Shown here piece after piece: positions 1-64,000 of a stretch of 64,000 nucleotides of DNA. Origin of the DNA: Octopus sinensis (taxonomy: Eukaryota); contig NC_043006.1 of assembly GCF_006345805.1 (NCBI RefSeq), forward strand, positions 95,914,001-95,978,000. Direction: 5' to 3'. A program made the position numbers and the translations under genes. How positions within the stretch are numbered: position 1 is the stretch's first letter; each line of letters opens with the position of its first letter. The notes under the pieces were generated by a model. The model was given only the letters and a program-made list of their open reading frames with translations. It did no database searches and had not been told where the DNA came from.

Positions 1-498
1 TCTCAAATAACCTTAGCATTTGATTTTTCGATGTCCTTACCCCCACACTTTTGTGAGTTGAATTAAGCAAACACTATATATGAGAGAGATTTTCTTTAAG
101 TATTAGAAATAGCTTTTAAAAAAGTTTTTTAGCTGCTATTTCTAATGAGTTCAGTATGCGGCAAAGTAATTTATTTTACTAAGCCCTTTTATATAATGTA
201 TAATTTGAATTCGCCTTGAATGGTCCCTTTGCATACTGAACACTTGGTGAAATTGATTAATAATTAATTAATTTTGCCCTCAATTGTTGAAATTATAATT
301 AATCTCCCTCTGATTAATCTTCGGATTTTACCGAAATAAGCATAGTGTTTGATGTTTTTAACCCACGCTGGTGGAAAGGGGAGAACAGAGATTCTTCGCT
401 TGCTTATTTGAATTTGTTGATACTGAGTTACGAGCAGATCTTCGAAAGGGTATGTTCTTATTTTCATTTGTGTTTCCAAATCCAAACCAAGGAATTTC

Positions 499-551
499 TG
501 AGCTGATGATAGAAGTGTTGTTTTTGACTAATCTTGAAATGTACGTTCTCA
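499..551 (+). ncRNA. Type I hammerhead ribozyme motif, array copy 1
   Basis: Stem I TGAG/CTCA, CTGATGA core (503-509), weak stem II AGA-AGT/ACT-aa-TCT, GAAA (536-539), stem III ATGTACGT (C>T versus other copies), GUU triplet. Confidence 0.65.
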
Positions 552-1047
552 ATAACCTTAGCATTTGATTGATTTTTTCGATGTCCTTACCCCCAAACTT
601 TTGTGAGTTGAATTAAGCAAACAATATATGAGAGAGATTTTCTTTAAGTATTAAAAATAGCTTTTAAAAAAGTTTTTTAGCTGCTATTTCTAATGAGTTC
701 AGTATGCGGCAAAGTAATTTATTTTACTAAGCCCTTTTATATAATGTAATAATTTGAATTCGCCTTGAATGGTCCCTTTGCATACTGAACACTTGGTGAA
801 ATTGATTAATAATTAATTAATTTTGCCCTCAATTGTTGAAATTATAATTAATCTCCCTCTGATTAATGCTTCGGATTTTTTACCGAAATAAGCATAGTGT
901 TTGATGTTTTTAACCACGCTGGTGGAAAGGGAGGAGACAGAGATTCTTCGCTTGCTTATTTGAATTTGTTGATACTGTTAGTTACGAGCAGATCTTCGAA
1001 AGGGTATGTTCTTATTTTCAGTGTTTCAAATCCAAACCAAGGAATTC

Positions 1048-1099
1048 TGAGCTGATGATAGAGTGTTGTTTTGGACTAATCTTGAAACGTACGTTCTCA
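1048..1099 (+). ncRNA. Type I hammerhead ribozyme motif, array copy 2
   Basis: TGAG-CTGATGA...GAA-ACGTACGT-T-CTCA; palindromic stem III. Confidence 0.7.
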
Positions 1100-1592
1100 A
1101 ATAACCTTAGCATTTGATTTTTCGATGTCCTTACCCCCAAACTTTTGTGAGTTGAATTAAGCAAACACTATATATGAGAGAGATTTTCTTTAAGTATTAG
1201 AAATAGCTTTTAAAACAGTTTTTTAGCTGCTATTTCTAATGAGTTCAGTATGCGGCAAAGTAATTTATTTTACTAAGCCTTTTATATAATGTAATAATTT
1301 GAATTCGCCTTGAATGGTCCCTTTGCATACTGAACACTGGTGAAATTGATTAATAATTAATTAATTTTGCCCTCAATTGTTGAAATTATAATTAATCTCC
1401 CTCTGATTAATGCTTCGGATTTTACCGAAATAAGCATAGTGTTTGATGTTTTTAACCACGCTGCTGGAGGAAAGGGGAGAACAGAGATTCTTCGCTTGCT
1501 TATTTGAATTTGTTGATACTGTTAGTTACGAGCAGATCTTCGAAAGGGTATGTTCTTATTTTCAGTGTTTCCAAATCCAAACCAGGAATTTC

Positions 1593-1648
1593 TGAGCTGA
1601 TGATGATAGAAGTGTTGTTTTTGACTAATCTTGAAACGTACGTTCTCA
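1593..1648 (+). ncRNA. Type I hammerhead ribozyme motif, array copy 3
   Basis: Same motif with an extra TGA after the core. Confidence 0.65.
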
Positions 1649-2140
1649 AATAACCTTAGCATTTGATTTTTCGATGTCCTTACCCCCAAACTTTTGTGAG
1701 TTGAATTAAGCAAACACTATATATGAGAGAGATTTTCTTTAAGTATTAGAAATAGCTTTTAAAAAAGTTTTTTAGCTGCTATTTCTAATGAGTTCAGTAT
1801 GCGGCAAAGTAATTTATTTTACTAAGCCCTTTTATATAATGTAATAATTTGAATTCGCCTTGAATGGTCCCTTTGCATACTGAACACTTGGTGAAATTGA
1901 TTAATAATTAATTAATTTTGCCCTCAATTGTTGAAATTATAATTAATCTCCCTCTGATTAATGCTTCGGATTTTACCGAAATAAGCATAGTGTTTGATGT
2001 TTTTAACCACGCTGGTGGAAAGGGGAGAACAGAGATTCTTCGCTTGCTTATTTGAATTTGTTGATACTGTTAGTTACGAGCAGATCTTCGAAAGGGATGT
2101 TCTTATTTTCAGTGTTTCCAAATCCAAACCAAGGAATTTC

Positions 2141-2193
2141 TGAGCTGATGATAGAAGTGTTGTTTTTGACTAATCTTGAAACGTACGTTCTCA
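2141..2193 (+). ncRNA. Type I hammerhead ribozyme motif, array copy 4
   Basis: TGAG CTGATGA TAGAAGTGTTGTTTTTGACTAATCTT GAAACGTACGTT CTCA (consensus form). Confidence 0.72.
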
Positions 2194-2688
2194 AATAACC
2201 TTAGCATTTGATTTTTCGATGTCCTTACCCCCAAACTTTTGTGAGTTGAATTAAGCAAACACTATATATGAGAGAGATTTTCTTTAAGTATTAGAAATAG
2301 CTTTTAAAAAAGTTTTTTAGCTGCTATTTCTAATGAGTTCAGTATGCGGCAAAGTAATTTATTTTACTAAGCCCTTTTATATAATGTAATAATTTGAATT
2401 CGCCTTGAATGGTCCCTTTGCATACTGAACACTTGGTGAAATTGATTAATAATTAATTAATTTTGCCCTCAATTGTTGAAATTATAATTAATCTCCCTCT
2501 GATTAATGCTTCGGATTTTACCGAAATAAGCATAGTGTTTGATGTTTTTAACCCACGCTGGTGGAAAGGGGAGAACAGAGATTCTTCGCTTGCTTATTTG
2601 AATTGTTGATACTGTTAGTTACGAGCAGATCTTCGAAAGGGTATGTTCTTATTTTCAGTGTGTTTCCAAATCCAAACCAAGGAATTTC

Positions 2689-2739
2689 TGAGCTGATGAT
2701 AGAAGTGTGTTTTTGACTAATCTTGAAACGTACGTTTCA
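2689..2739 (+). ncRNA. Type I hammerhead ribozyme motif, array copy 5
   Basis: Same motif; one C missing from the 3' strand of stem I. Confidence 0.6.
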
Positions 2740-3229
2740 AATAACCTTAGCATTTGATTTTTCGATGTCCTTACCCCCAAACTTTTGTGAGTTGAATAAG
2801 CAAACACTATATATGAGAGAGATTTTCTTTAAGTATTAGAAATAGCTTTTAAAACAGTTTTTTAGCTGCTATTTCTAATGAGTTCAGCATGCGGCAAAGT
2901 AATTTATTTTACTAGCCCTTTTATATATGTAATAATTTGAATTCGCCTTGAATGGTCCCTTTGCATACTGAACACTTGGTGAAATTGATTAATAATTAAT
3001 AATTTTGCCCTCAATTGTTGAAATTATAATTAATCTCCCTCTGATTAATGCTTCGGATTTTACCGAAATAAGCATAGTGTTTGATGTTTTTAACCCACGC
3101 GCTGGTGGAAAGGGGAGAACAGAGATTCTTCGCTTGCTTATTTGAATTGTTGATACTGTTAGTTACGAGCAGATCTTCGAAAGGGTATGTTCTATTTTCA
3201 GTGTTTCCAAATCCAAACCAAGGAATTTC

Positions 3230-3282
3230 TGAGCTGATGATAGAATGTTTGTTTTTGACTAATCTTGAAACGTACGTTCTCA
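3230..3282 (+). ncRNA. Type I hammerhead ribozyme motif, array copy 6
   Basis: Same motif; TGAG/CTCA, CTGATGA and GAAACGTACGTT intact. Confidence 0.7.
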
Positions 3283-3725
3283 AATAACCTTAGCATTTGA
3301 TTTTTCGATGTCCTTACCCCCAAACTTTTGTGAGTTGAATTAAGCAAACACTATATATGAGAGAGATTTTCTTTAAGTATTAGAAATAGCTTTTAAAAAA
3401 GTTTTTTAGCTGCTATTTCTAATGAGTTCAGTATGCGGCAAAGTAATTTATTTTACTAAGCCCTTTTATATAATGTAATAATTTGAATTCGCCTTGAATG
3501 GTCCCTTTGCATACTGAACACTTGGTGAAATTGATTAATAATTAATTAATTTTGCCCTCAATTGTTGAAATATATATATATATATATATAAGTTCAGCAA
3601 GATTTAGATTCAGATGAATATGGTACTTAAGTTAGATGCACCAGAATTTTGAATGGTGTTATGTATATAAATCCATGGGGTGATTATAAGCAAAAATAAG
3701 CAACAAGAATAACTCGGTAATTTGG

Positions 3726-3808
3726 TAAGATCTTTCGCTCTACGTCATTTTATTAAATATTGTAAGTATTACAACAGTTTTAAAATGTTGAGCAATCATT
3801 AGCTATTT
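3726..3808 (-). ncRNA. Decayed hammerhead-like motif at the 3' end of the minus-strand PLE
   Basis: Minus strand reads CTAATGA (core mutated), TT, then GCTC...GAGC closing a long hairpin, GAA, AGATCT palindrome. Stem I pairs poorly. Confidence 0.35.
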
Positions 3809-4879
3809 ATAGAGGTTTTCCATTAATACATAATTTTCATATCAATTGATGACATTATAGAGAAGGTAGATATATAGACAGAGATGTCGATTTAAATTTT
3901 AAGAACCATAAGGTAGTAGAGTTTATCTTCCGACTGAAGAATATACGTTAAGTTATTTTGAACTGCTAGAAGTTTGGAAATTATAATCAGTTGAAAGAAG
4001 ACAAAGACATTTTCTATTTATAGAAATAGGGGTGAAATAAATTTCAGACAGTGTTCATAAAGAAATTAAGGTAGAGAGGGGGTTGTAATGCCATAGAAGC
4101 TGTTTACTACTATTTTGCAAACAGATATTGTATTAGGAAAACTAGGTCAATGTCATATGGTCACAGTGACCACTTATATACCAAAACGTTATAGAGAATA
4201 CACAGATCCCTTTATACTTATAAACATCAGCTTTATACTTAGCTGGTAGCTGTTGAATATTTTTATACGTTGGATTAAAGGAGAAATTATAAATCTAATA
4301 TTTATTCATTTTGGAGACAAATCTATCACTTAATGAGTAGGCATAATACTCAAGAACTGAGGACAAACGTCTTATTAATCAAGTGAATATATTGGGGGTC
4401 AGATATGTATAATAGAAAAACTGGGAGAGGAGTAATCAAGAAGAATAATTTTCTTAGGTTTAGTAGAAGGTGATGTTTTTTATGAAGAGAAGTAATTAAG
4501 AAGAGTAAATTTCTCAGATTTAGTAGATAGTGAATTGTTATTATTGAATTAAAATATAGAATCTGTTAGACATAATATTTACTACTCGCGGAGAAAAGCT
4601 AATTAGTTAGGTAAAAATATCCTCGGTTAGTGATATATTAAGAAAAAGAAGTGAGGTAATCAAGGTGAACAGAGTAGTTTCTTTAGGGACATAGAATTTA
4701 TACTATTTAATATAGGAGATTATAAAAAAAAGAGAATTTAATTCTAAATATGCAATGAAGTTTTTTAGTAATCTATGCATGTTGAATTAAAAGCAAGTAT
4801 GGTATATTCATTCTTATTTAGTTATAAAGAATTAGAATTGGAAAAATTTAGGAATGGTCTCAATATTATTATCTAAAAT

Positions 4880-5520
4880 ATTTAAACGCACGGGTTGTGC
4901 GATGTATGCTAATTACTCCTAGTTCAGAACGGTTAACAGATTTGTATTATTCCTATGTTTTAAAATTTCATGTTTCCATAGAACAAAGTTCCCAACCATC
5001 TCTACTATTTTTATAAGGCCATCCTTTTTTTTACTATATCCCATTTCAGGTTAAATTCTATATATTATTCGTTTTCAGTTCCCAAATTTTACTAGACAAT
5101 GCTGTGCAACCTGCCTTGTGTTTAAGCCTAAAGGAGGAAAAATGATTGTTTAAACGTTTTTTTAAAATCTACCGAACAACCGAAATAAAGATAGTTGTTA
5201 TTTGAAGTCACTATTGTACATTTATAAATTACATTTTGGACCAAACAGCGGCCAGATACCGGACATTTCGATCTAATCTTACAATTACAACTGGGGGGAT
5301 TATTCCTGGTATTATTTATGGACAATTCGTTTACATTTCCGTTACTCGAGTTGTTATTAGTATTAGTATTATTTCCTCTAATAGTATGTATATTGTTATG
5401 TAAACTGGGGTTACTAGTTATTAATCTATTCTCACTATGTTCACCTACTACATTTTTATCTATACTACCTATATTATTGATGTTGTTATTATCACTATTT
5501 ATATCAATTTTGTTATTCTT
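4880..5520 (-). pseudogene. Penelope-like element GIY-YIG endonuclease region (frameshifted)
   Basis: CNCKIRSKCPVSGRCLVQNVIYKC...YLYFG...FKK, then TALSSKIWELK...LKWDIV...ELCSME in an adjacent frame. This is the Cys-rich linker plus GIY-YIG typical of PLEs. Confidence 0.8.
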
Positions 5521-5541
5521 CTTCTTCTTTTTCTTCTTCTT

Positions 5542-5601
<60 letters not shown>

Positions 5602-5692
5602 GTTGTTGTTGTTGTTGTTATTATCATCATCATCATCATTATTATTATTATTATTATTGTTATTATTGTTATTATTATTATTATTATTATTA

Positions 5693-6393
5693 TACAGTAG
5701 TTTTATTTTTATAGCGTGCTTTCACTTCACTACCGAGCGCAGCTCTGTGTGCCTTGGGTATGTGCTGTGATTTGTTGTGATGCTCTGATGGTTATTGTAT
5801 GGAAAGTGTTCTGCGTAGGATGTGTGCAGTGCCTAGTAGTGCAATTTTCTGTATGTTATATGTGTTTGTAAGTCCTGGTGTTTTTGTTATGTATTTGTCT
5901 GAATATTTTTTTATCATGCCTAATGCACCTACTATGATAGGAATTGTTTCTGTTTTCAAGTTCAACATTCTAGTTACCTCTATTTCCAGGTCTTTGTATT
6001 TTGAGAGTTTCTCCATTTCTTTTAGAGACACGTTGTCATCTGCCGGTATTGATACATCAATTAGAAAGCATTTTTTTTCTTCATGATCTCTGACAACTAT
6101 ATCTGGTCTGTTGGCCTTAATTTCTCTATCTGTGTGTATCGGCATATCCCAGAGTATGGTTGCTTTCTCGTTTTCTGTGACCTTTTCTGGTGTGTGCCTA
6201 TACCATCTTTTTTCTGTTGTTATTCCATAATGTTGGCATAGCTTCCAATGTATGTAGGTTCCAACTTTGTCATGTCTGTGAATATATTCCTTCTTAGCCA
6301 GGACTGGGCAGCTAGAGATAATATGATTTATTGTTTCTTGTCCATCTCCACATATTCTGCAGTTACTTGTAATATTTCTTTTCATTACATGTT
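5693..6393 (-). mobile_element. 5'-truncated R4/Dong-type non-LTR retrotransposon (CCHC finger + restriction-like endonuclease), copy A
   Basis: CRIC..ETINHIISSC, RHD, RPDIVV..LIDVSIP..KLSKYKDL motifs; flanked by (TAA)n on both sides. Confidence 0.88.
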
Positions 6394-6467
6394 TTATTAT
6401 TATTATTATTATTATTATTATCATTAGCATTATCAGTATTATCATTCTTCTTCTTATTATTATTATT

Positions 6468-7868
6468 CTATGTTTGACTTTTGCTTTATATTTGTACAAG
6501 TTGGCTCGAAGTCTCACCCAGAGACCTCAAGAGACAACAGGTTGGAAGTTCATATTGTTGTTATGCCTAGTGTGCCATATATTTGGGGGGGTTGGTGTTG
6601 TACTAATGAATGTCTAAACAAATTTTTTTTTTTTTTTTAAACCGAAAAGTATGTTTGTTTTAAACCTTGAGATTACATAGAAAGTATTTTGCGTAGGATA
6701 TGAGCAGTTCCCATGAGCACTATCTTTTGAATTTCTGCCATTTTGTGGTTTCCTGGTATCAGAGTTAGGTAGCTATCAGCCCCTTTTGCTATCATTCCCA
6801 GGGCACCTATGACAACAGGTATTGTTTTAGTCTTCAGGTTCCACATTTTGCTGATTTCTATTTCAAGATTTTTATATTTGCTCAGTTTTTGGTAGGTCTT
6901 GACAGATACGTTTATATCGATTGGGACAGTCATATCAATGAGGAGGCATGTTCTTTTTCTGAAGTCTTTCAATATGGTGTCTGGCCTATTTGCATCTATC
7001 TTTCTGTCAGTTCGAATGGTGAAGTTCCAGAGGAGTGAGATGTGGTCAATTTCAAGCACTGGGGGTGGTTTGTGTTCCCACCAGTTTTTTTCATGGGGCA
7101 AATCCAGGTTTTTGCAGATTACCCAGTGAATACATTGTGCAGCTCTATCGTGTCTTTTGAGATACTCTGTAGGCGCTAGAAGACTGCACTTGGAGACAAC
7201 ATGGTCAATGGTTTCATTTTGTTGCTGGCATACACGACACGTTGGACTGCTTCTGATCTTTAATATGTTGGCCTGGTAGTTTCTTGTTGGTAGGCATTGA
7301 TCTTGAGCTGCTATGATAAACCCCTCTGTTTCAGATTTTAAGCCAGAGGCCATTAGCCATTGATGGGTCAGGGCTTTGTCAACATCTGCATTATTTGCTC
7401 CCTTTGGGTATTTGCCATAGAGAGGTTTTTCTTGCCATTTATCATTCAGAATATCTAAGGCCGCAGATTTAGCACGGGTTTTCATGCGCTTAGCTTTTTC
7501 TGTGCATGTTTCTTGTATGTCTATCTCTAATTCCGAAATTTGTTGTATTCGGAATTCACTTAGATATTCCTTTGCCTGTTTTGTTACTGAGTATGATGCT
7601 TTCTTGTTTTCATGTTTTGAGACAAGTTTTAACATCCAGTCCTCAGAGTTTTTCAGGTAGGTGTCTAGGCCAATTGTAGCAATCTTCATTATTATTGCCA
7701 GTTGTAAAAGTCCACGGCCTCCCTCTTTTCTTGGCAGATAAAGTCGTTCTGTATCTGCCTTAGGGTGGTGCATTCTATGCATTGTCAACAGTTTTCGTAT
7801 TTTTCTGTCAAGATTACATATTTCAGGAATTAACCAGATAACGATATTGAAACGGTAAGTCACAACTT
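6468..7868 (-). mobile_element. 5'-truncated R4/Dong-type non-LTR retrotransposon, copy B (different subfamily)
   Basis: 396-aa ORF 6673-7863: LDRKIRKLL..RLYLPRKEGGRGL, AAQDQCLPTRNY, CRVC..ETIDHVVSKC, RHD, RPD..LID..KY; bounded by (TAA)n. Confidence 0.9.
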
Positions 7869-8390
7869 ATTATTATTATTATTATCATTATTATTGCTAT
7901 TTTTATTAATATTATTACTATTATTATAGTTGTTACTATTTATTCTATCTCTAGCTAACTTTATATTTTTACTATTAAGTCTAGCTATTATGGTAGCCAT
8001 ATTTGGAAGAGTAGAATGTGATATTCTTACTGATTTCTGAGATATTATTTTATAATATTTATGGGAAGCTGGGAAATTTTTTTCCAGTATAGACATATAT
8101 CTACTGTATGTATTCGTAGAGATCGTACAGTTGAAGGGGATATTTAATCAAATAACATGTTTTCTTTTATATTTTTAATTTGAGTAAGAGTGGGAAAGAT
8201 TAATGTTATCTATATTCTTTCGAGATTCATTATTCATTTAGTCTTATATTTATGTTTATTAGGTATTTTATTTGTAGGGGATATTTTTATATTATTATTT
8301 ACATTTATTTTATCTGTTTTAACATTTTCATATTTATTTATGATCTGTTTACTATTTTCATTTATATTATTGAGTTTATATAATAGGTTT
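7869..8390 (-). pseudogene. Upstream part of the same PLE ORF (pre-endonuclease linker)
   Basis: RKHVI*LNIPFN...ILEKNFPASHKYYKII..SVRISHSTLPNMATII resembles the PLE IWFNPP..KHFP..H..KISYSC..N motif and runs into a poly-Asn tract. Confidence 0.7.
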
Positions 8391-8466
8391 AAATACACAC
8401 ACACACACACACATACACACACACATATATATATATATATACAGTTACATGTACATATGTATATAA

Positions 8467-8480
<14 letters not shown>

Positions 8481-8500
<20 letters not shown>

Positions 8501-9178
8501 ATTTACATATACAGAAAAAAGAGAGAGAGGCAGACAGACAAAGACAGAGAGAGAAAGAGAGAGGGAAGGTGGGGAGAGGCAGAGAATAGAAATGTAAATA
8601 CTTGCATATATAGGTACTTACAGACATAGGTACCCACCCATACACCTGCATATATAGAAGTACGTAGGCATACACAAGCATATATATTTATCTATCTATA
8701 AATATTCTCGATTACGACGAAGAGTGTTCCAGTTGATCTGACCAACGGAACAGCCTGATCGTGAAATTACCGTGCAAGTGGCTGAGCACTCCACAGACAC
8801 GTGCATCTTAGCGACGTTCTTGGGGAGATTCAGCGTGACACAAAGCGTGACAAGCACAACAGGCACAACTGAACAAAATGAGAGGAAATTGTGATGAAAG
8901 AGTACAGCAGGGTTTGCCACTAACCACTGCCAGAGCTTTGTGGTGCTTTAGGTGATTTCGCTGAATAAACCCCTCTGTGTGTGTGTGTGTGTGTGTGTAT
9001 TTACATATACAGAAAAAAGAGAGAGAGGCAGACAGACAAAGACAAAGACAGAGAGAGAAAGAGAGAGGGAAGGTGGGGAGAGGCAGAGAATAGAAATGTA
9101 AATACTTGCATATATAGGTACTTAAAGACATAGGTACGCACCCATACACCTGCATATATAGAAGTACGTAGGCATACA
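8481..9178. repeat. ~200-bp direct duplication (8481-8676 / 8977-9178) flanking a SINE fragment
   Basis: GTATTTACATATACAGAAAAAAGAGAGAG...GAAGTACGTAGGCATAC present twice; the intervening 8710-8870 matches the SINE at 12714-12980. Confidence 0.85.
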
Positions 9179-9945
9179 ATCCTACTACCGCGAGTCCGCT
9201 GTGCCCTGACCACTGTACCATTGCGCCTCCATTATATATATATACACGAGAGACAGAGAGCGGGGCGAAAAAGAGGAGAGAATTATAATTGCAGTTAACT
9301 ATACAAAGAAAATATCGCCGTATACTAAGTAAAAAAGTACTGAGGATGTTAAATAGATTAAATATTATTTATTATATTATAAAGTTACCTACTTTTCCAC
9401 GGATGACATATTAAACGACAATACACACATATATATACATACATATATATATACAAACATATATATATACATATATATACATACATATATATATGTATAT
9501 ACATACATACATATATATAATATATATACATACACATATGTGTGTATTCACATATATATACATATGTACAATATAAATATACGAATATAAATATTAATGT
9601 ATATATGTACCTATGTGGGTATGTATTAGTGTGTAGTATAAAATATATAATTAAATGAATAAAAATATTATATATTACTCCCCTATATAATAAGCTAGTA
9701 TTGAGTTATTTGTCAGTGTTTATTCTCTTGTAATGAGCCACACATTATATACACACGCACCGGTATATATCTATCTATTTATTTGTATATATATATTATA
9801 TATAATATATATATATATATATATTGTGTGTGTGTGTGTGTACTATGTATAGGAGCATGTATGTGTTTCTGTATATGTATATGTCTGTATGTTACGAGGT
9901 GTATATATAATAATATATACATATATATGAGTATATAATATATAC

Positions 9946-10018
<73 letters not shown>

Positions 10019-10562
10019 TATTATATATATTATATATATATATGTGTACGTATGTATAAATGGAGATAAGTTTTCCTTTTGAATTTTCAAACGCCATAAC
10101 ACGAAACTCAATTATTTCACCGACTATATGTCGAAAATTGTGGCGTAAAAAATTAACAACACGCACGCCACCGACAAAACACACACACACACGGACACAT
10201 ACACACGTACATACACATGCATTCATACATACACACATAGACACACGCACATAAACATATACATATATACATTTAAACTAATATACATTTATAAATGTCT
10301 ATGTGTATAATATATAAACATCTATGTGTTTGTGTGTGTGTGTTCGTGTGCGCGTGTGTGTGTGCGTATTCCTATACATATCTATGTATTTGAATATGTA
10401 TGCATACGCATATATATGATATATATTTGTATATATATATACATATATATAAATATTTAATATAATAATATATATATATAATATACATATGATATATATA
10501 TATATACACATGCATATACATATATATATATATACACATACATATACATATATAATAATGCT

Positions 10563-10595
<33 letters not shown>

Positions 10596-11734
10596 ATAAA
10601 CTGCATATACATATATATATAATATCTATATATATCTATCTATCTCTATATATATATATATATGTATATAATAATATATACATACATATACATATATAAT
10701 AATGCTTATATATATATATATATATACACACATGCATATACATATTTTAGTGTACGTATAGGTGTTTGAATGTATACACGTGTGTTTAATATTTTATATA
10801 TTCAGTAAAGTTTTCAATTCACCTCGTTTTGTTAAATTTATTACATTTGATTGTGTTCTCTCGCAGAACATGTGTTTTGCAAATTTTCTCATTACGTTGT
10901 AACATATATGTATTCATACGATTACATGTATCTATACATGTATTTATATTTTTGCTTTGCGTGTTTTTCGATTGAAATACATTAAAAAATATACAGTTTT
11001 GGCTTTGTGCTTCTTTATTCAGAATAATCCACGTTTACTGAAAAAATATTTTTATTAAAAATTTGTCATTTATTTAGTTTTCGTATGCAACTTTTGATTA
11101 CTTATTTCAGAGTGAATAGCTTAAATATGTTTGTATTTATATATATGTAGGTAGTTCTACATAAATTTCAGAAAAACTTGTACATGTGCCAACTAATATT
11201 TATTTACAAGTTCTCTCGTCCTGCTTGTAAATTCAGCTGCTCTCCTATATAATTGGGGCCATTCCTTTCCTAAGAAATATTGCTCTGTCAAAGCAAAACC
11301 CTCAGATCATCAACTACGCCATGTGAAGATGGAATATTTTTTAACGACCAGCAAAGAACTGATGTTGAACCAGTGCGTGTGTTTATTATTATTGGTGCAA
11401 TGACCCCCTATAGACACAACAAGATACTACTTCATTATATCACGTAAGTGAAATAAAAACTAACATGTCTTCTTTTTTATTTTATTTTTTAGTATAAACT
11501 CTCACCCCCACTAATCTACTGATTGTATGATTGTATGATTGTACAGACATTTTATTTGCCATGTTTTTCTACGGTTAAAGGGATATGCAAGCTCTCTTGT
11601 GTTATTTATAAGTTCGTCATTTTGCCTCCAGTCTCAGCACACGGCACTAGCAAGTGTCTTCTACTACAGCCGACCAATGCCATGTGAGTGAATTTAGTAG
11701 ACGGAAACTGAAAACAGCCCGTCTTTCATAAAAA

Positions 11735-11928
11735 AACATTATTTACATCATTTACATTATTTACATGTGATGGATATTTATCTTCATCTTGTTTGTTGTT
11801 AACACAACGTTTCGGCTGATATACCCTCCAGCCTTCTTCAGGTGTCTTGGGGAAATTTCGAACCTGGGTTCTTATTTCCTAAGGTATTTTTCAATACTAT
11901 TATTATTATTATCTCATCATCATCATCA

Positions 11929-11975
<47 letters not shown>

Positions 11976-12200
11976 GTTGTTGTTGTTGTTGTTTTTATTG
12001 TCCATGTCAATGCTTGGAATCGAACTCGGATTCTTGGTGTTAGTAGCCCGCGCTCTTAACCACTACGCCATATGCCCGTGGGCATACACACTAACACATA
12101 TACATAAACACATACACACTAACAAACAAGATGAGGACAAATATCCGTCAAATGTAAATAATGTACATAATTCCTCATCTCTTAAATATAGAGCTGTATA
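11735..12200 (-). mobile_element. tRNA-promoter/(TAA)n/hammerhead non-autonomous element, copy 1, with inverted terminal fragment
   Basis: Minus strand: A box TGGCGTAGTGG (12060-12070), B box GAGTTCGATTCC (12016-12027), (TAA)n, HHR, TGTAAATAA tail repeats. 12121-12195 is an inverted copy of the tail. Confidence 0.8.
11801..11846 (-). ncRNA. Minimal type I hammerhead ribozyme
   Basis: GACAC CTGAAGA A GGCTG..CAGCC GAAACGTT GTGTT. Confidence 0.8.
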
Positions 12201-12681
12201 TCTCTACTTGTCTATCTCTCAATCTATCCGTCTGTCTTTCTATCTATTAATCTATGTATTATTCTATCTGTTTGTCTATATATATATATTGAAATGGACA
12301 CACCTAAATATTCACTCATGCTTGCGTACATGAATGTATTTAAATAAAGTAACCCCAAATTGTATCAGTAAAAATTGCACCAAGACACAACTCCATAACA
12401 ATCGACCCTTCAACCTAATTACCAATCCAGTAACATCGCATACCCAAGTACGATTTTCACTCTACAGAGACTATGTAAATACAAGATTAGATTCAATGCA
12501 TAGCAGACCCACAATGGTTTAACTGACTGAATGTTCGAAGTCACTGTCCATATGCTTGTTCAAAAATAGAAAAATAGTAAATTTGCAGTGTACAAATAAT
12601 CCATCAGATTAACGTACTATTGTTTTTATTATTAATGAACGTAAAAACAAACATTAACGATGTACACAAACACCCCCCCCC

Positions 12682-12713
<32 letters not shown>

Positions 12714-12715
<2 letters not shown>

Positions 12716-12980
12716 AGCACTCCGTCGGTTACGACGACGAGTGTCACAGCTTGCTCGTGACCACACGACAGACACGCGTTCCCTTAAGGTAGTTCTCAGG
12801 GAGATTCAGCGTGACAAGGTCAGCCCTTTGAAATACAGGTACAACTAATTTTTGCCAGCTGAATGGACTGGAGCAACGTGAAATAAAATGTCTTGCTCAA
12901 GAACACAACGTGTCGCCAGGATTTGAACTCACGACCTTACGATCGTTAGCCGAATGTTGTTACCACTAAGCCACGCGCCT
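12714..12980 (-). mobile_element. tRNA-derived SINE
   Basis: Minus-strand head GGCGCGTGGCTTAGTGG...GAGTTCAAATCC; related fragment at 8710-8870. Confidence 0.75.
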
Positions 12981-12981
12981 T

Positions 12982-13044
<63 letters not shown>

Positions 13045-13065
13045 CACCACACACACACACACACA

Positions 13066-13096
<31 letters not shown>

Positions 13097-13788
13097 CAAC
13101 AACATATATATATATATATTTACACATGTGCTTCCTAACCTTATTACTTCGGCCGAGCAAAGTCTTCTAAGAGGATTTGATGGATGGAAACTCTATGAAA
13201 CCTGATGTATTCGTGTGTGTGTGTATGTGTATGTGTGAGTCTGTGTGTATCTCTGTGGATAAGGAAATAAAGATCCTGGTAGTCTAATGATGTACAAATT
13301 TTACTTTTAGACACATAGGAAAGCAGCGCTTATAACCCTCTAAGAGTCCTATCCGGATGAGAGAAGCTATCTTCAGAACGGAAGGCTGGCCCGATAGCTT
13401 GCAGAAGAATGCTGTCCGTTAAAGACATTCAAATTGATAGGCGAGCAGAAGGATTAAACCAGGTTTCAGACTAAGTTTCCTGCACAAAAATGCTATTTCA
13501 GTACTTGAACCTAGAAAGTAAAGATCCGGTACAACAATTCTTCACCTTCGTGAATATACCGCTCGAAATGCTACGTTTTATAGACGTAGAAAGTTTGACA
13601 GTCAATGCTGAGATTTGCAGGTTTGAATTCAAGCTTCAGAGAGTCAAAGATAGAACAAATAACTCTGGGAATTCTTTTCGAAGCTCTACCGACTCTCCTA
13701 ATTCAGCGCACGGAAACCTACCGATGTAAAAGTAACACTCTCATATAAGTTCCAGTTTTTGACACGAGTCTAGTAATTTCGATGGAGG

Positions 13789-13888
13789 NNNNNNNNNNNN
13801 NNNNNNNNNNNNNNNNNNNNNNNNNNNNNNNNNNNNNNNNNNNNNNNNNNNNNNNNNNNNNNNNNNNNNNNNNNNNNNNNNNNNNNNN
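13789..13888. other. Assembly gap (100 N)
   Basis: Run of n. Confidence 1.
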
Positions 13889-16815
13889 TAGAGGGTGAGC
13901 TAGTTAAGAAGCTAGAAGAGGCAATTAGAAGCGGCATCGCATCCGACGTTTTGGCCGAGGTTGGCCCTCGACCAACACTTCAACGCCAAACACGAAGGAT
14001 GTGCTGTCAGAGCTAGGATCGTGCTCTAAGAACGAAGGTGTTGGAGCCGCGAGAGAGGCCCGGGTGGCAGAGGCGCAACAGGGCAACAAAGCCAACATTC
14101 GGTCACTGTAGATGAACAGGGCGCGAATGCTCGAACCAAGTAAAATGTGTGAGGCCTTTCAGCAGCATTTTGCCCGACTGTTCGGGACGAGTGGAGGACA
14201 AGAACGTAGGGTAGACTTCAGTGCCTACCTACATAGCCTGCCACGACTCTCGACAAGAAAGGCGGGTGCTGCGAAGGTGCCATCACGGCGGCGGAAGTGC
14301 GGGAAGCGATGGCAGAATGCTCGAGGGACAAATCACCGGGTTTGGATGGTCTACCCTACGAATTTTACTATTGTATGCCAGACTTGTTTGGAGACGTCTT
14401 GGCAGCGGTATACTGCAACTGGCAGCAAAACGGGAGCATACCCGGTTTTGTGAGTCGAGGAGCTGTAACTCTGCTGAAGAAAGATCCAAACAAGGGAAAC
14501 ATTATAGAAAACTTAGCCAATCACTCTGCTCAATGCAGACCTGAAAATTTTGACAAAGGTGTTAGCCAAGAGGTTGGCGCTTGTCATGGAGAAACTGGTC
14601 GACAACGCACAAACGTGCGCCGTGCCGGGCCGGAGCATCCATGACAACCTCCATCTGATGCGTTACATCATAGACAGAGGTAGTTAACGAACCTGGCATG
14701 GGTGGGGCCCTGATCAACTTGGATCAATCGAAAGCCTTTGATAGGGTAGACCATCGATACTTGGAGGCAGTCCTGAGAGCGGCTGGTTTCGGTCCCGTCT
14801 TCCGCGGCTGGATAGCTGCCTTGTACAGGGGCATCCGTTCGGTAATTCGCGTGAATGGACATCTATCGAGACCCTTCGACATTGCACGTTCGGTCCGTCA
14901 GGGATGCCCCCTCTCGGCGCTTCTATACGTATTGACTCTTGAGCCACTACTGCGGAAGCTGGCGACTCTGAGGGGCATCCCGCGAGAATTAGGATGCGGG
15001 ACGAGAGTGTGTCTGCATACGCGGACGACGTCACCGTCATAGTGTCAAGCCACGAGCACATCGAGCGGGTCGGCGAGACACTGAAAGACTACGAAGCGGT
15101 GACAGGAGCAAAAATCAACGGGAAAAGTCAGTGGGCTTGCGGCTCGGCACCTGGAGAAGCAAGCCATGCCGTCCACCAGTACCTCCGTCGTGGGACGCTG
15201 GACAGACGGCCCGGTTGAGTTGCTCGGGGTCTGGTTCGGTCCGGACCTCCAAATGGAGAAGAACTGGAACGAGATAACGAGTAGGGTGGTCACTCTCGCC
15301 CAGCAATGGGCCGAGAGGAAACTGTCCCTAAAAGGTCGGGCGGAGGTGGTGGAACGCGTACATCGCGTCCATATCTACTACCGCCTGACCGTCGTACCTT
15401 GTCCCGACCCTACCATCACCAAACTAGAAACGCATCCTCTCCGCTTCTTGTGGAAAGGATGCGTCCCGATGGTCAGGCGATCCATTTGCTGTCAACACCC
15501 GTTAAAAGGAGGGCTGGGCATGCCGTGGTTGATGATGCGCAGACACGCGCTGAGACTGCGACATCTCCGGCTCTATGTAGACGACGGTGAACAGGTGTGG
15601 TCGCCGTTTGTGAGGCACATTCCCGCAACTCGTCTCCATGACCGAAACTACAGTCGTGGATCAAAAGAGGCCGAAGAAGGGCGAATGGCACCGCGAGTGT
15701 CGCGTTGCTCTCAAGCAAACTCTGCCGTCCCGGGTCGACTTGAGTGACTTCAACACAACCAAAGCATTCTATAGGGATTAGTGGAGGGGAGGGTACGACG
15801 ACGAGCTCGGGGCAAACCTGGGCGTCGACGAGAATACCTGACCCGCCTGTTTCAAACGACTTTCGGCCCGGGACCTATGGACCACTTCCAGAGATCCCTG
15901 GCCTGGCCGGTGCTACCGAGAAGCGCTACCGTTCGGGATAAGCTCTATAGGCATGGCTCGAGAAACACGGGGCCGACCTGCCGAGATGCGGGCAGAGCGA
16001 CGAAACCGCTCTGCACGCAATCGTGCAGTGTCCAGCATTTCCCACCTGTGGGCTTATGTCGAACGACTGCTGTCACGTGTGGGACGTGTCGGTTTATCAG
16101 CCGAGTCTATCGTTAATATCGTCACGCCTCCTTCCTTCAACGGGAAGGAAGAGCTATTTTATCATTACTTGTGGCTATGGCGAAAGAATGTATCTGGTGG
16201 ACGCGGTCTGAAAGGATTAGAGACACAACACTTTCCTCTCTGGTCAATCTCTCATCAACTTCTTCAAGTATCACTGAAGAAAAAAGTGAGAGTAGAGAGG
16301 CAAGTTTTGTCTAGTGAATGTTTTAAAAAAAGATGGGTTGAATGTAGCAAAGATGGACGTTATGAATGACGAAGACACCTTGACTATGATTCTATGAACC
16401 GTAAAAATTAATACAGAGAGTTGCTTATTGCAAAAAAAAAAAAAAGAAATATAACTGTGACTTCATTGACGAGGTACCGTGGTCTTTTCCGTAGGCTTTT
16501 CTTTCCACGGCTAAACCTCACCTGTCCTCCCCTTTCAATTCATATTGAAATTTCTGTGATAACGATCCTATTGATCAATTTTTTTTCCTCTCCCCCTTTT
16601 TTTTACCCCCCCCCTTTTTGGTCCTCCTTCTCCCTTTACGATCCCTTTTGATCGACCCCCCCTTTTTTATTTTTTTTATTCGTTATTTTATTATTATTTT
16701 TTTTTAATTATTTATTTTATTTTATTTTATTTATTTTTTTAAACCTTCAAAAGAAAAGCTCTACCTTTGTAATTGTTCTATCTGTGTGCAGCCCTGTGTG
16801 GCTAATAAAGAAACA
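13889..16815 (+). mobile_element. L1/Tx1-clade LINE, ORF2 reverse transcriptase to 3' end, many frameshifts
   Basis: KSPGLDGLPYEFY, LDQSKAFDRVDH, VRQGCPLS, AYADDV (~15015), LSLKGR, GGLGMP, C-terminal Cys/His region; ends AATAAAG then (ATCT)n. Confidence 0.9.
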
Positions 16816-16867
16816 TATCTATCTATCTATCTATCTATCTATCCATCCATCCATCCATCCATCCATC

Positions 16868-16898
<31 letters not shown>

Positions 16899-16904
16899 CT
16901 ATCA

Positions 16905-16946
<42 letters not shown>

Positions 16947-16984
16947 ATATCTATCTATCTATCTATCTATCTATCCATCCATCC

Positions 16985-17051
<67 letters not shown>

Positions 17052-17407
17052 AAACTAGATTTCGTAGACGTAATCTGGACGAAGCCCGCTGAATATAAAT
17101 GTATATTCGACGGGCTTCATTCATTTTCCATCTACCGAATCCATTCATAAGACTTTGGTCAGCACGAGTTATAGAAGTTACTTGGTGACTATTTAAATAG
17201 ATTTTGATTGAACAATCTGCCAGCCTATATTCCTGTTTGTGTAACCATATACAAATGCAACTGTTATATGTGCACACATACCTACCACTTCCTCAATTCC
17301 TATCTCGCATTCTTACTTGGTACGTATCCCTCTCCCGTTTTAACCATCAATTTTTTCTCAAAAAATTTCCTTCTTACACATTCTAAATATATTTCTCTTT
17401 ATCACGT

Positions 17408-17445
17408 TTCTCCTGATGAGGGAAAAGAATCCGAAACAGTAAGAC
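17408..17445 (+). ncRNA. Degenerate minimal hammerhead motif in a PLE pLTR-like fragment
   Basis: TCTC CTGATGA GGGA..TCC GAAACAGTA AGAC; stems I and III imperfect. Confidence 0.5.
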
Positions 17446-17633
17446 AATTTACACACTTCCTTCCTTTCTAAGCGTGAAAGAAGATTATTTGTTATAATTT
17501 ATACATCCCGTATTGTCATAATTTTGTTCATCACCCATATATTTTTCAATACACACACACAGCTAAATCTCTCTCTGTCTCTGTCTCAGTCTCTCTGTCT
17601 CTCTGTCTCTCTGTCTCTCACTCTGTATATATA

Positions 17634-18908
17634 CAGGGTGAGGAAGCAAAATTTACAATGAACGTTAAGTTGCTTTTTCTCAGGAGGCACTAAGTCAATT
17701 GCTTTGAAACCTAGCATATACTGATGTCATACTCATACCTAACACTATTATCCTTACCTTTTCAGAAACTTTTGCCAATATGAGTAATCAGGAAAGCAAA
17801 CATCAAAGAGTGTGTGATTTGCTGAATGCACTCGTCACACCAAAGGAGATTTCAAGGATAGTTGGAGTGTCCATAAAGACTGTTTATAATGTAAAGAATA
17901 GAATGACTAGGAGCAAAACTATTACGGGGAAGTCTGGAAGTAGAGGAATCAACAAAAAACGTACCAAAGATTTTATTAAAGCTCTCAAATCCAAAGTCCT
18001 AAAGGATCCAACCAAATCCATGAGAAAAATGGCAATTGAACTTGAGGTAGACAAGAAGACCATTAGAAATGCAGTAAAATATGATTTGAGGTTAAAATCT
18101 TACTCAAGAACACCAAAACATTTGTTGACAACAGCTATGAAGGAAAAGAGATTGGAGAGGTACAAGAAAATTATTACATGGTTCAAGAAAAAGTCCTCCA
18201 TTGTAACGATCTTTTCAGATGAAAAGATCTTCACAGTCGATGCTGTTCTGAACAGCAGAAATGACAGATTTATTGCAAAATCAACAGCTGAGGTTAAGGG
18301 GACATTCAAAATAAAACATTCTGCACAAGTTATGGCTTTTGGTGTTGTGGCTTCCAATGGAAAGAAAATGTCTATAAAATTCTACAAAGCTGATGAAAAG
18401 ATCAATGTTAATACTTACTACAAGACTCTGAGATATCAGGTATTGCCATGGCTTAAAGCAAACTACCCAGATGGGAATTATGTATGGACACAGGATGGTA
18501 CTCAAGCCCACACAGCCAGAAAAATACAAGATTTCTGCAAATCCAACTTTAGCGATTTTGGGGAATCATGTTTATGGCCGCCTTCTAGCCAAGATCTAAA
18601 CCCTCTGGATTATGCTATTTGGGGCGTTTTAGAACATGCTACCAATAGAACATCACACATCAATGTCGACTCTCTTAAAGATACTATTACAGAAGAATGG
18701 GAGAAGTTGTCTCCCGAATAATTGAGGAACACTTGTACAAGTTTCAGGAAGTTATTGAGAATGAAGGAGGACACAGAATAAAAACATTTTCTATTATGTA
18801 AATTTTCTTGCGGCAAATAAATTCTCATGACTTTCAATAAAATAATTGGTCATACACTGTCTTTCAATCCCTGCCTCAAAATATTGTAAATTTTGCTTCC
18901 TCACCCTG
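17634..18908 (+). mobile_element. Tc1/mariner superfamily transposon, maT (DD37D) family, full length
   Basis: Perfect 26-bp TIR CAGGGTGAGGAAGCAAAATTTACAAT (17634-17659 / 18883-18908) with TA on both sides. Confidence 0.95.
17780..18721 (+). CDS. DD37D (maT) transposase, 313 aa, probably truncated by a late premature stop
   Basis: HTH-like N-terminus, FSDEK, QDG..AH, WPPSSQDLNPLDY. I counted 37 residues between the 2nd and 3rd Asp. Transposase-like sequence continues after the TAA. Confidence 0.88.
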   Translation: MSNQESKHQRVCDLLNALVTPKEISRIVGVSIKTVYNVKNRMTRSKTITGKSGSRGINKKRTKDFIKALKSKVLKDPTKSMRKMAIELEVDKKTIRNAVKYDLRLKSYSRTPKHLLTTAMKEKRLERYKKIITWFKKKSSIVTIFSDEKIFTVDAVLNSRNDRFIAKSTAEVKGTFKIKHSAQVMAFGVVASNGKKMSIKFYKADEKINVNTYYKTLRYQVLPWLKANYPDGNYVWTQDGTQAHTARKIQDFCKSNFSDFGESCLWPPSSQDLNPLDYAIWGVLEHATNRTSHINVDSLKDTITEEWEKLSPE

Positions 18909-18968
<60 letters not shown>

Positions 18969-19023
18969 TATGAAAAAACAAGTCAAAATAGAAAATGCTG
19001 AAATAATTTTATAAAGAACATTT

Positions 19024-19061
19024 CAGTACCGGTTTCGGTCATTTTGAGACCTTTTCAACTG
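19024..19061 (-). ncRNA. Minimal hammerhead, U3-A8 core variant
   Basis: CAG TTGAAAA GGTC..GACC GAA ACCGGT A CTG. Confidence 0.7.
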
Positions 19062-20073
19062 TAACGATTAAATAATTAAATTTAGAAAAATAGAAGAAAA
19101 GTTTTTTTAAAGGAATATTTGTATAGTAGTGTTCAAATATAAGTGGCATTCTGCCTTTCTCTGACTCCCTTGTTTGCACTTGTGTGTTCGAGGTCGTTGT
19201 GAATGCGCCAACAACAAAACACCAGGCTTCAGGATTTTCCCCCTCTACCAATTTAGGGACGATATAACCTCGAGACAACGAATAAGTAAAGAAACTCTCT
19301 TTATTACAAAATACAGGCCACTTCTTATACGGTCTACGACAAACGATTAATATACCTTCAACTTTAGAAAAAAAGAAATACACACACAAATATTACATTC
19401 CAAAGAATCCATTACTAATCAGCCCAATCACAGCTATAATCCATAACATGCCAACTTCAAGTCATACAACACCTCACTACTTTCACCCATTCATATTCTC
19501 CCTTCTTGTTTTCTTCTTCTTCCTCTTCTTCTCATCATCATCATTATCATTATCATCATCGTCCGTCTCATCATCACCACCATCATCATCATCATCTTCT
19601 TCTCCTTCTCCTTCTTCTTCTTCTTCTTCATCATCATCATCATCATCAACATCGTCATCTTCTTCTTCTTCTTCTTTTCTTCTTCTTCTTCTTCTTCTTC
19701 TTCTTCTTCTTCTTCTTCTTCTGCTCCACCTTCTACCTCTTAACTTTATCACTAATGCTTTTAGTTTAAAAACACCTACGCAAATTCCATAAACAAACCT
19801 CTCAATAGAAATATTATCCTGAATTGAACTGCAACTGCTAGCCGTCACTGACCATTCAAATACAACAATCAAGGCACTCCCAAATTTTCCATCCCTCTCC
19901 TTCAGCCTCTCCTTCTTCTACCTACCAAGAATTCACAGCGAACTCGAACACACAAGTGCAAACAAGGGAGTCAGAGAAAGGCAGAATGCCACTTATATTT
20001 GAACACTACTATACAAATTTCCTTTAAAAAAACTTTTCTTCTAATTTTTCTAAATTTAATTATTTAATCGTTA

Positions 20074-20112
20074 CAGTTGAAAAGGTCTCAAAATGACCGA
20101 AACCCGGTACTG
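20074..20112 (+). ncRNA. Minimal hammerhead, U3-A8 core variant (second arm)
   Basis: CAG TTGAAAA GGTC..GACC GAAACCCGGTA CTG (extra C in stem III). Confidence 0.65.
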
Positions 20113-20230
20113 AAATGTTTTTTATAAAATTATTTTAGCATTTTCTATTTTGACTTGTTTTTCATATATATCAACTCGTGTGTTCCTTTTCACCCTTTAT
20201 ACATATATATATATATATATTATATATATA

Positions 20231-20264
<34 letters not shown>

Positions 20265-20340
20265 TTACATACATCACACACACACACATACACACACACA
20301 CCCACATATATATATATATCTGTCTCTCTCTATATATATA

Positions 20341-20523
20341 TACAGTTCTATATTTAAGAAATGAAGAATTATGTACATTTTTTACATAATTTACATTTGA
20401 CGGATATTTATCCTCATCTTCTTTGCTGTTAACACAACGTTTCGGCTGATATACCCTCCAGCCTTCATCAGGTGTCTTGGGGAAATTTCGAACCTGGGTT
20501 CTCATTCCTAAGGTATTTTTCGA

Positions 20524-20580
<57 letters not shown>
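20341..20580 (-). mobile_element. tRNA/(TAA)n/hammerhead element, copy 2 (5' truncated within TAA tract)
   Basis: Near-identical to 11735-11900 and 40480-40620. Confidence 0.85.
20431..20476 (-). ncRNA. Minimal type I hammerhead ribozyme
   Basis: GACAC CTGATGA A GGCTG..CAGCC GAAACGTT GTGTT. Confidence 0.82.
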
Positions 20581-20986
20581 GGTTTAAGGCGCGGTAGATG
20601 GGGTCGGATTGGCGCCAAAATTTACACTGGGGGGTAATATGGGATGGGCAATGGTGTGAGGAGGGTTGCAAGTCCCTCGGGGCTACCGTCTGGGTGCCAT
20701 GGTGAGGAATATGGGAATTGAGTTTTATGGGATAGCACCTTGCACTGTTTGAATAATGGTGGCTTTTCGTGTTGCTGCAGGGGCTAGGGGCAATTATCTG
20801 TAATTGCGGGTGTAAAAATTTGGGTGATTTTGGAAAGGGGATAAAGAAGAGGGCAATAAAAGGAACCAGGCAAAGAAGACGAACAAAAGAAGAACAGGAA
20901 AATAATAAAACACACACAAAACAACACCACCAACAAAACCCGAGCGAAGCACGGGTAAAATAGCTAGACTACTTAATAAAATTAAG

Positions 20987-21144
20987 CAGGAGTGGCTGTG
21001 TGGTAAGTAGCTTGTTTACCAACCACATGGTTCCGGATTCAGTCCCACTGCGTGGCACCTTGGGCATGTGTCTTCTACTATAGTCTCGGGCCGACCAAAG
21101 CCTTGTGAGTGGATTTGGTAGACGGAAACTGAAAGAAGTCATCG

Positions 21145-21204
<60 letters not shown>

Positions 21205-21430
21205 ATATGTGCGTGTGTGTGTGTGTGTCTGTGTTGTCCCCCTAGCATTGCTTGACAACCGATGCTGGGGTGCTTATGTCCACGTAACTTAGCGGTTCGG
21301 CAAAAGCGACCGATAGAATAAGTACTGGGCTTACAAAAGAACAAGTCCTGGGGTCAAGTTGCTCGATTAAAGGCGGTGCTCCAGCATGGCCGCAGTCTAA
21401 TTACGGAAACAAGTAAGAGTAAAAGTAAAG
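20987..21430 (+). mobile_element. tRNA-derived SINE with internal microsatellite and RTE-like tail
   Basis: Head TGGCTGTGTGG..GGATTCAGTCCC; tail GGTGCTCCAGCATGGCCGCAGTC. Relatives at ~11630, 25432(-), 47950, 52330(-), 60060, 63340(-). Confidence 0.8.
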
Positions 21431-21821
21431 TACGTCTGAATTAAACTGACGTTGATACAAAATCAAAACGAATTTCAGAATTAAATTACTTGAGTGTTTT
21501 CCTCTTGAGGATCCGTTCGTTCCCTTTGAGGAATAAAAAAAAAAACGTCCCAGTTATGATTATTTCCTGCTCTTCACAACCGACCGACTCCGTCTTGCTG
21601 AAATAATGGTGTCGAACAATAATTGGAAGTTCGTTTGTTGCTTGCCGTTTATATACTTCTCTATAATTCACTTTTTACCGCATTTATTTAGCAAATGAAA
21701 CTGTTTCACTTATTTATCATCCGTTTATCGAATTCCGGTTCCCGTCACGAACCTCATGCGACTGTCAAAGAAAAATAATTGTCACGTGCGATTTCCTTTA
21801 CACATATGGTATATGTGCGTG

Positions 21822-21858
<37 letters not shown>

Positions 21859-22002
21859 TTACATATATATATATATGAATTGAGTAGGTATGTATAAATA
21901 TAAATATATATATTTATATATATAGTATATATATCATATATTATATATATATATATAATAATATATACATATATATACAATATTAAATATATATATTATA
22001 TA

Positions 22003-22037
<35 letters not shown>

Positions 22038-22128
22038 ATATACGTAGGCATATATGTATATATTTAGGTATGTATACACATAAATATATGTATATAATAA
22101 TATATATATATAGACACGCACATATATA

Positions 22129-22178
<50 letters not shown>

Positions 22179-22179
22179 T

Positions 22180-22212
<33 letters not shown>

Positions 22213-22858
22213 TATATATATATTAACACACAAATGTATACTTACAGTTATCATATATACGCAGCGGATACACAAATAAATCTATGTTCACATTCATTTG
22301 AATAAATGAAATATATACACAATTTACCCTAATTATAATTGGTGCAATTATTTATGACCTTGTGTATTTGTGTATGTCTGTGTTTATGTGTGCGTGTGTG
22401 GTATGTTTGTATCTGTCTATGTTACATATATACATATACTTAAATACATATGTTCGAGTATGTATATATAAGTACACACGTATCTATGGATTACATATGT
22501 GTGTATGCGTATGTGCGTACGTTCAAAATTTCGTAGGTTACCTGGTGAAGCAAATAGCAATGGAGAAGGTACAATAGGTGCCACAGAGAAGAACTCTTCA
22601 TGTGATGGTAGAGAAAGATGAGTGGAGTATCAGACTCCCGGGAATTCGAGTATACAGACATGATGAGGATGATGATATACATACATACATGCAAACACAC
22701 ATAAACACACACACATGCATACATACATACATACATACATACATACATACATACATACATACATACATACATACATACATACATAAAAAAACTACATACA
22801 TATACATACCGACTGCAACATTGTCTTTTCGAACACAAAACGTCTCAGGTGATGAAGT

Positions 22859-22966
22859 GTCTCGTGTAAGGAACGGGTCTCGTGTAACGAACGGGTCTCG
22901 TATAACGAAGATGTCTCGCTTAACGAGTGGCATCTCGCTTAACGAACGGTGTCTTGTGTAATGAAC
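22859..22966. repeat. Degenerate 18-20-bp tandem repeat (TCTCGyrTAACGAA core), ~6 copies
   Basis: TCTCGTGTAAGGAACGGG TCTCGTGTAACGAACGGG TCTCGTATAACGAAGATG TCTCGCTTAACGAG... Confidence 0.8.
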
Positions 22967-23409
22967 ACGCAAGCCGGCATCGATGGTTAGCGACAAGCTG
23001 AGAGTATCCGCGGCAAAGCGTCAGTTGTTGTCTAGTTTTCGCTTGGTGTTTGAATTCACCATTCCTTTTCTTGAATTTCTGATGGAAAAAATACTTTAAG
23101 CATACAAGCATTTCGGTTAACGAGTGGCCTCATAAACCAGATTACCCCGTACGTTCCAACTACTAAATGGCTGGTGATCGTTTGCATCGGAAACGACTTG
23201 TATTATAGAGTAAAATCGATAAAATATTACTGTGAATAAACCACGGGAATGAAAACTCGAAAGTTTGGGACAAAGTTCTTTGCCAAAAGAAAGTTGAAAT
23301 GCGAGAACTGAACGAGAGACAGTTGCGTGTTACATCTTCTCAAGTAACAAAGCAACTGGCTGCATACACACACATATAAATACACACACACATATCTACA
23401 TATGCATAT

Positions 23410-23790
23410 GTGTGCAGCTGTGAGGGGAAATCCTCGAATCATCAGATTAGTTACGTTTCACTTCAGTACATTATCACTGAAAAGTTGGATATCAGACCCG
23501 CGTCTGCCAAGTTTGTGCCAAAACTGCTTTCAGGTGATCCAAAAGACACTCGGGTCTCATTTGCACAAGATCTTGATAGTGTTCAGTACGATGAAAACCT
23601 TTTGTAATCTTCGCGTAAACCGGTGTACAGGTATGGCCAATCTTTTGGCAAAATTTGATGCAGAAATTCTCTGTCGTTGTCAATGCGCCGATCACACGCA
23701 ACACACCTTCCTTTAAAGCAGCTTTATTGTGCGTGCTTTAGATTCGTTGCTATAGCAGCAGTCCGGATACTTATTGATCAGACCACATAT
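23410..23790 (+). mobile_element. Mariner remnant
   Basis: IITEKL..SAKFVPKLLS resembles the mariner WVPxxL region; mariner-like TIR sequence near 23760-23790. Confidence 0.6.
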
Positions 23791-24295
23791 AGAGATATAA
23801 ATGAAATTAATATAAGATACAAAGAAATTTTCACAAGATAGCTCAGACGAATAGCAGTTAGTTAGGAAGTGATACACCGGATTACCAAATATTTCAGTTT
23901 ATTGAATTTAGAGGTTAGAAGCAAATATAATGAGAATCCGAATCGAAGCGGCCACTGACATAATGTAACATATCACTCAAATAATATTTAAAGATTTGAA
24001 TAATATCTAAATGAGACACGTATGCTTTATTGCGTTATAAAGTATGGATGAATAGGAACTAAGAAGTATTATTCGGAGCCTGTTACGGCACTAGTTTATT
24101 AGATAAAAATGTGTTTTTGCTATAATACAAAACTTTCACTTTGAGTTCTCCAGACTTGCTAAAGATGTTATGAATAGCTTTACGAGAACATATTAGCAAT
24201 GAGATAATGGGAGAACGGGGAGGAGTAGAAGATGTGATCGCAGAACAGCGAACGTTCTGGACATGTCACGAAGTCGACAGACATGAGGAGGTCCC

Positions 24296-25350
24296 ATGCC
24301 GTTGCGGATTGTTATTCAAAATCAAAAATTAAACGATGCATGCGCATTGCTAGAAATTTGGAGACGACATGATGTACTGCTTGGCATTAGCGCTGGAAGC
24401 TCCAATAGGAACATTTCAGAATGTTCGTATGTCAATTTGAGGACAGTGCAGAGAATTCGGAAAGAGTTCGATGAGTTTAATGGTGATTACAAAGGTAGGC
24501 CAGCTCGGAGAACTCACTCTGATCGTTCTGATAAGAAAAGAACTCTTCTTGAATTTGTTGATGAAATCCAGGCCATGTTTGACAATGATCCCTCCAATAC
24601 AATCAAGTCCATAGCCAGGAACATGGGAGTGTCTGAGTTTCTTATCAAGCAAGTAGTGCATGAAGACATTTGGTATTCCGCTTACAAGATGAGAAAGGGC
24701 CAATTTTTATCACCAAGCTATCGAGGACAAGAGAAAAGACCGCGCTACGAAGATTTTGAACAAACTCAAGCATCCCCTCCAAATTAAAATACTTTGGTTC
24801 TTCTCAGACGAGAAACGTTTCAGCCAGGATAAGATGGTGAACACACAGAACAAACGTTGGCTTGCCGTGTCCCCAAAACTTGTGCCCAAAGTGATAAAAA
24901 TCAAACATCCAGTCAACATCATGGTGTTTAGAGGGATCACTAGTGAGGGCAACGTTATGCCTGTATTCATCTTCCAACCTGGCCTCAGACTCAACACGGA
25001 GGCCTACATCAAATGCCTCTGACTGCAACCTCCTTGATTATTATGTGTGGGGCGCAGTTGAGAGAGAGACCGACGAAACTCCTTCTAACACCAAAGATGA
25101 GGTGAAGGCAAGGATTATGGCAAGAGACGGCCAAGAAGAGTTGCAGGAGATTCCGAAGTCATTTGGAGGCCCTGGCGATTTTATAGAGTAAATAGCAATT
25201 ATATAGAATAAATGGCGATTTTATAGAATAAATTTACACTTTAGTATTTCAAGATATTTTTATGTAATTTTAGTAACGTGTTAAAATGAGATATCGGTGT
25301 TATTTTCATTTTTGCGTAAATTAGATGACAATTTAATTACTGCACCCTAT
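24296..25350 (+). pseudogene. Decayed maT-like (DD37D-type) transposase
   Basis: RTVQRIRKE, WFFSDEK, KHPVNIMVF, DCNLLDYYVWG across three frames; TIR-like ACTGCACCCTATA end. Confidence 0.8.
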
Positions 25351-25431
25351 ATTATATAGATATATATATATATAATATATATATTATATACATATATATA
25401 TATATAATATTATATATTCTATATATATATA

Positions 25432-25588
25432 CGATGGCTTCTTTCAGTTTCCGTCTACCAAATCCACTCACAAGGCTGTGGTTGGCCCGAGGCTGTAGTA
25501 CAAGACACTTGCCCAAGATTCCATGGAGTAGGACTGAACCCGGAACCATGTGGTTGGGAAGCAAGCTTCTTACCACACAGTCACTCCT
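25432..25588 (-). mobile_element. SINE 5' half (same family as 20987)
   Basis: Reverse complement of the 20987-21145 segment. Confidence 0.8.
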
Positions 25589-26504
25589 ATATAATATATA
25601 TATATATATATATGCATACACACTCAGAAATCTAGGATCATATATTCATCTTACATACACATATCATGTTTTCATATTTTTATGTATGTATCATATATGA
25701 ACGCATTTATGAGGGCATATATGTGTGCGCGTGTCTGCAATTGTGTACGCATGCATATATACATAGAGACATAGTTGGATTGATACAGTGATATATATGA
25801 ATATATGAATACTTGCCTACATACATGCATACATATACACACACACATATGTATATTGATATATATAATGCGTGTGATCATTTGTATGTATACTTATATT
25901 TATGTATATAATTCCTATCGTCGCTCATTACAGAGACTGCGTCTGAAGATATATATTTATGGAACTTGTTGCGACGAAATGATAATAGCGGAACTCTTGA
26001 GTAGAGGTCAAGCGAATTTTGCCAATTACTTCTGAAAGAAAGTTAAGCCATATGCGCACTTATTAAAATGAAGTACTCATTGAATGTAAGAAGGGACATA
26101 AATTTTCTAAAGAAATTTGTCTATAAGTTTTATTGACTTCTTAATGAATTATTTCTTTACAAATGGTATTGTTCTATGTTTTATCTGTCTATCAATCTAT
26201 CGATTTATCTATATATCTATCTATTTAATCTTTTTGTTTAATATATCAATCAAATCTAGCTATCTATCAATTTGCATAGTTGTCTGTCTATCTCTCCGTA
26301 TCTCTGTTTATTTTGTTCTAATTATATACATACGAGGTAGTTTCAAAAGGTTCCCGAACTAGTTATGTTTAATAAAAAGTAACTTTTGTACCGGAGTTTT
26401 AACACCATCCTTCGAAGTTATCGCCTTTCGCTGCAATATCCCGGTCCTAGCGTTCCCGCCACATTTGCAAATCCCCCCACATATGTATGTATGTATGTAT
26501 ATTA

Positions 26505-26544
<40 letters not shown>

Positions 26545-26549
26545 GGGGG

Positions 26550-26750
26550 AGGAGAATTCACGAAAAACGACGAAACGACGAAGACAGGTTGTGCAGACAA
26601 CAAAAAGATGTATTAGTATAACGCAGGGAAGTGAAAAAGTCTTTAACGTTTCGAGCCCACGCTCTCCCACAAAAAGAAATACAGAAAGAAATAAGGAAAG
26701 GAAATAGAGAAAATAAAGAATGTGTAGTGGCTAGCGATCTATCATGGCGT
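26550..26750 (-). mobile_element. PLE pLTR-like fragment with decayed hammerhead remnant
   Basis: Minus strand GAGC-GTGG-GCTC GAAACGTT AAAG, but the CUGANGA box is not intact; bounded by (TA)n. Confidence 0.4.
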
Positions 26751-26756
26751 ATATAT

Positions 26757-26787
<31 letters not shown>

Positions 26788-27399
26788 GTGGATAGATAGA
26801 TATAGATATAGATCGATATAGATAGATAGATAAATATCAATGTATCTCTCTTTACATCTATCTATCTTTATATCTATAAGCTATATGTGTGTGCATCCTT
26901 TCATGCCTCTCCCTCTTTCTCTCTCTTTCTCTCCCTCTCTCCCTATCTTTCACCTTCTTTCCCTACCTCTCTCTCTCTCTCTCCCTTTCTTGCTATCTAT
27001 TATCTCTCTATCCATCACCCCCTGCTGTACATCAATTCTCTATTAAAATATCAATGTTCATTGACAAACGAATTCTAAAGCAATGAGACCGATCGGTAGT
27101 TTCAAGTTACAGCTTAGAAATATTTGTGCAGATGTAAATCTAAGCTTGCTATAAACTACATAATATATATTCATTTATACATTCAAATACATATCATTGA
27201 ATGACTCGATATTTCAAGACCTCGAAGTCTCATATGTAACACATACAATCATTAGTGCCTGAAACAGAGGTTTCATATTCCTATATGAGTTATTTATACT
27301 AATATGCGTTATGGTTTTTCCAAAAGAAAAGTAAAACGGCGAGGAATTATTGTGATACGATATTAACAACGTAGTTTGAATAACAAAAGTGTGGGGAAC

Positions 27400-27439
<40 letters not shown>

Positions 27440-27642
27440 TGTGTGTGTGTGTGTGTGTGCGCTGGTATACGTTCTTATGTCTGCGCGACCGTCTTTCACT
27501 CTGAGCGTAGCTGTGTCTAACTCTGTCGGTCTATGTGCGTATACAGGCGTGCATTCATATTTATAAACTTATTAACATGGACGTATTATGGGTTTTCTTC
27601 TTTGTATATATGCTACATAAAAGGTGTGGGTGTGTTTGTATC

Positions 27643-27684
<42 letters not shown>

Positions 27685-27701
27685 ATCTATCTCTTTCTCT
27701 T

Positions 27702-27732
<31 letters not shown>

Positions 27733-27956
27733 GTGTGTGTGTGTGTATGTATACATATATATATATATGTATGTATAAATGTACATATATATATATATGT
27801 ATCTATATATGTATATATATTATATATATATATATATTGTATTATTGTATATTAATGTGTATATATATATGTGTAGAATTATGAGTGTCTATGCACACAT
27901 TTTTATATTTTTATATTTTTTATTTATATGTAAATTATTTTCACACTTATATTAAA

Positions 27957-28070
27957 TTATCTGAAGAGGCCGTGAGACATCCTTGTTAATGTCTCATTTA
28001 TACCTGCTTTATATGGCTAATAGGTTAAATGAGACATACTTGTCTTCGCGGCCGAAACAGCTGTCAGATA
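27957..28070 (+). ncRNA. Hammerhead motif with long stem II
   Basis: CTGAAGA, GGCCGTGAGACA/TGTCTTCGCGGCC, inner 12-bp ATGTCTCATTTA/TAAATGAGACAT, GAA, ACAGCTGT palindrome, GUC triplet. Stem I appears shortened. Confidence 0.7.
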
Positions 28071-28244
28071 TGATGTAATTGTATTTTATATTTCTATTTC
28101 CATGTCTAGTTATATTTGCAATATATTATGTTAATGTCATTGCTGTTATGTAATGGTGTAATAAAGTATTGATGGGTATTATCTGATGGTGTTGATGATT
28201 GATTTAAGTATGTTTTTCCTTTTCTCATTTTGTATATATATATA

Positions 28245-28279
<35 letters not shown>

Positions 28280-28859
28280 GATAGATTAGGTAATCTAAGC
28301 CTGAAACTTTAAGTCGCAAAAAGCTGAGGAAAACTGTTTTAGTAATAGTATAAATAATAATAATGATTGATGATATGATGATAATATATATATATATATG
28401 AATGTATATGCACGTGTATATTCATATAAAATGTGTGCGAATGCGTAGGCATATACCTTGCATACGTACGTGCTTCCTCTCTATGTATATACACGCGTTC
28501 ATATCTGAGTATGCATGTTCTTTTAATGTATGAATGTATGTGAATATGTATGTATGTGTGTCTGATACTTCACTCGCCTGTTAATGTTCATTCTAGCTAG
28601 AATCCACAAAACTACTAATTTTGAGGACAGTTTTACGTCACGAGCTGATCTTTTCTTTGTCACCTTCTCAGACACACTCTCTCTCCGTCCCTCTCTCACT
28701 TGCACTCCGTCTCCCTCTCTCTCTCACTCTCTCTCCTCTCTCCTCTCTCTCTATGTATATATATTTGTCTCCTCGAACTTCGTGTCTGTCTGCGTATAAA
28801 TAACAAAGTATAAATAACGTACTTATTCTGCTTATTTTGTATATATACATATGAATTGT

Positions 28860-29195
28860 TAAGGTTCATCCAAGGCTGGGTCCACAGGCCATACGTCCCC
28901 TGTCCAACTCAGGATCACAACATATAGGTACATTGCGACACAATTTCTTTTTCTCAACAGGCCCCGCCCGGTTTTGATCAAAGAGGAAAAGGATCCCTTC
29001 ACCTTTAAACGGAGTCTGAACAAATTTGAATGAATACCAAATAAGCCACCTATACCTGGATACAACTCACTCAACAAGAACCCCCTACTTGAATGGACCA
29101 TAATACCATTTAGATAATCCTATCAGGTGGTGCTATTAAGTTAGACATAACCTGGACCAATCTTTGGTCGAAACATATCTAAGTTTGTCTAAGTT
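28860..29195 (+). mobile_element. 3' fragment of CR1/Jockey-group LINE (same family as 42590-44795)
   Basis: IKEEKDPFTFKRSL..IPNKPPIPGY..NKN.LLE and shared 3' UTR ATAATCCTATCAGGTGGTGCTATTAAGTTAGACAT. Confidence 0.85.
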
Positions 29196-29386
29196 TATAG
29201 GGGTTCAGCACGTGCCTATATATTTTCATATGTATGTAAATAAAGAAATTTCTAAACCTACATGCATCTGAGAATGGCTTTTATCTTTTAATCTTTGTTC
29301 TCTGATGGTAACTTTATATTTTCGATACTGATCATTTCGATATACATAAACGATTTATTTCCACACACATATCCTTCGTTCTAGAT

Positions 29387-29446
29387 GCTCTGAGGAAGCA
29401 TTTATCTCTGAGTGTACTGCCTCTCATAGCAGAAACAACTGTAAGC
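29387..29446 (+). ncRNA. Degenerate hammerhead motif
   Basis: GCT CTGAGGA ...(TGAG/CTCA hairpin)... GAAACAACTGTA AGC; stem III is one change from the ACAGCTGT palindrome. Confidence 0.5.
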
Positions 29447-29864
29447 TAGTGAAGTTCATTGCATCATTTCCTGTTTTGTTATCATTTTTTTAACATCATG
29501 TGCGTGTGTGTATGTGTGTGTGTGTGTGTGTGTGTACATAGATATATATTATACACACACGCATGTTTATTTCCATCATGTATGCATGCATATACACTTG
29601 CTTGTGTTGTACGCGTTCCTTTTAACGGATATATATATATATATATATTTCACTTTTTTTCATTGCGTCTTACTAGAGCTACATACACAAATACAGCCTT
29701 AGTGTCTGCGTGCGCCACTGCTTAATATTCCTTCTTCGGGTACAAACCCTTATTCACAACACTTGACTTAATTTTAATTCTTTTCTTTATGTCTTCCTTA
29801 TATTGGTCACTCTTTATTCCACAGTTCCCAATTTTATCCTCTATCATTATTTAGGATGTCATTA

Positions 29865-30346
29865 AGGCGGCGAGCTGGCAGAGTCGTTAGCACGCTGGAC
29901 GAAATGCTTGGCGGTATTTCGTCCGTCGCTACATTCTCAGTTCAAATTCCGCCGGGGTCGGCTTTGTTTTTCATCCTTTCGGGGTCGATAAATTAAGTAC
30001 CAGTTTAGTACTGGGGTCAATTTAATCGACTAGCCGACTACCTAAAATTTCGAGCCTTGTGACTAGAGAAGAAAAGATTATTTAGGATGTAATTTAATGC
30101 ATTTGTGATATTTATTTCATTTTTGACCTCAGGAGGCTAAACATAGAGGGGACAAACATAGACAGACAAAGGTAATAAGTTGATTACATCGACCCCAGTG
30201 CGTAACTGGCACTTATTTAATCGACCGCGAAAGGATGAAAGACAATGTCTACCTCGGCGGAATTTGAACGCAGAACGTAACGGCAGACGAAATACCGCCA
30301 AGCATTTCGCCCGGCGTGCTTAACCGTTCTGCCAGCACGCCGCCCT
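29865..30346. mobile_element. Tail-to-tail pair of SINEs (29865-30080 +, 30130-30346 -)
   Basis: GGCGGCGAGCTGGCAGA head, GTTCAAATTCC B box, CATCCTTTCGGGGTCGATAAATTAAGTACCAG central domain (Meta-domain-like). Confidence 0.8.
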
Positions 30347-32535
30347 AAATGCAAGTGTTATATTAGACTGTAAGTGTGGTCAACTTTACCACAAGTTTTT
30401 GACGCTTCACTTATCTCAGCAGTGAGATTCGTAGAGGCCTCAGCTGCGAGTCTGATGTCCTCAGAAGACTTGGACGATCTGGTGCAGTTGTGGACTCATT
30501 GAACCAGAGTGTTTGGTACTGCTGATATCTGTGAAAGAGGACCAAGTTTTGGCTCTTTAGGACTCTGGTTCTCCCTGACCGGCTCTATAGATGGAAGACT
30601 TGCACACTGCCCCTAAGGTGCCGGCTGAACTCATTAGGTATCACGGCACTTTGCAGGATAACGGCTTAGCATTTGTTGGGTTTTGTATCCAACAAACGAC
30701 TCTACTCAAAAAACTGGAAAGTTTCCCGTAATTTGTATGATTCGGGAGCACTAGCTCAGTGTGGTTGGTCACGTTACTCGATTTTCTGAATTAGACCCTA
30801 ATTACTGAGTTCTCTTCACTGAGAATCCGGCTGGGTTGACAGCTCGCGTTGGTTGGCCACATGCCATATGGTCACAGAAGATGAAGAGGTTTCTCGTGGA
30901 ATTGGGGACTGAATGGGTCTCTGCTCGATGGGTTGGCCAAGAGGACCCGGGAATATACCGACAAATTATGAATGCAGCAACTTGCTGCAAAGACACATGC
31001 CTCCACACCTGACTTGATCTGACTAAGTGCAAATTGAGAAGTTAGCTTCACAACTATACAGTTCAATGTTTGATCTCGCTATCAACCTATCCCGAGATCA
31101 ATCCATACACTGTCAGTGACGTGTTGAAGTCAGGACTGTGTCGAATGGATGCTACGAGTAATCCTATGTTACAGACTTGTTACGTACGTTGCCAAGTTGA
31201 TTCTGTCTGAGAATTAATTACATTAAAATACACTAAGAGTACTTGCGCCTTAATTAAATGAGCAGGTACTATAGATGATTGAGTAACTGAATGGTCATCG
31301 TTGAAACCGACGATGATCCATCCAAGTTTATAAAGATACTTCTGGAGCATATACAATTCTGTTGAGACAATATGGAAAGGTATTTAATCCTGACCTTTAG
31401 TCTTCTGTGGTGTTATCCACAAACACATGGTATATTCTCCTAGACGGGCTTTTTATACATACGACAGAATCAAGCAAGATTCCGGCTAAGAAATATTTAT
31501 GCTTCTTCTCTTAAAATTAGCCGAGTGATACGTAAAAAGAAAAAAAAATTAAAATATGGTCAGAACTGTGCAGGAACGTTGCCAGATATTTAGTATTAAC
31601 TCGGAAATCGTCAGAGAGAAGTGTAAAGTAAATAATGGTAAGTCGGGCAAGTAAATTTTACTTTCTCATACTTCGACTGAGGGTATGTATTTTTGTATCA
31701 CGTGATGCATCAGGCAGTCAGAGAACTCCTGCAGAGGTACTTTGAAGTGTTTACATGGCTCAACATATTTTCCTTGACAAGGTACTAAACTGTAGCCCAT
31801 CCATTTGCATTTAGGAAATTGCAATTTCCTCTGTTCACTGCTAACAGAGGTCCACAAAGTATAGCGTGGGCTGCCTTAGGTCACAAATATCTCGTCGCTG
31901 GTTTCATCGAAATTTCTCCACCCTGACTGTTGGCCGTTGCCGCAGCTCCTCCACCCGCATTTTGGTGCAGTATAAACAACAACAATTCTTGTGATTTAGC
32001 CAACTGGTTGACGTGGTGTAACCGGGGTGTGGTACTCGGAGCCAGCACACGAGAGATTGAGGAGTGACTGGTAGTTTGTGGTAACTGTCAAGCCTACCAT
32101 GTAGCGAGCAGCCTACAAGTTGCCAAATATATCACCTTGCCCCTACATCTTATATATTCCACCAGAAGAATCAACTGGAGTTGAAATAGAAACGAGAAAA
32201 ATAATAGGTAGAGATATACAGCGTACCATCATTGCGATAGGAATATGTTGTTATTGGGAAAAATAATGGACTGAATGGCTGCAAAAATAAAAGTAAATGA
32301 AAGTAAAAGAGGGAAAAAACGGAATAGAGAGTAAAAGGAGCTTCAGTTGAAAGATCGAAAATAAGAAATGGCACGTTAAATATTAAAGAAAAAAAAATAG
32401 ACTCTTATTGTTTCTGAACATCTGAACGGGGTTCGCCTACTGCATTACATTTGTCTACTCCATATCACGTACATTACGTAATGAAATGAATATACATACA
32501 TACATACATACATACATACATACATACATGCATAC

Positions 32536-32611
<76 letters not shown>

Positions 32612-33348
32612 TATATATATGTATGTATATATACATACATATATATTATACATATATATATATATATATATATATAAATATATATACATAATATATATAT
32701 AATATATGTGTGTGTGTGCATGTGTGTGCTTTTGTGTGTGCGTGTGTGTGTGAGTGTGTAGTGAAACCAAGTAAATGACGAAATAATTAAATGAGTGAAT
32801 AAATACAAAACAAATAAATAAGTAAATGACTCTATTGGTTTCGTTCGTTTCTCGTTTTAGCGATAAATAGAAGTAATTTCTTTCTAAGGTGAAACGACAT
32901 TCAAATGCATGAACTTTGTGGACAAGATAAAAGCCGTAATAACATTAACATCAGGTAGAAAGTCTCTTTAAGTGTCGGCAGAGAAGAACGGCTTATCTTA
33001 AGACTTAGGATTCTTCGTTTAATACGTTAGAACGGAAAGCCAATCCGATAATCAAATTTATTCTTCCCGTTTGTTTTGGTTGTATTTTTCATATTTCATG
33101 CGACTGTTTTGTTTTCTATTGATATATTTTTTCCTAAGCTTCTTTCTAATTTATACCGATATGGTGATATATATCTATAGACAGAAAAGTCACACAGACA
33201 GAAAGACGGACAGGCAAATTAATTCATAGAGTAAAAACCTATCTTTCATTGACTCTGTTACTGCTCGTTCATTCTTTCTCTGGCTCTCTCACATTCTCTC
33301 TGTAGACTGTGCCATACATACAGTAGGTAGCTTTCCATACATATATAT

Positions 33349-33424
<76 letters not shown>

Positions 33425-33913
33425 TATATATATATATATATATATGTATGTATTTATATCTATGTATATATATATATATAATCCTATATATGTAAGAAGA
33501 TGAATATACATATATATGTGAGTGTATATGTATATATATGTGTGTAATCATATATATGTATGTAAATGAATATATACATATATATGTAAACATATACCTA
33601 TATATAAATGAATATATAACGTACGTATCGTTATGTATAATAAGCATATATAGGTATGTAAATGAAAATACACATATACATATAAACATACACCTATATA
33701 TAAATAAATAAATAATATATATACATATTTTGTAATAAATATACTTTATGCGAATAAATATTTTTCATGAACGTACGTATGTAACTCTCTCTCTCTCACT
33801 GTCCCTTTCTCCTTATGTATACACACATATGTCGGCTTAAATACATGTATTTTCGCGTGTGAGTTTGTGTGCTGCATATGTGTATAGGCATGAAATTATA
33901 TAAATTGCACTCA

Positions 33914-33945
<32 letters not shown>

Positions 33946-34610
33946 CACATGAAAGAAGGTTTGAAAATGCAATTTTAAAAGATGTCCATTTACTCTACCG
34001 GTTTCACTTTTTAGAAAAAGTTTGTTCAAAAGTAACATGTAAAATTTAGTTGTGTTAATTATTGGTTGTCACAAAATGCTACAATACATATATACATGAT
34101 TTGGTAACAAAGACATGTTAAGAACATAAAAAAGTTTAAGAAGTTCATTAAAATATTGGTCACAAAAGATTACAACATATATATACATTCTGAAGAAAAT
34201 TTACAGGAAGGAATTATTAAAAAGTTCAGTGGAATATTGGTATTGTATCTGTATATACATACACGCATAGAATATCATAAGTTCAAAAAAGTTTACATTA
34301 TAGTAGTAGAGTAGCTTAAACTCTCCTGGTCCACCATGTTATCGTAAAAGACTATTTTCTATAGATATTAGTCAGATTTTAGCTTCTACTTCATGGTCAA
34401 TTTATCATTGTTGTTGTTTAACCACAGTCAATCCTTCATCCACCAGATCTATAACGAAAGGCATTGCAGCTTTGACTATCTCGTCTGTGAGTATATCTGA
34501 GACAATTTTGCCTCGTGTATTTCCCCGTTTTAAGTCGGTTAAAATTATTATGCCTGATGAATTGTAAGCTTTCGTTTCCCTTCCATTTGACGGTTGTATT
34601 ACTTGTAATT

Positions 34611-34905
34611 GTGGAGGTACATGGTCTCTTGGTTAGAGTAGCGGACTCGCGGTTTCGAATCTCAGACCGGGCGATGTGTGTGTTTATGAGCGAAACACCT
34701 AAGTTCCACGTTGCTCCCTCAGAAGGTAATGGCCAACTTCTGCTGAATCTTTAACCACAACTTTCTCTCACTCTTTCCTCCTGCATCTTGCAGTTCACCT
34801 GCGACGGACCGGCGTCCCGTCCAGGTGGGGAACATATACGCCAAGGAAACCGGGAAACTGGCCCTTATGAGCCAAGCATGGCTCGAGAAGGAAAAAACAA
34901 CAACA
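34611..34905 (+). mobile_element. tRNA-derived SINE with target-site duplication
   Basis: tRNA-like head, (CAA)n tail, flanking ATTACTTGT(A/G)ATT at 34598 and 34906. Confidence 0.8.
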
Positions 34906-35708
34906 ATTACTTGTGATTAGACGATGTTGACCAATTGGTTAAGCAGCTAGTTCAGCAACCACGAGGTGACGAGTACACTCCTACTACTTGATATCTAACC
35001 CTTATTTTATATAGCTTTAGTTTGACTCATACATTCTAAATGGAACTGAATACCCAAAAACAGTTTAGGAAACCCGTCCAATAGCTTATACCTCTAATAA
35101 AGTGCTACCAATAAACTCTTCACGTTTACTGTTGGAGAGGATCCTGCATAATAATTACATGAAGTGTATAATTGTCTGATCTGTGGATTGCGCAGTCATT
35201 AACGCAGGGGCGGATAATTCACTTGATCGAACGACGGAATCCTTTATTGTTAAGTGACGGTGAATCATTGATGCTACGAGAACAAACTGTTGTTTTAGTT
35301 TTACTTTGTTTACATAAAAGCCACAGACAACATTGAGAAAAATGTGTCGCAAAAATAAAGCAGAAAATCATTTGCGTTAATCCTTTTGCTGTAGTATCCA
35401 AACACATGGACCCGTTTCAGCAGAGTAGGCGCATTTCCTATAACAGTATAGATTTAATGTAATGGCAATAATTCGGTAGATCTGAGTGAACAATATGGAA
35501 TTATCTACACGGAACAGTTGTGGTCAACAATATAGTATTTGCAGAGTTCTGAAGAGCTTGTTGCAAGCAGGTGCAAGGAAGAAGATAGCTGCTGCTCTTG
35601 TAATGAAGTTGGAAAATTGATCCGGTTTAGACGGAGAGGAAGCCGGCAAACATATGAACACATTCACTGTATAAGAACGACAACACACAGATACACACGC
35701 TAGCGCAC

Positions 35709-35754
<46 letters not shown>

Positions 35755-35777
35755 GGATGTATATATATATATGTATG

Positions 35778-35820
<43 letters not shown>

Positions 35821-35918
35821 ATATATGTATGTGTATATGCATATATATATATACACACACATATATGCATACATATATATAATGTATATATGTATGTATA
35901 TATATGTATATATATACA

Positions 35919-35953
<35 letters not shown>

Positions 35954-37106
35954 CATGCATATGTATGTACGTTTGTGTGTATGCGTGTATGTATGCATAT
36001 ATTCATCTACGTATCTTCTTGTGTATATAGACATATATACACACACACATTGCACACACACACACACACAATACATGTGTTATATGACGTTAAAGTTTTA
36101 TGCGCCGATTCTGAGTAACATGCAACGAGCTTAAATGCTCCGACACAAATCCCGTTCATTGATGTTCTTGTAATAGTTGTCACTTATACGAGCTTATATT
36201 CATACATGTATATATGTGAAGGTGCGTAGCCAAGTAGCTAGAACATTACACTCATGATCGTGAGATTGTACGTTCGACATTTGTCATGTTTTTAGCAAAA
36301 CATTTTAGTCCAGTCCACTCGGCTGTAAATGAGGAACAATGCGACGAGGAATGTTGCGATCTCGGTCATTCATATCGAGGCAGAGTAACCGTCCTTATGA
36401 GATCTAATATTCAAATATATTTGAAAATCGCATAAATAATTGTAGGGAGATTAATACTTAAGCAGAAGACAAAGAAACAAATGGTACATGGATTTAGTCA
36501 AGCAAAAACCTCGTCGTGGAAAGAGCGAAGAAATAAGAAAAGAAACAATTATTTGAACAATGTGGAAGTGTTTCAGCGCTTCGGAATATAGCATTAACTA
36601 AGGGAAAGAAATAAGAAATATAATACAAACAATATGGACGCCATGGCGATTTTAGAATACCTGCTTACTATTGTAGATTTTATAGAATTACATACACATC
36701 CAGATCGTAATGATGTTCGCTTCGCAATATGAAGGTCACTGGTTCATTCGTACATTGCTTGAATTTGAATAAATGGTATTTTCCCATAGTATAAAGTTGC
36801 CCCGAGCTATGTCTGGTGCTATTTGTGGGCAGAAGATATTTACGAAAGACAAACATTGTCAAAGAATTATTATTTATTGAAACGGAATGAGACAATTGGA
36901 CACCAGCAGACTGCTTTTAGCGCCTGTATTATTTGTCACTGTACGCAAACACATACAACTCTCTCACACACACACACGAATATATGCACGTGCATATTTA
37001 ATCATATCCAGGTAAAGTGAGGGGCATTACAATTTATTAATTGATTAGGATTGGTATAAACACTTTCCTGCAGTCTCCTCATACACATAAAGAGAAACAT
37101 GTTTGC

Positions 37107-37142
<36 letters not shown>

Positions 37143-37526
37143 AACAGAGATAGAGAGATAGAGAAGGAACAGAGAGAGAACGAGAGAAACATTAAAACGC
37201 CAAAGTGGTTAGCCTCGAATGAGCGACGCCAAAAAAGCGGCGCCAGAACGTCTCTTGCCCTAATTGAGAACTTAGATTTGTTGCATTTCTAGGATTTTGT
37301 TAGACAATTTCTCTAACGGTGTCAGGGAAATATTCAGCCAAATATATTAATATTGAATGATCAGGGACCTCCGTTCACTAAATATGTGGAATACGTCGTC
37401 GAAAAGTAGAGATCCCTTTATTTCCTTTGATATTTTTCATAAATAAAGGATGGTAAATGAGAGGGAAGAAAAGAGTTTATCGCTGATAATCAACACAAAC
37501 GCAATAATGTGTGTGTGTGTGTGTGT

Positions 37527-37639
<113 letters not shown>

Positions 37640-37764
37640 ATATATTATATAATATATATAATATATGTATGTATGTATGTGTGTGTGTGTGTGCTTAGGT
37701 ATATAGATAGATAGATTGATATACAATTACGAATTCATCTGTAAGTAGCAGTATATACGTTCAA

Positions 37765-37820
<56 letters not shown>

Positions 37821-38000
37821 TGGAAATCATCTATTTTTGTCTCGACGTTCCGTCGTCATATTCGTCTTTTTTGATGGCTTTGGTGAATATATAGTGTGTG
37901 TTTGTGTATGTATGTATATAAACATGCATATATATGTATATATATAAACAAACACGCACAAACATATATATATATAAATATTTATATGTATATACACATA

Positions 38001-38050
<50 letters not shown>

Positions 38051-38391
38051 GTTATTTATGAACCAGAAACGACTGCCATTCACAGGACACAAGACGACGT
38101 TAGCCGTCCAGAATAATATTTTATATGTTTCGTTCTAAAGGATTTTTTCAAAGGAATGAAATATCTGCTTCAACTGATGGAATTTATGGTTAGAAATGGA
38201 ATCGTCTATTAATATATATGTGTATTCTAAATATAGGAACATAACACTCTGTAATTATGTAGGTGAGAAGGTGTTTCTGATAGGATAGTGTATATGTGTG
38301 CGAACGAAAATTTCGACTTCCATCTGGAGACCAACTATTGCTGGATTTCGAATTAATTTGCAGGGATATAGTATTATGTAAAGTAATGTAT

Positions 38392-38433
<42 letters not shown>

Positions 38434-39331
38434 TACATATTTGTATTACACATACAGAAGCACGCACACACATATAGAGTCTACCATACACACGCACTCG
38501 AGCACACGCAAACACACATGCATATATCCATTTCTATCGACACAAATTTCGATGTTAAACTGAGCGCCATTAATGAAACAGTGTGTGTGTATGTATGTGT
38601 GTGTGTGTGCGTGTGCGTATGCGTGTGTGCGTGCGTGTGTGTGTGTGTGTATGTGAATGTGTAAATTTGTGGGTTCCAATCTGCGCATGTGTATGTGTAC
38701 ATACATATAGATATAAGTATGTATGTGTGCTGTATATTTTATATGAATATAGAGCGAAAATTATGGTAAACACAAGTTGTGGTTTGTGCCATTTGTTCCC
38801 CGCGTTCTTTTCGGCATTGTCGTCATCTGCATCGCCTGCAGTGAGTTGAAGTCGATGTCCATAGCTCAATTGGATGCTGCAACAACCGTTCTTCGGGGAA
38901 GCATTTGTGTCCGATTTTGTTCCTATGACCCAATCGGCTTCTAATTCCTTTCTGAACTTATTCCGTAGCATGAAACGCTGGGATATGGCAGCAAATGGTT
39001 TTTAACCATTTAGCATATAGTCATAGTCAGCGGCATGGCTTGCAGCGGGCATTGTTCGGTATGCGGGAATGAGAAGTCCAAAAAATGACGAAACATCGGT
39101 GTCTATCGCTCCGAGAAGGGACCTATGTGAGTTGTCTCGCTTTACTGTGACTTACTTTCAGGTGTTTCTCACACCAAGCGCAAAGAGGATATAGTGTCTT
39201 ACGCCCAGAAATTGCAGCCGACCCACGTACTAACAACACACACACGTTGTGTATGTTCAATATATATATTATGTGTGTGTGTGTTGATATGTTTGTGGCT
39301 GGTGGTGTAGATATGCAGGTATTATCCCGAT

Positions 39332-39563
39332 AGGCGGCGAGCTGGCAGAAAGGGTAGCACGCCGGGCGAAATGCTTAGCGGTATTTCGTCTGCGTTACGT
39401 TGTGAGTTCAAATTCCGCCGAGGTCGACTTTGCCTTTCATCCTTTCGGGGTCGTTAAATTAAGTACCAGTTACGCCACTGGGGTCGATGTAATCGACTTA
39501 ATACCTATGTCTGTCTTTGTTTGTCCCCTCTGTGTTTAGCCCCTTGTGGGTAATAAAGAAATA
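39332..39563 (+). mobile_element. Full-length SINE (family of 29865) with 11-bp TSD
   Basis: TATTATCCCGA at 39320-39330 and 39566-39576; AATAAAG end. Confidence 0.88.
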
Positions 39564-40185
39564 GTTATTATCCCGAATATGCATATGTGTGCATTAATGG
39601 TTGTATGCATATATGCAATAACACATGTCAATTATTGACGAGCATGTATGTGCATATACAGACACTTATGAGTTAATGTGTGTGCATACTTAAGTACCAC
39701 TGGCAAAACACCTGAAATGTTTAGTAATTTCGAAGATCAATTAATGGATCCTAATTGCAATTATTTAAAGTGTCTCATTCCTTTCTCTATATCTATATTT
39801 TCTGTCGTGATTTATTTATATATTTACTTAAGTATTTGTTTTTGTTACTCAGAAGCCTTGAAATAACATAGATATAATTTATTTTCTCCTATTTACAAAC
39901 CTGTTCCTCCGTTGTTTTTTTACTGGAGAGTTGTGTATTTTCCATTGGTGTATTTCTCTAGGAATGGTTTCTAAAGACTCGCCACCTTTTCCATGTCTCG
40001 TGATAGTGTTTTCCTCGCGTAAGAAGACACATTTCAAGGAGGTACTTAATCTCTTTGTAGATAATAGAGTTTGAAGAACGTATACAATATCCGATTCGGG
40101 GGAAGTTTTCATCCATTATTAAAACTCTAGATGGCTGGAAGAATCGTTACTGCGACCAACAAAACACTTAATAGTACTTTTCCGT

Positions 40186-40620
40186 TCTATATTTAAGAGC
40201 TGAAGAATTATGTACGTTATTTACATTATTTACACCTGACGGATTAACCAAAATTAAGGAAGGATAGGAGAATATTAGATTCATAAGCCCTAAAATTCAC
40301 CCCACAGTTGCCCATGGACATATGGCATAGTGGGTAAGAGCGCGGGCTACTAACCCCAAGATTCTGAGTTCCATTCCAGGCAGTGATCCGAATATTAATA
40401 ATAATGATAATAATAATAATAATGATAATAATAATAATGATAATAATGATTAATAATGATAATGATAATAATAACAACAGCAAAATACCTTAGGAATAAG
40501 AACCGAGGTCCGAAATTTCCCCAAGACACCTGATGAAGGCTGGAGAGTATATCAGCCGAAACGTTGTGTTAACAACAAAGATGGGGATAAATATCCGTCA
40601 AATGTAAAAAATGTAAATAA
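40186..40620 (+). mobile_element. tRNA/(TAA)n/hammerhead element, copy 3, inserted in an older SINE
   Basis: Inverted tail fragment 40186-40243, A box 40323-40333, B box 40366-40377, (TAA)n, HHR. Flanked by AGTA(C/G)TTTTCCGT duplication (40173-40185 / 40621-40633). Confidence 0.85.
40525..40570 (+). ncRNA. Minimal type I hammerhead ribozyme
   Basis: GACAC CTGATGA A GGCTG..CAGCC GAAACGTT GTGTT. Confidence 0.82.
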
Positions 40621-42589
40621 AGTAGTTTTCCGTCTTTATATCCTGAGCTCAAATGCCGCTGAGGTCGACTTAGTTTTTCATCTTTTTTGGGGTCGGTAAA
40701 ATATTGGTGTTGATTACATCGACAAACTCCCTGTCCCCAAATTTTCAAGCCTTATTCCTATTCTAGAAATCATTATAAAGCTTCAGACAATTGCTTTTTC
40801 CTTTTGGGTCGATGCAGTCAATATCTTTATTCGTTGGACAATATATGTTGTTAGCCAGTAGTTTCCATATTTTAAAATCTGTTGGGGGGGGGGGTTGTGA
40901 GAAGGAAGCGGGGAGAGGAAGAGGAGGGGTGAGGGTAGTCATGATGGTTACATTGAACTTCGTATATTTGTACCTAAGCACTCTAACAATGGCGTGTACT
41001 GCTCCTTCACTCTATAATAATATTAATATTAATAATTTTATATATGTTTCTCCTATTTTTGTGAGCATTGCTAGGCTAAATTTGTTTCAGTTATGAGTAT
41101 GATTTTTATTAGCATCTTCTGTTGGTTCGCTATTCTTCTGTGTTTAGAAAGACACTCCAAATATATTTTCAAATGCAGTGACACTCCCTGATTTTATTGT
41201 CTCCATAGTTATATGAATGCTTGATGAAAACATCTGTTTTTCACCTATAATATTCCATATTAATAGATTACTTTGTGTATTATAATTTCGTTGTAGTAAT
41301 TAACAATAATTCATTAAAAGAAAAAATAATTAATAAAACAGTAATTAATGCCATGCATAGCTTCCAGTTAGTAGGAACTGTAATTACGATACAATTCATT
41401 TTTAAGTTTTGTCTGTTTTTTTAATTACAGATGTGCTTCGAACACGGAAATTTAAATCAAATAATAACAATAAAATTAATAACAACAACAACAAAAACAA
41501 CCGCAACAGCAATGACAATAAGAAGAATATTTTATTAGAGGCGAAATAAATATTCTGCTTTATAAATAGCCAATTCAGAGAATATTTAGAGAGCGTCAGT
41601 AAAACCTTAGTGAATGCCATGGAAAGATTTGGATATTTTTTTAATATTCTGAAAAAGCATTTTGGAAAAAACGTGTGTAACATTTTGAAATTTCTTTACG
41701 TAAAAATTGAACGAACAAAAGATATTTATGAAAAAATGTATAAATACAACAAAGTTGTAAAACGGTTGAGAAAAATTTTAAAGGTAGAATAATGTATGGA
41801 TGTTACAATGCAGGAAAGTTGTAATATATGGAAGAAACGATTAACAAAATTCTTTTAAGATGGAGATTTGTCATTTGTTAAAACACCGGATAAAATGTGC
41901 CACATTAGTTCTGATACTCAGCGCTCTTTGTTCAATTCCCACTGAAGTGCAACTTTGCGTTTCTTTTCCGTTTGAAGATCGACAAGAAGCATAACAAACT
42001 TGAACGATGGATTGGAAGAAATTTGATACCAACGAACCGGTTGCTCTGTCTTATTTACTGTGGCTCCTTCCCTTCAGAGTTCAAATATCACCATAGTTTT
42101 CTTGCATAGTGGACTTAATCCATCTCTCAATTTAATACCATCACAAGATCTGTAGATGCCTTTAGCAGACTTCATGCTGTTGGAAGCATTCAATCCAGCC
42201 CTCCGGTCGATGGATATCTTCCTTCTTCTCTCCCGTCAAAATATGGACCTTATCTTTCCACTTACCTTTCTCTACCAAGATATGGGCCCTATCTTAGATA
42301 TGGGCCTTATCTTTCGACTTGACTAAAAGAGTCGATCATTACTAACGAACGAATTAGATTTGATAATATGTATCCTGCTTTCGCTATTTATTTTAGGGTA
42401 CCTACGTTATCGTGATCCAACAGATTCCTCTCGCCGCTTTGATGCAGGATGTGACAGATGGATGGGGTGAGAGCACTCGGCTAGTATTGTCACCTGAGTA
42501 GGCTAGACTAAGCTGGAATGAAACGCATTGCACAAGATAAGAAAGTACCACCTAATCCAAGAATTGTGTGCATGTACACATACATGTCT

Positions 42590-44795
42590 AACTTAATAGC
42601 ACCACCTGATAGGATTATTCGAATCCTGTTTAAGTCAAGTTTTGTTCAAGTAGTGAGTTCTTGTTGGGTGAGATGTATCCAATAATGGGTGGCTTATCTG
42701 GTATTCTTTGAAGGAATCTATCCAGACTCCGTTTAAAGTTGATGGGATCCTTTTCCTCTTTGATCTCCCTCGAGACAATGTTAAATAGGGCAGAGCCTGT
42801 TGAGGAAAAGAAATTATGTTGCAGTGTACATGTATGTTGTGATCTTGAATTGGGCAGGGGACGTATGGCCCGTGGTCCCAGTCTTGGATGAACCTTGAAG
42901 CTAATGTTAAGGTCGTTTGGGCAAAGTTGGCGGTATATTCTCCACATCGTACAAATGATGTACCGCTCACGGCGACGCTGGAGGAAGGAAAGTTTCAAGG
43001 CTTTAAGGCGATCCCAATAATTGAGAGCAGCCATGCCTTCAATTCGTTTAGTGAGTGCCCTCTGGGGTGACTCAATTCTGGAGATGTTTTGTCTTGTATG
43101 GGGAGACCACAGTGAGCAGCAGTATTCAAGGTGTGGCCGTATAAAGGAGGAAAATAGTTGTATGATGGCACCTTGTTCTCTGGACCGGAAAGTTCTTAAG
43201 ATCCAGGAACTCATCCTACGAGCTATATCGACCTTCTTGTTGATGTGTGCACTCCAACTGAGATCGTCATCAACAATTACACCCAGGTCTCTGATATTGT
43301 TAGAGGCTGTGAGCGGTTCCCCTGAAGGAAGAGAGTATGGTTGTTTTAGTGAGGAATTTCTTCCAAAATGCATCAGCTCAAATTTTTCCTCATTCAGTTG
43401 CATTTTGTTTCTGTCTGCCCATTGACTCACAGCATATAGATCAGACTGGAGTTGAGTTCGGTCTGCTTCTTCATTGACGATTTGCTGGAGCTTAGTGCCA
43501 TCAGCAAAAATGTTCACTTTGCAGTAATGTACAACACTGGAAAGGTCGTTTATGTAAATTATGAAGAGTAGCGGACCCAAAACAGTCCCCTGGGGAACAC
43601 CGTTGGGGACTTTTGCTGGGCTTGAGTGGACTCCATCAACTACAACATGTTGTGTTCTATTCGCCAGGAAATACTTAATCCAGTGTAGAACTTTTTCCAC
43701 GGATTCCAACATTATCCAATTTTGAGAGTAGGATGTTATGGTCTACCCTGTCGAACGATTTACTGAAGTCAAGATATAAGACGTCAGAGTTCGAACCTGT
43801 TCCCAAGGCTTTGAGTACATCTTCAATGTGGTGTAAGAGCTGTGTTAGACAGTCCCTGCCACAGCGAAAGCCATGCTGATTTGCATTTAGGAGTTTGTGG
43901 GTCTCCAGGAGGTCAGCTATCCTTGATCTTAACACTCTTTCAAACACTTTAATGATGTGGGAGGTGAGATTGGGCGATAGTTGACTGCGAGGGATCTGTT
44001 TGCCTGTTTGAAAACCGGGATGACCGACTGGGATAGAAACTGTTTCGGTATATAACCTGCGTCTAACGAATTTCTCCAGAGGTTGGTCAGAGGAACTGCA
44101 AGTTGGTGTCTACATTCTTTCAGGAGACTAGCAGGGAATCTACCAGGGCCTAAAGCACAGTAATATTTGACCTCATTTATTGCTGCTACGATGTCAGTGG
44201 CAGTGAAGGTTATGTCTAAGTTTTTGTGTTGGGAGTCAACTTCGTTCGTTTCTCTTACGTCAATATCAGTGTGAACACTAAAGACAGAGCAGTATTGTTT
44301 CTGCAGTATTTCTGCCATTTCTTTAGCATCGTGTTGGGGAATGCCGTTATCATCAATCAATGGCCCAATGGGTGAGACAGTGGTTCTATGCTTATTTGCA
44401 TAAGAATATAACACTTTTGGGTTCTGTTTGATGTTTTTGATTACCCACTGTTCCTCCACAGCTCTTTGATTTTCAATGGAGGTTTTCATGTTGGTCTGCA
44501 GATGAGGTTTTTCCAGCTCTAGTCTTTTCATTGTTATGAATGTGGATGTTGTGTGTGGGAATATTTTAATTGGTTGAATTTTTTGTTGAGTCTTTTGATG
44601 CGCCTGATGAGTGTTTTTTTTCTTTTTAGGGAGCCGGTTTCTGTTTGTGTTAGTAGATTTCGTGAGAGCGTGTTTAGAGCATGTATAGGTGACAATGTTT
44701 TCAAAGTGCTGCCACGCGTCTCAATATGAGAGGAATTGAGAGTAAAAGACCAGTCGATGGAAGACAGATCCTTTCTGATTGCTCCCCAGTCCGCT
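42590..44795 (-). mobile_element. CR1/L2/Jockey-group LINE, 5'-truncated, disrupted RT ORF
   Basis: NYRPIS, QHGFR..C.TQLL, YLDFSKSFDRVDH, GVPQGTVLGPLLFIIYINDL, FADGTK (YxDD box mutated), RDLGV, RPHLEYC. Confidence 0.92.
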
Positions 44796-44822
44796 ATATA
44801 TACATACACACACAACACACAC

Positions 44823-44895
<73 letters not shown>

Positions 44896-45775
44896 TATAT
44901 GCGTGTGTAATATATATAAATATATATGTGTGTATGTATGCATGCATATATATATATGTATGTATGTGTATATGTATGTATGCATACATATATATATGTA
45001 TGTATGTATGCATGCATATAAATTTTGCGTGAACCATTTAACCCTTAATCTGCGATTTCCCCAACGTCGGATAATTCAAAATCGGTATTTGTGCATATGT
45101 ATGTGTGTGTATATGTACGTGTGTGTATATATGTGCATGTTTGTTTGCTTGCTTTGTATAGCAAAATTGATAGAATATTAAATGTTTACTCTATTTTTTA
45201 ACTTCATAAATATTTTGCAAACTATACAATAACAGTTTCTCAGAGTAGTAAGAAGTCCGGCATTGGTGGCACGGAACCGTAGATTATATTGCCTATTAGT
45301 ACATGCATTCTGTTCTCACGGTACCAGGTACATATAAATCGAAGTTGACATCGGTTGGATTTGAAAAGAGAAAATAAATTTGCATCAACGCATATTGTGG
45401 AACGGTAAATTTGGAAGCTTAAAAAAGCTTGGCTACCACAGCCATAACCCTTGAACTCGTACCAACCTTTCAATAACCGTTTTAGGTATGTTTATAGTCG
45501 TAAGCAGACAGTGACTCACGAGTGGACTTCCCTCAATTCACACAGCGAAATATCTAGAATTTAATAGTTGAAGGAAAAAGGGCTACATTAGTTCTCGACC
45601 GGGATATATTTCCAGCAGAATAAAATACTGTACTATGAAATACTTTGATTCCCTTAACGATACAGCGTATGACTCGATCCAGGAAATAAACCAACAAAAT
45701 TAACACTTTAACTGTGAAATTACATTTCATGGTTATTCCAGTAATGATGTTAGCAGCAGGTAAGAAGCTTGCTTC

Positions 45776-47762
45776 AGGTTGAACAGTGAGGACGTGAGCT
45801 TGAGCTCCGTCCTAAAAGAAAAAAGAACAAAAACAGAGAAGGTTGTCGAGGTAGGAGATTTCGTTTGTTTTAAGCAGGGCATGATTTATTGCGTGTGAAT
45901 GATTTTTTCAGTAAATTGTGCCCAGCTCTGGGACAATTACGCCTGCTCTCGGTCGGCTATTGTGTTATTGTGTTTGCTTTTTTGCTGGTGTAGCAAAAAA
46001 ATAGAAAAAAAAGGAAAAGAAACGTTGGGGGCGTATCTGCCCGAAGACTTGAATTTGGAATGTATTCCAGTTGCTGTTGCTGTCAGCTGTGGCCTGTATT
46101 GTGTGTTTTTTTTAAACATTTACCGGGAGAAAGTCCCTTCCGCGGAGTTCCATTTAGCCTGGAGTACCTGTTGGCCAGGATTGCCATTTTTTGCTGTGTG
46201 GAACTGTTTTCCTCTATTCGTTTTTTCTATTTATCTTTCTTGTGTTTTTTCTTCTTCTTTTATTTTTTCTTCAACTGTTTTTCTTGGACTTTTAGGACTG
46301 TTTTTCTTTTGAACATTGTGAACTTTTTGTTTTACACATGGAAAGAAAAAATGAAGCCACAGCCTTGGAGTGGGAGGTTGTCCCACCCAAGGAGTGGTTA
46401 AAAGACTTAAACAATAGAACGGTGGTGCTGAGGTCCTATTCTAGGTCGCTCGGTGCCATCGTTCAATATAATGACACCATAGAGAAGGAGTTGGCAAAAA
46501 GGCGGTGCTCCAGCATGGCCGCAGTCAAATGACTGAATCAAGTAAAAGAGAGAGTAAAAGAGAAAAAGAAAGAGAGAATACCTGCCAACTGTAAAATTTA
46601 TTTCTCGGGGGTCCAAATTTGCAACAGTCTGGTTGTTGTTTGGTACCCCCGAGGAAGCTGGCAGATTTGCCAGCGAGCACCTTGAGGGGAAGGAAATTTT
46701 GTCCCTCCCCACTTATTGTGGGAGGAAGATGAGAATAGCCTGGGTGTGAAGAGTGCCCCCGGGCACGGTGCGGGATGGATCGAGAAGACCATCCGTCGAG
46801 GCCTGGGAGATAGCGGGCCCAGGCTTTTGAGTGTTAAGATTGCTCCCGCGGTCGACTGGAAGGGGTCAAAGACAATTTTACCCTGTGGAACTCGGTGGCC
46901 GTGGGAGATATGATGTTCCCAGACTTCCTAAAAATGGCCCGTTATAGGTACCCGGTGATACTTGAGGGTCACCCCACCAAGTGTCACCTGTGCCTGGAAC
47001 CTGGCCATATCAAGATGAACTGTCCAGGGGGTCGTGGTGGGGCCCTGGAGCACGTGAAAGAGAAGGTGCCCGCCGCCCCCTCATTGGAGGGAGACGGTGG
47101 AAGTCGTGGAGGATGTTGCCTCCACGAAAAGAAAAAGAAAGGTGAGCAACAATGGTTGCTCACCAGAGAAGATACAGGCGGCGGAGGAGGGAAGTAGAGG
47201 AGCAGAGGACGGTCGGCGGATGTTCCCGGGCCGCCGACGGAGCCGCAGGTGGGATGTGTGCCACCTGAGGATAGGGCTCCGTCAGTGGGAAGTGTGGCAC
47301 TGACGGAGCAGTGTGAGGTCCCTTCCCGTGAAGAGGAGGAGTTTTTCCTCCTTTACCACGAGGGAGGTACGGTGAGTAAATTTCAGGACGGCTTGGGTGA
47401 CCGAGAACGTGCGTACTCGGTCTGCTCAAGTAGTCCGATATGGCCTCCGCAGGTGGCTGCGGAGGTAGTAACTGAAAAAATTCTGTCAAAGGTCACAGCG
47501 ACCTTTGACAAGGAAGAATTTGCTTTCCTCTTTGCAGGCCCCGACTTGTCGATGCAGAGTTGTCTGCAGGCGGCAAGTAACTTAGCTTGTTGTAAGGAAA
47601 TTTTGTATTGTTGTAAGAAACTTTGTATTCGAGGATTTGTCGGTCGGTGGGCGCCGACATCCCTCTCATCTGTATCATTTTGTTTCATTTCATCTCATCT
47701 TGTCTATGTCCAGCCCACAAGCTTCCTCTGTGTAAGGCTTATATGACCAATTTGATGAAATA
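45776..47762 (+). mobile_element. ~2-kb gag/ORF1-only retro-insertion (HAL1-like) with TSD
   Basis: Flanked by AAGAAGCTTGCTTC (45762-45775 / 47763-47776). CCHC knuckle CHLCLEPGHIKMNC near 46980; ends AATAAAG; no RT or EN motifs seen. Confidence 0.75.
46500..46578 (+). mobile_element. RTE-type SINE/LINE tail fragment inserted in the gag-like ORF
   Basis: GGCGGTGCTCCAGCATGGCCGCAGTCAAATGACTGAATCAAGTAAAAG, the same tail as the SINE at 21372. Confidence 0.8.
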
Positions 47763-47949
47763 AAGAAGCTTGCTTCCGGTTCCGGTTGTTAGTCGTTCTT
47801 CACTTACCTGTTGAAGTCGCCACGCTGGTATGCAGCTGGCGGAAGTTGAAATTGAAAGACGCTCTACTGTAAGGTAAGACTTTCTGCTTTTTGAGTCCAG
47901 TGGGATTTGTTGTCTGTAAGCTTTATTTTTTGTACAAGCAAGGATTCCT

Positions 47950-48486
47950 TACTGGATTCGGAACTGTGTCTACTTGGACAAGTCTTTTCTACTACAGCCT
48001 CGACCGATCAAAGTATTGTGAGTGGATTTGGTAGATAGAAACTGAAAGAATTGCCTCGTATATGTATATATGTATGCATGTGTGTGCGTGTGCGTGTGTC
48101 TGAGTGTGTGTGTGTGTGTGTGTGTAGATAGATAGATAGATAAAGAGATAGATAGATTTGATGTGGACCAAAATAGCTTGATTCAGACTCCTTCGTAGTC
48201 TGAGCTTAAATGCGTGGCTAGTCTTCCGCCATTGAGGTTATTTTGTCTACTCACTCATATACAGGTGTGTGTGTGTGTGTGTATGTTCAGCACCAACGCT
48301 TGACAATTGGTATGGGTGTGTTTATGTCTCCATAACAAAGCAGTTCGTCAAAAGAGAGCGATAGCGTAAGTACCAGCCTTAGAAGAATAAGCACAGGGGG
48401 TCGATTCGTGGAAATAAAATTCTTCAATGGGTTGCCCCAGTATGGCCGCAGACTAATGACTGAAACAAGTCAAAGATAAAACATAA
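47950..48486 (+). mobile_element. Diverged SINE (20987 family)
   Basis: GTGAGTGGATTTGGTAGATAGAAACTGAAAGAA and tail CCCAGTATGGCCGCAG..TGACTGAAACAAG. Confidence 0.7.
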
Positions 48487-49449
48487 AAATACATTTTAAA
48501 ACAAGCACTAATTGTATCGTTATATTAATTATCTTTTGATTAATTTTTGAAAATTTTAAAAACATTTTTGTTTGTAGTAGCGGGAGGAGGAGAAAATTTA
48601 TTAAACACATTAATTGATAACGATTTTTTTAAACGTATTTTCCGGATTTTGAACTAAAGAAAAAAAATTTCCGATTTGTAATACCCCTATATTTTATTAA
48701 TTTTATTTTTTTTCTTGTAAACATATTTTACAGAAACGATTAAAATTAAAGCACACAATACTCCTTTATTATTTAATTTATATTTTTTAAAAATCTATTC
48801 TTAAACTGATGATGTTAATTAAAACGTAAATGTTACTTAGTTTATATGAATATAAATTCAAGCTTTTCTTTTTCTTTTTTTTTTTTGGCTTCTAACGGGG
48901 AACATAAAAAACAGAAAATAACTTTTATGGCAATAACGATTTTCCTTATTGGTAATGGCAGAAATAATGCGATGGTGGCCAAGAAGGATAAGAAGAAAAT
49001 AAGCTGATGGTGAGAGGAGGAGGAGGAGGAGGTGGTGGAGGAGGACGAGGAGGACGACAACGATGACGTGTGCATGGTATCCTTGATGAGCATCTGCGAA
49101 AACCGTGAATAGACAAAGAGGCATACTGATTCCGGATGTCTGGAGTTGCACGAAAACCAAATATAACCGCAAACGTGAAAGGCATCGTGTAATATATACC
49201 GGGAATTATACAAGAGCTACATCATTGTGTATCTTTTCTTCTTTACTTACTGCAGTCATTGGGCCATGTTGGGGCATCCTCTTGAAGTGAGTAGTCGAAA
49301 GAAATCAGATTCTGGACTTTTATTTTTGGTTGCATTTTAAAGTTTGGCACTTATTCACTTTTTCGATCCACAGAGTGACGGGAATAAATAAACGGACGGC
49401 CATCAAAAGATGGCAATATGACAAACATAAATAGAAAGACACACACATA

Positions 49450-50737
49450 CGAGGGGCGTTCAATAAGTAATGCCCCTGACCCACTTCCCATAGTAGTAGA
49501 GCAACGAAACTTGGCACAGTTATTAGTTTTTTTCTACATAGGAACCACCCAGAGTTACGCATTTCTCCCATCGTTTGATGCAGCTCTGAAGACCATTTTC
49601 GTAGAAGAACCCAGCTTGGTCCTCCAACCTGAACGTGACTTCAGAAATCAAGGCTGCATCATCTGGGAAACGCTTTCCTTTTAAAAACAATTTCATGATT
49701 GGGAAGAGGTGAAAATCAGAGGGTGCAAGGTCAGGAAAGTAGGGGGGATGGGGAGAAGTTCATAGCCATACGCCTGTGCTTCTGATCTGGCGACAAGCGA
49801 GTTGTGGACCGGAGCGTTGTCCTGCAGGAGGAGGATGCCTTTGCTGATCTTGCCCCGCCTCTTGATTTTGATAACTTCTCTTAATTTCCTCAAAAGTGAA
49901 ACATAATAGGCTCCTGCAATTGTGGTACCCTTTGCCAGGAAATCTGTCATCACTACTCTGTCCTGGTCCCAGAAGACTGTGAGCATGACCTTGCCAGCGG
50001 AGGGCTGCACCCTTGCCTTCTTTGGAGGGGGTGAGTCACGGTGCTTCCACTGCATTGACTGGGCTTTGGTCTCTGGATCATCGTGATGGACCCAGGTTTC
50101 ATCCTGTGTAATCAATCTTTTGAAAAATTTTGACTCATTTTCTTGGCACATCTCCAAATTCACCCTCGAGCTTTCGACGCGTTCTTGCTTCTGGAAAGGC
50201 GTGAGCAACCTGGGAATCCATCTGGCAGACACCTTTTGCATATGCAAATGGTCATGAATGATAGTTTCCACAGACCCGGTACTAATCTTGACCTCATGAG
50301 CTATTTGGCGAATAATTATGCGTCGATCTTCCAAAATGGCAGCCTCAACTTGGACAGATGCCTCATCAATGGCAGAAGGGGGCGACCAGATCTGGGAGCT
50401 GTTTCCACAGAGTTCCGACCATGTTTGAATTCACGATGCCAGCGTTTTACAAGGTCATATGATGGGGCATCATCACCATAAGTTACTTTCATTTCATCAA
50501 AAGTTTCCCGTGGTGTGCGTCCTTTCAAATACAAAAACCGGATCACTGCTCGACACTCAACAGGCTCCATTTCACACTTGACTCGGTTCAAACACCTGTA
50601 AATCAGAAACCACAATTAATTCAGAGCTGTAATTTGCCACTTACTCTATAGAGATATAAATGATTGCACATACAAAATTTCAGCTAGATCAAACAACTGC
50701 AAGTGGGTCAGAGGCATTACTTATTGAACGTCCCTCG
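49450..50737 (-). mobile_element. Full-length mariner (DD34D) element with frameshifted transposase
   Basis: ~37-bp near-perfect TIRs CGAGGG(G/A)CGTTCAATAAGTAATGCC.CTGACCCACTT with TA flanks. CRAVIRFL, WIPRLL, TQDETW, QDNAPVH, PDLAPSDFHLF, KRWEKCV...YVEK motifs. Confidence 0.95.
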
Positions 50738-51039
50738 TACATACACACACACGTATCTATCATAGATGCGCACACATACATGTTTTATACGGCAAGCTTC
50801 TAAACAGTTTCCATCTACGAAATTCATTCACGTGATAGAGGCATTAGATGGCCCGATCCACATTAGAACACAGTTATCCATGACTCCTCATAGTGGAGCG
50901 AACGCTAAACCACATGGCCTTAACCACACAGCCATGCCTACGTCTATCAAGACCATTAGGTGAAGACGATTGAGAAATGGTACGATTACCATAGAAATGG
51001 TGTTACATATGATGACGTTTATATCGTCGGGAACATGAC

Positions 51040-51264
51040 CATTCACACCGATAGGAAGATATCGCTATCATCCGGATGAGATACATACATGAAAGACAGA
51101 AAAAAGCTGGATACTTGAAAGACATGGACACTGAAATCAAAAAGATGTTGAGGACGGAGACCGAAATATTACTTGCGTCCACTGGATATCTAGGATTCAC
51201 AAAGAAGGAAATAAATGTGCTCACCAATTACACCCCTAAGCAACATCAATATCGCTCTGCTTGA
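51040..51264 (+). pseudogene. Highly decayed RLE C-terminus of an R4/Dong-type element
   Basis: LKDMDTEIKKMLRTETEILLASTGYLGFTKK aligns by eye with YKDLEIEVTRMLNLKTETIPIIVGALGMIKK of the 5792-6517 ORF. Confidence 0.45.
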
Positions 51265-51710
51265 GAATCTTCCCGTACGGCGGAAATTACTCTAAAGTAA
51301 ATGACATATTCTTTATAACACCACAGGCACAATCTTGGAAGCTGGTCATACAAGACATTAAACATGAAAATAATATGTCTTCCAATTATGATATATATAT
51401 TATTAGAAATTTCGTGGGAAGGAGTTTGGTCGATATCATCGACTTTAATATTTCAATATTACTTTATTTCGACGACCTTCGAAGAATGAAAGACGAAGTG
51501 GAACTCAACTGGATTCGAAATCAGAAAAATAAAAGCCAGAAAAGATACCGCAAGGCATTTTCTCCGGCGCTCTATCTCGTCCACATCGTTTAGCAGCTCT
51601 CCGCCTCGGTAGCATTTATGATAACGATTTCTTTTATTATTCTTAACAGCAACAGCAACAACAGCAACCACAACAACAAGTGCAGTAACGACCACAGCAA
51701 CAACAACAAC

Positions 51711-51808
<98 letters not shown>

Positions 51809-54789
51809 AGGAAATATTTTTTTCTCTAATATTTCTGTATTTAATATTCATGCGATGGAGTATTTGGCATTAATTGGAAATGAATCAAATTTTGACGTGA
51901 AGCATGAAGAAAAAAGTTATAAAAATCTGTTGGCGTTTAATTTTGAATAATTCATTTCCAACCATAACTAGGCCCCGCTCTAACCTGTTTGTCAATCAGT
52001 CTATACATGATATAATTGTCCATTCATGTTGAAACATTTTCCAATGCATTCACTTTTCACCTATACAATACCCGAACTGGAATTCGCAAACAACAACAAC
52101 AATAATACTAAATAAATAAATAAAATTATTTTTTAAAGTGTCAGAATTTACAATCTCTCAGAATAAAATGGTCGTAGTGACATCAGATATGTGTACCTGT
52201 GTTTATAAGTGTGCGTGCGAGTGCGATTGTGAGAGTGTGTGTGTGTGTGTATGTGTGTGTGTGTGCGTGCGTGTGTTTATGTATGTATGTATGTATGTAT
52301 GTATGTATATAATTTCCTTTATTTTGCTCTTTTACTTTTTCAGTCACTAAGGCTTAATTTTCATTCTCGTATTTATTTTATGGCTTCTATGTGCTGAACC
52401 GCTAAGTCATGGGAACGTAAAGAAATCCGCGTCAGTTGTGGAACAGGAGTGGGAGACAGACACAAACACAAAGATACATATATGCATGCATAAGTGTGTG
52501 TGTTTGTGTATGTGTGTGAGTGTGACGGGTTTCTTTCCATTTCCGTTCCCTAAATCCACTCTCAGGGCTTTGATCGGCCCGGGACTATTGTTGGCGACTC
52601 TTGCCCACGGTGCCCAGTCGTGGTATTGAAACCGAAACCATCTGCCTGTGAAGCAAACTTCTCACGACCTAGCCATGGTTGATAATTATGTGTGTCTGTG
52701 AGAATTTCTCCTTTGTTTCTTATCGCTTTTACTTGTTTTGGTTGTTTGACTGCTGCGGCCCGAATGGGCAACGCCTTGAAGGATTTCAATTCTTCACTTT
52801 TGTTTTTACTTTAACAAAGAATTGTTAGTGTACGCTGCCCGAATATAAACATTCGAAGTAGTACCAAGGAAACTCTGCTTTTACTTGCTGTAATTTTTCT
52901 CAAAAAGAGACTGTCATGTAGCAACCTATTACAGAGACCCACACTAATAGGTTAACCTGAGGACTGCAGTCTGACAAATTACTTTTCAATCTTTCAAGTT
53001 ACGATGGTTGAGTAATACGACGTTTTAATTCCTCCTCTCTTCAACGTATTATAATTTTGGAAAACCCGAACGCTTGATTGACAATTTTTCTATCTGCCGT
53101 CAGAAGCTATTATCTGGGATATGTCACGAAATGTCTTCTCTCAGCTGATTATTATTTACTCTGTAAGCATTAGATCTTCCATTTTGTTCCTATTATTCAT
53201 TAAATTTAATGGTATTTAGATACCGAATTTGACGCCATAAAGACGCACTGGTATAGTAGACGCACCCTATTTTGACCAACGCATATTTAGAGTTTAGCGT
53301 ATTGAAGCATGTAATATAGCCACAACTTCGCATAAAAGATCTGATGGCAATTTGAAGACATTTTTATGGGAATGTTACTTAGTCGCCAAAAAATAAGTAC
53401 ATTAATGATTTTATTCAAGATAATTAGAAACAGATCAAATAACAAACGTTCTCCCTCTTCTTCCCTGTGCTCCGCACGCGTTCTCTCTCTCTCCCTCCCT
53501 CTCTCTCTATCTATCTCTCTTAATGAGTATGCCGGTAGATGGTGGTAGTCACAAACTCGCGATACCATTGATGTCGAGACTATCATTATGTTGACTCCGG
53601 GAGTTACCAATAGTAGTTTCCCGTTACACTTCATTCGTATATTTACAATTTATTTCACTGATCATACCCTTGAAAGAGTGGGCCCAATTAACCATTTTCC
53701 AGGGGTAGAGATTCTTGTGACGTTAAGGCATATCCAGTCAGCAGTGTACATATGTGATAGTTGTGCAAGGATTCGAGTCTTCTACGCTTAAAACCTACGT
53801 GTCTTGTATGCTTCTGCTACTGGACAACCTGCTGCTCTTTGGACAGGACAGGGCCCTTGGCAGGTATCTCACCACTGGATCAGAGCGTAGTCATGACAGT
53901 AATTCTATTTTCCACAAGACTCCCAAATCCCAATCTGAAGAGTCAAAATCGGATGCATTTTAATGTCCAACCCATTGCACAATTGCGAATATTCAAAGTA
54001 CAAAACCCATTACTACATCAATATTTTTATGTATTCTCTAGCTAAAAGTTCTGCGTCACAATGTACGTTACTAAGTGGATATTTATTAGACAGCCGTTAT
54101 GTACAGTTAGGGGCTTATCGTATCCACGGCAACTAAATTACATCGGTTAAGTGACTTCACTCTCAAACCGACCAGTTGTGCAGAAATGTAGAAACAATTT
54201 CAGTGCAGAAATGTAGAAACAATTTCTCTATTGAGCACCAATGGTTTAGCATTGTGATTATAATTTCAACTATATACCATCGAAGTTCAAATGCTGTGAA
54301 GATCAAATTTGTCTATCATCCTTTCAAGATCGATAAGATACGAACCAAGTCTCTCTCTTTCTCAATATTCACTCTCCTTCGCTTCATCTGCTTCCCTGGA
54401 GGGAACTGCTAGTGTTCAAAACTGGACAAGGATGGGCTTCCTCGGGTTTAAAATGCTCAAAGACAAACAGTGTGTCAAACAGCGCATCTACAAATCCATC
54501 TGGAATTTAGTGTCAAATGAAGAAGAATTTTCGAGATGAATGGGATGTGGTATGCACGCAGTTCTGAACGAGATGTACATCGTGTGTAAATTCAAATTTG
54601 TCATTACTACTACTTACCACACTCTTTCTAAGTACAATCAAACTACAATGAGGTTGGTGTTAGTCTGAATCGGCAAGATTTGTATTATTTAGTAAAATCG
54701 TCAATAAAATACAGGGAACATGCCATGGGTAGGGGGAATCCGACGTTTTCGGACAGTGTTCTTGTTCGGGCATAGAGACAATAGAGTTT

Positions 54790-54955
54790 TACATTTTTTT
54801 CTGTCCTTACGTTGTCAGTTCAAATGGCGCCGAGGTTGACTTCGCCTTCCGTCCTTTGTGGTGCCCATAAAATAAGTACCAGTTGAACACTGGGGACGGT
54901 GTAATCGATCACCTCGCTCGAAATTACTGGCCTTGAGCCAAAATTTAAAACCAAT
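54790..54955 (+). mobile_element. SINE fragment (29865 family)
   Basis: GTTCAAATGGCGCCGAGGTTGACTTCGCC..AAATAAGTACCAGT. Confidence 0.7.
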
Positions 54956-55419
54956 ATGTATTTTGAGTATAAAGATCTGTAAAGAGAATATTGGAATTAG
55001 TTTCCTTATAAAATATAAGAGCTGTCTATGACAGTGATGGGTGAACGCTGTCTGGCAACCTGTCTTCTGCGACTTCTCTGCATTTACAGAGTTCATTGAA
55101 ATCCCACAGTGGTTGTCTTCAAATTTTATCTTTCGATATCGATATATTAATTACCTATAAAATGTCATGATCGATAGTATTGAATGTGTTCTATGCCAGG
55201 AAGGTACGACCTTGTACTGCAGCTTGAAAATATTAACTGTTTTCCTAAGAATTATTTATACATGTGTGTGTGTTTGTGTATACATACCTAAACACGCACA
55301 TTTACATATATATATATAACATTAATATATATATATATATATATATCTGTCTGTGTGCGTGTGCGTATCTAGAGATATACACATATAAAGAGAAAGATGT
55401 AGACAGAGTAAGAGAAATA

Positions 55420-55476
<57 letters not shown>

Positions 55477-56064
55477 TATATATATAAAGAGACAGATAGA
55501 TAACCAAATATATCGATGTGCAAGTATGTATATGCGTGTGTGTGTGGGCGTATGTGTGAGTGCATGTGCGTATAAATATATGAGTGTATGTGTGTTTGTG
55601 TATATATATATAGGAATGGTTTTTGGTGGGGATGTTGAAGACCGGGAGCAGGTGACGGAAAATTGATCGGTTCGAAATGTAGTTGATCTAAGATGGTTGT
55701 AAAGTATTTGAAACACGAAGAATCAAGCGCTCCATTTGTAAACAGGACGTCACTTGAATCTCAAACACTTTTTAGCCTGAAAATTATGGGAACATCTGCA
55801 GAAGGGTCTGCTTATCTAAAGCCGGACTTGCTGGTCACATTTAGATCTCATGATAGCCGGTATTAATTGAAGAGATGGCCTTCTTCTGTAACATGCATAA
55901 ATACATACACATATATGTATGTATTATATTACATTATTTTATATTTGTGGTAAGATATAATGTTTTTCTTCCTCAATATATAGGCTATATTTTATTATGA
56001 TAAAACATACTTGGAAGAGGATGCGTGGCATTCAATCACATGATAATATAAATAAGATACATAC

Positions 56065-56121
<57 letters not shown>

Positions 56122-56158
56122 GCATATATACATACGTATACGTACACACATCTACACG

Positions 56159-56213
<55 letters not shown>

Positions 56214-56234
56214 ATATGTACACACATCAATACG

Positions 56235-56276
<42 letters not shown>

Positions 56277-56279
56277 ATA

Positions 56280-57597
56280 AGAGTAGATCGTATACGCGTG
56301 GGTATATATTTGTAAAAAAGAAGTTTGAAAACGCCACTATATTGGATAAATTTTAATTTTCTTATGAATTTTACATCTTTCGGTTCTTGAAAGAACGAAC
56401 CTTATCAAAAATATTATAAAAAGTGTAATGGAGAATAAAAGTGTAATGGAGAAGTTCATAATCGTTTCTAACTGGTCTCAATAGAATCCATGTTCTTGAA
56501 AAAACGAACCTTATCAAAAATATTATACAAAATGAAAATTGAAAAGTTCATAATCGTTTCTTAGTGTTCTCAATAGAATCCATGTGGTGGTGGTTTGTCG
56601 GTAGTTGGTATAATCACTATATTCCTGTTGAGTGTATTGAAGAAGTCCATTATTGTTTCTTGCTGGTATTAAAAGGAACCGCTTTTTTGTTACCTTGTGT
56701 TCCAATGGTAGCAACAGTAGTGATTGTTGGTCGTAGTAGTTGATCGTAATTTTGGTAACCTTGGTGGTGGATGGGGTTAGTAGTAGAAGACTGTTGATCG
56801 TAGCAGCAAAAGTGGTGGGTTCACTGGCACTGTTCACTGACGTCACATAATTCCAAACCAATCAAAACCAAACTTCAACGAATACAAGGTAAAGACCCCC
56901 AACTGTATCCTGTAAGGAAACCAACCAAGTAGAACGACAAGCTTGACCACGAAAGAAAGACGTCATCAATTTCTTAACGAATCAAAATCAGTTCTGACCC
57001 ATAACTGTATCCTGTAAGGAAACCAACCAAGAACGACAAGCTTGACCACGGAAGAAAAACGTCATCAATTTTTAACGAATCAAAATCAGATCTGCTCGCA
57101 GAAAAAATTTTTCTTCATAAATTCATTTTTCCCTAAAACATACCACTGCAAGCGGGAGTGACTGTTTAAAGATCTGAGAAATTGTAATTCCACAATTGTA
57201 ATTGTGGTAGAATTTCATTTTTCCTTTTCGGAAGACCAATGTTTTGTTTTAATATTCCTGGCCCAGGGTGTTCAAACTTGGTCTAAACTTTTTGATGAAA
57301 TAAAGTTCTTTATTTTGGCGTTGGGTGAAGGTTACGCTCTCACTGAATTTGTAAAGTGGGTAAGTTGTAAATTTCGGATTTTCATTTGTAGCACATCTAT
57401 CTATGTGTCCGCTGACCGGTATTTTCCAGTATTCAGGGTTTCTAATTTGGGATTTATGCACCACCATCCTTTTACGTAAGCTATTTTTTGTATGGCCTAT
57501 ATACTGCCTATTGCAGCCTGCGCATGTTAAGACGTAAATTAAGTTTTCTGATGCACAGGTGAAGTTTGTTCTAATGGTGAAGTGATGGTCTTGCTTT
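56280..57597 (-). mobile_element. Penelope-like element 3' part: GIY-YIG endonuclease plus 3' UTR/pLTR
   Basis: FTCASENLIYVLTCAGCNRQYIGHTKNSLRKRMVVHKSQI..HIDRC..KELYFIKKFRPSLN. Internal duplications 56902-56990/57003-57089 and near 56385-56580. Confidence 0.88.
56368..56412 (-). ncRNA. Minimal hammerhead, U3-A8 core variant
   Basis: ATTT TTGATAA GGTTC..GAACC GAAAGATGTA AAAT. Confidence 0.6.
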
Positions 57598-58879
57598 ATA
57601 TATATATAAAATATAAATGAGAGATAAAACCATCATTATGCAACTGAAACAGACATAAACCAATACATAAATAACTAAAATGAAATAAAAATTCATTTAT
57701 CTGCTGCTAAAATGCTTATACATCTTTGGGAACACGCTTTATATGTCAGCACATGTATATACAAATGTAGATACTTCCATGGGGGAATTCAACTCGTGGT
57801 CGTGTTAGACCACTTCCTAAACCCACTAAATCAATGTAATTGTTTCAGGAGTCCAAGAAGTTTCTATTCGCGAAATAGTATTGAGTGGATAAAGTGTTGT
57901 ACAACACTGGACCAACTTTTCGGCGCAAACATCTATAACACAGGTGGCACAACAGAGGTGGAGGCGACGTGGAACCGGGTGCACTTCAGGAATTTTTATA
58001 CGAGTTTACCTTCTCCTAGAAAGAAGAACTAGAAGGTCCTTCATTCTCAGTGGGTCATATACTAGTTGATCCATATCTGCGACTCTGACAGAAGCTGCTA
58101 CTCGAGGTCAGAGTAGACCGGGAACAACAGTGGTTAAGAGATGACTCCACACTCCTCGAAAACCTGGGACTTCCGGATCGGGACCCTACAAGCGGATACA
58201 TTTTAAACTCACACCCAGGGACACTGTGTATACATACACAGATGTATACATACACACATACATGCAGACAGACAGACAGACAGGCATGCATGAAAGCCTA
58301 TATACATACATAAACACACACATTCAGACACACACATACACAGATACAGAAAGATAGATGTACAGACATGAATACATACATACATAAGTTCATACATTCA
58401 TACACACGCATACATTTATACACACACATGCAAAAACATGCAAACAGACTAACATACAAGCATGCATGCATGTATACATACATAAACACATACATTTATA
58501 CACACATACATATACAGACACACACACACATACATACATGATACATACACACAGCCACATATATACATACATATATACATACATAGAGAGATACTCTACA
58601 AGTTCTGGAGCAGACTGCCTTCGTCGTTGATGATATTGCAGATGGAGACAAAGCAGCCTCTATGAAAAAACCAACTGATTCATTGATCAAACGATTGGCC
58701 AACCGTTCACCTAGTCAATTACTTAACTAGTATTAGTAAAGAGAACTAAAATATAAGCATTGATTGTGTTTTATGGGATAAAAAATCTGAGAATCATTAA
58801 CGCACATCTATCTATGTTTTATATATATATATATATGTATGTATATATAGACACACACATATATATGCATATATATATA

Positions 58880-58925
<46 letters not shown>

Positions 58926-59210
58926 TATATATACATATATATATAATCATATCAAAGGAAATGGAATTTAATTAAAATTAAAATATTCAATCAAAATTTA
59001 CATTTCCAGTGGTCTAACGTGCAAAAAAAATTAGTCAAGAAGACTATATATATTAGTCATACGATATAGTGTATATTTATACACATAAGGAATTCACTTA
59101 ACGTGAATTCAACACATTAGAAAGAACAGCTAAGTTCTGTAAACCACAACAATAACGGATAAAATTGGACAGGAATAAATTTGGAAATGAAAAAGATTTA
59201 CCATCTAGTA

Positions 59211-59286
59211 CCCTGGACCAATTGGTTTCTGATCATGTTTTACTGAGTCAGGGGGAACTCACAAGGTCTGATTTTCTTCAGCAAGG
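59211..59286 (-). ncRNA. Type I hammerhead motif
   Basis: Reverse complement of the 59695-59770 motif. Confidence 0.7.
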
Positions 59287-59694
59287 TTCAACCTAGGGTT
59301 AAACATATCCAACAGGGGACAAACAAGGCTACTTGTCTCGTGTTCATACGAACTAACTTTTCAAATTTTACTGCGCAGACGCAGTCCATTCGCTGGCTAC
59401 AATGAAAAACCGCCAACTTTTAACCGAAAATTATCCAAAAACTTACAGTATTTAATCATATCAAAGGGAAATGGAAGTTAATTAAAATTAAAATATTCAA
59501 TCAAAATTTACATTTCCAGTGGTCTAACGTGCAAAAAGATTAGTCAAGAAGACTATATATTAGTTGGCGGTTTTCCATTGTAGCCAGCGAATGGACTGCG
59601 TCTGCGCAGTATAATTTGAAAAGTTAGTTCGTATGAACACGAGACAAGTAGCCTTGTTTGTCTCTTTTTGGCATATTGTTAACCCTAGGTTGGA

Positions 59695-59770
59695 CCTTGC
59701 TGAAGAAAATCAGACCTTGTGAGTTCCCCCTGACTCGGTAAAACATGATCAGAAACCAATTGGTCCAGGG
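59695..59770 (+). ncRNA. Type I hammerhead motif
   Basis: CCTTG CTGAAGA ..ATCA..GAGT/ACTC..TGAT.. GAA ACCAATTGGT C CAGGG: 5-bp stem I, 10-nt palindromic stem III, GUC triplet. Confidence 0.72.
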
Positions 59771-59922
59771 TACTAGATGGTAAATGTTTTTCATTTCCAA
59801 ATTTATTCCTGTCCAATTTTATCCGTTATTGTTGTGGTTTACAGAACCTAGCTGTTCTTTCTAATGTGTTGAATTCACGTTAAGTGGATTCCTTATGTGT
59901 ATAAATATACACTATATCGTAT

Positions 59923-59964
<42 letters not shown>

Positions 59965-59989
59965 GCATATGTATGTATATATATGTATG

Positions 59990-60021
<32 letters not shown>

Positions 60022-60296
60022 TGTATGTATGTATGTGTGTATGCATGCATGTATGTATGTATGGGTTTGTGTTTCTGTGATTGTCCCCCACTATCGCTTG
60101 ACATCCGATGGTGGAGTGCCTATGTCCCCGCAAATTAGCGGTTCGGCAAAAGAGACCGATAGAATAAGTACTAGGCTTACAAGAATAATTTCTGGGGTCG
60201 ATTTGTTCGACTAAAGTTGGTGCCCCAGCATGGCCGCAGTCAAATGACTGGAAGAAATAGAAGAATAAAAGTACATACACACACACACACACACAC

Positions 60297-60346
<50 letters not shown>

Positions 60347-61637
60347 GCACACACACAACACACACTCATATGTGTGTGTCTATACATATAGGCGCAAAAA
60401 CTCTGATGGTACCTGCACTGAACTCCCTCGAATTAAAAATGAAATCAACCTCAGGCGGATTTGAACTGAAGAATATGACGCCGGTGAAAGTAGCGTAACA
60501 TCTGCAGCCGGTTACAATTAATCGACTCTTAACACTCGTGTTTCAACTATTGAACTACTCTTCAAAACTAGTCAATTGAAATACTATTGAGAATGTCGTA
60601 TTTCATTTGTTATTTAATTTAATTTATAACAGATAATATATATCCGAACATCAAATTTTGACCTAGAGCAACAGTTAATTTCTCTACGAGACATGATAAC
60701 GAACCAGTTTCGTTGATTTTTAATTGAAATCATTAAATTCATTTTGCTATTGACCTTCCGAAGTATCATCAATAATGAAACCTCATTGCAATTTTCGTAT
60801 CTGACTACTGTTTTATGCTGATTTGTACCGGCTATATAATTATATATTTCGCTTCAATTCTGTATAGAATTAAATATTAGAACGGCCATATTTTGTTCAT
60901 TGGTTCGGTGACACATAAAATCGCCATTCAATAGGACTACTCAGCGCTTTAACATTCTTGTATTGTCTTCTTCAAACTTAAGCACCGAAATAAAATATCA
61001 TTTCACAATACAGTTGATATCCGGACACAAAGCAGAGCAATTTAAAGGTTTGAATTTCTCCAATTTGAAAGCTTTTAACTCTCTTCTCTGAAACACGAAC
61101 AAAAGCATTATAATGTTGAAATATTCTCTTCCTCCTACACAGAAATTTCCTACAATTTTCGGAAAGCCTCTTTTCAATTCTTCAACGACAAGCAATCATT
61201 TTTATTTGTTTTTTTTTATTATTATTATTTTGGTTCTTTTTCTTCCTTTTCTTCGTTGATAACTAAACAAAGTCACTCCGGCAAATCGCTTTATCATTAG
61301 TTCGTATCACATCTCAAACACTCTTGAAAGTACCGGCAACAATTAGGCTATTAGGCTCGGATCATAATTAAACTTAGAGTGAAACTTTTTTTCCTATTCA
61401 TGATTCAGTCCAATAAGAGATTTTAAGTTGATGTTCATTGTTTAAATTGTTGGTTTGATGTCTTCATTGAATTTCTTCTACATCGTCTTTGGAAAGCGCG
61501 GTATTCTACTCTCAGTCGATCATCAACGTAAGTATATAAAATGCTGCTACAAGCATAGGAACGATGGTCCTTTTACTGACCAGGAGAGCAAAATAATATA
61601 TGCGATGGTTGCGTCTTACGTAACTTTTTCAGAGTTA

Positions 61638-62152
61638 TCTATATATATAAAACTGTAGTTGTGTGAGTGTCTGTCCACTTCGATTTAGATTCCTAACTAC
61701 TGCCAAATTTTAACCAGTTTAACCAAATTCGGGTATCTTATAGTCGTGATTCATATCGAGTCCGTCTGAGTATTAGCGCGCGTCTACGATGAGTCTACGA
61801 TTTTAAAAATAATTTAACATCATTTTTTATTCCATTTTAATGCATAATTTTTCGTGTGTCGATGGCGGCGGAGTTGGCGTCCACGCTCAAACACCTGCAC
61901 CTGTGTTTGCTTCTCCCCCTTCTTCCCTCCCTCGTGAAGCTGTGGGGAAGGGAGTGTAAGGAAATCAACTTTTGTAAAGCGTTGTCAAGGAGACCAGCGT
62001 TCTTTTAGAACAACGACTTCATGGCTTCAAGACACCAAAACAGAAATGGCTAAGAAAGCCCGAATTGGCATCTATAAAAGAAGTAACTCTCTAAAAATGC
62101 TTATATAGTTATTTCCCTTACAAACCCGAGCAACGCCGGGCGATACTGCTAG
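61638..62152 (+). mobile_element. Non-autonomous Helitron
   Basis: Inserted between A and T; 5' TCTATATATATAAAA, 3' hairpin CCCG..CGGG followed by CTAG; no TSD. Confidence 0.85.
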
Positions 62153-62552
62153 TAACATATACAAAGCTGCAGTCTGCATTTTGAATTTATTTAAATAGAG
62201 AAAGTTTACTTTTTAAAGAAAAGGTAAAAGCATCTATCTCCTAGCAAATCATGTGACCGTAAAGGCAGGTTATAATTTACATGAAAGATTAAGAAAGATT
62301 AAAATGAGAGTCAGAGTACGACCACTGAGATTTATCAGTTTCTGCAGATCGTTTTTTGCATTTAAAGATCAAATCCCTTCTTTCGGCGTGAATGTTACTT
62401 TTCATTACAGACTATTTCACTGATAAAAATCATATCAGTTGCTATTGTTGTTGTTGCTGCTGTCATCGTCGTTATAATCGAATACACCTATGATTAAGGA
62501 GTGGAGCCAAAACCGTATCATAGTCTATACAAACCTATTTACAACTACGTTA

Positions 62553-62853
62553 TCTATATATATAAAAGAAACGTTGTGTGGTGTCTGTCTCCTACGATTT
62601 AGATTCCTAACTACTCCCACATTTTGCGGTGCAGTTTAACCAAAACCGGGTATCTTATAGTCGTGATTCAAATCGAGCCCTTCTGGGTATTAGCGCGCGT
62701 CTACGATGAGTCTACGATTAAAAAAAAAATTATCATCATTTTTTTCCATGTTTAATGCATTTTTTTGCTATTATATCAGGGAAGTAACTCTCTAAAAATG
62801 CTTATATAGTTATTTCCCTTACAAACCCGAGCAACGCCGGGCGATACTGCTAG
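62553..62853 (+). mobile_element. Non-autonomous Helitron, shorter variant of the same family
   Basis: Same 5' TC and 3' hairpin-CTAG|T ends; lacks ~210 bp of internal sequence. Confidence 0.85.
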
Positions 62854-64000
62854 TCCAATATAAAGTTGTTTTAAGATGCCAGAGTACATTTCAAGAACGA
62901 TTTTTGTTGCTATTTCTAAGAGAATGTTTGTAAACATCCGTTAAAAATACAATCAGACATACTAACGAAGACATTTTTACATATGTTGCTGCTTTCGCAA
63001 TGTGTATGCTTGCCTTCAAATAAGTTCTACGCAATATCCATTACATTTAGGAATAATGAACGTTTTTCTAAATCTCACCTCAGTATGACCGTTTTTCCAT
63101 GTTTTACTCTGGGTATCATATAGTGTATTCAAGATAAAAAACACTGACGTGAACCGATTTTTCAAATCTCTCCTATATCCTGCTTGAGTGCAGTATATAG
63201 TAGGAATAATCTTATAATAAGTATATTTCTCTGATGTTCTGTATTATTTTATTATCAGTTTCACTTATGGCAGTGTACATTTGGAAGTTTTCACAGTTTA
63301 TACAAGATATTTGAATATTCTTTTATTCTTTGTTTTTATTCTTTTACTTGTTTCAGTCATTTGACTGCGGCCATGCTGCAGAAATGTATCGAGAAATGAA
63401 ATAAACACTGAAGCAAATGTAATTTATGAGCGCCTAAAATGTTGAAAATATTACAGATACCGGCAATACTCTCAAAAGAAAAAAGAAACCTTGTCTCATT
63501 GTCTTCACAATAGGAAATTTGGGCTGAAAATTTGCAAGCAAATTCATCTCCCGATTAGATTTTAGCTTCAGTTCAGCTTATTACCTGGTATCCTCCAAAA
63601 CAACACCCAAGAATATTCATATCTATGTTCCAGTATTTAAAGTCAATCCTCTATACAGCCATAACTTCCCATGGTCATTCACATCTCATTCTCATCTTTC
63701 GTAATCAGTTTCTTTCATTAAACCTCGTCTTTTTTCTTCTCTACCTCCTTTTCCTTCTCTTTTGCTCCCTATTCTCATTCCGTGCTTAATTTTCTATGTT
63801 CACCTCCTGCTTCTCACTCTGTCACTCTTGTTATTCCAAAATATCTGTCATAATGTAAAACTGCCCTTATATACAGAATTAGCTCTATCGTAAAGTATTC
63901 CTCTATGTTAATGAATGTCCAGAGAAGATAAAACAAGATTAAACATTTTACGAGACGAGATGCTTCTTATGTATTCGTCATTTAACCGTGAGAGAAAACG

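Follow-up and report, generated by a model that had tools for sequence, protein, structure and literature searches.

A dispersed hammerhead retrozyme in Octopus sinensis with two-armed insertions of the Penelope-like type

The window, a stretch of 64,000 nt of the Octopus sinensis genome (GCF_006345805.1, NC_043006.1, positions 95,914,001 to 95,978,000), opens with an array of tandem repeats in which each unit carries a hammerhead ribozyme motif. The question raised by this locus is what kind of element such an array represents, and from what template it was copied. A sequence-only reading had described ~546-nt tandem units with one hammerhead in each, and this description is upheld: the array comprises six full units (546, 548, 549, 545, 547 and 542 nt) and a 292-nt partial unit, the motif is found at every junction, and the predicted cuts after 547, 1095, 1644, 2189, 2736 and 3278 are recovered where that reading had placed them. 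It had also noted the lack of a conserved ORF, and the longest ATG-initiated ORF of the unit, on either strand, is 48 aa. The unit length had been regarded as unusual, but 546 nt is ordinary, as reported families span 51-972 bp (bioRxiv 10.64898/2026.07.22.740005).

When 10 kb of upstream sequence was added, the array was found to extend 4.5 kb upstream of the window, inverted arm included. The window array is the right arm of a two-armed, head-to-head insertion of ~8.1 kb (approximately G000:C10:95909467-95917570), in which a left, minus-strand arm of ~3.7 units meets a right arm of ~11.2 units about 2,520 nt upstream of the window, with a 3-nt overlap. On the unit numbering used throughout, for which the unit at 1645-2189 is the yardstick, the left arm ends at approximately position 199 and the right arm at approximately 293, and (TA)n flanks the insertion on both sides. 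Identity falls to 90-97% in the three units immediately upstream of the window, which contain many indels, and the exact copy number of the right arm is therefore uncertain. The broken Penelope-like element (PLE) beside the array (Table 1) retains a CxCx5C linker, a GIY-YIG remnant, the 3' UTR and the pLTR end; it is an example of the likely helper clade, with no helper role implied for this copy. The window also holds a transposase, with 85-89% identical matches named from Octopus bimaculoides.

Table 1. Positions of the array, its hammerheads and its neighbours within the window
Feature	Positions	Strand
Distal 6.5 units of the right arm, two-armed insertion	1..3570	+
Copy 1 of the type I hammerhead motif, stem III with C>T; cut predicted after 547	499..551	+
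Hammerhead motif copy 2; predicted cut after 1095	1048..1099	+
Hammerhead motif copy 3; 3-nt (TGA) duplication after core; predicted cut after 1644	1593..1648	+
Repeat unit, predicted cut to predicted cut, 545 nt, without ORF	1645..2189	+
Conserved covarying RNA domain (unit ~145-285, in every unit)	1789..1930	+
Hammerhead motif copy 4; commonest form; predicted cut after 2189	2141..2193	+
Hammerhead motif copy 5; one stem I base absent; predicted cut after 2736	2689..2739	+
Hammerhead motif copy 6; predicted cut after 3278	3230..3282	+
Arm end of the long type at unit position ~293, abutting (TA)n	3560..3570	+
(TA)n target microsatellite	3571..3590	.
Broken Hydra-clade PLE, 5'-truncated and separate from the array, whose (TA)n it shares at its end	3591..5331	-

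The locus had been read as local and satellite-like, with a search for dispersed copies proposed as a check; it is instead one of about 2,000 insertions of a family dispersed genome-wide. Exact patterns detect 1,838 long and 1,254 short arm-end junctions across the genome (controls, 0), together with 1,983 canonical family-A hammerheads, 961 of the U4C form and 401 of family B (reversed-pattern controls, 0-3). A 121-nt hammerhead probe returned 930 candidates in the genome, and the 40 candidates scored with it contained 41 full-length matches and one partial match, all 100% identical; the unit is also present at very high depth in short-read contigs. A local or centromeric satellite would be expected to form few long arrays in place, rather than about 2,000 dispersed short ones. 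The indel-rich units upstream of the window might suggest an artefact of long-read assembly, and local amplification after insertion has been proposed (bioRxiv 10.64898/2026.07.22.740005), but either an artefact or a satellite grown in place by unequal crossover from a solitary pLTR is very improbable. Both are largely refuted by the dispersed insertions with fixed ends, by the short-read depth and by a similarity between arms equal to that within arms. The earlier caution that long-read error might have inflated the copy number is thus answered as far as an artefact is concerned, while retaining its force for the number of units in an arm where these are rich in indels.

The ends of the insertions are stereotyped. 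Ninety-six family-A loci were examined, 17 of which, picked mostly for having both ends, were excluded from the end count. The remaining 79, half of them chosen by a short end and the rest by hammerhead matches that favour multi-copy loci, comprise 58 simple two-arm loci, 18 one-arm loci (some cut by the limits of the fetched sequence), 2 complex loci and 1 with distant arms. One short and one long end, lying ~196 nt and ~293 nt beyond the predicted cut respectively, are found at 52 of the 58 two-arm loci, the others having two long ends (1), two short ends (1) or an atypical end (4). Of 116 outer ends, 110 lie in (TA)n, the background being 8%; target-site duplications are unreadable within this repeat. 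From coordinate lists alone, with one duplicate row dropped, 35 of the 57 short ends on C1 (0-123 Mb) have a head-to-head long end within 12 kb, and no other geometry occurs. Arms have a median length of ~620 nt, the longest reaching 6.1 kb. These loci combine the sequence characters of a retrozyme, namely tandem ORF-less units with a GC content below 50%, no LTR and a hammerhead in two or more successive units, with those of PLEs, namely partial tandems with an inverted, 5'-truncated arm and two alternative ends downstream of the hammerhead.

Both core boxes are present in all six hammerhead copies in the window. Copy 4 has a 4-bp stem I, a two-segment stem II closed by a U.U pair, a self-complementary stem III and a GUU triplet; with its extended stem II, the motif departs from the minimal PLE-type hammerhead that had been assumed. 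The Rfam search that had been proposed gave no hammerhead match at the gathering threshold or at E<=10. Folding of the isolated 73-nt motif yields no hammerhead (z=+0.66), the forced hammerhead fold being unfavourable in the monomer (+0.7 against an MFE of -5.5 kcal/mol), and a dimeric hammerhead fold is predicted at -18.4 kcal/mol. The GUU triplet is a slow cleaver. Any cleavage would be expected to be slow and probably dimeric.

Comparison between families nevertheless shows that the motif is conserved. Related ORF-less families were found, designated B (566 nt, matching A at 416 of 574 columns), C (601 nt) and D, and the four families, spanning 546-601 nt, keep the hammerhead core while their stems covary. 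Nine hammerheads from the four families, with a mean identity of 57%, have an unchanging core, variation being seen at position 7 and at the cleavage-site base. Double changes occur in stem I at 5 of 6 pairs and in stem II at 3 of 4, and 91.5% of cells are paired, against 78% in shuffled and 28-39% in slid controls; as the families are related and the structure was assigned by the analyst, these counts are to be taken as support and not as a probability. On this conservation the motif does not appear to be a chance occurrence, and the invariant core and covarying stems in four ORF-less families imply that the ribozyme is under selection. Stem III is self-complementary in families A, B and C (duplex, -11 to -13 kcal/mol), a feature also described for dimeric hammerheads (PMC3088659). 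The triplet is GUU in family A, GUA in B and GUC in C.

A second RNA domain, at unit positions ~145-285, has 31 predicted pairs (95.7% paired). The count of paired cells is above that of shuffles, and the pairs with double changes number four, which is not. This domain covers the short-end site and ends just before the long-end site, and is for this reason a natural candidate for enzyme recognition; it may be the element recognised by the reverse transcriptase.

The two-arm-plus-tail footprint is of the PLE type. Craig et al. 2021 (PMC8557442), whose supplement includes Hydra-1_Obim from an octopus, describe PLEs that form partial tandems, carry an inverted copy truncated at its 5' end, have a tail that may lie at either end and favour (TA)n. 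In the work of Frangieh et al. 2024 (PMC11167929), AT-rich DNA is nicked on both strands by a PLE protein, and two internal reverse transcription start sites bound the tail. The footprint is matched by Hydra-clade PLEs of the octopus genome itself, where several families have long open frames, two of them with intact proteins of 842 aa and 727 aa; intact ORFs carry a DKT motif, a CxCx5C linker and a GIY-YIG at the C terminus, the first linker motif being altered in one family. Four Hydra-clade families reach (TA)n at either of two distances beyond the cut of their own hammerhead, ~70-135 nt apart (38-54 / 111-134; 36-37 / 107-110; 31-49 / 136-160; 66-68 / 204), and the hammerheads of Hydra-clade elements here have a self-complementary stem III like that of the retrozyme.

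The octopus element is very probably a non-autonomous passenger of PLEs, and the shared geometry and target point to a Hydra-clade enzyme mobilising the retrozyme RNA in trans. This clade is the probable helper, an assignment drawn from geometry because no autonomous element sharing the unit sequence was found by BLAST against sampled Hydra and Neptune-like PLE loci, a subset of the thousands of PLE candidates in the genome. Both this search and a covariance-model search of 44 loci gave matches only at what appear to be separate retrozyme insertions. L055 was rejected as a GIY-YIG partner, being a retrozyme nested in (TA)n beside a Neptune-like fragment, and L152, L156, L162, L169, L249 and L269 were rejected as similar nested or adjacent insertions. 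A pattern search of a two-ORF Neptune-like family detected no hammerhead of its own.

What was copied can be read from the units themselves. With four loci and the three poor units just upstream of the window set aside, units of the same arm differ by 0.0056 substitutions per site, units of opposite arms by 0.0054 and units of different loci by 0.050; as divergence from arm to arm equals that within arms, both arms derive from one source. Arms do not stop at the predicted cut: 1 of 132 inner ends falls within 5 nt of it, where 2.6 are expected, the spread being even (7 of 73 loci were skipped because alignment failed), and at least 217 passages through the cut site are seen in 148 arms. Hence the template was continuous across the cut. 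Run-off on linear monomers with template jumping is excluded, as inner ends are not piled up there.

The lack of stops at the cut site also accords with the proposal of the sequence-only reading, taken in its strict form, that every insertion arises by rolling-circle reverse transcription of a self-cleaved, ligated monomer circle. So do the single haplotype per locus, the strong folding of the unit as a circle (z ~ -5 in three families, 25 shuffles each) and the circles shown for coral, mussel and axolotl retrozymes (PMC7229834). However, a monomer circle cannot put different rank-1 and rank-2 variants identically in both arms, as is observed at L306, at G000:C1:75141600-75145700. With rank counted from the outer end of the arm, 38 loci yield 23 doubleton variants, of which 10, in 6 loci, occupy matching ranks in the two arms. 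Five of the ten are at L306, three at rank 1 and two at rank 2, and one of these disrupts the GAAA box; L293, L294 and L279 show rank-matched variants less strongly. Thirteen of the 23 doubletons are not rank-matched, one L306 variant fits arm-to-arm exchange instead, and two of the five rank-matched doubletons outside L306 adjoin a homopolymer and are weak. The recurrence of unit-specific variants at matching ranks in the two arms contradicts pure rolling-circle copying, and such circles are improbable as the origin of every insertion; in some loci both arms were copied from a heterogeneous multimer. The earlier view of a non-autonomous, hammerhead-bearing retrozyme likely to use PLE enzymes is thus sustained by the two arms, the fixed tail and (TA)n, while its rolling circle does not stand as the sole route.

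The rank-matched variants would equally be expected if uncleaved multi-unit transcripts were the only template, the hammerhead being baggage or serving another step and arrays growing or homogenising by DNA recombination or from long master arrays. Such an explanation is also in keeping with the success of the U4C core subfamily, to which every scored unit belongs at 11 of 75 loci; its long uniform arrays and 961 copies imply that strong cleavage is not needed for spread. In addition, hammerhead mutants leave insertion by the Poseidon PAc protein unaffected in vitro, unprocessed RNA being the main substrate (PMC11167929), and only one of nine tested Xenopus retrozyme dimers was cleaved (bioRxiv 10.64898/2026.07.22.740005). 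Yet U4C, which lowers activity in vitro, still permits viroid infectivity (PMC3088659), and a dispensable hammerhead is difficult to reconcile with an invariant core and covarying stems in four ORF-less families. Copying with 5' truncation should, moreover, by itself shrink arrays over generations. At 10 of 89 loci every unit that covers a given site shares a variant seen at none of the other sampled loci, the sample being 96 of about 2,000; in 7 of these cases both arms carry the variant, and 20 haplotypes occur in 31 loci. These locus-wide fixed variants suggest occasional bottlenecks through a monomer, perhaps a circle, and multimers as the exclusive template are accordingly considered unlikely, if a serious possibility.

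Base changes do not discriminate further. Edited single-circle templates would be expected to give mostly A>G, and the ten fixed private variants, with 3 A>G and 2 T>C, are uninformative on this point. Runs guessed to be RNA cover the unit, and among the datasets holding the unit none is recorded as RNA. In three runs of organism A, A>G and T>C together make up 101 of the 176 changed places; the corresponding figures are 38 of 95 for two runs from organism B and 24 of 72 for a pair of DNA-like runs (run X13, with 7 places, omitted). With no matched DNA and differing organisms, this tally is evidence in neither direction.

The simplest account is mixed, with multimeric transcripts being copied and occasional circles resetting and lengthening the arrays. 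A GIY-YIG protein would nick both (TA)n strands, and each nicked 3' end would prime reverse transcription on the same RNA, one at ~196 and the other at ~293, the conserved RNA domain between the start sites guiding the two starts. Both enzymes would read through the ribozyme junction for a variable distance, and the two cDNAs would then be joined, mostly at overlaps of 0-8 nt. The template would be an uncleaved multi-unit transcript in at least some insertions; monomer circles, occasionally released where the hammerhead cleaves slowly and probably as a dimer, would return arrays to one haplotype and regenerate long arms. Taken as a whole, this mixed-template mechanism is modestly favoured. A more specific version is put forward tentatively and is doubtful in its entirety: the arrays would record PLE integration by a dimeric Hydra-clade enzyme that starts twice on one RNA at sites set by the domain, the RNA being an uncleaved multimer or a ribozyme-made circle, and U4C would be a cheater cut in trans through the self-complementary stem III. 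If true, retrozyme circles and PLE enzymes would for the first time be tied together by a direct footprint, and pLTR tandems would be accounted for in general.

The route by which PLEs insert in tandem and inverted form, the role of their hammerheads and the use of circles as transposition templates are open questions (PMC8557442, PMC11167929, PMC7229834). The short unit and thousands of young insertions of the octopus retrozyme bring to them a statistical power beyond that of full-length PLEs, with fixed starts, the pairing of a short and a long end, arms that do not stop at the cut, haplotypes common to both arms and variants matched in rank as readouts. These favour insertion itself, and not a later expansion in place, as the step at which retrozyme arrays arise, and temper a pure rolling-circle model. 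Reconstitution could draw on the defined RNA domain and on the intact candidate enzymes. Double-stranded RNA could plausibly stem from the long palindromes in octopus, an animal known for heavy A-to-I editing.

Both the retrozyme class and its link to PLEs are already known, PLEs having been proposed as retrozyme helpers (PMC7229834; bioRxiv 10.64898/2026.07.22.740005); the octopus case is a retrozyme variant with an unusually informative insertion anatomy. It shares with the animal non-LTR retrozymes described by Cervera and de la Pena 2020 (PMC7229834) and Li, Clavereau and Pollet 2026 (bioRxiv 10.64898/2026.07.22.740005) the ORF-less tandem units, low GC, one type I hammerhead per unit, a length within the reported range and co-occurrence with PLEs. 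By contrast, the octopus arrays are scattered through the genome as two-armed palindromes whose asymmetric ends are fixed and lie in (TA)n, and they carry genomic evidence of multimer templates, circular RNA being hypothetical here. The word 'inverted' is absent from the main text of the former paper and occurs in the latter only in a reference title. Octopus retrozymes or two-armed retrozyme arrays were not found in the literature searched, though supplements, subscription papers and repeat databases may hold them.

With Hydra-clade PLEs (PMC8557442) the retrozyme has in common (TA)n targets, a hammerhead upstream of the ends, an inverted 5'-truncated arm, two alternative ends and a self-complementary stem III. 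It differs in having no ORF and no sequence match to the sampled Hydra families, and in that an arm holds up to 11 full tandem units and not a partial tandem. Poseidon PAc of Anolis (PMC11167929) likewise has two internal starts downstream of the hammerhead that define the tail, and uncleaved RNA as template; its tail is 30-40 bp, compared to ~98 nt in the octopus element, which is non-autonomous and in which the pairing of one short with one long end is nearly strict. Finally, the dimeric hammerheads of newt, axolotl and the repeat-type insect ribozymes (PMC7229834; PMC3088659, figure S8 legend) resemble family A in their self-complementary stem III and weak monomer, whereas family A, for which the dimer fold is a prediction, is set apart by its extended two-segment stem II with a U.U closing pair.

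Within family A, the retrozyme family to which the array belongs, a young subfamily carrying the U4C substitution in the hammerhead core accounts for 961 copies across the genome searched (G000), arranged as long uniform arrays (for example at loci L272, L313 and L326). Locus L306 has, in addition to the variants matched by rank from the outer ends of the arms, one variant common to both innermost pieces; this shared variant fits an exchange between the arms, or a fold-back, at the point where they meet. When sequencing runs X1 and X2 were compared with window positions 1645-2736, single contigs bearing runs of A>G changes were observed. Two of these cases are absent, or nearly so, from deep DNA-like runs, and such changes would fit editing of the palindromic RNA, the DNA compared being unmatched.

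Families B and D have the same pair of arm ends as family A. The cleavage triplet is GUA in family B and GUC in family C, which was seen at two loci only and has a long stem II.

Mobile-element features of the window and loci of related retrozyme families
Feature	Position	Strand	Remark
Hydra-clade Penelope-like element (PLE)	window 3591-5331	minus	broken, 5'-truncated; shares (TA)n with right end of array
LINE-type retrotransposon ORF fragments	window 5792-7866, 14237-16369, 42630-44720		judged by eye
Tc1/mariner-type transposase fragments, the first of which served to assign the host	window 17708-18721, 24287-24787, 49693-50430		
GIY-YIG fragment	window 57249-57632	minus	Neptune-like family
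Retrozyme families B, C, D	L111:1556-2121, L169:7043-7643, L173-L201		related to family A

Elsewhere, a young Neptune-like GIY-YIG family with two ORFs (479 aa and 781 aa; L070-L081) has numerous near-identical copies and ends in (TA)n; a pattern search of this family found no hammerhead of its own. Several Hydra-clade families retain long open frames of 717-960 aa (L232-L248, L252-L271), and many of these have hammerheads with an extended stem II and a self-complementary stem III. Among the supplement rows of Craig 2021 (PMC8557442) that the analysis covered, octopus is represented by a single Hydra family.
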